From: Fimbriosthenelais zetlandica
Taxonomy: Eukaryota
Direction of reading: 5' to 3'
Length of the DNA stretch: 64,000 nt
Assembly: GCA_977030845.1 (NCBI GenBank)
Contig: OZ365111.1
Coordinates: 45,136,001-45,200,000, forward strand
This document shows, one piece after another, positions 1-64,000 of this stretch; the stretch's first letter is position 1; the number at the start of each line of letters is the position of its first letter. The position numbers and the translations under genes are program-made. A model generated the notes under the pieces. The model was not told where the DNA came from. It made no database searches and saw only the letters and a program-made list of their open reading frames with translations.

Positions 1-1294
1 CATGAGATATAGCGGTAGCACTAGGCAGGCAAAGGAAAATATCGTGAACGCTAATAAAAACAAAATTTGTGCCACTATGATATACGTTGCATTAGAGACC
101 CAATAATGCATTAGAGACCCAATTAGTAGAACAGTGACAAATATCTAGATTTATTTAACAAATAACATGAGCGCATTGTACTCTTTTTTCATGAACATCA
201 GTTTGACCATAATAATGTAGCAGTATGACAATTATCATCTAAATCGATTAGCCACAGGATTCTGGATCTTTTTAACAGTAGTGAACCTATTCGCAGCCTT
301 AATGGACTAACCAGAAAAGGCCGGGGAGATATATTATATTAAGACGAGTAAGCGTCCAATATGTAAAATTTTTTTTTTTTACAAAATATCTCATTCAACT
401 AACGTACCACAAATGTTATTATCAAAGGGAACAAAGACAGAGACACATTAACCACATGTTAGTTACTTGTTTGCCTCTATCAAATACTCTTTAAATCTTT
501 TTCCTTATCAAAATAAGGTATAGATAATATATAAGACTTTACCACTTGTAATTCTTTGATGGAAAAACTATCCAATGCATTGAAGCTCTAATGAAAATAC
601 CTATGTTGGTCCTATATACTAAGCATAATATGAGTCTCATGAAGGAATTACATCAGTCTATATAATATTTGGGTGATTTGGTAATAAATATTTATAGTTC
701 AACATTATCATTTTCTCTCATACAATAAAAATATAACATTCAGTTTATCAACTTAATGATTCATTCCAGATCTACAAGTCTAGAGTTGAATCTTCAGGGT
801 AGGTACATGACTGGAAGATCACTTTCCATTTGGAGCCCAAAATGTCCCAGGTGAAAAAATCTCAGGCGTCAAGTCTTTTTGGGAATGTAATGAAATTTTG
901 GTATCCAAGATGTCAATGAAATCATAGCCAGGGACTTAAGCGAAAGGGTATTCGAGACGAGCTAAGCCCTTCATATAACAAAGAGTGACAGACATACATA
1001 CTATAGTAAATCACATACTCTCCATGTATAGCAATATAACCTGGAGCACACTGAAGATGCATCCATTTATTCTTCTGGGCATTTTCTATAGGGGATACAT
1101 CGTCAGGATATTTCAAGCGTTCACCACGTAAGCATTGTCAAGAAACAAGAGCTTAGCTTACAAAAGCTGAGCCGGACATCTATTTCTCAGTGTCCATCTG
1201 CCACAAGTCATTCACTCGCATTCTCTGTCTATGTTTCTGTCTTTATAGGGCCATGGCACAACTGTATAATGCTAAAGCATTGTTGGGCAATGGT

Positions 1295-1451
1295 NNNNNN
1301 NNNNNNNNNNNNNNNNNNNNNNNNNNNNNNNNNNNNNNNNNNNNNNNNNNNNNNNNNNNNNNNNNNNNNNNNNNNNNNNNNNNNNNNNNNNNNNNNNNNN
1401 NNNNNNNNNNNNNNNNNNNNNNNNNNNNNNNNNNNNNNNNNNNNNNNNNNN
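1295..1451. other. Assembly gap (157 N)
   Basis: Run of N in the sequence; ORFs spanning it are artefacts. Confidence 0.99.
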
Positions 1452-2525
1452 CTACTCTTCTCTCAATTCCCTGTTCTATTTCATTTTCCTCCCTTCTGAT
1501 TCTCATCTCCCTCTATTCTCTTCCCATTTTTTTTTGATTTATCTCATCTTCCCTTGCACATTCAGACATTCATTCTCGCCCTCACTCCCACCCCCTCAAT
1601 AAGGAATATACCAACATGCTTGCTTGTATTCTGCATGATTTACAGCAGCCTCGTGTGTGTCGGGAAATCTTTATTTTGCGGCTGGCATGCCCTGCTAAAT
1701 CAATACACCCTCGACCTCCACCCACCAATGTGCAATCGGTGAGTCGGTGGTGATGGCAGTGCTGGTGACTGTGGTCTTCTCACTGGTGGCCGCGTTTAAG
1801 AGGATGGGAGGACACCACTGTGCAACATCGAGAAAAAGCACCGGTGCAAATGCTCGGACATATAGCCCTAACTGACCCCTTACATACATTCACATACACA
1901 TAAACACAGTGATTCTTCAAGTTCTCACTATAATATATCCGTCTGATAATCTCACTAAGTCACTTACCCTAATTGACAAACATGTTCATGTGGACAAACA
2001 TGCACGCACGCATCCTCTCATTTGCACAAGCAAACCCACTCATATAGCACATCTTTCTGCACAGCCGCCATCCTGCCTGTGTAGGCAAGCCATGACAGCA
2101 CCAACAAGCGTTGCCGGGAGACCTAGGGACCGGCTTCCTTTGCCTAAGAGAAAAAGGGACATTAATGTACACTGCATTGCTCATTCCCCCGCCCAAGCTC
2201 TTTATCAGAGCCTTCGATGAGTGCCAGCACTTCTACTTGGCTCCTGCACCTGTGCTGTCTCCCACTTGCTGTCAATGGCTCCAGCACTCTTACGGATAAC
2301 ATCCTTATCACTGTCCAACTGGGCATTGTGGGCGGTAGGCACCACTCAAAGATAAAGCATCAATTATTCCATCCAATTGCCAAAGCTGGTTCCACAAATC
2401 CCAAGAGCTGGGCGCTGTCAAGACAAATAGCACTGCACCATTACCACATACACATAATGTATAGATATATATACATACAAAACAAATCTCTCCCAATAAA
2501 GCCAGGTTGCCTTACAGCCACCACT

Positions 2526-4484
2526 CTATGATATACAACAACACTTGTTTTCCTTAACCTCTCCAGAATTCTGGTCCTTTTCCCTATCGTCGCTATCTCC
2601 ATTGAGTAGCTTCTCCTCCTCCGGTTCCCCATCGTTGCTTTTGTTTGACTTATTCTTCGACCCACGCTTTTTACCTGATTTTCCTGAACTGTTACTGGCT
2701 GGGTCGGCTTCAATATCCACCTTCCCCAGCATTTCTATTTCAGATCCGGCTCCGGATTTCTCAAAGTGAACCCTTTTGATGGAAGCTTTTGGCTTCATCA
2801 CTCCATCCTTATCTGTGTTCGGCTCATTTGAAGCGTCATTGCTGTCCACTCTCAGCAATTTATCCTTCTCATCCTTTTCCCTATTTTTCTCCTCCAACAA
2901 CCTATCGATTTGAGTTTTCCCTTCTTCGTCTCTCCTCTCTAGGAGTATATGCTGTTCATATTGATCCACCCTTGGCTCGAGCTGGCCCAGGCTGGCTCTT
3001 TTAATGCTTAGTTGTCGTCTCCTTTCTTGTATGGCCTCTACGTCCACTGGCACCACTCTCTCTATAGTTTCCTGGGCACTTTCTTTCTCCGTTTTGATCA
3101 TCGGAGGTTCAGTGGTGCTGATTAGTGGCTCTGTTTCCACTTGTTTCTCATTTTGAGTTTTGGCTGGGGACGGTTCAGGTGAAGACGTGCCAAAATCAAT
3201 TGGTTCCAATTCGTCCATGCATACCATGCCTTCAGAGTCAGGGTCACTGTCTATAACTGAAGGATGGACGAACTTTTTGGGCTTCTCTTGCAGGGCTTTT
3301 GACCCTGAGCAATCACTATTGCCTTCTCTGTGCTCTATGCATATTAACAAATTATCCGGCTTATCCTCGAGTGGTGAAACTGGTGATTGGACTGTCACCA
3401 CAAATAGCTGGTTATCTTCCTTCCATTCTAGACTTGGGGATAGGGCTAGATCTAAGAGCTTCTTCCTTCCATGTTTACACAAAGAATTTTCCTCCTGGAC
3501 CGAGCCTGTCAACGTGTTTTCATCGCTGTTAGCATTTCCAACAGACTTGTTTGTTTGTGTAGTCAGTTGAATATCCTCACATAGTTCTTGTGGATTTTCA
3601 TCCATGTTGACTTTGTTCATGTCTGGATTCATCTTGGCTTGTTGACTACCTATAGATTTGTTTTTCCGTGTTAATGCTGACAAGCGATCGTCTTTTAATG
3701 ATGATTCTTCTTCCAAAGACTTTGCTCTGGAAACATTAGGTCCTTGATCTACCGACTTAGTCTTTTCTAAGCAAGCTGTTCTCTCAAAAGACTTTGCCTT
3801 TTCTACAGAAACCCCTTTTTTAATCCACAACCGTTTGTGGGGAGGTATTTCGGCGCTGCCAATGCTTTTAGATTCTTTCAATTTTTTCTTTTGTTTTTTC
3901 TCCTTCTTTTCACATTCTTTGTTTTTCTGCTGTAGAAAGAGTTCAAGTTCTGACATGCCAGATGGAGTTTTCTTTAACAAGGCATGTCTTTCACAGTGAG
4001 CACCTCGCGGTTCCAATTTGAGTTTATTTACAGGTTTGGAGTAGGAGGAAGTAGAAGAGTCTTCAGATTTGCTATCTTTTGGATGGAATGTCTTGGGAGG
4101 AGGATTCTTCTCCTTTTCAAGAAGGAACTGTTCTAACTCTGACAAGCCAGAGGCAGACTTTTCTTGTAACAAGGGGTGTTTCTCATATTGAGATGTCCTT
4201 GGGAGTATTTTTATCTTTCGTGGTCCTGTTTCCCTAATTTCACTATTGTTTGAAGTGGAAGGCGCGCTTGCATCTGCAGGCAACGTCAGTGCTTTTAAAA
4301 GCTTGCCCCTCTTTGCATTCTTTTGCTTGGCTTTACCTGAATCCATGCGTTCAGGGCAATTAGACTGGGGCTTGGTGAAGTTGGAAAGAAATGCGCTTTT
4401 ATCCTTGGTAGGTGCAGCATTTGGAAGAGTTTCAGAACCGGAGAGCTTAGTTTCCATGCCAATATCAGCCATACTTTTGGACAT
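2526..4484 (-). CDS. Uncharacterised charged, largely disordered protein (~650 aa) with three internal ~35-aa repeats, an RVxF motif and a C-terminal CaaX box
   Basis: Uninterrupted 1.97-kb ORF in AT-rich DNA; first ATG at 4484 (ORF track starts at TTG 4496); K/E/S-rich; KRVHF at 2763-2777; ends KCCCIS-stop. An upstream exon cannot be excluded. Confidence 0.8.
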   Translation of the reverse strand: MSKSMADIGMETKLSGSETLPNAAPTKDKSAFLSNFTKPQSNCPERMDSGKAKQKNAKRGKLLKALTLPADASAPSTSNNSEIRETGPRKIKILPRTSQYEKHPLLQEKSASGLSELEQFLLEKEKNPPPKTFHPKDSKSEDSSTSSYSKPVNKLKLEPRGAHCERHALLKKTPSGMSELELFLQQKNKECEKKEKKQKKKLKESKSIGSAEIPPHKRLWIKKGVSVEKAKSFERTACLEKTKSVDQGPNVSRAKSLEEESSLKDDRLSALTRKNKSIGSQQAKMNPDMNKVNMDENPQELCEDIQLTTQTNKSVGNANSDENTLTGSVQEENSLCKHGRKKLLDLALSPSLEWKEDNQLFVVTVQSPVSPLEDKPDNLLICIEHREGNSDCSGSKALQEKPKKFVHPSVIDSDPDSEGMVCMDELEPIDFGTSSPEPSPAKTQNEKQVETEPLISTTEPPMIKTEKESAQETIERVVPVDVEAIQERRRQLSIKRASLGQLEPRVDQYEQHILLERRDEEGKTQIDRLLEEKNREKDEKDKLLRVDSNDASNEPNTDKDGVMKPKASIKRVHFEKSGAGSEIEMLGKVDIEADPASNSSGKSGKKRGSKNKSNKSNDGEPEEEKLLNGDSDDREKDQNSGEVKENKCCCIS

Positions 4485-6689
4485 TATTTTTACCAAAAGA
4501 AGAAACCATGAAAAGATGACTGAACCAAGTCAGTGATCACTTAATACAGCAATGGTATAGTCCGAATGTGCTTGGATGTCTTCGCCTAAGTCTTTTGAAA
4601 CCTATGTATATACGAGTGTCAAAGCCTTTTTAATGAAACCTCTTTAAAAGTATCTTGCCAAAAGAGCAGCTCAAATTGGACTGTTAAAAAGCACTCCTGA
4701 CGATTGATCCAATGCACTGACACCTTTCAATTAACCCTGTCACATGTCGTGTGGTTCGTCTTTTATATTCATAATGATAGTATAAGATGACAATAATATT
4801 ATATCAGACCAGGGATTGTGAAATGTTAACTACATCACATTCTATGGTTCCAAGACGAACGGTAATGATCTCAGTGTGAAAAGAAAACTCTTATAATCTT
4901 ATAACATAGCACCATGCATCTCATTTCCTCAGTTCTTCTCATATTTGCCTTGACCAGTTTCTGCTGGACTATGCTCGGAGATTATACAATCAGTCCATTG
5001 TTAATTCACTAATAACATAACCATATGGATTACCCCCAAACTCTCCCTGATTTCCACCCCAAAATCTCTATATTAGTATATATGTGATGGGCCTGTTCAG
5101 GGCCTGCCTCATTCTATTCATAAGCCTGGCATGTGTCATGATCGATCATAATCCATCCTGGGTTGCGTTTTGAAAATAAAGCCCCCAAATGCAAAGCGGT
5201 GGAATGAATTAATCCTCCAAGCTTCCTGGCGGTCATGGAAAGGGTTAAAATCCAACGACCATTTTAACCGAGCTTAACCATGCATGGCTTACGAGTGATT
5301 GTTTCCCTTGTCATCTCAGCTAATTATTTAGAACCACTAACATCTGAAATAATCCATTAATGTTGTATAGAAGAAGGGGTTATTGAAAGCTGATGTATTC
5401 GCTATGATACCTCAATCCACTTTTGCTTATCCTGACCCATTGACGTTCAGAATATCAATGGAGTTATGGAATGAGTATACTGGCACAGATGGGGTGTATA
5501 GATTGATATCCAGCCTGTCACAACAGGTATTCCCTCAATAACACTGAGTCTCTCACTGTCTATAGTATTTACATACATGTCATGCGATATAATGCCACTA
5601 TACAATCATACTCCTACATCCATGGTGGTATAGCTCTAATGGCTTACTGGCACAGTGTACCTGATGCCTATTATTAATACACCCACACTGATCCTTTCAC
5701 TTGTCCATTATGATTACCTAATGAACCTTTAGGCCATATATGTATGGTAGGAGAATATGTCAGGTATATATATAATAAACGGGGATGGTTAAACGGGGGT
5801 AAATGATGGTCAGCTTTCAGGGGCGGAAACTAGTAGCGCGGGGAGGCAGTTTTTCACCCGCTCAAGCATGGTCCGGACGGTTTGTCTGCCGAGAAACATC
5901 AATATTCCCTGCTGGCATCGGTGGGCACTGACAGTGAGGGGCTTTGTTTTAGCACACTGCCACACTGCTGGGCATCTGTCCCGTGTTAGCTCGGCCAGCT
6001 TTTGTTGTCCTGGGACAAAGTTTTATAGGCTGGTCGATTCATGTCCCATGTTAGCTTATGACACACTTCCTCCCTATCTACCGTCTCCACTCCGCGTCTT
6101 ACTACTGCTGATCCTCGCTATATGATATTGAGAGAATGTGATTTCCTGATATGAGTTTCTAATAGTGCCCCCTCTTTAACACATCCAGGGTTGGTTTGGA
6201 CAAACAGGGTGATGGAGCATTAGCACAGGAGGAGAGCCATTTTGTCCATATCTGCAGGATAACATGTGCCAAGTGTAAATCCAGTGCCTGAGTCTGTGTA
6301 CCATCTGTGTGAATACAATAGTATACTACTTACATTATAGTATGTATCAACAGTGGTGGCTCTCGTTTGGATCTGTAGATTGAGGGGTATCCCATCCTCC
6401 TCCCTGCTCTCTCCCGATATCAGCTGATCATAACATGCATATCTGCATGTAATTCCATGGCGGGGATGATGATTAAAATGGCTGTATCATCCTAGCCCCC
6501 AGATGGTCAGACGGGCACTTACTCCTGGCTGTCTTGCGGGACCAGGAAGAATTGCTGGCAGCATACCATCCACCGCTTTAATTCCTCACACTGTGTACTC
6601 CTGGTGCGATGATCAGAAATGGCAATGGTGGAAGATTTATGTAATGTCTCCGACTTCAAGGATTTGCTTGCGCTGTCCCCATCTCCCAC

Positions 6690-7570
6690 CACCACCACTG
6701 GTACCACTAGGTGAAGCACCACCACTATGGTGAAGACCACCACCACCACCACCACCCACCACCACCCGATGCTGATTGTTTAACAGCTGCTGGTAGCCTC
6801 TCACTCTCCTTCTCTCTATCTCTTCCTGTCTCTCTCTCTATCCTCTAGCCTGCTCACTCACTCTGCCCGTGCCCTTCGTTGGTCATCCGCTGTCGCATCT
6901 GCTCCTGCATCTGCTCCATCTGCTGCCTATTCCCTTTCTCGCCTCTTGCCCTTCTCTGCATATTCTTCCTCCTGCTCCTCCTCCTCCTCCTCCAGTGCGC
7001 TGGCTCACGATGCCTCAAAAAGCGCGCTTTGCCCGCACGCTATGGAGGAATGCTCCTTGTCCTGAAGCCATGCTGCTGCACCCCACGTCTAGAGTTGTTG
7101 ACACAGTGCTAAATATCTACCTTTTCCACATGCAGTACTGCCATGCCTGTATTGGCGAGTTGTGGGAGGATGGAGGAAGGTGGAGGGAAGCTGGTGGAGC
7201 GGGCCTTCTGGATGCGACAGAGAGATGGAGGAACAGGATGGCTCCTAGCTGAGTCTCTCCATTTTCCACCTCTTGCCATCCATCGCTGGTGCTGCTGCTG
7301 GCTGGGCTGTATTAATGGCACAGTGGGGGCCAAGGCATGAGAACTGACTGCCTTTCTTTGCCAGGACTTCTTGGCTTGGGGGTTAATCTGGTCTGGGTTT
7401 ATACCTAAGGTCCTGGTATAATACGAGTGACATTCTACCTAGGCACTTCCCTCCCTCCATGCACCATCGGCAGCAACACCGATAGCACCATCACCACCCA
7501 GTACTACTACCACAACCCACCACCACAGCCACCACCCCCAGCCTCCTCCTCATCATCTTCCTCCTCCTCC
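6690..7570. repeat. Low-complexity patchwork of (CAC)n, (CT)n and (CCT)n runs
   Basis: Visible runs at ~6690-6770, 6800-6850, 6970-6992 and 7490-7570. Confidence 0.7.
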
Positions 7571-9541
7571 TACCCCACTATCCGAGAGGGCAAAATGCAT
7601 TATCCTGAGAGATATGACATGGGAACGTGAAGAGGTATATGGTATGTGGGTAGAGAGGTAGCTGATTTAACATCATACAATCTTGTAATATGATGCCTCA
7701 TAGACCACCAGACAGAATGACCCATCCCTCAATCTTACCCAATGCCATTGCTTATCAAATATACATTGTTGAATACAACAGATTAATACACAGATATATA
7801 TATAGACATAGGATCTGTAAGCTCGGCATGCAATTTAATTAACATTATTTTGCTTTAAAATAATTAAATTTTACCCTACTAAACTACTTATAACCAATGA
7901 CACTGCCCTATAGTGATTCTAATAAAAAAAACCCTTAAAAACCGGATGCTTTGTTTTCTGCAAGGCTTGATGCAGTATCACGGTCAGTATCTGCTAAAAG
8001 GGCTCAGACAGGCCAGTAAAATCCAGTTATTCTATGCATACACCCTACCATCTGCCCCTAACCGCATCTGAGCCCATGTTAGCTTAGCCATCTTGAATTT
8101 TCCCTCATTGCCATCCAGGTACTATTCGCCAATAAAGCCTCGTCTCTGTTAAAAAAAACAAACCTTCCCACTCCTCGCATTCACAACATTTAAACATTAG
8201 TGCCTGGCACTAGTATTAAAAGAGTGAGAAGGAGATGAGAGTTGTTTGGCAAATTGCATGGATGGTTTTGTGCGCGTGAAACAAGTGCACATTGCCAGGC
8301 TTTCCTCAGTTTCTAACTGCTTGCTTTCACTGCTGCCATTGCCTTTCGTGCTGCTCCTATACCTCTGTCGCAGTGCGGTGACATCTTTGGCCGGATATCA
8401 CAGTGCCGTTGGCCCATATCTCTGGAAAGGCCATATATACTGGGCCTTGGCTTTCACACCCCGCTCCCAGCACTGCTCAAGGTTTTCTTGGCTGACTCAG
8501 TGAATCAAGGTTGACTGCTTTGAAAGGCTGGGCGGGGTACATCATTACTTTGAAGAAGTCGAGTGAAAGAACAAAGCTTGAAGAAAAGATTCATATTAAA
8601 AAGAATGCAATTGGTCTGGGAGGAATTTGTTTGGGCATGGAGCAGAATGAAGTATTTAATGGGGACAAGTGAAAATAATGAAAATAATTTATAACCTATA
8701 GTGCAGAATAATAATAAAAACAGGAAAAAAGGCTCAACAAATCTTCCTGAAGCACATGGTTCAATGGTTGTACCAGTTTCTATTTCTATATAGGTAATTT
8801 TGCATAGTATAGTACTCATGGTCGTCAAGGCAAGGTAATTTTCAAGCCCTGAAGATATTCATGCATAAATTCTACATACCACTGAATTATATAATACATG
8901 GATTACATAACGTAACAAGTATGGTATGGTATATACATGTGGTATATTCATACATGTACCTTCACCCAGTGCACTTGTTCTACTGAGAAGATCCACGGGC
9001 TGTGAAGTCTGAGCAACATGATGAAGCTTCCCTTTCAGCTTTTGACTAATCTTATTCCCTGCCTGCCAATGTGATTACAGCATTGCTACTAACAGCTAAA
9101 TGCCTCAAGATACAGCAGACTGCCTCCTACTTGATCTATGGCCTAGAACCCCGATAATTCTTATACTAAATCCTTCACATTACCTTCAGAAGACTATAGT
9201 GGAGATTTTGAAATTTAAGTATGACCTTATTCAACAATTTGAACAATTACTTTCATAATGCTATGAACATAGACTTGCCCAAGTCCTGAATTCCTTTTGG
9301 TTAATAAACAAATTTAATTAGAGTCAGTTTGCCAATCCGACAATCACTAGAGGAATATTTATAGGAGTTGAAGAATGAGCAAGGTTGGCTCCAGTCTTTT
9401 CTTGTTGAGAATGAGAGAATGAGGGCTTGTCTAATTTGCGTAGCCCGTAGCCAGCATTTTTCTTTCATATATAGGGGGTGCATATCGCCCAAACAAGGGG
9501 GGAATTTGGAATGGGTTTCCGTGGAATGAGCTCGGAGCTGT

Positions 9542-9565
9542 GGGGGGGGGGGGGGGGGGGGGGGG
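9542..9565. repeat. Poly-G tract (G24); similar poly-C tracts at 18984-19001, ~24195-24211 and ~56627-56646
   Basis: Homopolymer runs seen directly. Confidence 0.9.
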
Positions 9566-11000
9566 AGGTTGTAACTGGAACTGGACTTGTTTGTCAAAGG
9601 ATCTATTTCACTCTAAATATTATATGGTGTCTTTTAATTTGCAGCCATTTCCCCTTTGTCACTTTCAATTTTCTGGCCCCTACATAACATGTTTCTGTAA
9701 TTTCCACTCGCTAATCTAGTTTATCCCATTTGAAGCCGCACAATGCTATCAAAAATAGTTCTTTGTTTTCCCACACTCTCTGAAAACTTTAATAACACTC
9801 AAGCGCTCTTAACCCCATGTCGCTCCAAATTTTGAAAACCGATCGGGCGCTCGCCACGTTATCACTAGTACGAACTGATAACTCTTTGAGATTTTCCTCC
9901 GAGCGCTCGCCTATATCTGTGGAGTATTTCTCAATGTCAATGATGCGAGCGCTCGCCTCATTATAAATATTGTCACATGTTTAACAGATGCTGCTTTTAG
10001 TGAGTTATGAAGGTCCGAGCGTTCGCCACTTTTGGCGAGCGCTCGTTAATAAACATATTGGAGAGAATAGATGAAGGTGTTGACTCTCTGAGAGGCGGCA
10101 TGGTAAGAGATAGAGGAGTCTGAGTAGTAGGAACAGGAGTAGAAAGTGCATGCCGGGACCGGCGGTGGTTCCTGGAGGAGAATGCAGGTGGGGCAAAGGA
10201 GGTGTAACCCTTCTCCCCCTAATCCCTCATACAAATGCCACTCGCTCGCTAGAGTGGTGTTATAAACCGAAACGGAAGAAACTTCACCTCAGACCAAGAT
10301 CGAGCGCTCAGGGTGCTCGGTAGTGTGGCTTTCTATACCTTTCTATATAATACCAGGCGCTCGAGAGAGGCAATTTCCGATCGAGCGGTGAGAGAAAATT
10401 ATTGATATCATGACGGCGGTCCGGTATTGATTTAAAGAACATGACTTGGTAAAATTTAGTTATTATCACAACGCTAAGACCCCGGTCTTACTCATAATGT
10501 CAACCTATTTACATAGATAATTGGATTAGTATTGTACATCAGTGTTCGAGGTCTCATCAGTTTACTGCTTGCTGCTGCCTGTTTCTTTCCCACGCAAACT
10601 GGATTTCTGCCAAGAAATGATTTGTTTGAAGCTCATGATCATTATAATGGCTCAAGGCTCAAGGTCTCTTCTCGGAATTAGGTCTTATTTCTACATCGAG
10701 CAAAATGTGCTAGACTCCCCTTGCATTCAATACCCCTAGATTTATAAGATGAAAACATTTAATTCAATCCGTCAAAATATATAACAGGCATCTCACGGGT
10801 CCTTAAATGTCCCCAAAAATGGACCTTTTTATTTCCCTTAAAGGGGCATTGGGTTTTTCGAGATTTCAATTAAAACAAGTGTAATAAAGCTGATAATGAG
10901 CGTCGAAACCAAAATGTGATGAGAGATGAGAAACTATGATAACACTATCATTCAGTGTATCTCCAGAATAAAGATGATTACATTACATTTTTCATTTTAG

Positions 11001-14000
11001 GAGAGGAAAGTGTCAGTAGGTGAAGCAATACTTACCCCGACTGATGAATCATATCTTACTGTAGACGACCTCACATCAATCAGTCCTCTTTCACCACCTG
11101 CAGGTTCGTATTTAAATGAAAATCTCTTATTCTTAAGGGTCGTTAACACAGGATCCGTGCAAGCAGCGGACGCGTCCATTTCAGATCCGTGGCATCCACG
11201 TCCTAAAATACCAAATGGACGTATTCGCTTCTACAGACCCTGCATTTTCGAATTTTTATTACTAGAATATCATAATATTTAATGCGGCAAAGTGGACTTG
11301 TCAATGTACTTTTCCTCAGTATGTTTCCATGAATTGTCTTGAATTTATTAAAATTGTCTATGTGTACATCGATAATATATGACTCAGGAGCTGTCTGAAA
11401 ATAATCAGATGGTGGTCAATGACTTGTCATAAAGGATTCTATATAAACTCTACATATAAACTCTAAAATATTAAAATTCTGGCAAGCGTCTGAAGGGTGA
11501 ATATATTGAATGATTACTTTCAGTGTTGGAATGCCTCTTGAGCCGGTATGGTCGATCAGAGATCTATACTTGGGCTGGCCATACCTTGGTTGCCTTGAAT
11601 CCTTTCACAGAGCTGAATCAGCTGTGTGGTCCACCAGCAATATCCCACTACTTCCAACTTCACAAAGCTGAGGACACAAAGGTCAGCTCATCATTAATAA
11701 CTCAAACTCTCATTCATTACAACTCGATCGGTTCTGCATTCAGAACTAATTTCACTTTCTTCTTTTGATCTTAAAAGTAAATTTCCTCCATTATTCATCA
11801 CTGCTAGATTTGAATTCTTTTGGGCTATATTGTAAATCAATGGGTTGATGTAGCATTCTGCGTTCTGAATATGCATGACTTTTTTTTCCTTTGTATTTTT
11901 GTTATGGTCTTGTTTGAATTATAATGGCATTAAAATATTATCTTGATTGGTATGGATTATTCAGTTGAAGAATGTGTAATTTTTTAGTGCGGACCACCCC
12001 ACGTGTATTCTGTTGCTGCCAGGGCCTACAATGGTATGAGATGCGGAGCTCTTCATCCCGACCAGAGTATTATAGTCAGTGGCGAGAGTGGAGCAGGCAA
12101 GGTTGGTACAGTCATCTATTCACTTTAATATATGCCATACAGACAAATATAATTCAAAGACAATAAAATTGTACATAAAAAACTACAACAAAAACTGGCA
12201 TGGTCGGTGTTTCCATCTGTTCTATTTATATCAACCCTAAAAAATGGTTATATTTTCAAAAGATGATTGGAACAGAAATACATTTAATTAATAAGTATCA
12301 TTATCAATATGTCTTATTACCTGGTGTATTCAGGAGAATGAAAATGGATGAAGCAATCATTACCGGTACGTCGAATGACATGACCAGAACCCTTTATAAC
12401 CCTTTATGGCGTTCATGCCTACCGGATGTATTTTTAGATAAATTATATTGAATAATGAGCAGATGGTCTGGGAATAATATCTCATGTTACCTTATATGCA
12501 ATGTTCTCATTTCTGACCATCCCCGACCGTTTAATTACAGACAGTGAGTGCCAGACATTTGATGAAGTATTTAGTTACTGTCGCCAATCATTCTCCCATT
12601 GGGTAAGTACAACAGTCTTATTTTACATGCTATATCCACTCATTTCGAGACACTGTGTGTGTTCTCTGGGAGTTTTCTGGTTCATTTTAGCAAACGATGA
12701 AACAACTGCATTATATGGGCAGATTCTTGTGTTAAAGTACATACATTATTTATCAGAAAATGACATCAAATGTTGGTCGATAGTCAGTGACCTGCCCATT
12801 TATTTGATTTCAATATAGATTACAATGCCTTTGTGAAGAATAGCCTACTGAGTATTTTTATGACCAACTTATTATTCGCTGCTCATTTATCCAACCTTTC
12901 CCCACAGTCCTTTGTCAGAAACATCTGCCTAAAACAAGGGTCGTTCTCTGTTAAAAAATGTATCTAAAAACTCGCACCTACAGCATTAATCATCATTGAA
13001 ACGATAATGATGCATTAGAAATTCGTTGAAAAAGACATTTCTGCATTAGGTTCCCTCAAGGCATCTTGCACTTAAAATCAATTTCCTTTTATCGTAAAAA
13101 GAATACTGTGTAGATTTTCTCTCCCAAAATATCTTTTAATGCCAGAATCTGTCTACACAAAATGACTTTCCTCGTCATAGATTGTATAGTGGATTTTGCA
13201 ATAGACTTTACAGACTCTACTCTAGAACCAATACTGTACTGCTCAGTCTCATTGCAGACTTTAGCTAGTCCTCTTGGTCTGAACTCCCAATGTTAAAAAG
13301 AACATTAAAGATTGCCATGTTTCTAATCTGTTTCTTCTCTGAAGTATTTTTTCTGTTGCTTCATGCCAAATATCGCTTTAACATGAGAAGCCCGCGTTGG
13401 AGGGGGGAAATTCTGCACCTAAACATCTCTTGGCTGAAGGCATTGGGTGTGAGTGAGTGATGGGAGGGTTTTCTAATTACACGTCCAAGTGTATTAGTGG
13501 AGCGTGCTGGCAGGAGCTAGTAATTACTGCGTCTCTCGCCCACCTATAATTGAGACTACCATCAGATTCTGACCCTGCCTTGTGCACCTAATCATTTGTT
13601 GGCCCCGTTTGTCTGTGGGTTTCTCTCGCTAATTGGGTTTTTATTATTTGGATTTGGATTTCTGTCGTTTTGCCTCTTCATACATGGGTTTGTCATAAAT
13701 AGGCCATGATTTAATAATAGAAAAAAAGGATTCGCAGATTTACAGGTGTAGAATCATTACATGTCCCGAAGAAACTAATTTTTGCTTGAGGGGCCGCTTT
13801 AGGCGGGAATTTTTCTAATTGTTTGGTTCGCGGATTCGCCGATGCAAAATTTGACACGTGTGAAAACAAAATTAAGAAAATTGTTTCCACTATTAGCGTA
13901 GCCGCCGACCCTCGATCCTTTTTTTATTTTAGCTTCCGACCCCCTACGTTCAAAAATGTTCTACCTCATAAAAAATAAAAACGGTAGTAGTGCGTTTCCT

Positions 14001-17000
14001 ATGGTGCTTATAAATAGTGAGGCCCCCGCATACAAGAAAGATTGAAATATACACCCAAGATATATTGCTTTATATTGATTCTTTGGGTCTTCTTTAGCTG
14101 TCTATTCTATTTATAGATCTTAAGAAGACTTCACATGATCTACTCCCACAGTTGATATTAGGTTTAAAACCTCCTGTTATTCTCCAGATACTGATACTCT
14201 GTTGATATGAGATCTCCTCAAGCGTAATATATCCCCCCATCGCCATCCATCCCCGTTTTTTTAAACCTCATACCATTCATTTTATCTCCGTCCCCTTTCA
14301 TTTTCATAAAGAAGGCTGTAGGGTAATATGAAAGATAAAAAATAAGTCTGACTAAAGCACTTCTGACATTGAAGTATTCCTGGATCTTTGTACTTCTCCA
14401 CTGGCGCATGAAGTGAATAATTCTTGCAGTCCTTATGATCAATAGACGTCTCGAGGGAGAGCTGATTGGAGACAATGGATTCCTTTATAAGACACCCTCC
14501 TTATATTTTGTCACACACATTATAGACATCCAACTAAGTCTACAATTCATGTTTCTAAAATTAATTATTTGAGGCATTTAAAAATCCATTTTCAATTGGA
14601 TTCTTTCAACTTTTCTGAGTAGGCTGTCTTGTAATATTCTGCTTTCCTCCATGTTATATTGAATTCCAATACTTTTCCACTAACAAATATGTGAAAGGGG
14701 TGTCGACGTAACAAGTATGTGATTGGCTTCTCAGTTTAGGGCATATTGACAGGGCATCTAAATAGGTCCAAATCTAACATTGAACAGCAGAGATGAAATT
14801 TATGCATGTTGCTCAATATGATAGGGTAGGTTTGCTTGTTTATCACTGCTTTAGAGCATTCCATATACTGGCCAATCCACCAACGTCACTTCTCTAATTA
14901 ACTCAGATGTTTTTATGGCTTCATGCTTAATTTGCTGGGGTACATCTACGTTGTTTGAGCAATAAACAAGCATTTTCCTGGCTACAATGACCAATCATTC
15001 TGTGGCTATATCTGCTGGATGACTGTATTGTATGGACGGTGGAGACTAGTCCGCTTCCCAGAAGACCTTATCAGGATTGTCTAGGATAACATGGGCTGCT
15101 CCTGCCACAACTCTATTCTCAGTGCAATTATTACCTTTCTCTTGGATTGCCTCACCCATAAATACTGTTTGAGCTTGTCGAGCTCAAGGAGTCATAAGAT
15201 ACGGCCTCCAGCTCCCTGCAAGCAATTAGGAGCCTCTAATTGCAATGGACTGGTGCTATACTGAGCGACATTTTAAGTTATATTAGAGCATATCCTTGAT
15301 CGAATACCTCACGTTGGATATGGCTCTTTTATCTCAAAATGGATTTGATTTGACTTAATTGATTGGTGTGAGAGACAAGAGTTAAAGTTTAATGTCTTGC
15401 ACGTCCATACCGCCTTTCATTGCCCATTTGATGTATTTTTATATCTCTGTTATGTACTTCTTCCAAGCCCTTATTCTCTCTATGAGGATCGGTTTTACAG
15501 ACAAGATGGCTGTATATGTCCCAATTAATATTCTGCCTTTAAGCCGAGAGGTGTTTGAAATATATTGCCTGAGCCATACATATTCATGTACTACTTACAA
15601 AGACGTTTCACATTGTAGTGGTTAGAGTGTCTGCCCGTGTGTTGAAGGTCGCAGGTTCAAACCGCGGCCGGGTCATACCAAAACGGGACTAGTGGCTCCC
15701 TCGCTTGGCAATCAGCGAAAAGAGGGCAGTAATAGGACTGGTCGACCTGGTGTCAGTATAATCTAATTGGGTAAGGTATCATGTCATGTGCCTGCGACAT
15801 GATACCTCAGTGAGGCAACACTATAAAAGAACATGTGGCTCACAGTCACAAGTAGGCACCGTCATGATATAACTGAACAATTGTTAAAAGCGATGTTAAA
15901 CCCCATTCAACTAAAACTACAACTTGTTACCAAGGATGTTTCATTTTTTTCTCCGTCTCAATTTTTACCCGCCTTTATTGAGCTTATTTCGTGTTGGAGA
16001 AACTCTTTGTACACGGGACTGATTGTCTAGTATTCTTGTAATTACCTCCAGGACCTGTCAGAGTGTCTAGGGTCGAGCTTCAAGCCTCATGTCCATTCTT
16101 ATAATGAGAACGGTGGACATATACCCAGAGAGACTTCACCTTTATAATGTAAGCACCTCAAAATGTCCTGCTGACAGACAAAACAAGGAACTGACTCGAT
16201 TCTCCACTCTCCACTTGTCCGGGAGTCTGGCATTCCTTGCTGATTGCAGCACCAAAGCTTTTAAGCCCACTGCCTGCAGTACATGGACACTACGGGGAAG
16301 CAGAATCTAATTTCTTGAACCAGGGGCTGATCTGAAAGGGTGGGGGTGTGAGAATGTCGGAGATGACTTTTTATCCTTTTAAGATAATGCATTTTTGGGT
16401 CACAAGACCTAACCCTGGGTTTATCCCCCTGACCCCTCTGGACCTCCCCTGCACACCCCCTGGATCCACCCCAGTTATCATATTTTGTAACGGAGGACAC
16501 CTTTAAGCAATAATCTGCATGCTGTGGGACCATTATAAATTGACCCAGTAATGGGCGTGCTGGTCTTATTGGTCTGGACCTGGAGCCTCTCATTTGCCCG
16601 GCTCCATGTAACAGATGTGATTTGTTTGTGTTCATCATGAACTTTGCACACAATACCCTGCTGATAAAAACATTGCCCAATGTTTTGTCAAAAGAAAAAG
16701 TGAAATTTACTGGTAATCATTTTTGCAGGATATTACATTGAAAAACTAATAAATAATCCAAACATTTCCATTCAGCGAGGCAAGTATTTGCATTGTTGAA
16801 AATTTTATGATGCTGAAAGTCGCAAATAATTTAACCATGTGATTTAAGAGACTGGTTAAACAAATAACTCGTGTTAGCCTATCTATATTATGACTTATTT
16901 GCCGTATGAACACATTTGTTTAAAATTATGAATACAGTGAGTGCGAGAATATTCAAGACTAAAAGCATGTTCCGTATGCTCTTTAAATTTTGCAGTCAGA

Positions 17001-20000
17001 GGAGAATCAAAAGGTATTATTCTTATTGGTATTTGTTTTAGAATTTGTTTTATTGATTTTTTATCAATTCGTTAGGTATGAATTGATATTCGTAGAACTA
17101 TAGTTTTTGGTTTCGTTAGTATAAATTTAGTTAGAGTGTGTTTTTGCATGTTGGTGATATTTCCATGCATTCCATTTTTACATTACGTCATTCAAATTTC
17201 TCATTTCTAATTCATTTAAAGTTAAACTCTGATGAAATGAACCGTATATATGTTTATTGTATGTTAAATGTAAATTCTCAAATCTACCACATTCTAGGTA
17301 CCTGACTTTTTGACTGAATTGAGCTTAAGTATATGATTAGCTGTTCCATTGATGAACGGAATGTTCCATTCATCCGATACTGAACACATTGATTTGTTAC
17401 TTCCTTCATGTTCCGGAACTCGCTGCCCATTCACATTAAATATTCATTCTCCACACCCATGCATGCAACACATTAGGCATGAAACACCTTTTCATCCTTT
17501 GCCAAACACCATTAGTCTCACACCATAGCCCAATGTCTGCAAAATGATCCTCATGATCTGGTAGTATGATTAGTGGTGCCCCTTTAGGCACTATACAGGT
17601 ATCAATTTTTAACCGTTTACTGTCACGGGTCCTATATATATCTCCATCACCGTCATTAATGTTATAGGAATGAAAGTTTCGGCTGTGAGATAGAAAGGAG
17701 AATACTGAACTCAAATCCTATCCTAGAGGCCTTTGGTAAGTAGAATGTCTTTCTAATTTCTAATAAAAATTGCAATAAAAATTAAATAGCCTCTAGTGAT
17801 GACCACATTGCAGATTCCAGTGCATTGGACATTTTGTACATATTTGACGCAGTAACCTTAAGGAGATTTTCAGAAAATAATTCCCCAATTAAATAATGTG
17901 GACTAATCATTAGGCTATTTATTCTCCTTTTCATATACTCATGTTTCACTTAGTTTCCAAAATCTCCATGGCCTAGAATAGCTGTCCCAGAGGGCCCAAC
18001 ACTTCACAGGTTACAAACCTCCTTTTACCATGATCCCTCGATCCTCTTATCAATATTGAAAAGTCCCTTATGGTCAGTGGTGAGAAAAATACGGATGTCT
18101 TAGCCCTCTCTCCCCACCAACCCACCTCCTCACCTACCAAGCCATCTATATGCAAATTAGCTACATCAGACTCTCGTCGCCTGGTGATCATCTCGCGAGA
18201 GTTGCTCGCCCTGCCCTCATCTGCAGCTTGTCACTACATCTAATGGACTTACTTTCTATAAATAGCCCAACTCCTAACAGCTTAGTGTAGGGCGATCTTT
18301 TTAAAGCCTCAGCTTTGGCAGACTAATCTTTCAGGTCCTCGAAGCGTTTTGTTTTCGGGCAATCAGGGAAGTACTTGTCTGTGATTGCTTAACTGTCATA
18401 GGCGATAAAGACATTAAGGTGTCTGAATCTGTGGGATTGAATGGGGTTTTTAAGAAGGAAGAGAGAGAGAACGAGTGTTACACAGTCATAGATTCTGTCA
18501 GGATCAATAAAATTCTACTTCGGTCTTATGGGCACTGAGAAGGAGGACCTCTTCTGTGATAAGGACCTTTCCATTATAATATAAATTTATGATGTTTTTT
18601 TTTTCAGGTAATGCTGGCACACTCAGGAATGACAACAGTTCTAGATTTGGCAAATATGTAGAACTTCAGTTTGATAAGTAAGCATTTAATTATTTTACTT
18701 ATTTCCCTGCAGATTCTTCATTAAATCTTCAGATCTAATCTCTTTGATGAGGCTGGAATGCCAAGCTCTATAAATCTAAGAATCATAAACCTTAAATATG
18801 GATTGTATCACTCTGCTTTGATCCTTTGATTTGAGTCTTGGCATGAACAAAAATGATGTGCGTGTTTATATTCCAGGTATGGTTACGTTTCCGGAGCTGC
18901 TATTCAGACTTATCTCTTAGAGAAAACCAGAGTTGTACAACAAGGACCTAGCGAGCATACATTCCATATCTTCTATCAGGTAACCCCCCCCCCCCCCCCC
19001 CGAGCCAACCACCACCCTCCCACATACCCTCTACCACCCTCCCACCAAACCCTGCCTTTGATCTGCCTACATCAGTCATGAAACTAATATAGATGTTTCC
19101 AAGAACCTTCTCAATGAACCCTGTCTCCCTCACATCCCTTCAGCTTATATAAAGAAGAAACCTTCATGTGGGCTAAGTGCATTAATAGTAAATTGAAAGC
19201 CTCTGCCTTGGCTGGAAGAGAAAGCCTGTTTTTGTAGCATGCGCCTGTTATAAATGAAGGGGGTGTTATGGTTGGAGTGGTAGATGGGGGATTTTGAGCG
19301 ACTCATGTTGTACAACGAGTCGCTCGGTCACGCGACAAAGCTCTGGAATTTATTCATTGGCTTCGGGGGAAAAACAGTTGGAGCCAAGCGTTGCCGTTGC
19401 CTTTTTGTTGCCCTGGGCTATTTGCAAGGAGCGAGATTCACCACGCAACCCTGACTTAAAGCTTTCACTTTGTAGTGTTTTTTTCACTGGGATAAAAGGC
19501 AGGCTTTAGTGAAGCTGGCCTAAGTGCCATTTGATCACTGGCTGTCTAGCCAAAACTGCTTGGTAGTAGCATTATTGCAAAGTACGTGAGAGACAGTCTG
19601 ACAGAGAGAGGCTCGTGAAAGACCAAAGGACGAATCCTTACCTGTTAAGCTCAAGCTTTGATGATCATACTAGTATGATCATCCAAGCTGGAGCTTAACA
19701 AGTAGTCTAACTGAAACAGGTACAGGTGTGATACCTCTCAGTTATTTTTAAACTCACCAAATCTCACTCACTTGACAGTTTTAGATTCCATGGGATGATG
19801 TACATCTGTTACTTAACAGCATAATATACATACCAGTCTGGCACTGAGTGCTAAATCGATATTGCTACTGTCGTATATAATATTGAAATATTAGCCATAC
19901 GGTAAAAACCTCCATTAGTGAACCCCTTTGATTAAGGAACACCTCTGAACAGTGAACATTTTTCAGTCACGGGTTTTTGTGGTATCGTATAGGGGCCCTC

Positions 20001-23000
20001 TGATTAGTTCCTTACCACATCCTTGCACTTTTTTTAAAAAGTCCTCAAAGTTTTTTTTTCTATACCAACTTACTACGTTCTTTATGTTATAAATCTTTGT
20101 AAATTTAGTTTGTACTTTAGTGCTAATTAGCACTTCTCTCATAACTAAGCAAGGTCTATAACATGTTATCATTGAAGTTTTATGATCAATGTTTCAGTTA
20201 TTGGCTGGTCTTGATAGACAGAAACAAGACCATCTGCAGCTCAACTCTCTCACACTCTTTACAGAGGGCAGGTCAACAGGTAAAATACTATTGAGTACAT
20301 CTACTCTAATGGATTTATAATGTAAAGTCTTAGGTGATAACTTCCATTCCTTTGTTTTCTACAACTAGAGTTTTGGGTAGCATTATTTATAGATGTAGTC
20401 AGTCGGAGGGGATTCTGGGTTCTGTAACCCCCCTGCTCATGGATAAAATAAGATTTTCAACACTGGAGGGAGATGGAAAATGTATAGCAGTGTGTTTCTA
20501 GAGGCAACTGATAATTATTTAATATTATGCGATCACTGAAAGCTCAAAAACCACATTTTTGAACATTACTAAATTTCATTCAGATGATGATAAGCAGGCA
20601 TGGCTGGCCACTGTAGAAGCTCTGTCTAGTGTCCAGGTCTCGCACCATCAGCTCCAGTCTCTGCTTAAAGTAAGTTATGCTTCCCGGTAATTGGTGTCTC
20701 TGTACTGGTGCCTGGAAATGGTCTCCAAACATGGTACCTCCTGTCCACCAAGGCCATCTACTATTCTTCGTTTTAATAAAATATTGGTGCTTAAACATTT
20801 GGGACATTTAATTGTCAATATTAATATTAACATGTACATGTATTTTCAATGTATTCATTATGGAAATGTACAAGTTAGAACGGTAGTAAATCTCTTAATA
20901 CTGGAAGGAAAAGACAAATATTCAGGGGCTATCTGTTGGGCATTCTCGGGGAGATTTATGATGTTGTAAGGGGTCCTGCATTGAGAACCATACTGCAGGC
21001 CCCTTACAACATCAAGAGCATACAATACCCCGGGGCTCATATGATACGGGTAGATAAATGAATGTGTCTGAACCATTTTAATCCTGATTCAAAATGGGAC
21101 TAATTGGACTGAGTATACTTTCTCTAAAGATAGCGATAGCTTTCCATAATGTATTCTGTTTAAGTGATGAATAGGTGTTGTAGGTGAAGAAAGCACTAAG
21201 TGTTCTTGCATATAATGCAGATGGATGTATAAATTACTTGCAGCTTTTGAGTGCCATCCTTCACCTGAACCAGATTGTAATTAGCGTGGAGGAGGAGGAC
21301 GAGGATGTATGCTGTATTGACCCAGTAGATGGTGAGTTAGAGCTAAACCTCCTCATAGCAAACGACCGGGAGTTGGGAATTAGCCAGGGATGGCTCCCAA
21401 ATCCGTCTTCTCCAAGGAGAGCTTTCATGAATATAATTGATGAAGGGAAATATAATAGGAAAGAATCTAAATAAATCAGACAGAAGCAGTGTAGGAAGAA
21501 GGTCTGTGAAAATGTAGGAGTCAAACTCGTGTTTCCAAAATAATTAATATTCTTTTAGAATGTTATTTAAATAATGCAGTGGTGCATCGCATCATACGAC
21601 CACTAAATGCTCAGAACGAAAATAATGAATATATTCTGCTTAAGGATTCTGTACCCTGCTGTAAGGAGAAGCTTGCATGTTCTAACCTATCTTGTCCACC
21701 TTTGTTTAGATCTTGCTCATCAGGAGAGGCACACACCCTCTGAGATCACCTGCCAGCTGCTGGCCATCGACCAGACAGCTTTAGTGAAGGCCTTGACTCA
21801 CCGTCGTATAACTGCCTCTCACGCTCGCAGAAAGAGCGTTTTTGCTAAACCGTGCAGCCCGGCTGAGACTCAGGCACGTCGTGACTGTCTAGCTAAACTT
21901 CTCTATAATCAGTTGTTTGACTGGCTTGTGACAGTCATCAATCGGTGCATATATACAGACCAGATCCATACTACCATAGGTGAGTAACTCAGCCCATATT
22001 ACCATCAGCATTTGCCAATAATGTCAGTGGCCTATCAGCAATTGCCCATCAGCAATTGACCATCAGCAATTGCCCCCGAGCAATTGCCCCCACGCAAGTG
22101 CCAGCAGGTGTCTATTAAAATAATTGCCCATCAGCCATTATCAATTGCCAGGCCAATTAGTCACCAGTAATTGCCTATCGGCAATTGCGTTGCCTCTCAG
22201 CAATTGTCCATCTGCAATTGTCCTTTTGTTGTTAAAGTGTCAATCAGCAATTTCAATCAGCAGTTGCCTCTTCAGCAATTGCCCGGAAATCGCCAAATAC
22301 TCCATCAGCATTTCTCGGAAACTTTTTCTTAAAATTAGGCCTGCTTTTGTAGTTGTTAACTTCTCCATACTAACGTTTAACTTGTTGTTTGTACCTATGA
22401 TAATGTACCTTTTATTTCACCTGGCAGGTATATTGGACATCTATGGCTTTGAGAGTTTCCAGGTAAACAGTCTGGAGCAGCTGTGTATAAATTACGCCAA
22501 TGAGTGTCTCCAGCAGCATTATGTAACACACTTCCTGCGCGACCTGCAGGCCGAGTATGCTGAAGAGGCCATTACCTGGAGTGATGTACAATTTGTGGAC
22601 AACCGGCCCTGTCTCAGCCTACTGGAGGGGTGCGGGCCAGCCAACCCGGGCCTCTTCTCCCTTATCAACGAGGTGATGTTTAGCCCATTTATACAAATCA
22701 AAATAAAAACAGATTAGATTAACACTAAGATTTGTATTCCATTTGCGACCGCTGTGAATTTGTTCTCGTTCTCTTACCCCAAACAGAGCTGCTAGGTTTC
22801 TGGAAAATCACATATTCTTACTCGTTATATTGGGACTTATTCCAGATGAAAATTATTGAATATTGCTGCTATGGGACATACTTAGGCCTATAGATAAAAA
22901 TAACATATCCTGCTGATGTAAATTTAATGTAATTTAAATATCCGGAGATTGTATGGCATTGTACATGTAGTGCTAATGAGTTGTGCCATTTGTCAAGAAA

Positions 23001-26000
23001 ATCTGTCCTTTTGAATTACTTTTAATGCATTTTCTCCCTTTGGTCTGCAGGAATGTCAGGTGAATCGGCCTGACGGGGATGAAGGTTTGAGAGACCGTCT
23101 TCTCACCTCTCTGGGCAGTGGTAAACCGGGCCACAATGACCCAGGTAGACGTGACTCTAGTCCTCCTGGTCAGCTTGGTACACCCCGACAAAACAGAACT
23201 GACCCCAGCTTTATAGTCCAACACTACGCCAGCCCGGTCACTTATAGTCTGAGGGGACTCCTGGAAAAGAACAAGGTAAATCTTATATTATCTGTAGTTG
23301 GTCTAAATAAAATTTTGGTTGTCTATGTGTTATGCCCAAGCAACATATTAAACAAAATTTGTTCCTGCTGTTCCTATGGACTTTTCGGACTTTCAGAATT
23401 TTCCTGTTGGACTGGCTGCAGCATGTGCGTCTTTGAAATTAATTTCATGTTAATTTGTGCTGCTTTCAGGACAATGTCCCGCCTGAGTTGGTTGAGTTAC
23501 TACAGAACAGCTCTGAGAGTTTCATTGTAGAACTCTTTGAGAATTATGAGACAGAACAACCGGGTAAGAAGAAGAAGACTGTGCTGGCAAAGTTCAAGGT
23601 AATATATACGGCTATTACTTTATTAATATTCCCTTCATCATCTAAGAGCTGCTAGTTTTTCAGCTCTAATTGATATCTCTGGTATATTTATCTCGCTCGT
23701 TGCTGTGAAAAAGATGAATAGATTTGAGATGATTGAGTAAAATAGAGGGAGATTTCCTATTATCCTGCTCTGATATTGATGATGCTTTTTAAACCCCCAT
23801 CAGTCGTCACTTGACCATCTCATGGAGGCGTTGAGCCGCACTGAGCCTCACTATATCCGCTGTATAAAGCCCAAGGAGAGCAGCTCCCCCGCCGCCCCGG
23901 ACCAGGCCTTTGTAATGGAGCAGCTGAGAGCCTGCGGTATAGTGGAGACAGTGGAGGTAAACAGGAAAGGCTATCCTTCAAGGTGAGTCCAATGACAGCC
24001 GTTACTCCAAGGGTGCAGTCTCCCCATCGCATTAATCAACACACTATACTTCACGTGTAGAATGCTTACCTTGCATTTACTTTTGATTGTACCTAATACA
24101 CAAATAGACTCCAGATGCAAAGAGGTGGAACCTCCTCTCTAGGATTCTCCTATAATAAATTTAAGTAGGTAATTTGAACCCCCAGCAACCCTCCCCCCCC
24201 CCCCCCCCCCCTCCCACCATTCAATCCAAAAAGGAAGTCATTGAAATGAAAAAATCGTTACTTCCGCTCGAGTGCCATTCTTGGTATAATTTGTTCTTAT
24301 ATAAAGATCCACCTTTTTTTTTAAAATAATGAAAAAAAGACTATTACTTCCTGCAGAGTGCTATTCTGGCCGTTCATAAATTGTTCTAAGAATTTTTTCT
24401 TCCATTGTTCCGCCCCCACACCAATCTCCGCCCCACCATGGTAGGATAATAATCAGGATATTGTCTGACGTTTTATGTGATATTCTTTGGTAACCTTGCG
24501 GGGGCAGACGACCATAGTATAAGAGCGTAGTATGTATTTAACGATACAGATGCCTATGAAACATGCATGAGAAGAAGGCGTCCATTCTCTTGTATATGGC
24601 CAGCCAGTGCTTGTAAACTGATCGCCTTTCTTTCCCTGCCCCACCACAATCTGCTGATATAGGATACCTTATGAAAGATTCCTTCAACACTACTCCCTCA
24701 TCCTGCGCTCAATGCCCGAGGAGGAGCTCCAAGTGACCAGCGGCCAGCCAGAAAGATGTAACAAAGAAAATGAACTGGTTTTCGATCCGCTTGATGTTCT
24801 CTATCAAAAACAACTCCAGCTCACCCCGCGAAGACAAAGCGCTACAGCGAAAAGAAAGCTTCGACGGAGGGCAGGTGAGAATATAATAATTAATTATATA
24901 TGAGCTTGGTTATAGATTGGTCCATGATTCTATACTTCATGGCAGTGTTCATTTATCAATCACATTTGCTTGAATTAATTTTTAAAAGTTCCCTAGCCAT
25001 TGTGTGTATGTTTGCCGGAATTTAAGTTAATAGATTTGTCCTAGCCTTTCTTTTTATTTACTAGTCGATTTCGCCTCTGTTGATTTGTTTTGCTATAGCC
25101 CCGGGTTCCATAGAGATAAAAGAAAGCAAAGGTTGGTTTCTTTGCTGAATTTGTGGCTAATAATTCCAGTCAAGGTGCTTTATTGCTTTATTTTATATCA
25201 TTCTTTATTTGGAAAACCTATAGGGGTTTTCCAAATAAAGAATGACATTATTATGCATAAATTAACATAAGTTATGTATAAAGTTATAGGGGTTTTCCAA
25301 ATAAAGAATATACGTATCTAAGCCCATGCCACACCCTGAGCCTAAAGAATATGTTTGATGGGCCAGTGATCAAATACTATATTCCTACTGCTTACTCGGT
25401 TTAAAAGTACATGTAACTTATTGTAAGTTATACAAATGAGCACATTACATAAGGTAACTTTGTTGCTTGATCCAATGAAGAAAATTGCATTATATTGATT
25501 GAAGAGAAAGCTTATTCGGCATCTGCTCTGCTATCTTTATGGTGTTATATAATATGTCCATAGGTTGCCGTTATGGTGGTGGTAAGACATTGACATTGTT
25601 TTAGGGTTGTTCCTTTTCCTATGAGCTCCATGCTTATACTCATTTACTTGTAGTGATTCGTTGATAAAGCTTACATTTTTAGTTGAGAAAGTTTAGGCTT
25701 CAGATTGGCTTTATGGACAGCACTGCTTTATATTCACGAGATTAAATATAAATGAAAATGATTAAATTGACATTATTATGCATAAATTAACATAAGTTAT
25801 GTATAAATTAACATAAACTATGCATAAATTAACCAATTTCCTCAAGCAATGGTAGTCTTTGTTTTACACGTCTAGTAATGGTAAGATGGGTTATATGTTA
25901 TGTAATGTAATACTTATGATCATGTACTTTGATTAGCCTACCTCTCTTTAATCTACAGGACTTTCTAGCTGTGACCACACCCGAAAGCTTACCGCGTCCA

Positions 26001-28692
26001 TCCTTTGTCTGGTTTTCGGTCAGGATTTCCGACTTCAACCATCATCCATCTGCCAGTTTGGAATATCTAAACTCTTCCTAAAAGATGGCAAGGTCTGTCC
26101 TAACTATCTCCCTTAATTCACTCCCTTAGGACATCTATAAATCACTGGGGTTGTTCTGTTCTACCAACAATGGATGCCTTGGGTGTTTCTGGTTCTTATT
26201 ATTATGAATTTGGGAACTAATCAGCCTCCACACGCCTCATTTAGCAGTCCAAATTCTCATTATATTAATTGGATTTGATGCGATGCTTGCAAACAAACCT
26301 AGCAATTCTTGTATGTTGTATGTCCTATTATATGAGATGGTCGTTTACAGCATTGAGTCTCTCTGTTTACAGTTAGAGCGTTTGGAGAGGATGCGGTTGA
26401 AGCTAGCCTCCACCTATGTCTACACATTACAATGTGCATGGAGACGAGTCGTGCAGAGAAAGCGTATGAGACAGCGGGCCGCAGCCACGCGGCTACAGGC
26501 CTGTAAGTGTTTCTATATAATAGATTGGCATCTCAAATACAAATGCACATTAACTGAACATTTGCTTGGGAAATGATGTTGAAAAATGGGCTGACTGGTC
26601 CCATTAGTATCTACCACAGTGGGGTTTCTCCAGGCGAAATATATGATACCCAACCAAATATTTAATCGGGGATGATCGGTTATTTTGAACTGACCCTCTT
26701 TAACCGGGATGCAATTTTCGCGGCAACTTAGAAAGTTGAAAATTCTATTATTATATGTTTTACAACAATTCAGATATTTCCACTGAAGTAAAAAAGAAAT
26801 TTATAAAACAGTATGACCAAAGGATACTGAAAGTAATGATTTCACGTTTATTGCTTGTTAAAAATTGATTTTCGAGTACGGGTCTTTTAAACTTAAAGGA
26901 TTTCACCATTTGCTTGATTTGAATCGTTGGATTAAATTGAAGTGAATTTAATTAATTTTCTGCCCATTCAGCATGGAGGGGTTACATCGAGCGTGTCAAG
27001 TACAGGGCCACACGGGAGGCGGTCAAGACACTACAAGGTGCTGTAAGGTCATGGCTTATGACCCGAAGACGAGCGGCCGAGGCAGCACAACTACAGATGA
27101 TCAGATCACAGGAGGAGGAGATTACCCACTCACCTGATCTCAGATTAACACTATCTGATGATGAGGAGTGGGAGGATGGGGAAGATTGTCTCTCAGAGTT
27201 CTATAGTGCACGCAGTGGAATGACTCAGACCGACTCAGACCCTATCCCGCAAGATGATCACTATCACACACCCATGTCATGTTGCGATACGCCCAGGTCA
27301 TGCCGCGATACACCCATGTCATGTTATGATACGCCTAGGTCATGGTCTGACAAAACCATCACTGAAGATAGCGACTCTAGCAGCAGAAATAACAGCTTAT
27401 GCCATGATACACTGACGGCTAAAATGGACAATTTTGAAACGCCAAAAGCTTCTTTTGCCAGTGTTTATAGAATGGATAAAAATGGTTTCTACACGCCTCA
27501 AGGCAAAGATGGTTGTTATAGGTCAACAAACGAAACTGAAAGTGATGCTATTACATTGTATACATCACCCAGGACAGAGAGAATCCACTCTCTGTCTCCT
27601 CTTACTGTTCCACTACTGCGACACGAGCCCTCGGGCGTTGGTGAAGGGTGGGAAACAGATACTGGGGATATTAATGTTAATGAAGAAGGGAGGAGGAGGA
27701 AGGGGAGAGAAGGGGAGAGGGAGGCCTATGTGGTATGTGAGGAGAGGGAGGATGGGTGCAATACGTATCACATCATGCCCAGCCCATGCCCTGGAGGGAA
27801 GAAGGAGGGAGCTAGTGAGGTGCTACGACGAGTTACAACAGCCATATCCACCACGTATCTCTCCCGCTGGAGGTTCACTCTGGCTGGAGCCTTCAGGGGG
27901 ATACCTTATCTAGAGGCGCAGAATGGAATCATATCCAGACGTAGGATGCCACGGGTGAGTTAGTCACCTGCTCTCTTATCTGATGTAATTATTGTAGAGC
28001 CGCTGTCTATATATGATAATAATGATGTTGTTCAACCTTATAACATCTCTGCTCATCCTTGAATGTGCATCTGGGACCTGTTTCAAAAAAAGTTGCGCTG
28101 CTTTAGCTAATGTTAATTTTATGATTTGATAAGCACCGTTTTTCTGAAACAGGCCCCTGCTGAGTGCTCATAAAGGGTGCACCAAGGGTCTGGGAACATC
28201 AGCCAATGTTAAATCCATGGTGCAGCTTTCTTCTGAAACCGGCCTATGGTGTTTTCATTTTAGCAATTTCTGATTATATGGAAAAAGAATATTGAAATTT
28301 CAATTAAATTTCTTAGATATTAAAAGGATTCTTAGGAAAATAGATGATTAGCACTAACTTAAATGTTAATGAAATAATAAGTTTCTAATCTCATTCTAGT
28401 TTCCATAATTTAACCGAGAATATCTTAATTTTGTTGGACTAAATGTCCTATTGTAAAGCTTTCATGGTTGATGAATTGGAGAAGAGGCAGAAAAGAATGT
28501 TTCTATTAAAAAAAAATAATGGCGGTGGCTCTTGTTTCGCTGTTTGTTCGATCCCATCTGATCCCTGCCTTTTGTCTTTTACATTTACAGGTTCAGATCA
28601 AGTTCCATACCCGAGCCAATCATCTCATGCAGGGCGCCCATTACATCTCTCACCGAGAGTTTGAATGCAGCCTCTCGGATTGCCTGGTTTAA
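11001..28692 (+). CDS. MYO19: Unconventional myosin XIX (mitochondria-associated myosin), ~1180 aa from the identified exons; 5' start exon not found
   Basis: Exons 11001-11103, 11524-11681, 11988-12101, 12541-12602, 17668-17735, 18608-18677, 18877-18979, 20198-20279, 20584-20669, 21244-21331, 21710-21979, 22428-22672, 23051-23275, 23470-23598, 23804-23982, 24663-24874, 25959-26092, 26373-26502, 26972-27954, 28591-28692 splice in frame (3543 nt). Motifs: P-loop GESGAGKT, switch [11 protein letters not shown], switch [16 protein letters not shown], three IQ motifs. Class-XIX-like segments: [30 protein letters not shown], tail RWRFTLA...IKFH. Confidence 0.93.
15606..15917 (+). mobile_element. 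tRNA-derived SINE in MYO19 intron
   Basis: Pol III A-box-like TAGTGGTTAGAGTG (15616-15629) and B-box GGTTCAAACC (15654-15663), followed by ~250 bp of non-tRNA body and an A-rich tail. Boundaries approximate. Confidence 0.75.
22003..22315. repeat. Degenerate ~14-bp tandem repeat (CATCAGCAATTGCC-like) in MYO19 intron
   Basis: Nine CAATTG cores counted in ~310 bp; the first four have 14-bp spacing (22039, 22053, 22067, 22081). Confidence 0.75.
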
Positions 28693-29781
28693 ATGTGTCG
28701 GGCATTCTGGTTATGTCTCTCCATTGCGGTGCATAACCCCCATTACTATATTATGTAATTGGCTTCCAATTGCCAATTTTTAAAGAACACGCTGTTATTG
28801 CATCATCATTTTTTTTTACGTGTACAGAGAGGTCACTGCCAACTACAGAGGCTCGTGAAAAAATTGATTTATATTTTTTTTTAATGTTGTGTAATTTATA
28901 TTATATTTTTTATGTTGTCTTTAAGACTTTTTATCATCATATTATAATGTCATTATAATGAAATATACGGTGGAGAGCGATATCATATGAAAAATCAAAA
29001 TCAAGGTTATTGCCATTTCATCATGGAAAAACTCTTGCAAATTGCATTGGAATAATTATAACAAGTTTACATGGGAAATCCATTCTTATTTAGAATAGGT
29101 GCTATTCTACCTATGTATGAGCCTTTCCATTTTAATGTTTTATCCTTAATTGTGGTTCTTCGCCATTTTTTTTTTTTTTTTTTTTTACCAATTTACATTG
29201 TATTTTACCAGTGCCTTATGAATTTTAATGTCACACTACAACACAAAAAATACCCTATCCACTCACTATACATTACAGAAAACTCTGCTTCCAAACCGCC
29301 TTGATCTTTCACTATTCATTATTATGGATTGTTAATCTTAAGGAAAGGTGTACATAATACAGACGAAACTAGTACCGGTACCGGCATAGAATTATATCTA
29401 AGAGACATCTATCTTAAGCCTACATCAACACGTTAATTTTTATTTATTTAATCAAAATCATTAGATATCTTAAACATGTTTAAAATTATGTTCATCTAAG
29501 ATTGCATGTACATTGCAACACAGCTACACAATTCATAAATAAAATAAAGCAAAACAATTTAATGAATTGAAATTTATTGCTTTCATCCGCAGACATTGTT
29601 TATAGGTCTATTATCATAATTATGTGATGATATATATGCTTTGAAAGACGAAAGACTTCCATCTGATCTTTCAGCGCTTTGCTATGTTTGAGCAAGTAGC
29701 GTCGCGAGTGGCGGGGATGTGAACTAACCACTGCGTTGTAACGGTTTCCGGTGATCGTTGTAACCGGCTGTGTTTTACCCC

Positions 29782-29794
29782 GTTGCCAAGCAAC
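29782..29794. promoter_or_regulatory. RFX X-box candidate upstream of MORN3
   Basis: GTTGCCAAGCAAC fits GTNRCC-N-RGYAAC and lies ~185 bp upstream of the MORN3 ATG in a CpG-richer patch. Confidence 0.6.
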
Positions 29795-29977
29795 CACCAA
29801 GCTGTCAAACATCGCCCACCGTGCTTTCTCCGCCTTATTGTTGTGGAGGTTGTTTTGCTTTTACACGTAGATTTGCACATAAAAACAGACAAACATAAAG
29901 CAACCTCCACCATATGTAGAAGCGGACTCCGTCTGAAACGAAAATCGATCGACTAAGAACTGACAATAACCGAAAAG

Positions 29978-32900
29978 ATGCCCCATCTGAAGGAAAACAA
30001 AGATAAGCTCGAGCCTCTTTGGAAAGAATGGGATCGACTTGCTCAAAAGAAAGGTGTCCGACACACAGTGTATTCTGTTAATTCGGATGAATACACGGGT
30101 GAATGGTTAGACAACAAAAAACACGGTAAGTCTGCCTTGCTCCTTTGACATTAAATAGTAGGAAGGGCAATTATTTCCACTGCCTAATCGCGATTACATC
30201 GGTTGAACAGTTCTAATATCGATTTACCACTCAAAAGGCGGGTCTTCAATGATGTTGCCAACTTTTTCATCCATTCACGGAAATATTGCTTGCCAAACAG
30301 GGCAGAAAGATCCTGCAAGTGGTGATTTTAATCAGTAATGGCTCACTGCTTGAGATAAGTGTAGGTTCTGGTCCACGAAGCAATCATGTAGTGTATCAAA
30401 AACTGATTTAAAATCTGTCGGACTGTCAGTCTCCCTCCCCAGCTCAGCTCCCCTCCCTCCTTCCGCCTTCTATCCTTTCTGCCTCCCTCTCTCCGTCCCT
30501 CTTCTCCCCTCTCTCCGTTTCCACTGTATGATATTTGAATTTTTGCATTAAAAGGGTTTTAATTCTTGTAATATGGCAATATGGCAATTGATAATATTCC
30601 ATCCTATGGCTATAGCCTATACCATGGTTATGTCAAGCTATGATTCCATCTGTGTAAAACTGTATAACTTAATCCATGAAAATATAATTATTCCTAGCCA
30701 GAGTTATAATTGTTTTGGGGAAAAAAATATATTCCGTATTATCTAATAGATAGAATTCAGCACCAATATGTTTGCATCCAACCATGCTGTGCAGCCAATC
30801 CATAATGTCCCAACCTATTGATGTAAGCTTCTAACCCTGGCATCTTTTTTGGATCGGGAACATGTTTGTCCTGATAATGTTATTGGGTGGTTTTAGTATC
30901 GATTCCTCCAGTTAAAGTGCCATGCAGGCCAGCAGCTATGAACCATAGATCCTTTTGCCATCAGAGCTAATGCAAGGCCAGAGAAAAATATCCCTCTGCC
31001 GTGTTATTTGAGCTAAGTATAGAACCATCAATTTCCATCTGTGGTATACAGCTCGATCTTCCCGGATCCAGTGTGATACAAACTTGCAGCCTGTCTACTG
31101 AAGCAAAATAGGAAGGAAATCCTATATTCGATCCATACATATACATCACTCAAGTCTCTAGGCTTACTCCTTAACGCTGGAAAATCAAAACCTCTGGTGC
31201 TTCTCAGGGGGTGTACCAATAATATTGATTTACAACCATGCAGAGTCATAGATGGTGTAAATCGAAGGCCATACCTCAGCCTTCTTTTCCACCACCCTCA
31301 CTTACTGAGCTTAATTTCAAGAAGAAGCGCCTCAAGTCCATAATGGCTGGCAGTGCTGGAGGTTACCATACATTTTATGACATAAATGGAGATGAGTACC
31401 TCGGCCAGTTCAAAGAAAGTAAAAAGCACGGTAGGTCACTCTAATCGATACGGCTGGAGACTTGTTTGCCTCAAAAGATTTCATTTCTCCTCTGGCTGGG
31501 ATGGGGTGGGGCCATTATAGGAGGTAAGGCCTATCGCTTCTTTGGTTGTCAATAACCCAAGAAATTATATCCCGTAATATTTTTTTCAGTGTGTTAAGGC
31601 TTTGATTAATGTACCTTAATATGATAACAGTCATTCCTGATGACACATGTAAGTAATTATGAAATCAATAGACAACCTATTTCACTTTTCACAATTTTAG
31701 TCATTAACATATATGTATTATCTATATATAAAAAGCTGTACATATAGAGCTCTCAGAAAACTCACATCACCGTTTTTGAGGCATGAACATTCACTTGATA
31801 GCTGAATAGACATATATATGCTGTTTTAATTTATTGGTAAAGTTTAAAATGCCAAAAGAAAATACACAGAATACTAATCTATAGTATCCACATGAAATGG
31901 TTATTGCATGTACCACTAGTCTATGCAGGCATGGAAAATTAAATTCAACTTATCTAATGCTGATGTTCATTTGTAGCCGTTAAGATCAGTAAAGGCAATA
32001 ATACCCTAGAACCAGTAACTATTAGAGTAGCATGGAATTATATATATTCATATTGTAAGATGAAAATTAAGCCACCGTCCAAAACTAAACATTTTGAATT
32101 ATTTAATTTGTGTAAACCTTAACACTCATGAAAGATTTAAAATTGCAAAAATTTAACAATTTGTCAAATGCCATTTTTAATGAGCCTCTCTCACTTCTAG
32201 GAAAGGGAACGTACAAATGGAAAGCATCTGGCTCCATCTATGATGGAGACTGGAAGAATGGCCAGAGGAATGGGTATGGCACCTACAGTATACCCAAGGA
32301 AGGGGGTGGATACCAGAAACAATACTCGGGTGGCTGGAAAAATGACAAACGTCACGTAAGCATTCTTCTTAGTTCTGAAAAAAATCTAATTTCTGAACAA
32401 ATTTATTAAAATAAATAAATATAAATGTAGTTTGGTGTCACTATGTTTTCAATAAAATTCTACCATTTCTTAATCAATTTTCCAAATGACTTGATTTTCA
32501 TTTTACATTGTGTTGTTCTTCCATCAGGGTTATGGGACCCATTTCTACGCTGAGAATGAATATTATGAAGGAGAATGGTACGCCGATAAGAGGAGTGGCT
32601 GGGGTCGTATGTATTACTCTGATGGAAAGATATATGAAGGTGAATGGTACGACGATATGAGGAACGGCCAAGGCATGCTGCGATTACGTTAGTATCTTAC
32701 TCTCTAACTTACATAAAACCTCCAGTAGTCGACACCTTTGATTATAGAACAACTCTGAATAGTGATCAATCAATAGGCTACTAGTGAACACTTTCCCACA
32801 CTCACCAAAGTGTTCACTATAATGCGGTTTTACTGTGGTCAAAAAAAATCTTCCTAATAAATTGTGTTGAGTTAGAAGGAAATCATATTCAAATGATAGG

Positions 32901-33388
32901 CATTAACTAAGGTATTGAGATATTAGTCAAAAACATGTTTTGTAACATTCTTTTCATCGATTCTTTTACATTGTTTTGCAGCGAGCGAGAATCGTTATGA
33001 GGGAAGCTGGAAAAACGATAAGAAAAATGGAAATGGTAAATTTTATTATCTAGACAAAGGCCAGCTGTACGAGGGTGTATGGAGCGAGGATATACCGAAA
33101 TCTGGAGAGATGACAGACTTTGACAGAGACACGGCGCCAGATGCTACAAAGTATCCCATACCTACCGTAAGTGGTGATATTCATTAAAAAAAATAATAAT
33201 AATGACTAGTTAAAAGTAAAGACGGGACGTGAAAGCAATCCTTTCTCGCTTTAAATTGAAAAAAGTTTATTCTCAGATATAAATATATTTAATTCTCAAA
33301 AGATTCTTTTATATTTCAGGTTGATTTAGCAGATCCGGAGGGAGTGTTGAGAGAAGCCCAAGAACAACATCTACATGATTTGGAATAA
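29978..33388 (+). CDS. MORN3: MORN repeat-containing protein 3 (238 aa, isoform using exon 1a)
   Basis: Exons 29978-30125, 32201-32355, 32528-32687, 32982-33166, 33320-33388 (717 nt). N-terminus MPHLKE..LWKEWDRLAQKKGVRHTVYSVNSDEYTGEW; repeated YeGeW..d.r.G.G MORN units; C-terminus KYPIPTVDLADPEGVL, as in MORN3 orthologues. Confidence 0.93.
31238..31430 (+). CDS. MORN3: Alternative first coding exon (1b) of MORN3
   Basis: ATG-initiated open frame ending YHTFYDINGDEYLGQFKESKKH-G|gtaggt, paralogous to the exon 1a end RHTVYSVNSDEYTGEWLDNKKH-G|gtaagt, with the same phase-1 donor. Confidence 0.65.
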
Positions 33389-36300
33389 TAAATTCTAACT
33401 TTTAACTTATCATTCTGCATGTTTGTGATCAACCTTAAATATTCATTCTTATAAACGCTATTTAATTACTGATAAAATAATGTCTTTATAATTGATAAAT
33501 TATTTTGGTTTATCAATATTGAAGGTACTACGAGATCGAATGTAGAAATGTCAATGATCTAATTTTGCGGTAGCACTTCATTGGAATTATGTCTATACTT
33601 ATGGAATTAGTGTCAAAGTAACCCCATGGCTATCATGAAATGCCTAAATTTCATCTGCTATGATACAAAAATGTGATTTAATCTCTTGAAAAAGTAATTT
33701 TTTAAATTAGAATTTTTAATTCTTTTACCCATGTCCTTTGTATTATTCCAGCATTTTTGAACATCACACCTGTGATATGAGTTAATACTGTATTTTGCCT
33801 GTCGTATACATGTATATAGTGTGTTTATTTAATGGCACATTTATACAAGATGTATGTTCACTGTAAAATTTATGTAAATACAAATGCTATAAATATATTA
33901 TAGAGTTGATACATTTATTGCATTAACTGCATTAGTTGCAAGAGATATCCCTCAGGACAGGTGCTCTAGAATATGTATGTGTACACCTTGCGGATGGAGG
34001 TAGTGATGGATTGGAACGCAAACCCTTCAACGTAAAAATAGACCTGTACTACATTGTAACATACTAACCTAGACATAAAGGATGTCTATGATACAAGATC
34101 ATACAAGCGTTATGAATCAATGAAAGTTGTGTACCGTAGGTGATGTTTGTAAATTATATTTGTGAAATATATGGGTCCCGATTCTCGTATTGATAACTGG
34201 AGTGTTGAGGGTAGTGTAGGATAGTGGGATATAATCCGCTCATTAAATGACATTAAAGTAACTAAACCAATTCATAGATATGACAAGGGCCTTCGGCCCA
34301 TGTTAAGGGCCCGGTTAAGGGGAACATAGTCCGTGGCATGTAGGCCTAACAATGTTGATTCCTTCGTTTGCCGTATAGGACCCGAGGGCGCCACTGGACG
34401 GTAAGCTCCCGTTCCGACTCTCCGGAAGTAGCCTTTAACTCTCCATCGCCGACAACAGCATTGGCTCGGCGTTTACACGTTAACAGCCGGATTAGCTTTA
34501 CCCTTTTGATTGCGATAAATTCGACATGAAAATCTACCAACGGATTTAAGGTTAGACTCATTTCGGTGCTTTCATAATTCTACAAATGCCCTCTGAAAAT
34601 TGTAAGCGGCCATGTCCCCTATTATCGCTCACTTCCAGTCCCTCGCTGTTTACAAGTTTTCCGGCAGAGTAAGTGTGTTCTTTTGCATGTCATGAATAAT
34701 TTATGGAAATCTACCGACGGATTTCAATTTTGTTACATGTGGGTGCTTTCATAAATTTGTAAACGCTCTCTGAAAATTCCAAGCGAAGCCCCATTGATTT
34801 AGCATTGAGCCTTAGTTCTCACTTTTGCCGGTTGGGGGTAGTGGGATGGGAAGGAAAGTAAACATTATGTTGATTCCTTCGTTTTCACATAGAAAGATCG
34901 TTTGCTCTACGAGTTACGGCGCATACAACAATAACAACCCAGGAAATATATTTCAAAGTGAATTGTACGTCGTTGTAAAGAAGCTACACTGCTGTCTGTT
35001 GAAGAAACAGGAATAGATGAAAGCTATATCTAGGCCCTACCTGCACACATCGAGTCAGTTTTATTTTCATTAAAAAACAATATTTAGCCCTTTTACTATT
35101 ACTACAAACTCCATTTAAGATTGTAGATACACTTTCAATCTATCTACATGTTGAGTTTTGATTTAATTGAACCGTAATTTATTTCAGAAATGGCTTCTGA
35201 GTGTACTGATAGCGCCCCATGCTACGACGCCACCTTCGGGAGAAGCGTGAACTACCGCTCAATGCTATCTCAATGGAAAAATGGTTTTCGCTTCTTTTAT
35301 CGAATATTCAGGACTTCCCTGGCTAAAGACACCATGTAGGCAGGTAGATATATACTTTTCATGTATTTATATTTTGTATTTTGACCACATTGAAGTGTAT
35401 TTTCTCTCGGAAACACTCTGGAATATTCTCATTTTCGTTAGTGCTAATTCAATGTAACACATTTTATTAATCATTTATAAAATATTTAGCCCTTTTACTG
35501 GTCGTAAACTCCATGTAGACACCATGTAGGCAGGTAGATATATATATATACTTTTCATGTATTCATATTTTAATCTATCCATATGTTGTCGTTGACTGAG
35601 TCCTAATATTCAATAATTTTCTTGTGCATCTACCCCACTTCTTAAATCCTTGGATCCAACCCAAATACTTTATCTATTATTTCCAGGTGCCCAAGACATG
35701 GTAATGGTCCCACCTCTGCGTATATACAGCTGATCACCAACACGCACTGACACTGACCAGCTGTCAATATGCACCTAACTCCTCGTTCTCCTTTTAATCT
35801 TTAGATATCCCGATATAGATAGGCCTACCCTTCTGTCCGGCATATCTGGATACTATAGGATGACAAATTCACGTAATCCTTGGATCATGTGTAACGTAAC
35901 CTATCTCATTTTCGAATTGTACAGTCAAACGCTCTGGACTCAATAAAGAGTAGGCTAAATCTACATGGTCTCATGCTTCATTGCGCAGGTAGGTCACCAG
36001 GCCAGGCGCCCGCACACTTCCGCCGCTCACGACTGGAATCAAGCTAAACATGAAATAGAGGAGGGTGTCATTTTCCGTCGGACAAGGACGTGAACAATCC
36101 GTGTCACGACTCTGATTTCGAAAATCTTTAATATCTCGGCAACCACTCGGTCTTTTTAAGAAATTCAAAATGGAAAATCTTGCCTACACCCTGCCCGCCT
36201 TTCCTCCACTGGCTGCCGTGGAGTTCCAGAGCCATAACATTGTAGAGCCGTGATATTTTTGTGTCCCGTTTCCTCTACTTAACCACCCACACAAATTGAG

Positions 36301-37725
36301 ATAGTTCAATCTCCAATTTTTCCGATAGGTAGGCCTATGTCAATGTTTAGAGTTCAGTGATCGCATTGCCCATAGGCGGACCCTCCGAGGCGCCATAGTT
36401 CGTAACTCAACAAGTCTTTTTGAGGTTAGGTAACAAACAAGTAAAAACTGATTATCGTTAAAAAAAATTTATTCAGTTTTTGTAGTTTAAGAAAGAAAGC
36501 GTATCATTTGATAATGTGAACATCTCCGGCCTCACCAACGTTATTTCCTCGGCTTAGCTAACACCCCAGTTCATTCAAGAAGGAATTGATTGGGTAGCAC
36601 CACTGGTAATCCGACCAAAGTAAGGGCTTGTACTTGTAGACAATGTCCTATACTTCCTCACTACTGAACTCCGGTCATATTGAGCCGTCTGTCCAGTCGA
36701 TTTAACTTCTGATATAGAGGCTAGCGTCCATACCAACAAGACCTAATGTGTCTGTGGGACGAAGTCTGTTCAATTTCAATAGTCCACTCCTAAATCCGAA
36801 TCGTTTTGGTGTGTACAACCTATAATAGCCTAAAGATCTCATGTGTGTAATCGGATGCATTTTAATACATCTGAAGACATGACAAAACTGATTAACAGTC
36901 GGTTCAGTGATACCTTGGCTTTACATGAGATCAGATGACATACAAGTAAAGGCTCAAGTCTTTATTATAATATTGGCATGCTCAAGATATATGAAGAGCA
37001 TATTAAATGTACGAACACTTTCTTATAGGGAACCACTCCCCGTCATCACCATAGAAAGTAGTTATTAGGAAAATTCAACATTGATCTATCCAGATTTTGC
37101 ATGGATATAAAGAATATCGACTAACGCTTGTGTATACAGCACTATTTTTATACAAGACATGCATTAAACTAACCAATAGGTGACATGCTCAGGCACAAAA
37201 TATTCACGTGCATTTTTTGTTGCAGTTTCCAAGAAAATACTGAGTTTATGAATAAATTTAGCTTAGATAGACATATAAAGAATATGAATACATTTTCACA
37301 TAACTGTGCGATGCAGAATCTGAATATAAGATATAATCAATCATTTAAAGTAATCATTCCTAAGTTAAGCTATCGATTCATTGAAGACTATTCAACGGTA
37401 CAAGATCCAATGAAACCTTTTTAGAAACTTGTCGTTAAGGATACGTAATAGCGGTCCTAGGCTCTTAGGACAGTGAATCTTTAACCTGATAATAAATCTC
37501 ACAATAGGCCTCACATTCATACGAGAAACACATGCAGTAACACACCTTTTTCAACCCCATACAGAGAAGGATTTAAAGATAAAGAAAATGTCCAAATATC
37601 CTGACATATATCCATATTATAACCAATACATCTTTATCTCATTCTTCCTTATTAATACCTAATAACATTTCCCCCATTCTTTCCACTCATCACAGTTTTT
37701 TTAATATCTATCACAAAATTTCCAT

Positions 37726-40700
37726 TTATTTTTTGAGGTCATCTTCTGTGATTCCATGGATTGATAGTTCCATGGTGAGGTTGTCCATATAGTTGGGGTC
37801 GGGGTAGCCGTGTCCTGACCGGTTAGAACCAAACTCTGTCTTGTGGTGGATTTCATTCCATACCACTGTATGTGCTTCCCCAGTAGTCACTGAGGTTCCT
37901 ATAGTGAACGTTAGGCGACGCTCCCAGGCCAGCATCAGCATTTTCACGAGCTGTAACAATCCAAAATTATTGTTTTATAAACGTAATTAAATAAATTGTT
38001 GCGTATGCATGCATTTTGCATACACATATATGACTAGATTTGATAGGACCCAATGGTATCTGAGGATAGCAGGCATCTACACTCTACAAAACAACAGCAA
38101 ATTCTGATGCTGGAATACGATTACAAGATATTGTAATGGTCAAATTGTGAAATATTGATAAGATTTTAATATGAAAATGTATTCACCTTGTTGCCTCTGT
38201 CATTGTCTGGGAAATACCCATAGCGGGGGAAGCCTCGGGCTGTGTATGGCTGACCGGGACTGGGGTGCTCTGGACCCTACAAAAATTAAAAAAAAATATT
38301 GATAAAATCTGCTACAACTGTAAAACTATTTATAAATACTACTTCAACTAAAAGTATCCTCTAAAATTTCATAAATTTATCATGATGATATATCATGATT
38401 ATCATCATATTATGATGATAAAAAAACAAACAAATTGTTATATTACGTACCTGAATTCCTTGAGAGATGTAATATTCCACTCTGATGGTACCACATTCGG
38501 GGTTGCCGGGTAGAGACTGGGCTATTCTAGTCACCTGCATCTGACCTTGTGGACAGTCTCCACGTTTTTCACCGTAAATCTCCTTACATGTGGGGCACTG
38601 TAAACTACCGTCCTATCAAAAATAAAATTCACTTACATGTATTGATCATAAAGCTGTAATCTAGTACAAATGTACTAAAAAACCTCGAAAAACCTCAGCA
38701 ATTCATGAATAAACAGCATTAGATTTATGTGTCAGTCTTCCAGGGTATTTGCCGTCCTGATGGCAGTTCTTATCACCCTCACAATTAATTCTCAAAGTAC
38801 AACTATTTTTTGTGTGGTACACTGGTGAATGCAGTGTTATGTGGACAGTTATTTTTTGTGATAAACTGTATTTTATTATTGTGTGAGATGGAGACTCACC
38901 TTGGTGCCGCTATCGTACATGGCTTTAATACAGGAGTAATGGTACATGTGTTCACAGCGCTTCAGTTTATAAACAGTGGAGTCATTACTGGTGTAGCCTG
39001 ATGGTTCACTCAGCCCTTCACAACATATGCAGCAGTCCTGTTAGAACAGAAATATTAGAATCTCAAACTCAAAACTTCACAATTAAAGTAGAACAGTTCA
39101 CAATATTAATATTTGTTCTACTTATATTATTAGACGGTCCCGGAAGACAGTTACCTGTATATTACAGTTGCCATTTTTTTCTAAAATATTTAATTAATTA
39201 ATATCGAATAAATTCCTCTCAAATATTTCATATGATTGAATGTTCACAATGTATTCTAGACACTGGAAAATATAACATTCTTCCTAATGAACAAATGAAC
39301 TCTATCACTATTTCCTTTATTAGGCACCAATATGTTTCACTTTAATATCAAAAGATTTGGAGCAGTGACACAGACCCTCTGATTAGCGAGCTGTGGCGTG
39401 ATGAGATATCTGAGAGTATACAATGTAATGTGTTAGTGTAACATACCGTATCTTTGGGCGGATTAGTCACACAAGCTCCGTATTTCTGTATCACAGCATC
39501 AGCACTTGTTCCTCCCCCTGGAAAAGATTACAAGTACGAAAATAGAAAATTAACAATTGTCATGTTGGCTATTGATATATAGCTGTTCATCTTAATACAT
39601 TTCTTTTTTTTTTAATATTCTATTTTATAACAGTCCAACGTTAGCTTGGCAATGTTATTTCTTAATTAGAATTAATTAATAGTCCATTTCCTCCATTGGA
39701 TTAAACATACACCTTTTATAATCAATTTTAAATAGATCATAAATGAGTCACATTTTGTTTCTATATTGTAACGTTACAGTGGTATTGGTGACCTAACGAA
39801 CCCACTCTGGCTTATTGTTCATTCGGATTTCCATCCACTATATTTACAAATAATTCACTGAATGTATATTAAGATCTTGCCTTTCGATCTGTTCTGTTCA
39901 GGTGCCAATAAGGCATACAAATAACGTCCATGATATGAGAGCATTATTCAGTGTGGCCTATATAACTGCCTATAAGTATTTCCTTGTCACTAGCCAAGAG
40001 TTCCCTCTCTACTCACAAAGACCAGTGCTAAAGGTCAACTGACTGCCGGCTTGTTTCACTTTCGAAACCACCGAAATATTCGGGAATTCCCCTTTCCTCT
40101 GGGTACAAGAACTTCAAGTCATATAACCTCAAGTTCGCCAGAGATCTGTACATGACACTAGCTTATAAAAATTTCATCAAAATTGAGATTGTTCCATTAA
40201 AGAAAGTCCATGATCTTAGGAGGACTTTATGTTTAATTTTTTCAGGGCAAAAATTTTCTTCTCAAAGGAAAGAAACCAGTACAAAACATGGCATGAACAA
40301 TGACAGGTCCCTCACATAGAAGAAAGACAGACAAAGACAAACTTGCAAATCACAACAATAAATAGAGATAGGAGATTGGAAAATATATGAATATGGAATT
40401 TGTCACATTATCAGTAGAAAGCTAAATGAAGAAAGATGGGACATAAAAATTATAAATCTTAAACAAACATGATCAAGAATGGATATACCGTATAATTTGT
40501 TCATCCATTCATTCACGTGCCTAATAACAGAAATTTAAAGTCAAAGTCTCAAACTTGGAAGAACTTAAGGGTATTGTATAGTTAAGACATGAAACATTGA
40601 AATGTGAAGACAGGACAATACACCAAACCCAAGTCATTTCATCAGTTCTTGCAAAATGCATGAAATATACAATATAATATCCAAAGTTATTTAAAAGTAA

Positions 40701-43219
40701 AAGAAAAAAATTCCAGGCAAAGAAAAATAGAAATACCTGCCATAGGAAAGGGAGGATGTAAAATTTTAGCATTCAAAAAAAGGGGGAAAAAATCCGAAAA
40801 AAAATTGAAAAAGTGATGATTTGAAGGGAAAATGATTGTTAGTCGGGGCGACCTACCTTTAGAATTTGTTACAATAGTCGAGGCTGACTTGTGAGGTTTG
40901 GATTGTTGGGGTGGAGTTATCATAACAGGCACGGCGGGGAGCACGAGCATGTTAGTCATACCTAGCAAAACACGGACTAAATCTACAACTTTCTTTAACA
41001 CTCACTGGCCGAGTAAATCAGCAAAATTTAACAGCCCCGCAGCTGTCTAATGGGGCTAGAATCTAAGGACAGGTTTCAAAATCCCTGAGGAAATAAAATC
41101 TCTTTTGGAACTAGTTAATGGTATCACAGGCTGTGGTTCTGTGTTTTTGGAGATTTTGTTGCTGAGTGTTTGATAAAGTGAAAAGGCAGTAATGTGTAAT
41201 ATATGATTGAATTTCTTTTGAATGTAGATTTTTGTCTTTTTCTTGTGGAATATTTATTGAATGAAATGTAAGTGAATGTAATGAGTTTGGATAATAGAAT
41301 AATGGGGCAGAATATAAAGGACCCACCCCTTCCCACCACCCATAAAAAACAAAAATCCCCAAAACTCCAAGATGGGTTTGCCATTTTCTCGTATTATTAA
41401 ACTTGTTAGAATCTGGTTTGTACGAAATGTTTACCTGTCATTGCTGGGCTGATCATGGGGGCCATTGAGGGTCCAGTCGGTACGGTGAGTGGTTGTGAAC
41501 TGAAATACAATTTAAAGCAATTAAATCATACTGCAATTAAGCCTCATTAGGCCTACCTTAATCATTGAGTGTTCCATTATTGAAAAGCACTGTTAAATCA
41601 TGGCGACAGGTCAATGTTGTCTAGTTGCTTATATACTATTCAATGGTCTCCTAATATTTTCAAAATTGATATGATGACCGGTCATTTATGTGTCAAATTA
41701 CAGAAAAATACTTAAAGGTTTTCTTTCCTAATATGATTAAAATGTAATGGAAAAAAGCCTACCTGTGAGAGTTTGTGTTGGGTTGGGTAGGAATGTAGAC
41801 GGGATATTGTTGATTGTACGGGAGACCTGGGTTATTTAATTGACCCATGTGACCTGGACCAGCATGATACACACCTCCACTGTTCATATTAAACGCATGC
41901 TGTGGATGTTGTTGCTGTTGTTGCACTTGTTGATGTCTTTGCAAATGATGGTAACTATGAGCTTGTTGTTGCTGTGCTTGATGTTGCTGGTGCTGTTGTT
42001 GCTGCAACTGTTGTTGTGGCTGTGCAACAGGTAAGGGCTGTTGCATATGTTGCATGTGCTGTTGATGAGCAGCAGCAATGTTTCTTGCAGTTTGCCTAGT
42101 CAGTTTAGGACTCCCATTATACACCATGCCCAGATGGGGCTTCTTTTTGGTCACACCACCTCCAGATTTTTGAGCCACATTCCCACCGGTGAAAAAATTG
42201 AAAGGGTTTCCTAGGTTACCGCCGGAACTCAAGGCACCGAGCAGAGAGCTGCTCCTCGCCCCCGCTGAGGCAGAGCTGACCTGGCCTTGAGTAGCTCCAC
42301 TAAATGTCCCCTGTTGCATGCCATTAGCAGCAGGAATAATGGCATTGGGATTGGCTGCTGAGAATCGCGTCCCAGTCTGGATTCTTTGCATTCTTCTTGT
42401 GAACCCGGTTTCATTTCTAGTCTGTACCATGTTGGTTACATCCACAGTGTACGGTACTTGACAGTGGGTTTGGCTGAGGTCGAGGACAGTGATTCCTCGG
42501 CTGTAGGCGTCTTCTAGTAGACACTGACCTTCCAGGTCGTATGAATTCCAGCTACCTGGAATGTCCCCCGACCACTGCCATAGGACGCCTGTACCAGCTG
42601 GGCTGGAGGATGGGTAGAGTTTACGCTGGACATGTCTGCGTGTACCTAAAACCAGACGCAATATATAAAACACAGAGCATGAAACTTAGGTAAATTTAAG
42701 GATTGGCGTATGTAGTCCGTGGCGTGACTTAAAGTCCAAACTACAATTAATCATTAAATCTTATTAAAATGAATTATATAATGGCCATAAGAGTTAACTT
42801 TCATTCGTTTCCAAAGAAAGTTGAGCGGCCCAAATACTATCTTTTTGGTTCTCAAATCTATATTCTATAGATCTAAATAATAGAAAAAAAAATGGAAAAA
42901 ATCCAAAATACTACCAGGTACCGGTATATCGTATGTCTCTAATTATGTATTATGGAATTAAACTACAGGTAGGCCCAAAATTAAATGAAAGACCTCTTGA
43001 AATGTATTGACACCTACCAGTGCTTTGTCTTATTTGCTGAAGTGAAGATAAGTCCACTATGTAGTTGGCCATGTTGGGATCAGCATTACCCAGGTAGACC
43101 AGACTTTTTTGATTGGCATGTCGCTCGATCAAATCACTGATATGAGGTTCATATTGTCGCCAGTTTCCAAACTCGTTGAACCATTCCCAGACAGCTACCA
43201 TCGATGAAGGACCGGCCAT
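37726..43219 (-). CDS. DTX: Deltex E3 ubiquitin ligase (WWE-WWE-RING-H2-DTC; DTX1/2/4 group), 646 aa
   Basis: Exons 43219-43018, 42645-41763, 41499-41435, 40961-40857, 39517-39447, 39037-38900, 38612-38451, 38276-38187, 37950-37726 (1941 nt). Two WWE domains ([14 protein letters not shown]; [16 protein letters not shown]), [66 protein letters not shown]. Confidence 0.94.
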
Positions 43220-43739
43220 TCTTCTGTTAGATAAGATATTAATTATAAACTGATCAGAGAAAAGCAAATAACCACCTATATTTCACTGCACCCAAGTCTG
43301 ACATCGAAAGACGAAAGAGAAACTCCAGAAAGTTGGTGCCCTCCCACTCTTTCTCACTTTCAGTCTCAACCTGGAATTTAGGTTTACATAATAGGTCTAT
43401 TCAGGTCCTGAATTCCAGGCCCACTCCGACTGGTACAATTGCAAACCTGTGTCGCAACAGTCATGGTAACTTCTCGGGGGGTAAATACTGGGCCTGGCCC
43501 TATCTTACCGTCCCCTAATGGCCCTATGCTAGGCCCTAGGGCCCGGCTAGGACCAGCCCCCTGCCCTTGCACAACAGTGTCAGGAGGCCGTGAAATTTTA
43601 AGGCCCTACCACGCCCAGAAACAATATTTTGCATCATAAATTGATCTACCAAATCGACACTCGTCTCTTAATCAAAATACATACTTTGGTTAAGTTTGAA
43701 AGCATTACGATAATTAGAAATCACGAGGAAACTACACCA

Positions 43740-44190
43740 TACCTTGCTCCAGTCAGCAGTAATGACCAGCCCTATCCGGAAGTTGACATTTTATTCTGAA
43801 AATACAGATCGTATACGAAAAGGGACAGAGCTCAACTTTTGCGACATTATTGATTTATCCTCGGTCTGAATTAGAAGAGCAAATAAAGATATCGGAAAAC
43901 CATATTAGTTTAATTTCTTCCAAGCAACAGTTTTCAGATCAGACAGCAATCTGCGTGTGTAGGTATTCCGTTGGCCATATGGAGAATCCGTATTCTCTCA
44001 TTTCTTTTACCCACAATGCACCGCAATATTTTTGTGGCCGTCGTGAAGGCGACAACACAAGCTTGCCCAAGAAATGCCATCAATCTGCTACAGAAAAGAC
44101 AAGCTTTACCTTAATTAACATCCGCCATAATGAACCAGACTTTGCTCCAAGCCATGTTTTGATACGCTTTCATGAAAAAAGGTGAGTATT
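43740..44190. promoter_or_regulatory. Candidate bidirectional promoter / 5' non-coding exons of Deltex (-) and CCDC92 (+)
   Basis: Head-to-head genes; minus-strand donor AAG|gtatgg at ~43742, plus-strand donor AAG|gtgagt at ~44183, ETS-like CCGGAAG near 43776, locally more CpG. Confidence 0.45.
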
Positions 44191-45233
44191 TTGCGTCCCT
44201 TTTTCAGTCTCGCGTGTTATTTTCATGAATATTATTATGAGATACGCCCGTCTGCATTGCAGTAGTGGCCGGGACAAGCCACAAGGGCATGGCTGGCTGG
44301 CTGCAGTCAGGCAGTGGCAGTGCAGGATTGGGCGTGCCATCTCTTGGATTTTCCCCTGTGAATAATGTTTCGTAATGTCTCTGTTCCTGTGCCTTTCCTT
44401 AAGACTTTACACTATACGAGTTAATTTAAATATGCCATTATATGTTGCATTTCTCAAGTATTAATATTTATAATTTAAAATAAATTGATTGTGAAAAACA
44501 TGTCTGAAGAGTGATGTGAAGACTAAAAATATAAACCAAGCAACATAATGTTAGACCCATACCGGTAAATAATGATTGATTGTCAGAACCATTCTGGGAT
44601 GTCGTCTTGACTCACTGCATTAAATATTACGATACTATCTCAGTATCGATCTGTCATAGTAATTGTAGCCCACTTCAATCTTGCCATTCATGGCACATGT
44701 ACTATGATTTAGTCGTAGACGTAGGTAATACCAATAGGCCTAGATCTACCTAAATTAGTAATAATAAAAATAATTATGTTATGTAAGAGAAATCCCACTT
44801 TCTTTTGGGAATTATATTTTTAAAGGAGCCAAAAAACAAAGCTTGGTGATTCATACTAAATCCTGTTCAGTTGGCCATGGCCTGGGGAATCAATGACTGG
44901 GTTAATACTATTTAGTCTCACGATGACGCATGAGTCATAAAAGGAAGTAGAGGACGACTGGTGAGGCATTGACTCAGCCCTGGCCTCTAATCACTAATTG
45001 ATCTTGAAAAATCAGAAGCAGAACAAATAGTTGAGTCAATTGATCTCAAGTGCCGATCCTGACCTATTTCCCTAGATCCTAGATGTCCAATAGTGAAACA
45101 GCCTATAAAGGATATATATATTTATTGCGTTGCTCAACACTCTTCATTTCATTTCAGTTATGGGGTTGCCTTGCTGATTTGCTGCATCTGAGAAATTCAC
45201 CTTCACATTGAAGGAGCAGCGTACTGAGTTATA

Positions 45234-46601
45234 ATGGCCACATCCCCGTTGGAGTTTGGGGCAGCAGTCCCCCTACAGAGACAGCAGAGTTTCCAAAGTT
45301 CTATACTCTTTATCCAAGAACAACATACAGACACATTAAGAAGCCTTCACGATGAGATCCAGAAATTACAAAAGCGATGTTCAGAGCTCACATTCCAGCT
45401 GGCCATGGAAACCACGTCTTCCCCTCAGGAAGGTAAGATGATGTGCTCATTAACAATATGAAGAAAGTGATAAATGTAAGATAAGTTAGACATAGGCCTA
45501 TATCCGGTTTGCGTGTTACTACACGAATCGATATATCTGAACTATTCAGAAGGGAGGCTTCAACTCTGACTTGTATGAAGTATGGATAAATTGTTGTGAA
45601 TAATATATGTATCGCTCCTTAAAAAAGTTGTGAATTAATTTATTTGAAATGAAAAAAACACACGTTTTTAAAATGATAAAGCTTTCGTGAGGAAATATTC
45701 ATCCATGGGTGTATTCATCATGCGTATAAATAATAAATTATTTCATTTTCCAGATTTTTACCGACAGAAGGTAGAAGCACTTGAGAGGGAAATCAAAGAA
45801 AAAACAAACACTTTAATTGAGGCTCAGGCCCAAGTTGTAAAGAAAGATCGGAGAATAAGCACACTGGAGTTACAACTCAAAGCCCAAGAAAAGAAATTCA
45901 CTGACATGGTTAAAGAAAAAGACCAACAGATCAGACAGATGAAACTGGACTTGGCTGACAAGGCTTCAGTGAATGCTGAGCTTATGTTGAAGAGATTGAG
46001 TCAATCTCAGGACAACGCTGCTATGTTCCGCCTTACGACAGGACCAGTTGAAGATCTGTCGGCCAGCACACCAGAGATGAAACGACCATCAGCACACAGC
46101 CCTGCCCCACCCAGAACACCCCTAGCCCCACATCCTCCTAAAGAGGGATCAGCACATAGGGTCCGGCGCCGAACATCTCCCAGAGCGGTGGTCGCTGAGG
46201 GTGAACCAAAGCTCTCCTCCAAGGTGAAACCTCGAGGTGCGTCTGGTAGATTACTACGAGCTTCAGGAACTCCTGAAAGTGTCACTCCAGATCCAACACC
46301 ATTCCTACAGCCACGAGACGAGGGTCCCAGGGCTTCTACCAAACACACCAAACCACTTCCTCCTATTAATAAAAGATCACCACGCACTAGAGACAGTACA
46401 GAGAGTGCCCCCGTCACCCCTCGACAGACTGAGAGTTATACATTTGTTCCCAAACCTAAATCTGTGCGACAACATACCAAAGGTGTGGATCCTTCCTCTG
46501 GTTCCTCATCGCCTGAGGTGGAGGTCTTGGCTGTGGATAATGTTGTAAAGAGAAATCACAAGCTCCGCAGAGCGCAAGAGTACAATGCCGACTGTAAATA
46601 A
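45234..46601 (+). CDS. CCDC92: Coiled-coil domain-containing protein 92 (348 aa)
   Basis: Exons 45234-45432 and 45754-46601. N-terminal SILFIQEQHTDTLRSLHDEIQKLQKRCSELTFQL (CCDC92/74 N-domain), coiled coil, then PDPTPFL, PLPPI and PEVEVLAVDNV motifs recalled from CCDC92. Confidence 0.88.
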
Positions 46602-48204
46602 TCGTCAAATATTAGTGATTACCATGACCTATTGCCAACAAGAGCATGCCCTTTAACATGTTTAATTACATATGACATTTTGCAGTGTATCTATATTTGT
46701 TCAGTCCAAGGTTGATCCAACTGGATTAAGTATAAATATAGCTATCACTGAATAAATTCAAAATCCAGTTATGTTTCATCTTTTGCTGAACACAATATAT
46801 ATCCACTCGTATCCTGTGATGTATTTCGCTGATCTTCCTCAAATTTTAGCTCCAAATTCTTGCTCATCTCTATAGTACCCGTATTGTGGCAAGCCTAAGA
46901 CCCTGGCTTTTTTTATTGTCTAGTGAATGTTTTGTCTTCTGGTACATTTATACCACTGCTATATTTGTACAAATCCCTAGAAATTTGCTGATAAACTTGA
47001 ACTTGAGTTTTCCCCTTGACAATTCAAAAATTCATAGTAAGTACTGTGACCTAGTATTCCTAGAACTGTAGACCCTGTTAAATTTAAAACATGGGTTAGG
47101 TTCATGATTTTTCAGCGTAGTAATTAGTCAAATGTCTAGTTATTGTTCATATCGAGACCAACTTCATTTCAAAATCTCAAGCTCTTTATGGCTCTAGTTA
47201 TGTATAGAAATAGTATAGAAATAGACGAGTACTTAGTGAGAATTATCTAAGTCAGAAAGCACCAACCCGCTATAAATATCACTAAATATGACTCAAGGGA
47301 CTTATTGAAATGGTGTTGGGCCAAAATGACCCATGTACTTAGGAAAATGTATCTCTGAGACATATCTGTGATATTTCATTTGACCAAATGGGATTGCATT
47401 CCTGGTAATAAGTATGTTACCGTATATAAATTATTAACATGTATTGAATATATATTTTTTGCTCATCGGAATTTAAAAGCAATTTTTAAATTAGAAAGGC
47501 GCCCTATTTATAGCTAAATGATCTTAAAATATAATATCAAAGACATTTAAGACATAAATTAAATAAATGATGCTGTGGCATGTATTGAAGAAAAGTGTGA
47601 TGTTTTTTCTATCAAATGCTTATCATGAATTGAGCATAATTTTACTCGTTTTGCTTATTGTGAATTTTGATGTTTTTTGCATTATGAAAAAGCGCCTTGT
47701 TGGACATCCGGTTTATAAGAAAACACATGTACAAGAGAGTGCTTATGTCTTTGGAGCATTTCACTCAATGGGTCGAGATTTCTTTTAACTCTTTACATAT
47801 TGTCTTCATTTCATGACATAGGGAATGAGGGTTTTTATCTTGCTTCTAAACACACCATCGCTTGCGTTTTGTGTTCAAGAGTCTCAAATTATTTTCATCG
47901 CTTTTATTCCAGAGGTTTTAACGAGTTTATGCATGAATATTTATCATGCTGTTAAATTTGGTTGATTAAGTCAACTTGCAGCTTGACCAAAGTTTACACT
48001 TGTAACCATATCAAACATGATTTACTTCATGACATGTAAAATCTACATGGGACGTAACAATAAAAGATCCAGTCAATACAAGAAGTTCTCACTCATTTTT
48101 CTACCAAAAGCTTCATTGAATGCCTTTAAATTAAGTCTTTGAATAATATTATAATGATTATCTATTGAGTCATTGGATAAAAATGATGTGATAATGTACT
48201 TAGT

Positions 48205-49028
<824 letters not shown>

Positions 49029-49260
49029 TCAAGCTGGAAAATCGAGTTTTTATTCAGTATTAAGAAATAAAAGGTGGGTACAGTTAAGGGGTTGAAATTA
49101 AAGCTGAATAGGCCATGCGACCTATTGGAGCGGGAAATGTGCATGGTGCTGCCGCGGGTGAGAAAATCTGAAACTAACGCCATATAGTCGTTCCTCCGTT
49201 GTATGGAGGAACGACTGGAGCGCCACTGTGCGGAGTGTGGACCTAGGGTTTCTCGAAAAC

Positions 49261-49270
49261 CAAGATGGCG
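49261..49270 (+). promoter_or_regulatory. YY1-type CAAGATGGCG motif in the CENPV upstream region
   Basis: Exact match in a CpG-richer patch ~240 bp upstream of the CENPV ATG; a related CAAGATGGCAG lies at ~49553. Confidence 0.4.
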
Positions 49271-52200
49271 AACACTGGGCAGAGAAATCAGATGTCGAAA
49301 GTTATGCCTATATTTTCAGATATTAACCGTAGTAATTGTTCTAACAATTAGTGTAGGCTACTCCATCTGACTGGAACACTTGTTCAGACAGAAGCCAAAA
49401 TGAGAGGTATTCATAGATATTTATGGCCTAGTTAATTTAAAAAGTGGAATACTCTTAGTCTTACCCTACCTGTTTAACTCCAGTGAAAAGATGACCTACT
49501 CGAGCGAGGGCACAGCTCAAATCTCTTTAGATGATGGTAACGTAAGTTGCTACAAGATGGCAGCACCAGAGCTGCTGTTCCTGATCCTTAGATTATTTTC
49601 TTGTCTACATCTATAGATACAGATATATATATATTAATCCATTGAATAAAAGAATTCCTAATAAAAGAAACATATTTTCTAACGCTTTTTACCTCCAGAG
49701 AACTCACCACAACCCCGTTTTTGACACTGAAAGCTTGATAGATAAAGTAAATTCCATGGTGAGTGGGAGGAGGGGTTGGCATCTGTATATATTTGTCTAT
49801 GTGAGCTAATCTCTACAGATTATCGCTGGCCTATCATCACCGTGACACGCCCGAAAACAAATTAGTCCCTCCTCGATAATGATGTTCTAGGATTACCGTA
49901 GCCTACCAGGTTTAGGCATCTGATATAGAAACTCTCCCTCAGATTGGAGGGGGCTAGTGCCAATCCCATAAGATCGATTTAGGCCTAATAGTTTTTAACA
50001 ATAATTAGAAACTACCGGGCAAAAATCCTACTACAATTAATGTTATGAATGTATCGTTTTCCGAAGAAAAAATTTATTTAATTTCTAGTGCGGATTCTGT
50101 TTAGTGGGCCCTTAGCCTAATTATGATGTTTTACTTTTAAAATCTTTTCAATTTGACTTAGGGGCCTAGGCCTACTTGAAACTTCAAGTGGGCCTATAGG
50201 GCCTCGTCAAAAGCTTATTTCAGTGTTTTTTCACTTCAAATAAAATTAAGGTTTTATTTATCCATGCCAACCTTAGGGGCCTACTACGTCGGCGTTTTGA
50301 TATTTTAAACATAGGCCAGTGTCTAGGCTCTCGGTCTAGGTCTTAGGCCTATATACCTTATAAAATTATGATGTTAAGCCTATAATTATTATGGAAAAGA
50401 CGCGTCAAAAAGAAAATACAATGTAATTAAGATTTTTTGCACATAGTGCCTATATATAATAATAATACTAAGCTTTTTGAAAAAAAATAGTAGGCGTCTA
50501 GGTTAAGAACACAATAAAACCCCACTTGTCTGTTTTCTGCGGGAACTGGACATGGGGAAACCACAGGGCCCTTCTCAGCCCTAGCCTTATCATCATCATT
50601 ACCACAGTGTTGAGAGGTCCTTGGGAGATATGATTATGACAGAGTTTATCCCCCTACCTACACGCTTGGCAAAGATAAAAAGCTCTAAATTATGAGAGAT
50701 AAGGCAAGTGATTGGCGGATTTAGGATGCCCTCTCTATCGGTGACACCCACAACAACGCCCTGAATGAGAACTGCAATGTTTGGACTAGTCTGAAGCTAT
50801 CTCTGAAGGCTGTTGACTTTATTCTTTGAACACGGCTCATTAGGCTGCACTTAACCTTTCCTGCCCCTGGAAGTACTTTTCTAAAAACGTTCCTCTTTAC
50901 GAGGACGTTTAGATATTTTTTACTTCTCTTTCAGTGCCTTAAATTCACAGATACTGTTCACATGCTCATACTTCTATTGGTGCCTATACATGCCTGGCTG
51001 GAAGAAAGGTGGGAAAGAGAAAGGGGGATGGGAGTGAATGAAGGAAGGGAGAAAAGCCGGGGACTGAGGGGAAGGGGGTTGGGGGAACGAAGGAAGATAG
51101 GTCTGCAGAGGGAGGGAAAGTTGAGGGAAACATGCAGATACAATGGGAGATTTTGTGCATAAATTGTGAGCAGGGGAGGGAATATGCGTAGGCCTAGTTG
51201 ATTTAAACTTTAAAATGCAGGTAATGGGATTCGCTAATAAAATAAATTTTGTTTAATGTCTGTAACGATGATGTATTATAGAAGCATAGACTAAATTAAG
51301 CATTATTTTAATTGACCTGGAGTGTTTAGGGGTGTTTGGTGTCTTCAGGAACATTCTCAGGGCCATATACATAGCATGTATAGCACCGGAAGGAAACAAT
51401 AAATCATTGTAACCCCTTCTTTATGTTTTTATTTGCATTTGCTGTTTCTTATAAAAAGTGACCAACCGCATTCCCTATGGATAAACCATCTGGTACCTAT
51501 GATCTGTGTTGACATATTTAATCTCACTGCACGGCCAGATCGTCTATATACCAACATAAGTTGGACATTTTACCCTCAATTTACTCAGGAACATGTGTAG
51601 AAACCCTTTCCTATGCCACACATCAACTTCTCCAAAGGACGGGATCTGCAAAGATTTGCCGAGAACTTACGATCTCACTTAATCTCGCCTGACGTCCGAG
51701 ACTACAGAGAAGTCCCCCTAGTGAGGTTGGACTGGGAGCGTTCGATATTTCTGTCGTCGCGAGCAAAATTGAATCAAGTTTAGCCCAAGGTCAAGGGAGG
51801 GTCACGGTAGAAGTCCATCCTTTATCTTTGCTGTGTGTCTTTATGTGTGTGTCCCATTGAATCCAGCGCTAATCAAATTAGTTTATAACCGCAAACATAT
51901 TATAGGACCACACACATTTGCACAAGAGAGAAAAATGTTTCATTTCCTTAGGCCTACATTACACGGCCTAGGCCTATACATATATTATAGAGTCTATAAT
52001 TATACATAGGCTATGTATACGCCTATACCTTTTCTGAAATAGACCAAATTTGAGTGGATAGATACAATTCATCCACATTGAAAATTCTTCTGGGCCTACT
52101 TACTATAGACCTTATTCGGAGTTGCGTCTCATTTTTGGCATTAATTTAGTTAGATGCTCTATTTTATGAAGACCCCCTGCATGGATGATTGTGATTGGCA

Positions 52201-53629
52201 TCGATTGAGGATCTATAGGCCTAAACATTTATCTGATAAGCCTTGAGTGCAGCCTATATTTCGGGGGAGGGAAAGGCTTATCCCCGGAAATGACCTATCA
52301 TGAAAATGTATGCATTGGCATCTATAGCTTGTCCGGTCCAGCAGTTATGGCCACGCTTTTCCCATTCCAAGCATTTCCCATGTCATATTCATTAACATTT
52401 TAAGAGATTTTCGGATTGGGGCGGATCTGACAGAACCAGGGTAGGCTACAGTAAGCCTATAGATATAATGATTGTTCCCTCAAAGATTACGCCTATATTT
52501 ATAGTCCAGTAGATTGGTGCATAAATTGTTCAAATTTGGAGGAAATCATGAAATTTGGTACAGTTATAGATTTGGGTATTCTGATTAAAATTGGATATAG
52601 ACCCATTCTGAAAAAACATTTCCTTGGATACTGTTGCCATGGAAACATTTTTCCATTGAAAAATCGCCCTTTCATATGAAACCTGGTTTCTACCTAAATT
52701 CTTTTCAATATTTTGGCATATAAAACATTCCATCCAAGAGTTCTCGAATGTGGGTAACTATTTCTGGCAATATTCCGGTTGCTAGGCAATGAATGGTTGC
52801 TTAGCAACAAGGAAAATAGCAGAAATTGCTATAAAATATGGTATTTTATGCAATCAGTTGGTCCATTATATCATTTTTTCTAAAATAAAATAACATTTTT
52901 GTAAATAATAGTAATTAAGGTGACTTATTCTAGCTTTTCGAACAGTAAAAGATGGTTACCATACTGTTTTCATATCCAAAATAGCTCATCAGCTGCGGCT
53001 CATTGCTTTATTTTCTTGACCTTTGTCTATGGCTAGCTTTTGCCAAGTATCAGTCTAATATTTAAATATTGGTATGTTTCAATTGTCAGAAAAGCATGAA
53101 ATTTGGTACAAATAGACATTTTGATATTTTGAATCGATCTAGAGGTAGACCCATTGTGAAAAAATATTTCCTTAGATACTGTTGCCATGGAAACATATTT
53201 TTAGCAGGTTATTAGCCATTTCAGCAAAGTATTTCCAAGTTTTTACCTAAGAATTAACAGATATTTTATATCTGAGGTTTTCCGTGCATGACTTTTTGGA
53301 TATAGGTAAAATGTTGGCAATTTCCTGGTTGCTAGGCAAAGAATGGTTGCTTAGTAACCAAAAATATACAAAAATTACCATGAAATAAAATGTTTTATGT
53401 TAGTTTTCTGGGTCAAAGCCACGTTTTATATCAAATAAAATAGCTTTTTTTCAAAATAGTGGTTATTTCAGTAAGCTACTCTAGCTTTTAGAGTAAAAAT
53501 AATGACTCCCATATAGATTTGATATCCAAAATAGCTCATCATTACTTAGTTACCTTTACCTTTATTTGTGGGCACCTATCATCCCAACATATCCGTACAT
53601 ATTATTATTATATATTTTAAACTATAAGT

Positions 53630-54090
53630 ATGTTTCAATTGTCACAAACGCGTGAAATTTGGCGCAAAGATATTTTTGGGCATTCTGAATACATTTAGAT
53701 GTAGACCCATTCTGTAAAATTGTTACCTTGGATACTGTTGCTATGGAGACATTTCTCAGTGACTTTTTAAAAAAAATGGGTTGCTACTTCTTATGTTCCA
53801 ATTGTCACAAAGGCATGAAATTTGGCGCAAAGATACATTTTAGTACTTTGAATAAATTTAGTTGTAGACCCATTCTATTAAAATCTTACCTTGGATACTG
53901 TTGCTATGGAGACATTTCTCAGTGACTTTTTAAAACAAATGGGTTGCTACTTCTTATGTTCCAATTGTCACAAAGGCATGAAATTTGGCGCAAAGATACA
54001 TTTTAGTACTTTGAATAAATTTAGTTGTAGACCCATTCTATTAAAATCTTACCTTGGATACTGTTGCTATGGAAACATTCCTCAGTGACC
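53630..54090. repeat. 163-bp tandem repeat (~2.8 units) inside the left arm
   Basis: Near-identical blocks starting 53728 and 53891 (identical-length ORFs in the track) and a partial third; only one unit in the right arm. Confidence 0.85.
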
Positions 54091-54362
54091 TGACAACCCT
54101 TTCACAGAAAAATGGGTTGATGCTTCATATTTTGACAATAAAATCTCATATATAATGCATTCCATGCAAGAGGTCTTGAAATAATTCTAACAATTTCTTG
54201 GTTGCTAGGCAATGAATGGTTGCTTAGGACCTAATAGCGCAGTGAAAATGGGTCTACACTCGACAAGATGATCAAAGGAGCATATAACCAAAGATGGTTG
54301 AGAATACCATCTTTGATATAGCGAGGATGGGCCCAATCGCCAGGCCCATATATGATTTGAAA

Positions 54363-54488
54363 CGTGAGCAGGGACCCAAACATGGTTTGATCAATGGTAT
54401 AAAGGGACCCAATTGCGCAGTGAATAGGGACCCATACACGGTTTGATGACATAAAGGGGCCCAAAAGCACAGTGATTTGGGACCCATA
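54363..54488. repeat. Left remnant (~2.5 degenerate units) of the 52-bp minisatellite
   Basis: GGGACCCATACACGGTTTGATGACATAAAGGGGCCCAAAAGCACAGTGA, in the same orientation as the main array. Confidence 0.8.
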
Positions 54489-56967
54489 CACTGTAACACC
54501 GAGGAGTGCCCAATCTGAGATCAACCGCTATGAATCGGTTTAATTAAAATACTCAGATTATCAAACATAGTTTTTTAATGACGCAGCTGTGAATCGGAGT
54601 GATAACAGCCTCCACAAATAATCGGCGATTGACAGGCTATCAGGGGGGTCGCAGAGTATGTGCAGCGCGTTTCATACCTCCCACCACAGTCACCCATCAC
54701 CTTGGTGACCGCCCAGTCTTAAGACTCTTACATCATCTTCACTGACCTTAATCCCATAGTGGTATATGTACTAAGCAGAAAACTCTGCCAGTTGGTCTGT
54801 GGCATTCAAACCATGAGGACCTCTTAAAATTGGTGAAGGGGTATTGGACACAGAAAGCCTGACTTTGGATGATTTAAACAACAGGTAAAGTATTTACATT
54901 AATCTAATTCCTTAGTCTATTAAGATCTATTGAATTATAAGTTTTTATCTACATACCCGAATATCAAAGGGGATTATTATTTGCAATTATACAAAAAAAT
55001 ATTAAACCTATTTAATTCCATATATGTTTTCATTTGTTGCAGACCAATTAACTCATACAGTCATGTAGTTCCTATCAGTTAGACTTTTGGTGGATTCAAA
55101 CATGTTGGTAGGTAAATTCCTTTCTTTTGCTTGAAATGTACTTTTTACAATATATATTTAATCTAAGGGAATTGTTAAGATCTCAAGATTTCAATAAAGC
55201 TGTATGACCAATACTACTTCCCATTTGTTTCAGATTCCAAAGAGAAGAGGATTGACCGAATGGTAGCTTTCACACACGTCATCATGATAATGGACAAGGT
55301 AGTGTTTGCACTGACTCCCTCATAATAGGCATAATACATGTAGATAGATTATATTTTACACACGGTCCGGGATATTTCAACATGCTAAATCCAATGGTGA
55401 CATTGTTAAAACCTATCAAACTATGACACACCGTACATCAAATTAATACTGATTGTATGCTCTTTCTAATGATATATGCACCTTGTCTGTTTAATACACG
55501 CGTCTAGGTGTAAAAAGCACTTCAAAAATGGACATGTGTCAGCGTCTTTTTGGTCGGGGCGCGGCACCTCAAGCTTCCTAACTGGTCTAAGAATTTCACC
55601 AACAACGGTCTCTTTTTTAGAAGATGCCAGGTATTAAAACCTATCGAACTATCATGTACCATACATCAAATTAAAGCTAAATGTATGCTCTTGCTAATGA
55701 TATATGCACCTTATCGTCCTGATACATCCATCTTGAGGTAAAAAGCATTTCATTTTTCCAGTCGGGTGTAGATAATTATGTTTGTTTTGATCGGAGAAAT
55801 TTCGTGCTTATACCGGAATGAAGCTAAAGATGTCCCCTGATTGGTTGTAATTGTTGCTAAAGGTAGAGGAAGCTATCGGCAAATGTGTGAACGTAACACC
55901 ATGTCTGAGCGCGGAGCGGCCATGGTGCGAGGGACAGGAAAATCACTGTACTTTTTAATTCTCATTATTAAGATGTAAATAATTTTAATAACCTCGTGTT
56001 TATATATTGTAACTGCAGGGAATTATGGTGACTGGACAAGTGATAACTAGGACAAAGGGACTGACTGAAGCCTCAGTCTACAGCAGCCGTCAGGGAGAGA
56101 ACAATGGGGGTGAGAAAGCCCTGGACAATAGACCCAATACAATGGAGGTAAGCTTAATAGCTTATTATAAAGGTAGAAACTGTCTGGATTAAATCATTCA
56201 TAGATAGTCAAACAAATTAATATCACTTCATAATTAAAGAATTTCTAGCGAGGACTGCTGCTTGAAAATGATAAACTTAATTTGAACTATCTGACAATTA
56301 CTCTGAATATTAGAGGGATATTAACTAACACTGATATTCTTTAAAGTATACTACTGTATTTTCTTGCAGGAAAAGAATCAAAACTCTGGACATTGGAAAC
56401 ATGCAGAAAATATATCATGAAAATGATGCTGAGAAAAAGTGATCAATATGATGAAAAGATGAAAATGATGTTGCAAATTAGATGATACTTCATAGTCCAT
56501 ATGAAGTATATGTGAAACGAAAATGAAATAAAATGACTTCTGGGGGGGAGGAGCCAGGGAATGGGTGGCATGCAAATTTAAGAATAAGCATTTAAAATTA
56601 GGATTAAGTGAACCCCACTAGCCCCTGCCCCCCCCCCCCCCCCCCCATCCCACCCCACCCGCCCCATGCACAAGCTTATGGTTGGAGCCGCAGTTAAACG
56701 GCGCGACGCAGCAATGACTCAGTGGGGTGTTATCGCGTGTGGGGGAGACCCGGGCGTGCGCGGCTATACTCCTGGCTATACAATGCTTAGCACCTGCATA
56801 TTGATGCGTCGCACCGCAGCCGCACGGCGCAAAAGGGTCCTGCGCGTTTCGCGCGCTCCGAGTACCGCGCTGCGATACAATGTATCATAATCGGAGAGTT
56901 ATTTACCCCTGCTGCCGGGAACGCGCAGTGCATGAGACTGCTAGAGCATGTAGCGGGCGTTACAGTG
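54489..56967 (+). mobile_element. Nested CACTG-ended (EnSpm/CACTA-like) element with decayed spliced transcript
   Basis: Ends CACTGTAAC (54489-54497) and GTTACAGTG (56959-56967), each flanked by TA; it interrupts the 52-bp minisatellite. Internal GT-AG exon-like blocks at 54760-54884, 55043-55111, 55234-55298, 56019-56147 and 56370 onward, with in-frame stops. Confidence 0.6.
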
Positions 56968-56974
56968 TACATGT

Positions 56975-57625
56975 ATGGTTTCATGACATAAAGGGGCCCA
57001 ATAGCACAATGAGCAGGGACCCATACATGGTTTCATGACATAAAGGGGCCCAGTAGCACAGTGAGCAGGGACCCATACACGGTTTGATGACATAAAGGGG
57101 CCCAAAAGCACAGTGAGTAGGGACCCATACACGGTTTGATGACATAAAGGGGCCCAGTAGCACAGTGAGCAGGGACCCATACACGGTTTGATGACATAAA
57201 GGGGCCCAAAAGCACAGTGAGCAGGGACCCATACACGGTTTGATGACATAAAGGGGCCCAAAAGCACAGTGAGTAGGGACCCATACACGGTTTGATGACA
57301 TAAAGGGGCCCAGTAGCACAGTGAGCAGGGACCCATACATGGTTTGATGACATAAAGGGGCCCAAAAGCACAGTGAGTAGGGACCCATACACGGTTTGAT
57401 GACATAAAGGGGCCCAAAAGCACAGTGAGTAGGGACCCATACACGGTTTGATGACATAAAGGGGCCCAAAAGCACAGTGATTTGGGACCCATACACGGTT
57501 TGATGACATAAAGGGGACCAATAGCACAGTGAGCAGGGACCCATACATGGTTTGTGACATAAAGGGACCCAATAGCACAGTGAGTAGGGACCCATACACG
57601 GTTTGATGACATAAAGGGGCCCAAA
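56975..57625. repeat. 52-bp minisatellite, ~12.4 copies
   Basis: Unit ATGACATAAAGGGGCCCAAAAGCACAGTGAGCAGGGACCCATACACGGTTTG starting at 56983, 57035, 57087 and onward; explains the three repetitive minus-strand ORFs. Confidence 0.95.
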
Positions 57626-59939
57626 TAATATTTTTTGCTACGAATGCTACCCTACCTCATTACCATAAGCCCCCCCCCCCCGCCCCCCACCTGCCCGCCT
57701 CACCCCGCATAGGAGATTACAGCTAGTGTAGTTCACAACTGATGACCAAGTTCCACAAGCCCAATTTTAGATGTGAAAAGCATAGTCAATTACATTGATT
57801 CACACTTTTGGGTGTGTGAATGACTAGTTAAATAGTTAATAGTTTCTAATACATATTAATTATATGTACCGACATGCTGGCAAAAGCTGCCCTTGAACCC
57901 AGGTCATGATAAGGAGTAATGAGCCTAGCTGATTTATCAAACCAAAATGGCCAATATCAAAACCAATATAATCTTTTTTGTTCTAAAACCTAGATTATAA
58001 GAATGAAATATTATTTGGAAAAGTCTATTTTACCTGATAAAATGTAGTATTGGCCTAGTAAACTGCTATGAAACATCATAATTATGAAACAGCAAATATT
58101 TTTCCAGGTTATTTAGCAACCATTTATTGCCTAGCAACCATGCATTGCCACAATCAATTACCTACATGTAAGAACCCCTGCATGTAAAGCATAAACGGAA
58201 CAATGTTAAAAGCTAGGTAGAAACTACGTGTATATGGGCAAAATGTGAATTAGAAACCCATTTTTCTGTGAAGGGTTGTCAGGTCACTGAGAAATGTTGC
58301 CATAGCAACAGTATCCAAGGTAACGATTTTACAGAATGGGTCTACAACTATATTTATTCAAAATAACAAATTGTATCTTTGCGCCAAATTTCATGCCTTT
58401 GTGACAATTGAAACATAATAATAGTTTCTGATATATATTAAATATGTACCGATATGCTGGGACGATAGGTGCCCAAGAACTAACCACGAACAAAGGTAAA
58501 GGTAACTAAGTAATGATGAGCTATTTTGGATATTAAATCTATATGGGAGTCATTATTTTTACTCTAAAAGCTAGAGTAGCTTACTGAAATAACCACTATT
58601 TTGAAAAAAAGCTATTTTATTTGATATAAAACGTGGTTTTGACCCAGAAAACTAACATAAAACATTTTATTTCATGGTAATTTTTGTATATTTTTGGTTA
58701 CTAAGCAACCATTCTTTGCCTAGCAACCAGGAAATTGCCAACATTTTACCTATATCCAAAAAGTCATGCACGGAAAACCTCAGATATAAAATATCTGTTA
58801 ATTCTTAGGTAAAAACTTGGAAATACTTTGCTGAAATGGCTAATAACCTGCTAAAAATATGTTTCCATGGCAACAGTATCTAAGGAAATATTTTTTCACA
58901 ATGGGTCTACCTCTAGATCGATTAAAAATATCAAAATGTCTATTTGTACCAAATTTCATGCTTTTCTGACAATTGAAACATACCAATATTTAAATATTAT
59001 ACTGATACTTGGCAAAAGCTAGCCATAGACAAAGGTCAAGAAAATAAAGCAATGAGCCGCAGCTGATGAGCTATTTTGGATATGAAAACAGTATGGTAAC
59101 CATCTTTTACTGTTCGAAAAGCTAGAATAAGTCACCTTAATTACTATTATTGACAAAAATGTTATTTTATTTTAGAAAAAATGATATAATGGACCAACTG
59201 ATTGCATAAAATACCATATTTTATAGCAATTTCTGCGATTTTCCTTGTTGCTAAGCAACCATTCATTGCCTAGCAACCGGAATATTGCCAGAAATAGTTA
59301 CCCACATTCGAGAACTCTTGGATGGAATGTTTTATATGCCAAAATATTGAAAAGAATTTAGGTAGAAACCAAGCTTTCTCTGAAAGGAACGAAAGAATGT
59401 TTCCATGGCAACAGTATCCAAGGAAATGTTTTTTCAGAATGGGTCTATATCCAATTTTAATCAGAATACCCAAATCTATAACTGTACCAAATTTCATGAT
59501 TTCCTCCCAATTTGAACAATTCTGCCCTATTTTTGCACCAATCTACTGGACTATTAAGCTGTATAGAAATAGTTCTATGGTTGTAGCAATTGTTTGTAAG
59601 AGGGGATATGCTCCCGCTATCTTATTTCCTATAATTAAATCTTTAGAGGAAAAATAAGCAGATTCTCATTGTCATTAGCAGCTTGAATGAGAGCCATATA
59701 TTAGAGGATGAATCACCCTTATCACCTCTAGCTCTCGGTTACGACCACATCGGCTCCGCCCAAGAATTCAGCAGATAGCGTTCCTCTAATTCCCCTTCTT
59801 TGGATTTTCAGGATCGATGGGGAGAATTGAGTTTTTATCTTGCCAACTCTACTGGTCAGTATGTTAAAGGGTTCGCCCTGATGATCTTTATCTTTGAAGA
59901 CAAAGTGGATCAGGCTTCTGACAGAGAGGGTGAAGTGGG

Positions 59940-60500
59940 AGAAGGAGGGGGAGGATGACCGGGCCGGCCGCCATGTGGTCGCGCCGCAGACGCTGGAGGG
60001 AACGCCGTCAAAATATTTTGGACGCGGCCGCTCCTCTCCCTGGCGCGACACCGGGGCACCGTGCACATTTCCCGCGAAACCGTTCAACAAAGGATGGGAA
60101 GTTTTCTTTGCGCGTCACTCAAAGTTTTTATATTGTTTATATAAATGTTGGCATTAGAAATTAATATAGGCTATGCATCCACAGATTAATAAAATTATAA
60201 GCCCCGAATCTCAAAGCCATAGGCCTAAGTTTTGGAGTACGGGCCTCAGCCTTTTGAACGGTATATATGCCTACCACTGCCACAGGCTGACATTTAGCAT
60301 TTCGTAGGTTTTATAGCCTAACAAAATTTGTAGTGAATATACATGTACCAATAAACAAGCAAAACATTGAATGTTTGACTGACTTGAGGCCTGTTAGTAG
60401 GCCCTATATGGTTTACATTAAATTATGTGGAAAAAAATTAACCCCAATCATAAGACGAAGTACAAACAAGATGGCGTCTGAAATCCGCATGCGTGAGCAG
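59940..60500. promoter_or_regulatory. CpG-rich promoter-like island with YY1-, E2F- and NRF1-like motifs
   Basis: Dense CpG at 59950-60115 (GCCGCCATGT, TTTCCCGCG); CAAGATGGCG at 60467-60476, followed by CGCATGCG. The associated gene is not identified. Confidence 0.4.
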
Positions 60501-63237
60501 TTCTTTATTGTAATTGAAGGTTTGTATATACATTGATGTAACCAGAGTTGGACAAGGCCATTGAGTAGAGAAAAGCCACTGTTTCCACGTCTGACATTTA
60601 GATGCATGAACTTGCATCAGATATTTTGTAAATGTCGTCTGCTATCAAAACGTGCAACAATCTGATGGTTTCCACGGGATGTCCATAAGGTGACATTCCC
60701 CCGGTTCTTCTCTCAGTCGTGAAATTTCACAGATCCCTGTCCCGCCCGGTAATTAATGCCACTATTAGACGTGCTGGACAAGAAGTCTGATTACCGAAAC
60801 ATAATCTAGCAATGACAGATGAAACCCATGCCATGTTACTGTTGCTATGTTCCGTGCACTTAATGTGCTGTTATGGTAACCGGATCCCTTGCGTTCAGCC
60901 TGGCGCCCGCAACAACTAAGTGGGTTCGCATATGAATCCTAATGTTTTTGCCACAATGACAAGGAAATGCCATTACAGGCACGCAACCGTACTTTCTTTA
61001 CCACATTCATTAATCATAGCCAGGACTTAAAAACGTCAGTAATTTTTGCATTACTTAGAAGAGGATATTCATTTTCCTTGTAAATACGATCGAGAAGAAA
61101 AGATTCTGATTCGAACAATGGAATCCATTCTTCCCTGATTCTTTTCCTCGTGCACAGACGCGCATTTCTTTCTGGAATTCTGTCTGCTTGCCTTAATATC
61201 ATGTGTATGCTTCAAAGGTCCAAATACATTTTTGGAATATTACAAATTGAAAATAATAGCATTTTATATGAAAAGTTTAATCGTTTTGGGACCTTGTTTT
61301 ATAAGCGTTTTATTCTACTGTCCGACACAAGGTGGCCTAACCAGATGTCATGATAAGTCAGTTTTCAGAGCTCTGCTCCATGAGCTGCTCATAGGCCGAA
61401 TTATCATAACATCATTGGTACTCGATCAGAATTTTATTTAATCATTTCTGTATCCGTGCCCAATTATTCACACGTTGGTGCCTTTTGCTCTCACACTCGC
61501 CTCTCAATTTACTTTAGCAAGGGTTATGGGTTATGATATTACACATATAGTGGTCTACCGAAATCCAAGAGAGAGTAGCAATCTTGGCTGAAATCACAAG
61601 GATGGGACAATTTAATTTCAGAAATTTTGAAAAATTAAAATTCTGATGACTGTGAGTCCCAATCCTCAGTGTATAAACAGTGTTCCATTTCAATCCCTAA
61701 GTCCTTTATATATCAACCCCTACCCCATTCATTTTATTATTTTTGTTCGAGTTATCTTAATGCTATGTAATTTGTAGCATTAATTTGATAGTGTTGCTAA
61801 TCTATGGCTCCTAGTGGCTGTCTTCTTTCGACAGCTTTTTGAGGAGGTAGATTTTATTGGTATAATGTGTACGTCCATCGGCTTGAGGGTTGTAATGATA
61901 GTGGAGCTATCTCAACAATATATTTAGTCAAGGAGAGGTGGGTAAATTACGATAAACATCCGGAATTATAGTGGCTTGCTGACATGAATGATATGCAAAT
62001 AACAACACTTTGGACATTATTCGATCAAATGATACTGAAAAATATTAATCATTTAGTATAAATTTATGACAAATTCTAAATATATTTATCCAGAAAGATT
62101 GAGGCATACATGTACATTATACGCCAATATATTTGAGTTAAAATAAACTTTATTTAGTTTTAAATCAAGACTTACTGCTTTGATATAAATTTATCCTGGA
62201 ATTGTCGGTTGTTGGATCATATCTCTAGTTAATTCAATTCAAAACTGTAACAACAAAGATCAAGCGTGGTAAGTACCTACATGTACATTTTGTATGTGTA
62301 TAATTTTATGCATGACTTATTGATGGCTAATAATATACCCATGTGCTCGACCGCGCATACCAGGTACTATTTTAGGTACAGTTTTTGATTGTTGTCTTAT
62401 TGCGAACAAGTTACACAGACCAGTCAGGTCAACGTCCATGCATTGGACACAATCAGACACAGTCCGACTCTATACAATGTATAAGGATTTACGTATACAC
62501 CACGACGCATTTCTTCACCTTTACATGGGATTGGATATTCACTTTCTTCCAACTTAGTATATATAGGTAGGCTGAATTTTCATTTATTTCGCGTTATCCT
62601 ATTCCATAATTATATAGGCTATATAAATATTGACGATTCATTCATATGTTGGTATATATGTGTATACCATGCACTGGTTTGGTAGCCTACACAGCATAAC
62701 AGGTTCTCCCCAAAAAAATGCTCCCTCCCCCAACCCCTATACAGGTCATTCACTTGTTTGATATGGAAATGTCGAAAGTTCCTAATGTTAGCAAATTAAC
62801 AAGTAAGCACCATTCTTCTCACAAGTCTTTCGCCCGGTCGTTCTAAGAAGCGCACTGAAGAAGGAGATTTTTGGTTCACTTTTGTGTTTTCTACCATCGG
62901 TTGATTTCTCGCGCCAATAAACAGCCAGCTTGATATATCGTCAGAAAGAGAAATAAAATTTATTACTGCGTTTACAGATTTGATTTTGGAGCGTTGACGT
63001 TGCGCGTCCAAGTAGTCTGTGATTGCGGCCATTAGTGCGATCCGTTGACGGGTGGGGGAGCTTTGAAGTTGGCATGGCTCGATGGTCGGCAGATTTTCCT
63101 CATTATTGGTCTGTTTGAATCGGAGGATCGCGATATCAAAGTCGTGTATGAAGCGTCCGCTCCGGCTATCCGAGGCCCTCCGTTCCTTCTAAGTTTGTGG
63201 AACAGAAGCAAATGTTCCACGGTATAGAGGCGCCGAC

Positions 63238-63288
63238 ATGCCCGAGCCGATGACAGACTGTGAAATCCTAATCCCAAATGAAGTACAT
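63238..63288 (+). CDS. Possible first coding exon (MPEPMTDCEILIPNEVH) of a gene continuing beyond the window
   Basis: GCCGACATG context, phase-0 donor CAT|gtaagt at 63289, upstream acceptor tttacag| at 62977 and CpG-rich leader. No homology recognised. Confidence 0.25.
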
Positions 63289-64000
63289 GTAAGTCTGCAT
63301 GTTGGTATACACCTCTCCTCTCATCCGTGAATCTGACATTGTCAGATGTCCTGTACATTTTTTGTGTTTTTCTTTCTTCTTTGAAGACACTGTAATTTGT
63401 TCCTCACATCCTTGTAGATGGCTTCTATTATCGTATTATGGCAGAGATTACACTTGTGTACACATGTATGAGGGACTTGAATTTTTCTTAGGTCCTTAAG
63501 CCTGGTTACATATCGGCCGATATAATGCCGAAAAACTTTGAAATTATGGCTTCAAAAAAGAAATTTAAATATGTATTCAGCAATTCAATATTCCTACAAT
63601 ATCAAATGCATAACCCTTAGTTGCCCCTTCATTTGTTAATTCCACACATACAAATGTAATGATGATATCGTTTCAAGCACTATAAATGTTTAAGCTACCC
63701 TGGACCCCCACCCACCCACAGCTAACTATACCCAATGTCAAGATCCATGATCTAATCCATCTTTACTAAATTTCACACGAATATTTGAAGACGTTTATCT
63801 CACCCGATGTTAAAGGAACCCTGGATTCCACCCTCTCGTTTCCTCCCCGTTTTCGCCCACCTCCTACCCCTCAACACTCCCACATAACACAACCCCTCTT
63901 GCCCCACTCCCACACCACAAACCCTCCCTGTTATACACGATTGTCTCTCCTTAATAAACATCATTTTTTATGATGACACAGATAGTTAAATAGAGATACT

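What the first reader, a model, noticed from the sequence alone, without database searches (positions are those of the whole stretch)
2880..4211. Unrecognised ~35-aa repeat, three copies, in an orphan protein
Seen: three dispersed segments of the 2526-4484 ORF align: KILPRTSQYEKHPLLQEKSASGLSELEQFLLEKEK (4211-4107), KLEPRGAHCERHALLKKTP-SGMSELELFLQQKNK (4019-3918) and QLEPRVDQYEQHILLERRDEEGKTQIDRLLEEKNR (2984-2880). The consensus is L-x-P-R-x2-[QH][YC]E-x-H-x-LL-x5/6-G-x-[ST][EQ][LI][ED]-x-[FL]L-x-[EQ]K. The linkers are unrelated and low-complexity, so the pattern looks selected at protein level. I cannot match it to a family I know. Inference: a repeated helical binding module in a disordered scaffold.
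Basis: partly seen in the sequence, partly recalled or inferred. Interest (0 to 1): 0.75.

Follow-up and report, generated by a model that had tools for sequence, protein, structure and literature searches.

The report
New 35-residue repeat in worm scaffold protein
The three look-alike segments are real copies of a conserved, undescribed 35-residue module in a mostly disordered annelid-type protein that also carries a phosphatase-docking motif and a lipid-anchor tail; what the module binds is still unknown.

Summary
The three segments translate exactly as reported and match each other far better than shuffled controls. They lie in one single-exon, single-copy gene (CDS 2526-4484, minus strand, 652 aa) under strong purifying selection: dN/dS is about 0.02 in the repeats and 0.10 elsewhere.

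The protein is not an orphan. A profile of the repeat finds 56 true relatives among 1.84 billion representatives. Nearly all complete ones share one layout: 2-4 repeats, then a [KR][KR]V[HR]F motif (RVxF type, PP1 docking), then a C-terminal CaaX box. The only named relative is a hypothetical protein of the annelid Paralvinella palmiformis.

The copies are positional orthologues (A, B, C), so the triplication is old. AlphaFold2 models each copy as a confident local unit (pLDDT 82-96): short helix, glycine loop, capped amphipathic helix. The three do not pack together (pTM 0.30). Pfam, PDB sequences and AFDB folds give no match.

Best reading: three non-equivalent ligand-binding modules on a lipid-anchored, probably PP1-targeting, disordered scaffold. 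The ligand is unknown, and PP1 binding could not be tested conclusively. The same window's KRVHF/CaaX tail was noted separately by this scan (s1-183044).

The parts
2526..4484 (-). Single-exon CDS of 652 aa plus stop. It encodes a mostly disordered protein of a family with the layout repeats, then RVxF, then CaaX.
   Evidence: The ORF is. Conservation with the 74%-identical orthologue begins exactly at ATG 4484. In-frame stops lie 14-15 codons upstream in both species, and the sequence between is not conserved. dN/dS is 0.08 overall. The Paralvinella relative is also annotated as one exon, 1863 nt for 620 aa.
4101..4211 (-). Repeat A (aa 92-128), type L-P-R-T-x-Q-Y-E-x-H-P-L-L-Q ... S-G-L-S-E-x-E-x-F-L
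   Evidence: HMM score 70 bits. Nearest copies in other proteins are all A-type. AlphaFold2 pLDDT is 82-91, with a short helix at 104-107, a loop, and a helix at 116-126.
3909..4019 (-). Repeat B (aa 156-192), type L-x-P-R-G-A-x-x-E-x-H-x-L-L-x-K ... S-G-x-S-E-L-E-x-Y/F-L
   Evidence: HMM score 61 bits. It is a positional orthologue of the B copies. pLDDT is 93-95, and the helix at 179-208 continues into a K/E-rich stretch.
2874..2984 (-). Repeat C (aa 501-537), type L-E-P-R-x-x-Q-Y-E-x-H-x-L-L-E-x-R-D-E-x-G
   Evidence: HMM score 53 bits. It is a positional orthologue of the C copies. pLDDT is 84-93, with a helix at 525-546.
2985..3002 (-). K-R-A-S-L-G, a basophilic-kinase (PKA-type) consensus site directly upstream of repeat C
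   Evidence: K495, R496, S498, L499 and G500 are invariant in the four close orthologues. [RK][RK]x[ST] occurs within 12 residues before 11 of 32 C copies, against 4.7% of all 12-residue windows of the family's proteins. Phosphorylation is an inference.
2763..2777 (-). K-R-V-H-F, a PP1-docking (RVxF-type) motif
   Evidence: Translation is. [KR][KRH]V[HR]F lies after the last repeat in most complete relatives. V572 and F574 are at least 90% conserved in the 38-sequence alignment. The region has pLDDT below 50, consistent with an accessible linear motif.
2529..2543 (-). C-C-C-I-S, a C-terminal CaaX box (farnesylation type) with extra upstream cysteines that could be palmitoylated
   Evidence: Translation is. 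C649 is invariant in alignment A4. Relatives end in CCVVS, CCIIL, CTMS, CIIS, CVIL and similar.

Best explanation
The three segments are copies of a previously undescribed protein module of about 35-40 residues. Its pattern is a basic patch, then L-x-P-R-x-x-Q-Y-E-x-H-x-L-L, then a short loop ending in an invariant G, then a capped amphipathic helix [LM]-S-E-L-E-x-[FY]-L-x-E-K-E. Each copy is an independent, locally ordered helix-loop-helix unit in an otherwise disordered chain, so the layout is beads on a string rather than a repeat domain. The triplication is ancient, and the copies have become three distinct, position-specific types (A, B, C). Every complete relative combines the modules with an RVxF-type PP1-docking motif and a prenylation (CaaX) tail. 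The protein therefore most likely works as a lipid-anchored scaffold that holds protein phosphatase 1 at a membrane, with the three modules as docking sites for partner or substrate proteins. Basophilic-kinase sites next to some copies may regulate this. Shown here: the repeat, its conservation, its local order, and its co-occurrence with RVxF and CaaX. Inferred: PP1 binding, lipidation, and ligand binding by the modules.
For: A profile search of 1.84e9 representatives gave 58 hits, of which 56 are true relatives, mostly with 2-4 copies each. In 91 of 99 cases the nearest copy in another protein sits at the same ordinal position. Near-invariant positions are P4/R5 in 98 of 99 copies, L14 in 96, G22 in 93, L15 in 87 and E10 in 85. 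dN/dS is 0.019 in the repeats against 0.097 outside them. AlphaFold2 on the full-length protein gives mean pLDDT 55, with the repeats as the 82-95 islands. The compact tri-repeat region of a relative gives mean pLDDT 82 (90-96 in the repeats) but pTM 0.30, so the copies do not pack on each other. An RVxF-type motif after the last repeat and a CaaX end are found in most complete members. The gene is single-copy in this genome.
Against: No partner was identified. The one complex prediction, PP1c with aa 495-600, gave no verdict and counts neither way. Expression could not be checked because no sequencing run was listed. RVxF-like and CaaX-like strings are short, although their conservation argues against chance. 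High local pLDDT could reflect a conserved helix propensity rather than a binding function.
Confidence: 0.5

Rival explanations
1. The modules are phospho-regulated elements that are themselves substrates of the PP1 docked on the same chain. This would resemble the MELT repeats of KNL1, which are phosphorylated to recruit a reader and reset by PP1 bound at KNL1's RVSF motif. It overlaps with the best explanation and differs mainly in who acts on whom.
For: S/T is conserved at two positions around the invariant G: S21 in 59 of 99 copies and S/T24 in 86 of 99. S-E-L-E fits an acidophilic-kinase consensus (my knowledge). Basophilic sites are enriched just upstream of the C copies. An RVxF motif sits on the same chain.
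Against: S24-x-x-E27 is also a textbook helix N-capping box. AlphaFold2 starts the helix exactly there, so structure alone explains its conservation. No phosphorylation data exist.
Confidence: 0.15
2. The first half of each copy is an acidic dileucine sorting signal ([DE]xxxL[LI], here E-K-H-P-L-L, E-R-H-A-L-L and E-Q-H-I-L-L). On this reading the lipid-anchored protein engages clathrin adaptor complexes (AP-1/2/3) multivalently.
For: E10, L14 and L15 are among the best conserved positions, and P is the commonest residue at -1. The regex matches 102 of 148 copies. The resemblance to E-x-x-P-L-L-type lysosomal and melanosomal signals is from my own knowledge.
Against: 31% of copies fail the regex, with Q at -4 or F at the second L. 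The even better conserved P4, R5, Q8, Y9, H12 and G22, and the whole second helix, are not explained by an adaptor signal. No adaptor binding was tested.
Confidence: 0.12
3. The modules contact PP1c directly as auxiliary docking or inhibitory elements, in the manner of MyPhoNE, SILK or the inhibitor-2 helix.
For: R-x-x-Q at the start of the repeat matches the first half of MyPhoNE (R-x-x-Q-[VIL]-[KR]-x-[YW]) in 119 of 148 copies. Repeat C lies about 35-70 residues before the RVxF motif.
Against: The full MyPhoNE pattern matches 0 of 148 copies. Three copies, separated here by 27 and 310 residues, cannot all use one site. The distance from the last copy to the RVxF motif ranges from about 30 to over 220 residues among relatives.
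Confidence: 0.08
4. The copies are degenerate units of a known solenoid or loop fold (ankyrin-like or EF-hand-like) that pack into one domain.
For: Two ankyrin-repeat proteins appear as weak hits of the repeat profile, at E 7e-6 and 3e-4. The helix-loop-helix shape has an invariant G in the loop.
Against: hhalign against the ankyrin hit gives 19% probability over only 19 columns. No Pfam ankyrin or EF-hand hit appears even at E<=10. pTM is 0.30 for the compact tri-repeat. Linkers between copies vary from about 10 to 310 residues. The loop lacks the EF-hand D1/E12 ligands, as the sequence shows directly.
Confidence: 0.04

Closest known systems
TIMAP / MYPT3 (PPP1R16B/A), prenylated PP1 regulatory subunits
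   Same: Both have an RVxF PP1-docking motif, repeated modules of about 33-35 residues, and a C-terminal CaaX box for membrane localisation. The TIMAP architecture is taken from PMC10296329.
   Different: TIMAP's repeats are tandem ankyrin repeats that form a domain and lie after the RVxF motif, and it has a MyPhoNE motif. Here the repeats are dispersed, precede the RVxF motif, do not pack, are not ankyrin, and MyPhoNE is absent.
PHACTR family (RPEL repeats plus C-terminal PP1-binding region)
   Same: Both are disordered PP1 regulators carrying several short helical ligand-binding repeats on the same chain as the PP1 site. In PHACTR the repeats bind G-actin (my knowledge).
   Different: No RPEL (PF02755) match appears at E<=10. 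The key residues are P-R rather than R-P, with different spacing. PHACTR has no CaaX box.
KNL1 (MELT repeats plus SILK/RVSF PP1 docking)
   Same: Both are long disordered scaffolds with repeated short recognition modules and an RVxF motif on one polypeptide (my knowledge).
   Different: The repeat sequences are unrelated. KNL1 is a kinetochore protein without a lipid anchor, and its PP1 motifs are N-terminal.
Paralemmin family
   Same: Both are largely disordered or helical proteins anchored by a CaaX box with adjacent palmitoylatable cysteines, like the C-C-C-I-S tail here (my knowledge).
   Different: No Paralemmin (PF03285) match appears. Paralemmins have no RVxF motif and no such repeats.
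GADD34 / PPP1R15A (about 34-residue PEST repeats upstream of KVRF)
   Same: Both have several copies of a module of about 34 residues in a disordered region N-terminal to an RVxF motif, on a membrane-associated protein (my knowledge).
   Different: GADD34's repeats are acidic PEST repeats in tandem. No sequence relation was detectable, and its membrane association is through an N-terminal helix rather than prenylation. Not compared directly here.

Membership tests
RVxF-type PP1-interacting protein | Motif fitting [HKR]-[ACHKMNQRSTV]-V-[CHKNQRST]-[FW] | tested here: met
   K-R-V-H-F lies at aa 570-574. The consensus itself is quoted from my knowledge of the PP1 literature.
RVxF-type PP1-interacting protein | Motif conserved in relatives and lying in an accessible, disordered stretch | tested here: met
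   V572 and F574 are at least 90% conserved in 38 sequences. The motif is present after the last repeat in most complete members. pLDDT is below 50 at aa 550-590.
RVxF-type PP1-interacting protein | Physical binding to the PP1 catalytic subunit | tested here: inconclusive
   The complex prediction with a full-length PP1c ORF (L021) gave 'no answer': score 0.40, equal to a control. A biochemical test is needed.
CaaX-prenylated protein | Cys at -4 from the C-terminus, followed by two mostly aliphatic residues and X | tested here: met
   The protein ends C-C-I-S then stop. The Cys is invariant in A4. Relatives end in S or M (farnesyl type) or L (geranylgeranyl type).
CaaX-prenylated protein | Actual lipid modification | not testable with these tools
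   Metabolic labelling or mass spectrometry is needed.
Ankyrin repeat | Match to ankyrin profiles; tandem units that stack | tested here: not met
   No Pfam hit at E<=10. hhalign gives 19% probability. The copies are dispersed, and pTM is 0.30.
RPEL repeat (PHACTR/MRTF) | Match to PF02755; R-P-x-x-x-E-L core | tested here: not met
   No Pfam hit. The core here is P-R-x-x-Q-Y-E.
MyPhoNE motif | R-x-x-Q-[VIL]-[KR]-x-[YW] | tested here: not met
   0 of 148 copies match, although R-x-x-Q alone is present in 119.
[DE]xxxL[LI] adaptor-binding sorting signal | Acidic residue at -4 and L-[LIM] | tested here: inconclusive
   102 of 148 copies match, including all three window copies. Binding to AP complexes was not tested, and most of the conserved positions are not explained by this signal.
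EF-hand | 12-residue loop with D at position 1 and E/D at position 12; Pfam match | tested here: not met
   No Pfam hit. The loop between L15 and the helix is only about 7-8 residues and lacks those ligands.

The most novel reading that the evidence does not exclude
The module is a new autonomous recognition mini-domain of about 35 residues. Its three diverged versions each recruit a different partner to a farnesylated and palmitoylated PP1 holoenzyme. That would make a lineage-restricted (annelid or lophotrochozoan) membrane phosphatase hub, tuned by kinase sites placed directly beside the modules.
Probability: 0.3. Interest if true: 0.55.

Novelty: new variant of a known kind. Interest (0 to 1): 0.42.

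Why it matters
PP1 gets its specificity from about 200 mostly disordered partner proteins, which are built from short motifs. A new, well-conserved family that joins an RVxF motif, a lipid anchor and three copies of an undescribed module would add a new recognition element to that toolkit. It would also give annelid biology a testable membrane-phosphatase scaffold. The repeat profile (44-70 bits per copy) is specific enough to annotate the family at once. The family seems taxonomically narrow and no partner is known, so the wider impact is moderate.

Tried and rejected
- **Pfam:** the window protein (E<=10) and five relatives (E<=1) gave nothing relevant.
- **PDB sequence search with the repeat profile at E<=10:** no hit.
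- **ESM Atlas feature search:** two queries gave nothing usable.
- **Foldseek against AFDB clusters with the tri-repeat model:** best E was 0.37 with TM at most 0.23, so no match.
- **Full-text search for the motif strings:** no paper.
- **Sequencing runs:** none was listed for kind 'any' or 'rna', and the first call failed as busy. Expression and 5' exons were therefore not checked with reads, and read laying was not used.
- **Names for more relatives:** Two further homology searches named only the Paralvinella protein. The taxonomic range is therefore open.
- **PP1c from the own genome:** it exists only as short exons. The two long metallophosphatase ORFs are MRE11-like and purple-acid-phosphatase-like. 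A full-length PP1c ORF was taken instead from a metagenome contig; it is 100% identical to the own genome's exon over those 79 residues.
- **Complex prediction, PP1c with aa 495-600:** 'no answer', score 0.40 equal to a control. It is not evidence either way.
- **Readings rejected:** ankyrin, EF-hand, MyPhoNE, RPEL and a packed repeat domain (see the membership tests).
- **Readings considered from memory and dropped** because spacing or residues do not fit: WH2/LKKT (only copy B has L-L-K-K-T), the SAP motif, the B56 L-x-x-I-x-E motif, calcineurin L-x-V-P, and the beta-TrCP degron.

Full report
**Observation.** The minus-strand ORF 2526..4496 is present. Pairwise local BLOSUM62 scores are 78, 71 and 58. 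Shuffled controls give about 20 +/- 4, and 0 of 2000 shuffles reach the observed value. A repeat HMM scores the window copies at 70, 61 and 53 bits and finds no fourth copy. In the whole 447-Mb assembly the profile hits only these three places, so this is one single-copy gene.

**Is it a real gene?**
- The closest relative, P0001, is 74% identical and 641 aa long. It aligns end to end.
- Nucleotide conservation between the window and that orthologue's contig starts exactly at ATG 4484.
- Both species have an in-frame stop 14-15 codons upstream, with unrelated residues in between. The CDS is therefore a single exon. The annotated Paralvinella relative is also single-exon, 1863 nt for 620 aa.
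- Nei-Gojobori dN/dS between the window and the orthologue is 0.08 overall, 0.019 in the repeats and 0.097 outside them. dS is saturated at about 1.9, so these ratios are approximate.
- No sequencing run could be listed, so transcription was not tested directly.

**The family.**
- A profile of 28 repeat copies (A2) was searched against 1.84 billion representative proteins. It returned 58 proteins at E<=1e-3 and 27 at E<=1e-30.
- Two weak hits are ankyrin proteins and are false positives. hhalign gives 19% probability over 19 columns.
- The remaining 56 share one architecture: a variable N-terminus, then 2-4 repeats (three in most complete members), then [KR][KRH]V[HR]F, then a basic stretch and a CaaX end such as CCCIS, CCVVS, CCIIL, CTMS, CIIS or CVIL.
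- Many relatives also carry a Cys-rich segment after the last repeat and an E-E-I-F-E-P-R-P-S-T-S motif before the first. The window protein has neither.
- The only member with a name is a hypothetical protein of the annelid Paralvinella palmiformis. Other agents' notes call this genome annelid-like.

**Anatomy of the repeat.**
- Over 99 copies from three-copy proteins, the near-invariant positions are P4 and R5 (98 of 99), L14 (96), G22 (93), L15 (87), E10 (85), L30 and E32 (82) and Q8 (78).
- A basic patch and a conserved L precede the P-R.
- The copies are positional orthologues. In 91 of 99 cases the most similar copy in another protein occupies the same ordinal position.
- The three positions have distinct consensus sequences: A is L-P-R-T-x-Q-Y-E-x-H-P-L-L-Q-x-R, B is P-R-G-A-x-x-E-x-H-x-L-L-x-K, and C is L-L-E-x-R-D-E-x-G.
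- The triplication therefore predates the radiation of the family, and each copy has since been constrained separately.

**Structure prediction.**
- With a 38-sequence alignment, the full-length model has mean pLDDT 55 and pTM 0.29. The repeats are the high-confidence islands, with blocks of 82-95. Each shows a short helix at H-P-L-L, a five-residue loop closed by a bridge around the invariant G, and then a helix starting at S-E-L-E. S-x-x-E at that point is a classical N-capping box (my knowledge).
- To test whether the copies pack together, I folded the compact tri-repeat region of a relative (P0013:90-232, alignment A5). Mean pLDDT was 82, with 90-96 in the repeats, but pTM was only 0.30.
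- The copies are therefore confidently ordered locally and independent of each other. They are beads on a string, not a solenoid.
- A Foldseek search of AFDB clusters found nothing.

**Linkers.**
- The A-B linker is S/P-rich and poorly conserved, at 40-50% identity to the closest orthologue.
- The 310-aa B-C linker holds three blocks that are 83-97% identical to P0001 and conserved in P0002 and P0003. They lie at about aa 196-262, 338-385 and 401-445. The second has a predicted helix plus hairpin at pLDDT about 79.
- These blocks are an insertion specific to the window's subfamily. In other members the B-C linker is about 15-100 residues.
- Across the whole family only the repeats, the RVxF motif and the CaaX box are kept.

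**Mechanism.**
- Shown: a conserved, locally ordered, triplicated module that always travels with an RVxF-type motif and a CaaX tail. The motif, K-R-V-H-F, fits the stringent PP1-docking consensus and sits in a low-confidence stretch. The tail is C-C-C-I-S.
- Inferred: the protein is lipid-anchored and docks PP1. The three non-equivalent modules are docking sites for partners or substrates. A Kemptide-like K-R-A-S-L-G lies directly before copy C and is invariant in close orthologues. Similar basophilic sites precede 11 of 32 C copies, against a 4.7% background. This suggests kinase control.
- I tried to test PP1 docking. The own genome has PP1c only in short exons. I therefore took a full-length PP1c ORF from a metagenome contig that is 100% identical to the own exon over 79 residues, and ran one complex prediction with aa 495-600. 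It returned 'no answer', score 0.40 equal to a control, and is not used as evidence.

**Rivals.**
- *Acidic dileucine signal.* Each window copy contains E-x-x-x-L-L, and 102 of 148 copies match. This would leave the best-conserved residues and the second helix unexplained.
- *MyPhoNE-like PP1 contact.* R-x-x-Q is common, but the full pattern matches 0 of 148 copies.
- *KNL1-like phospho-module.* This is compatible with the data and not exclusive of the main model.
- *Packed ankyrin- or EF-hand-like domain.* This is rejected.

**Comparison with known systems.**
- The nearest functional analogue is TIMAP/MYPT3, which combines RVxF, repeats and CaaX (PMC10296329). Its repeats are stacked ankyrin units placed after the RVxF motif.
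- PHACTR (RPEL repeats plus a PP1 site) and KNL1 (MELT repeats plus RVSF) are analogous in logic but not in sequence.
- No Pfam family, solved structure or paper matches the module.

**Verdict.** The module is a real, new sequence module in a new, apparently lineage-restricted family of a known general kind: a disordered, motif-built, membrane-tethered candidate PP1 regulator. The finding is solid as an observation and moderately interesting. Its ligand is the open question.

Noticed in passing
window 3699-3899, 3330-3473, 3150-3284 (minus strand; aa 196-262, 338-385, 401-445): There are three further conserved blocks inside the long B-C linker, kept in the four closest orthologues only. They are a K/E-rich helix followed by K-R-L-W-I-K-K-G...S-F-E-R-T-A-C-L-E-K; L-L-D-L-A-L-S-P-S-L-E-W with a predicted helix plus beta-hairpin (pLDDT about 79); and an acidic V-I-D-S-D-P-D-S-E-G-M-V-C-M-D-E-L-E-P-I-D-F block. 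Their function is unknown.
   Followed up: partly
window 2985-3002 (minus strand; aa 495-500): A Kemptide-like K-R-A-S-L-G site sits directly upstream of repeat C and is invariant in close orthologues. Related R-R-x-S sites precede many C copies and some A copies in relatives.
   Followed up: partly
relatives, e.g. P0006:477-496, P0018:258-277: A Cys-rich segment (G-K-C-S-x-K-C-x-C-K-N-x-x-C-x-x-C-K) lies between the last repeat and the RVxF motif in many relatives. It is absent from the window protein. It could be a metal-binding or palmitoylation cluster.
   Followed up: no
relatives, e.g. P0018:1-12, P0006:184-195, P0013:57-68: A conserved E-E-I-F-E-P-R-P-S-T-S motif lies upstream of repeat A in several subfamilies. 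It is missing in the window protein.
   Followed up: no
C-termini of relatives: The X residue of the CaaX box differs between subfamilies. S or M predicts farnesyl, and L predicts geranylgeranyl. One or two extra cysteines sit just upstream in many members, which suggests different lipid anchors within one family.
   Followed up: no
window 1295-1451: A run of N lies about 1.1 kb downstream of the gene's stop codon. It is an assembly gap or masked stretch and was left untouched.
   Followed up: no
window about 21600-23500 (+ strand): ORF fragments here carry myosin-motor-like sequence (for example [10 protein letters not shown] and [11 protein letters not shown]). No large ORF lies between 4.5 and 21 kb.
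   Followed up: no
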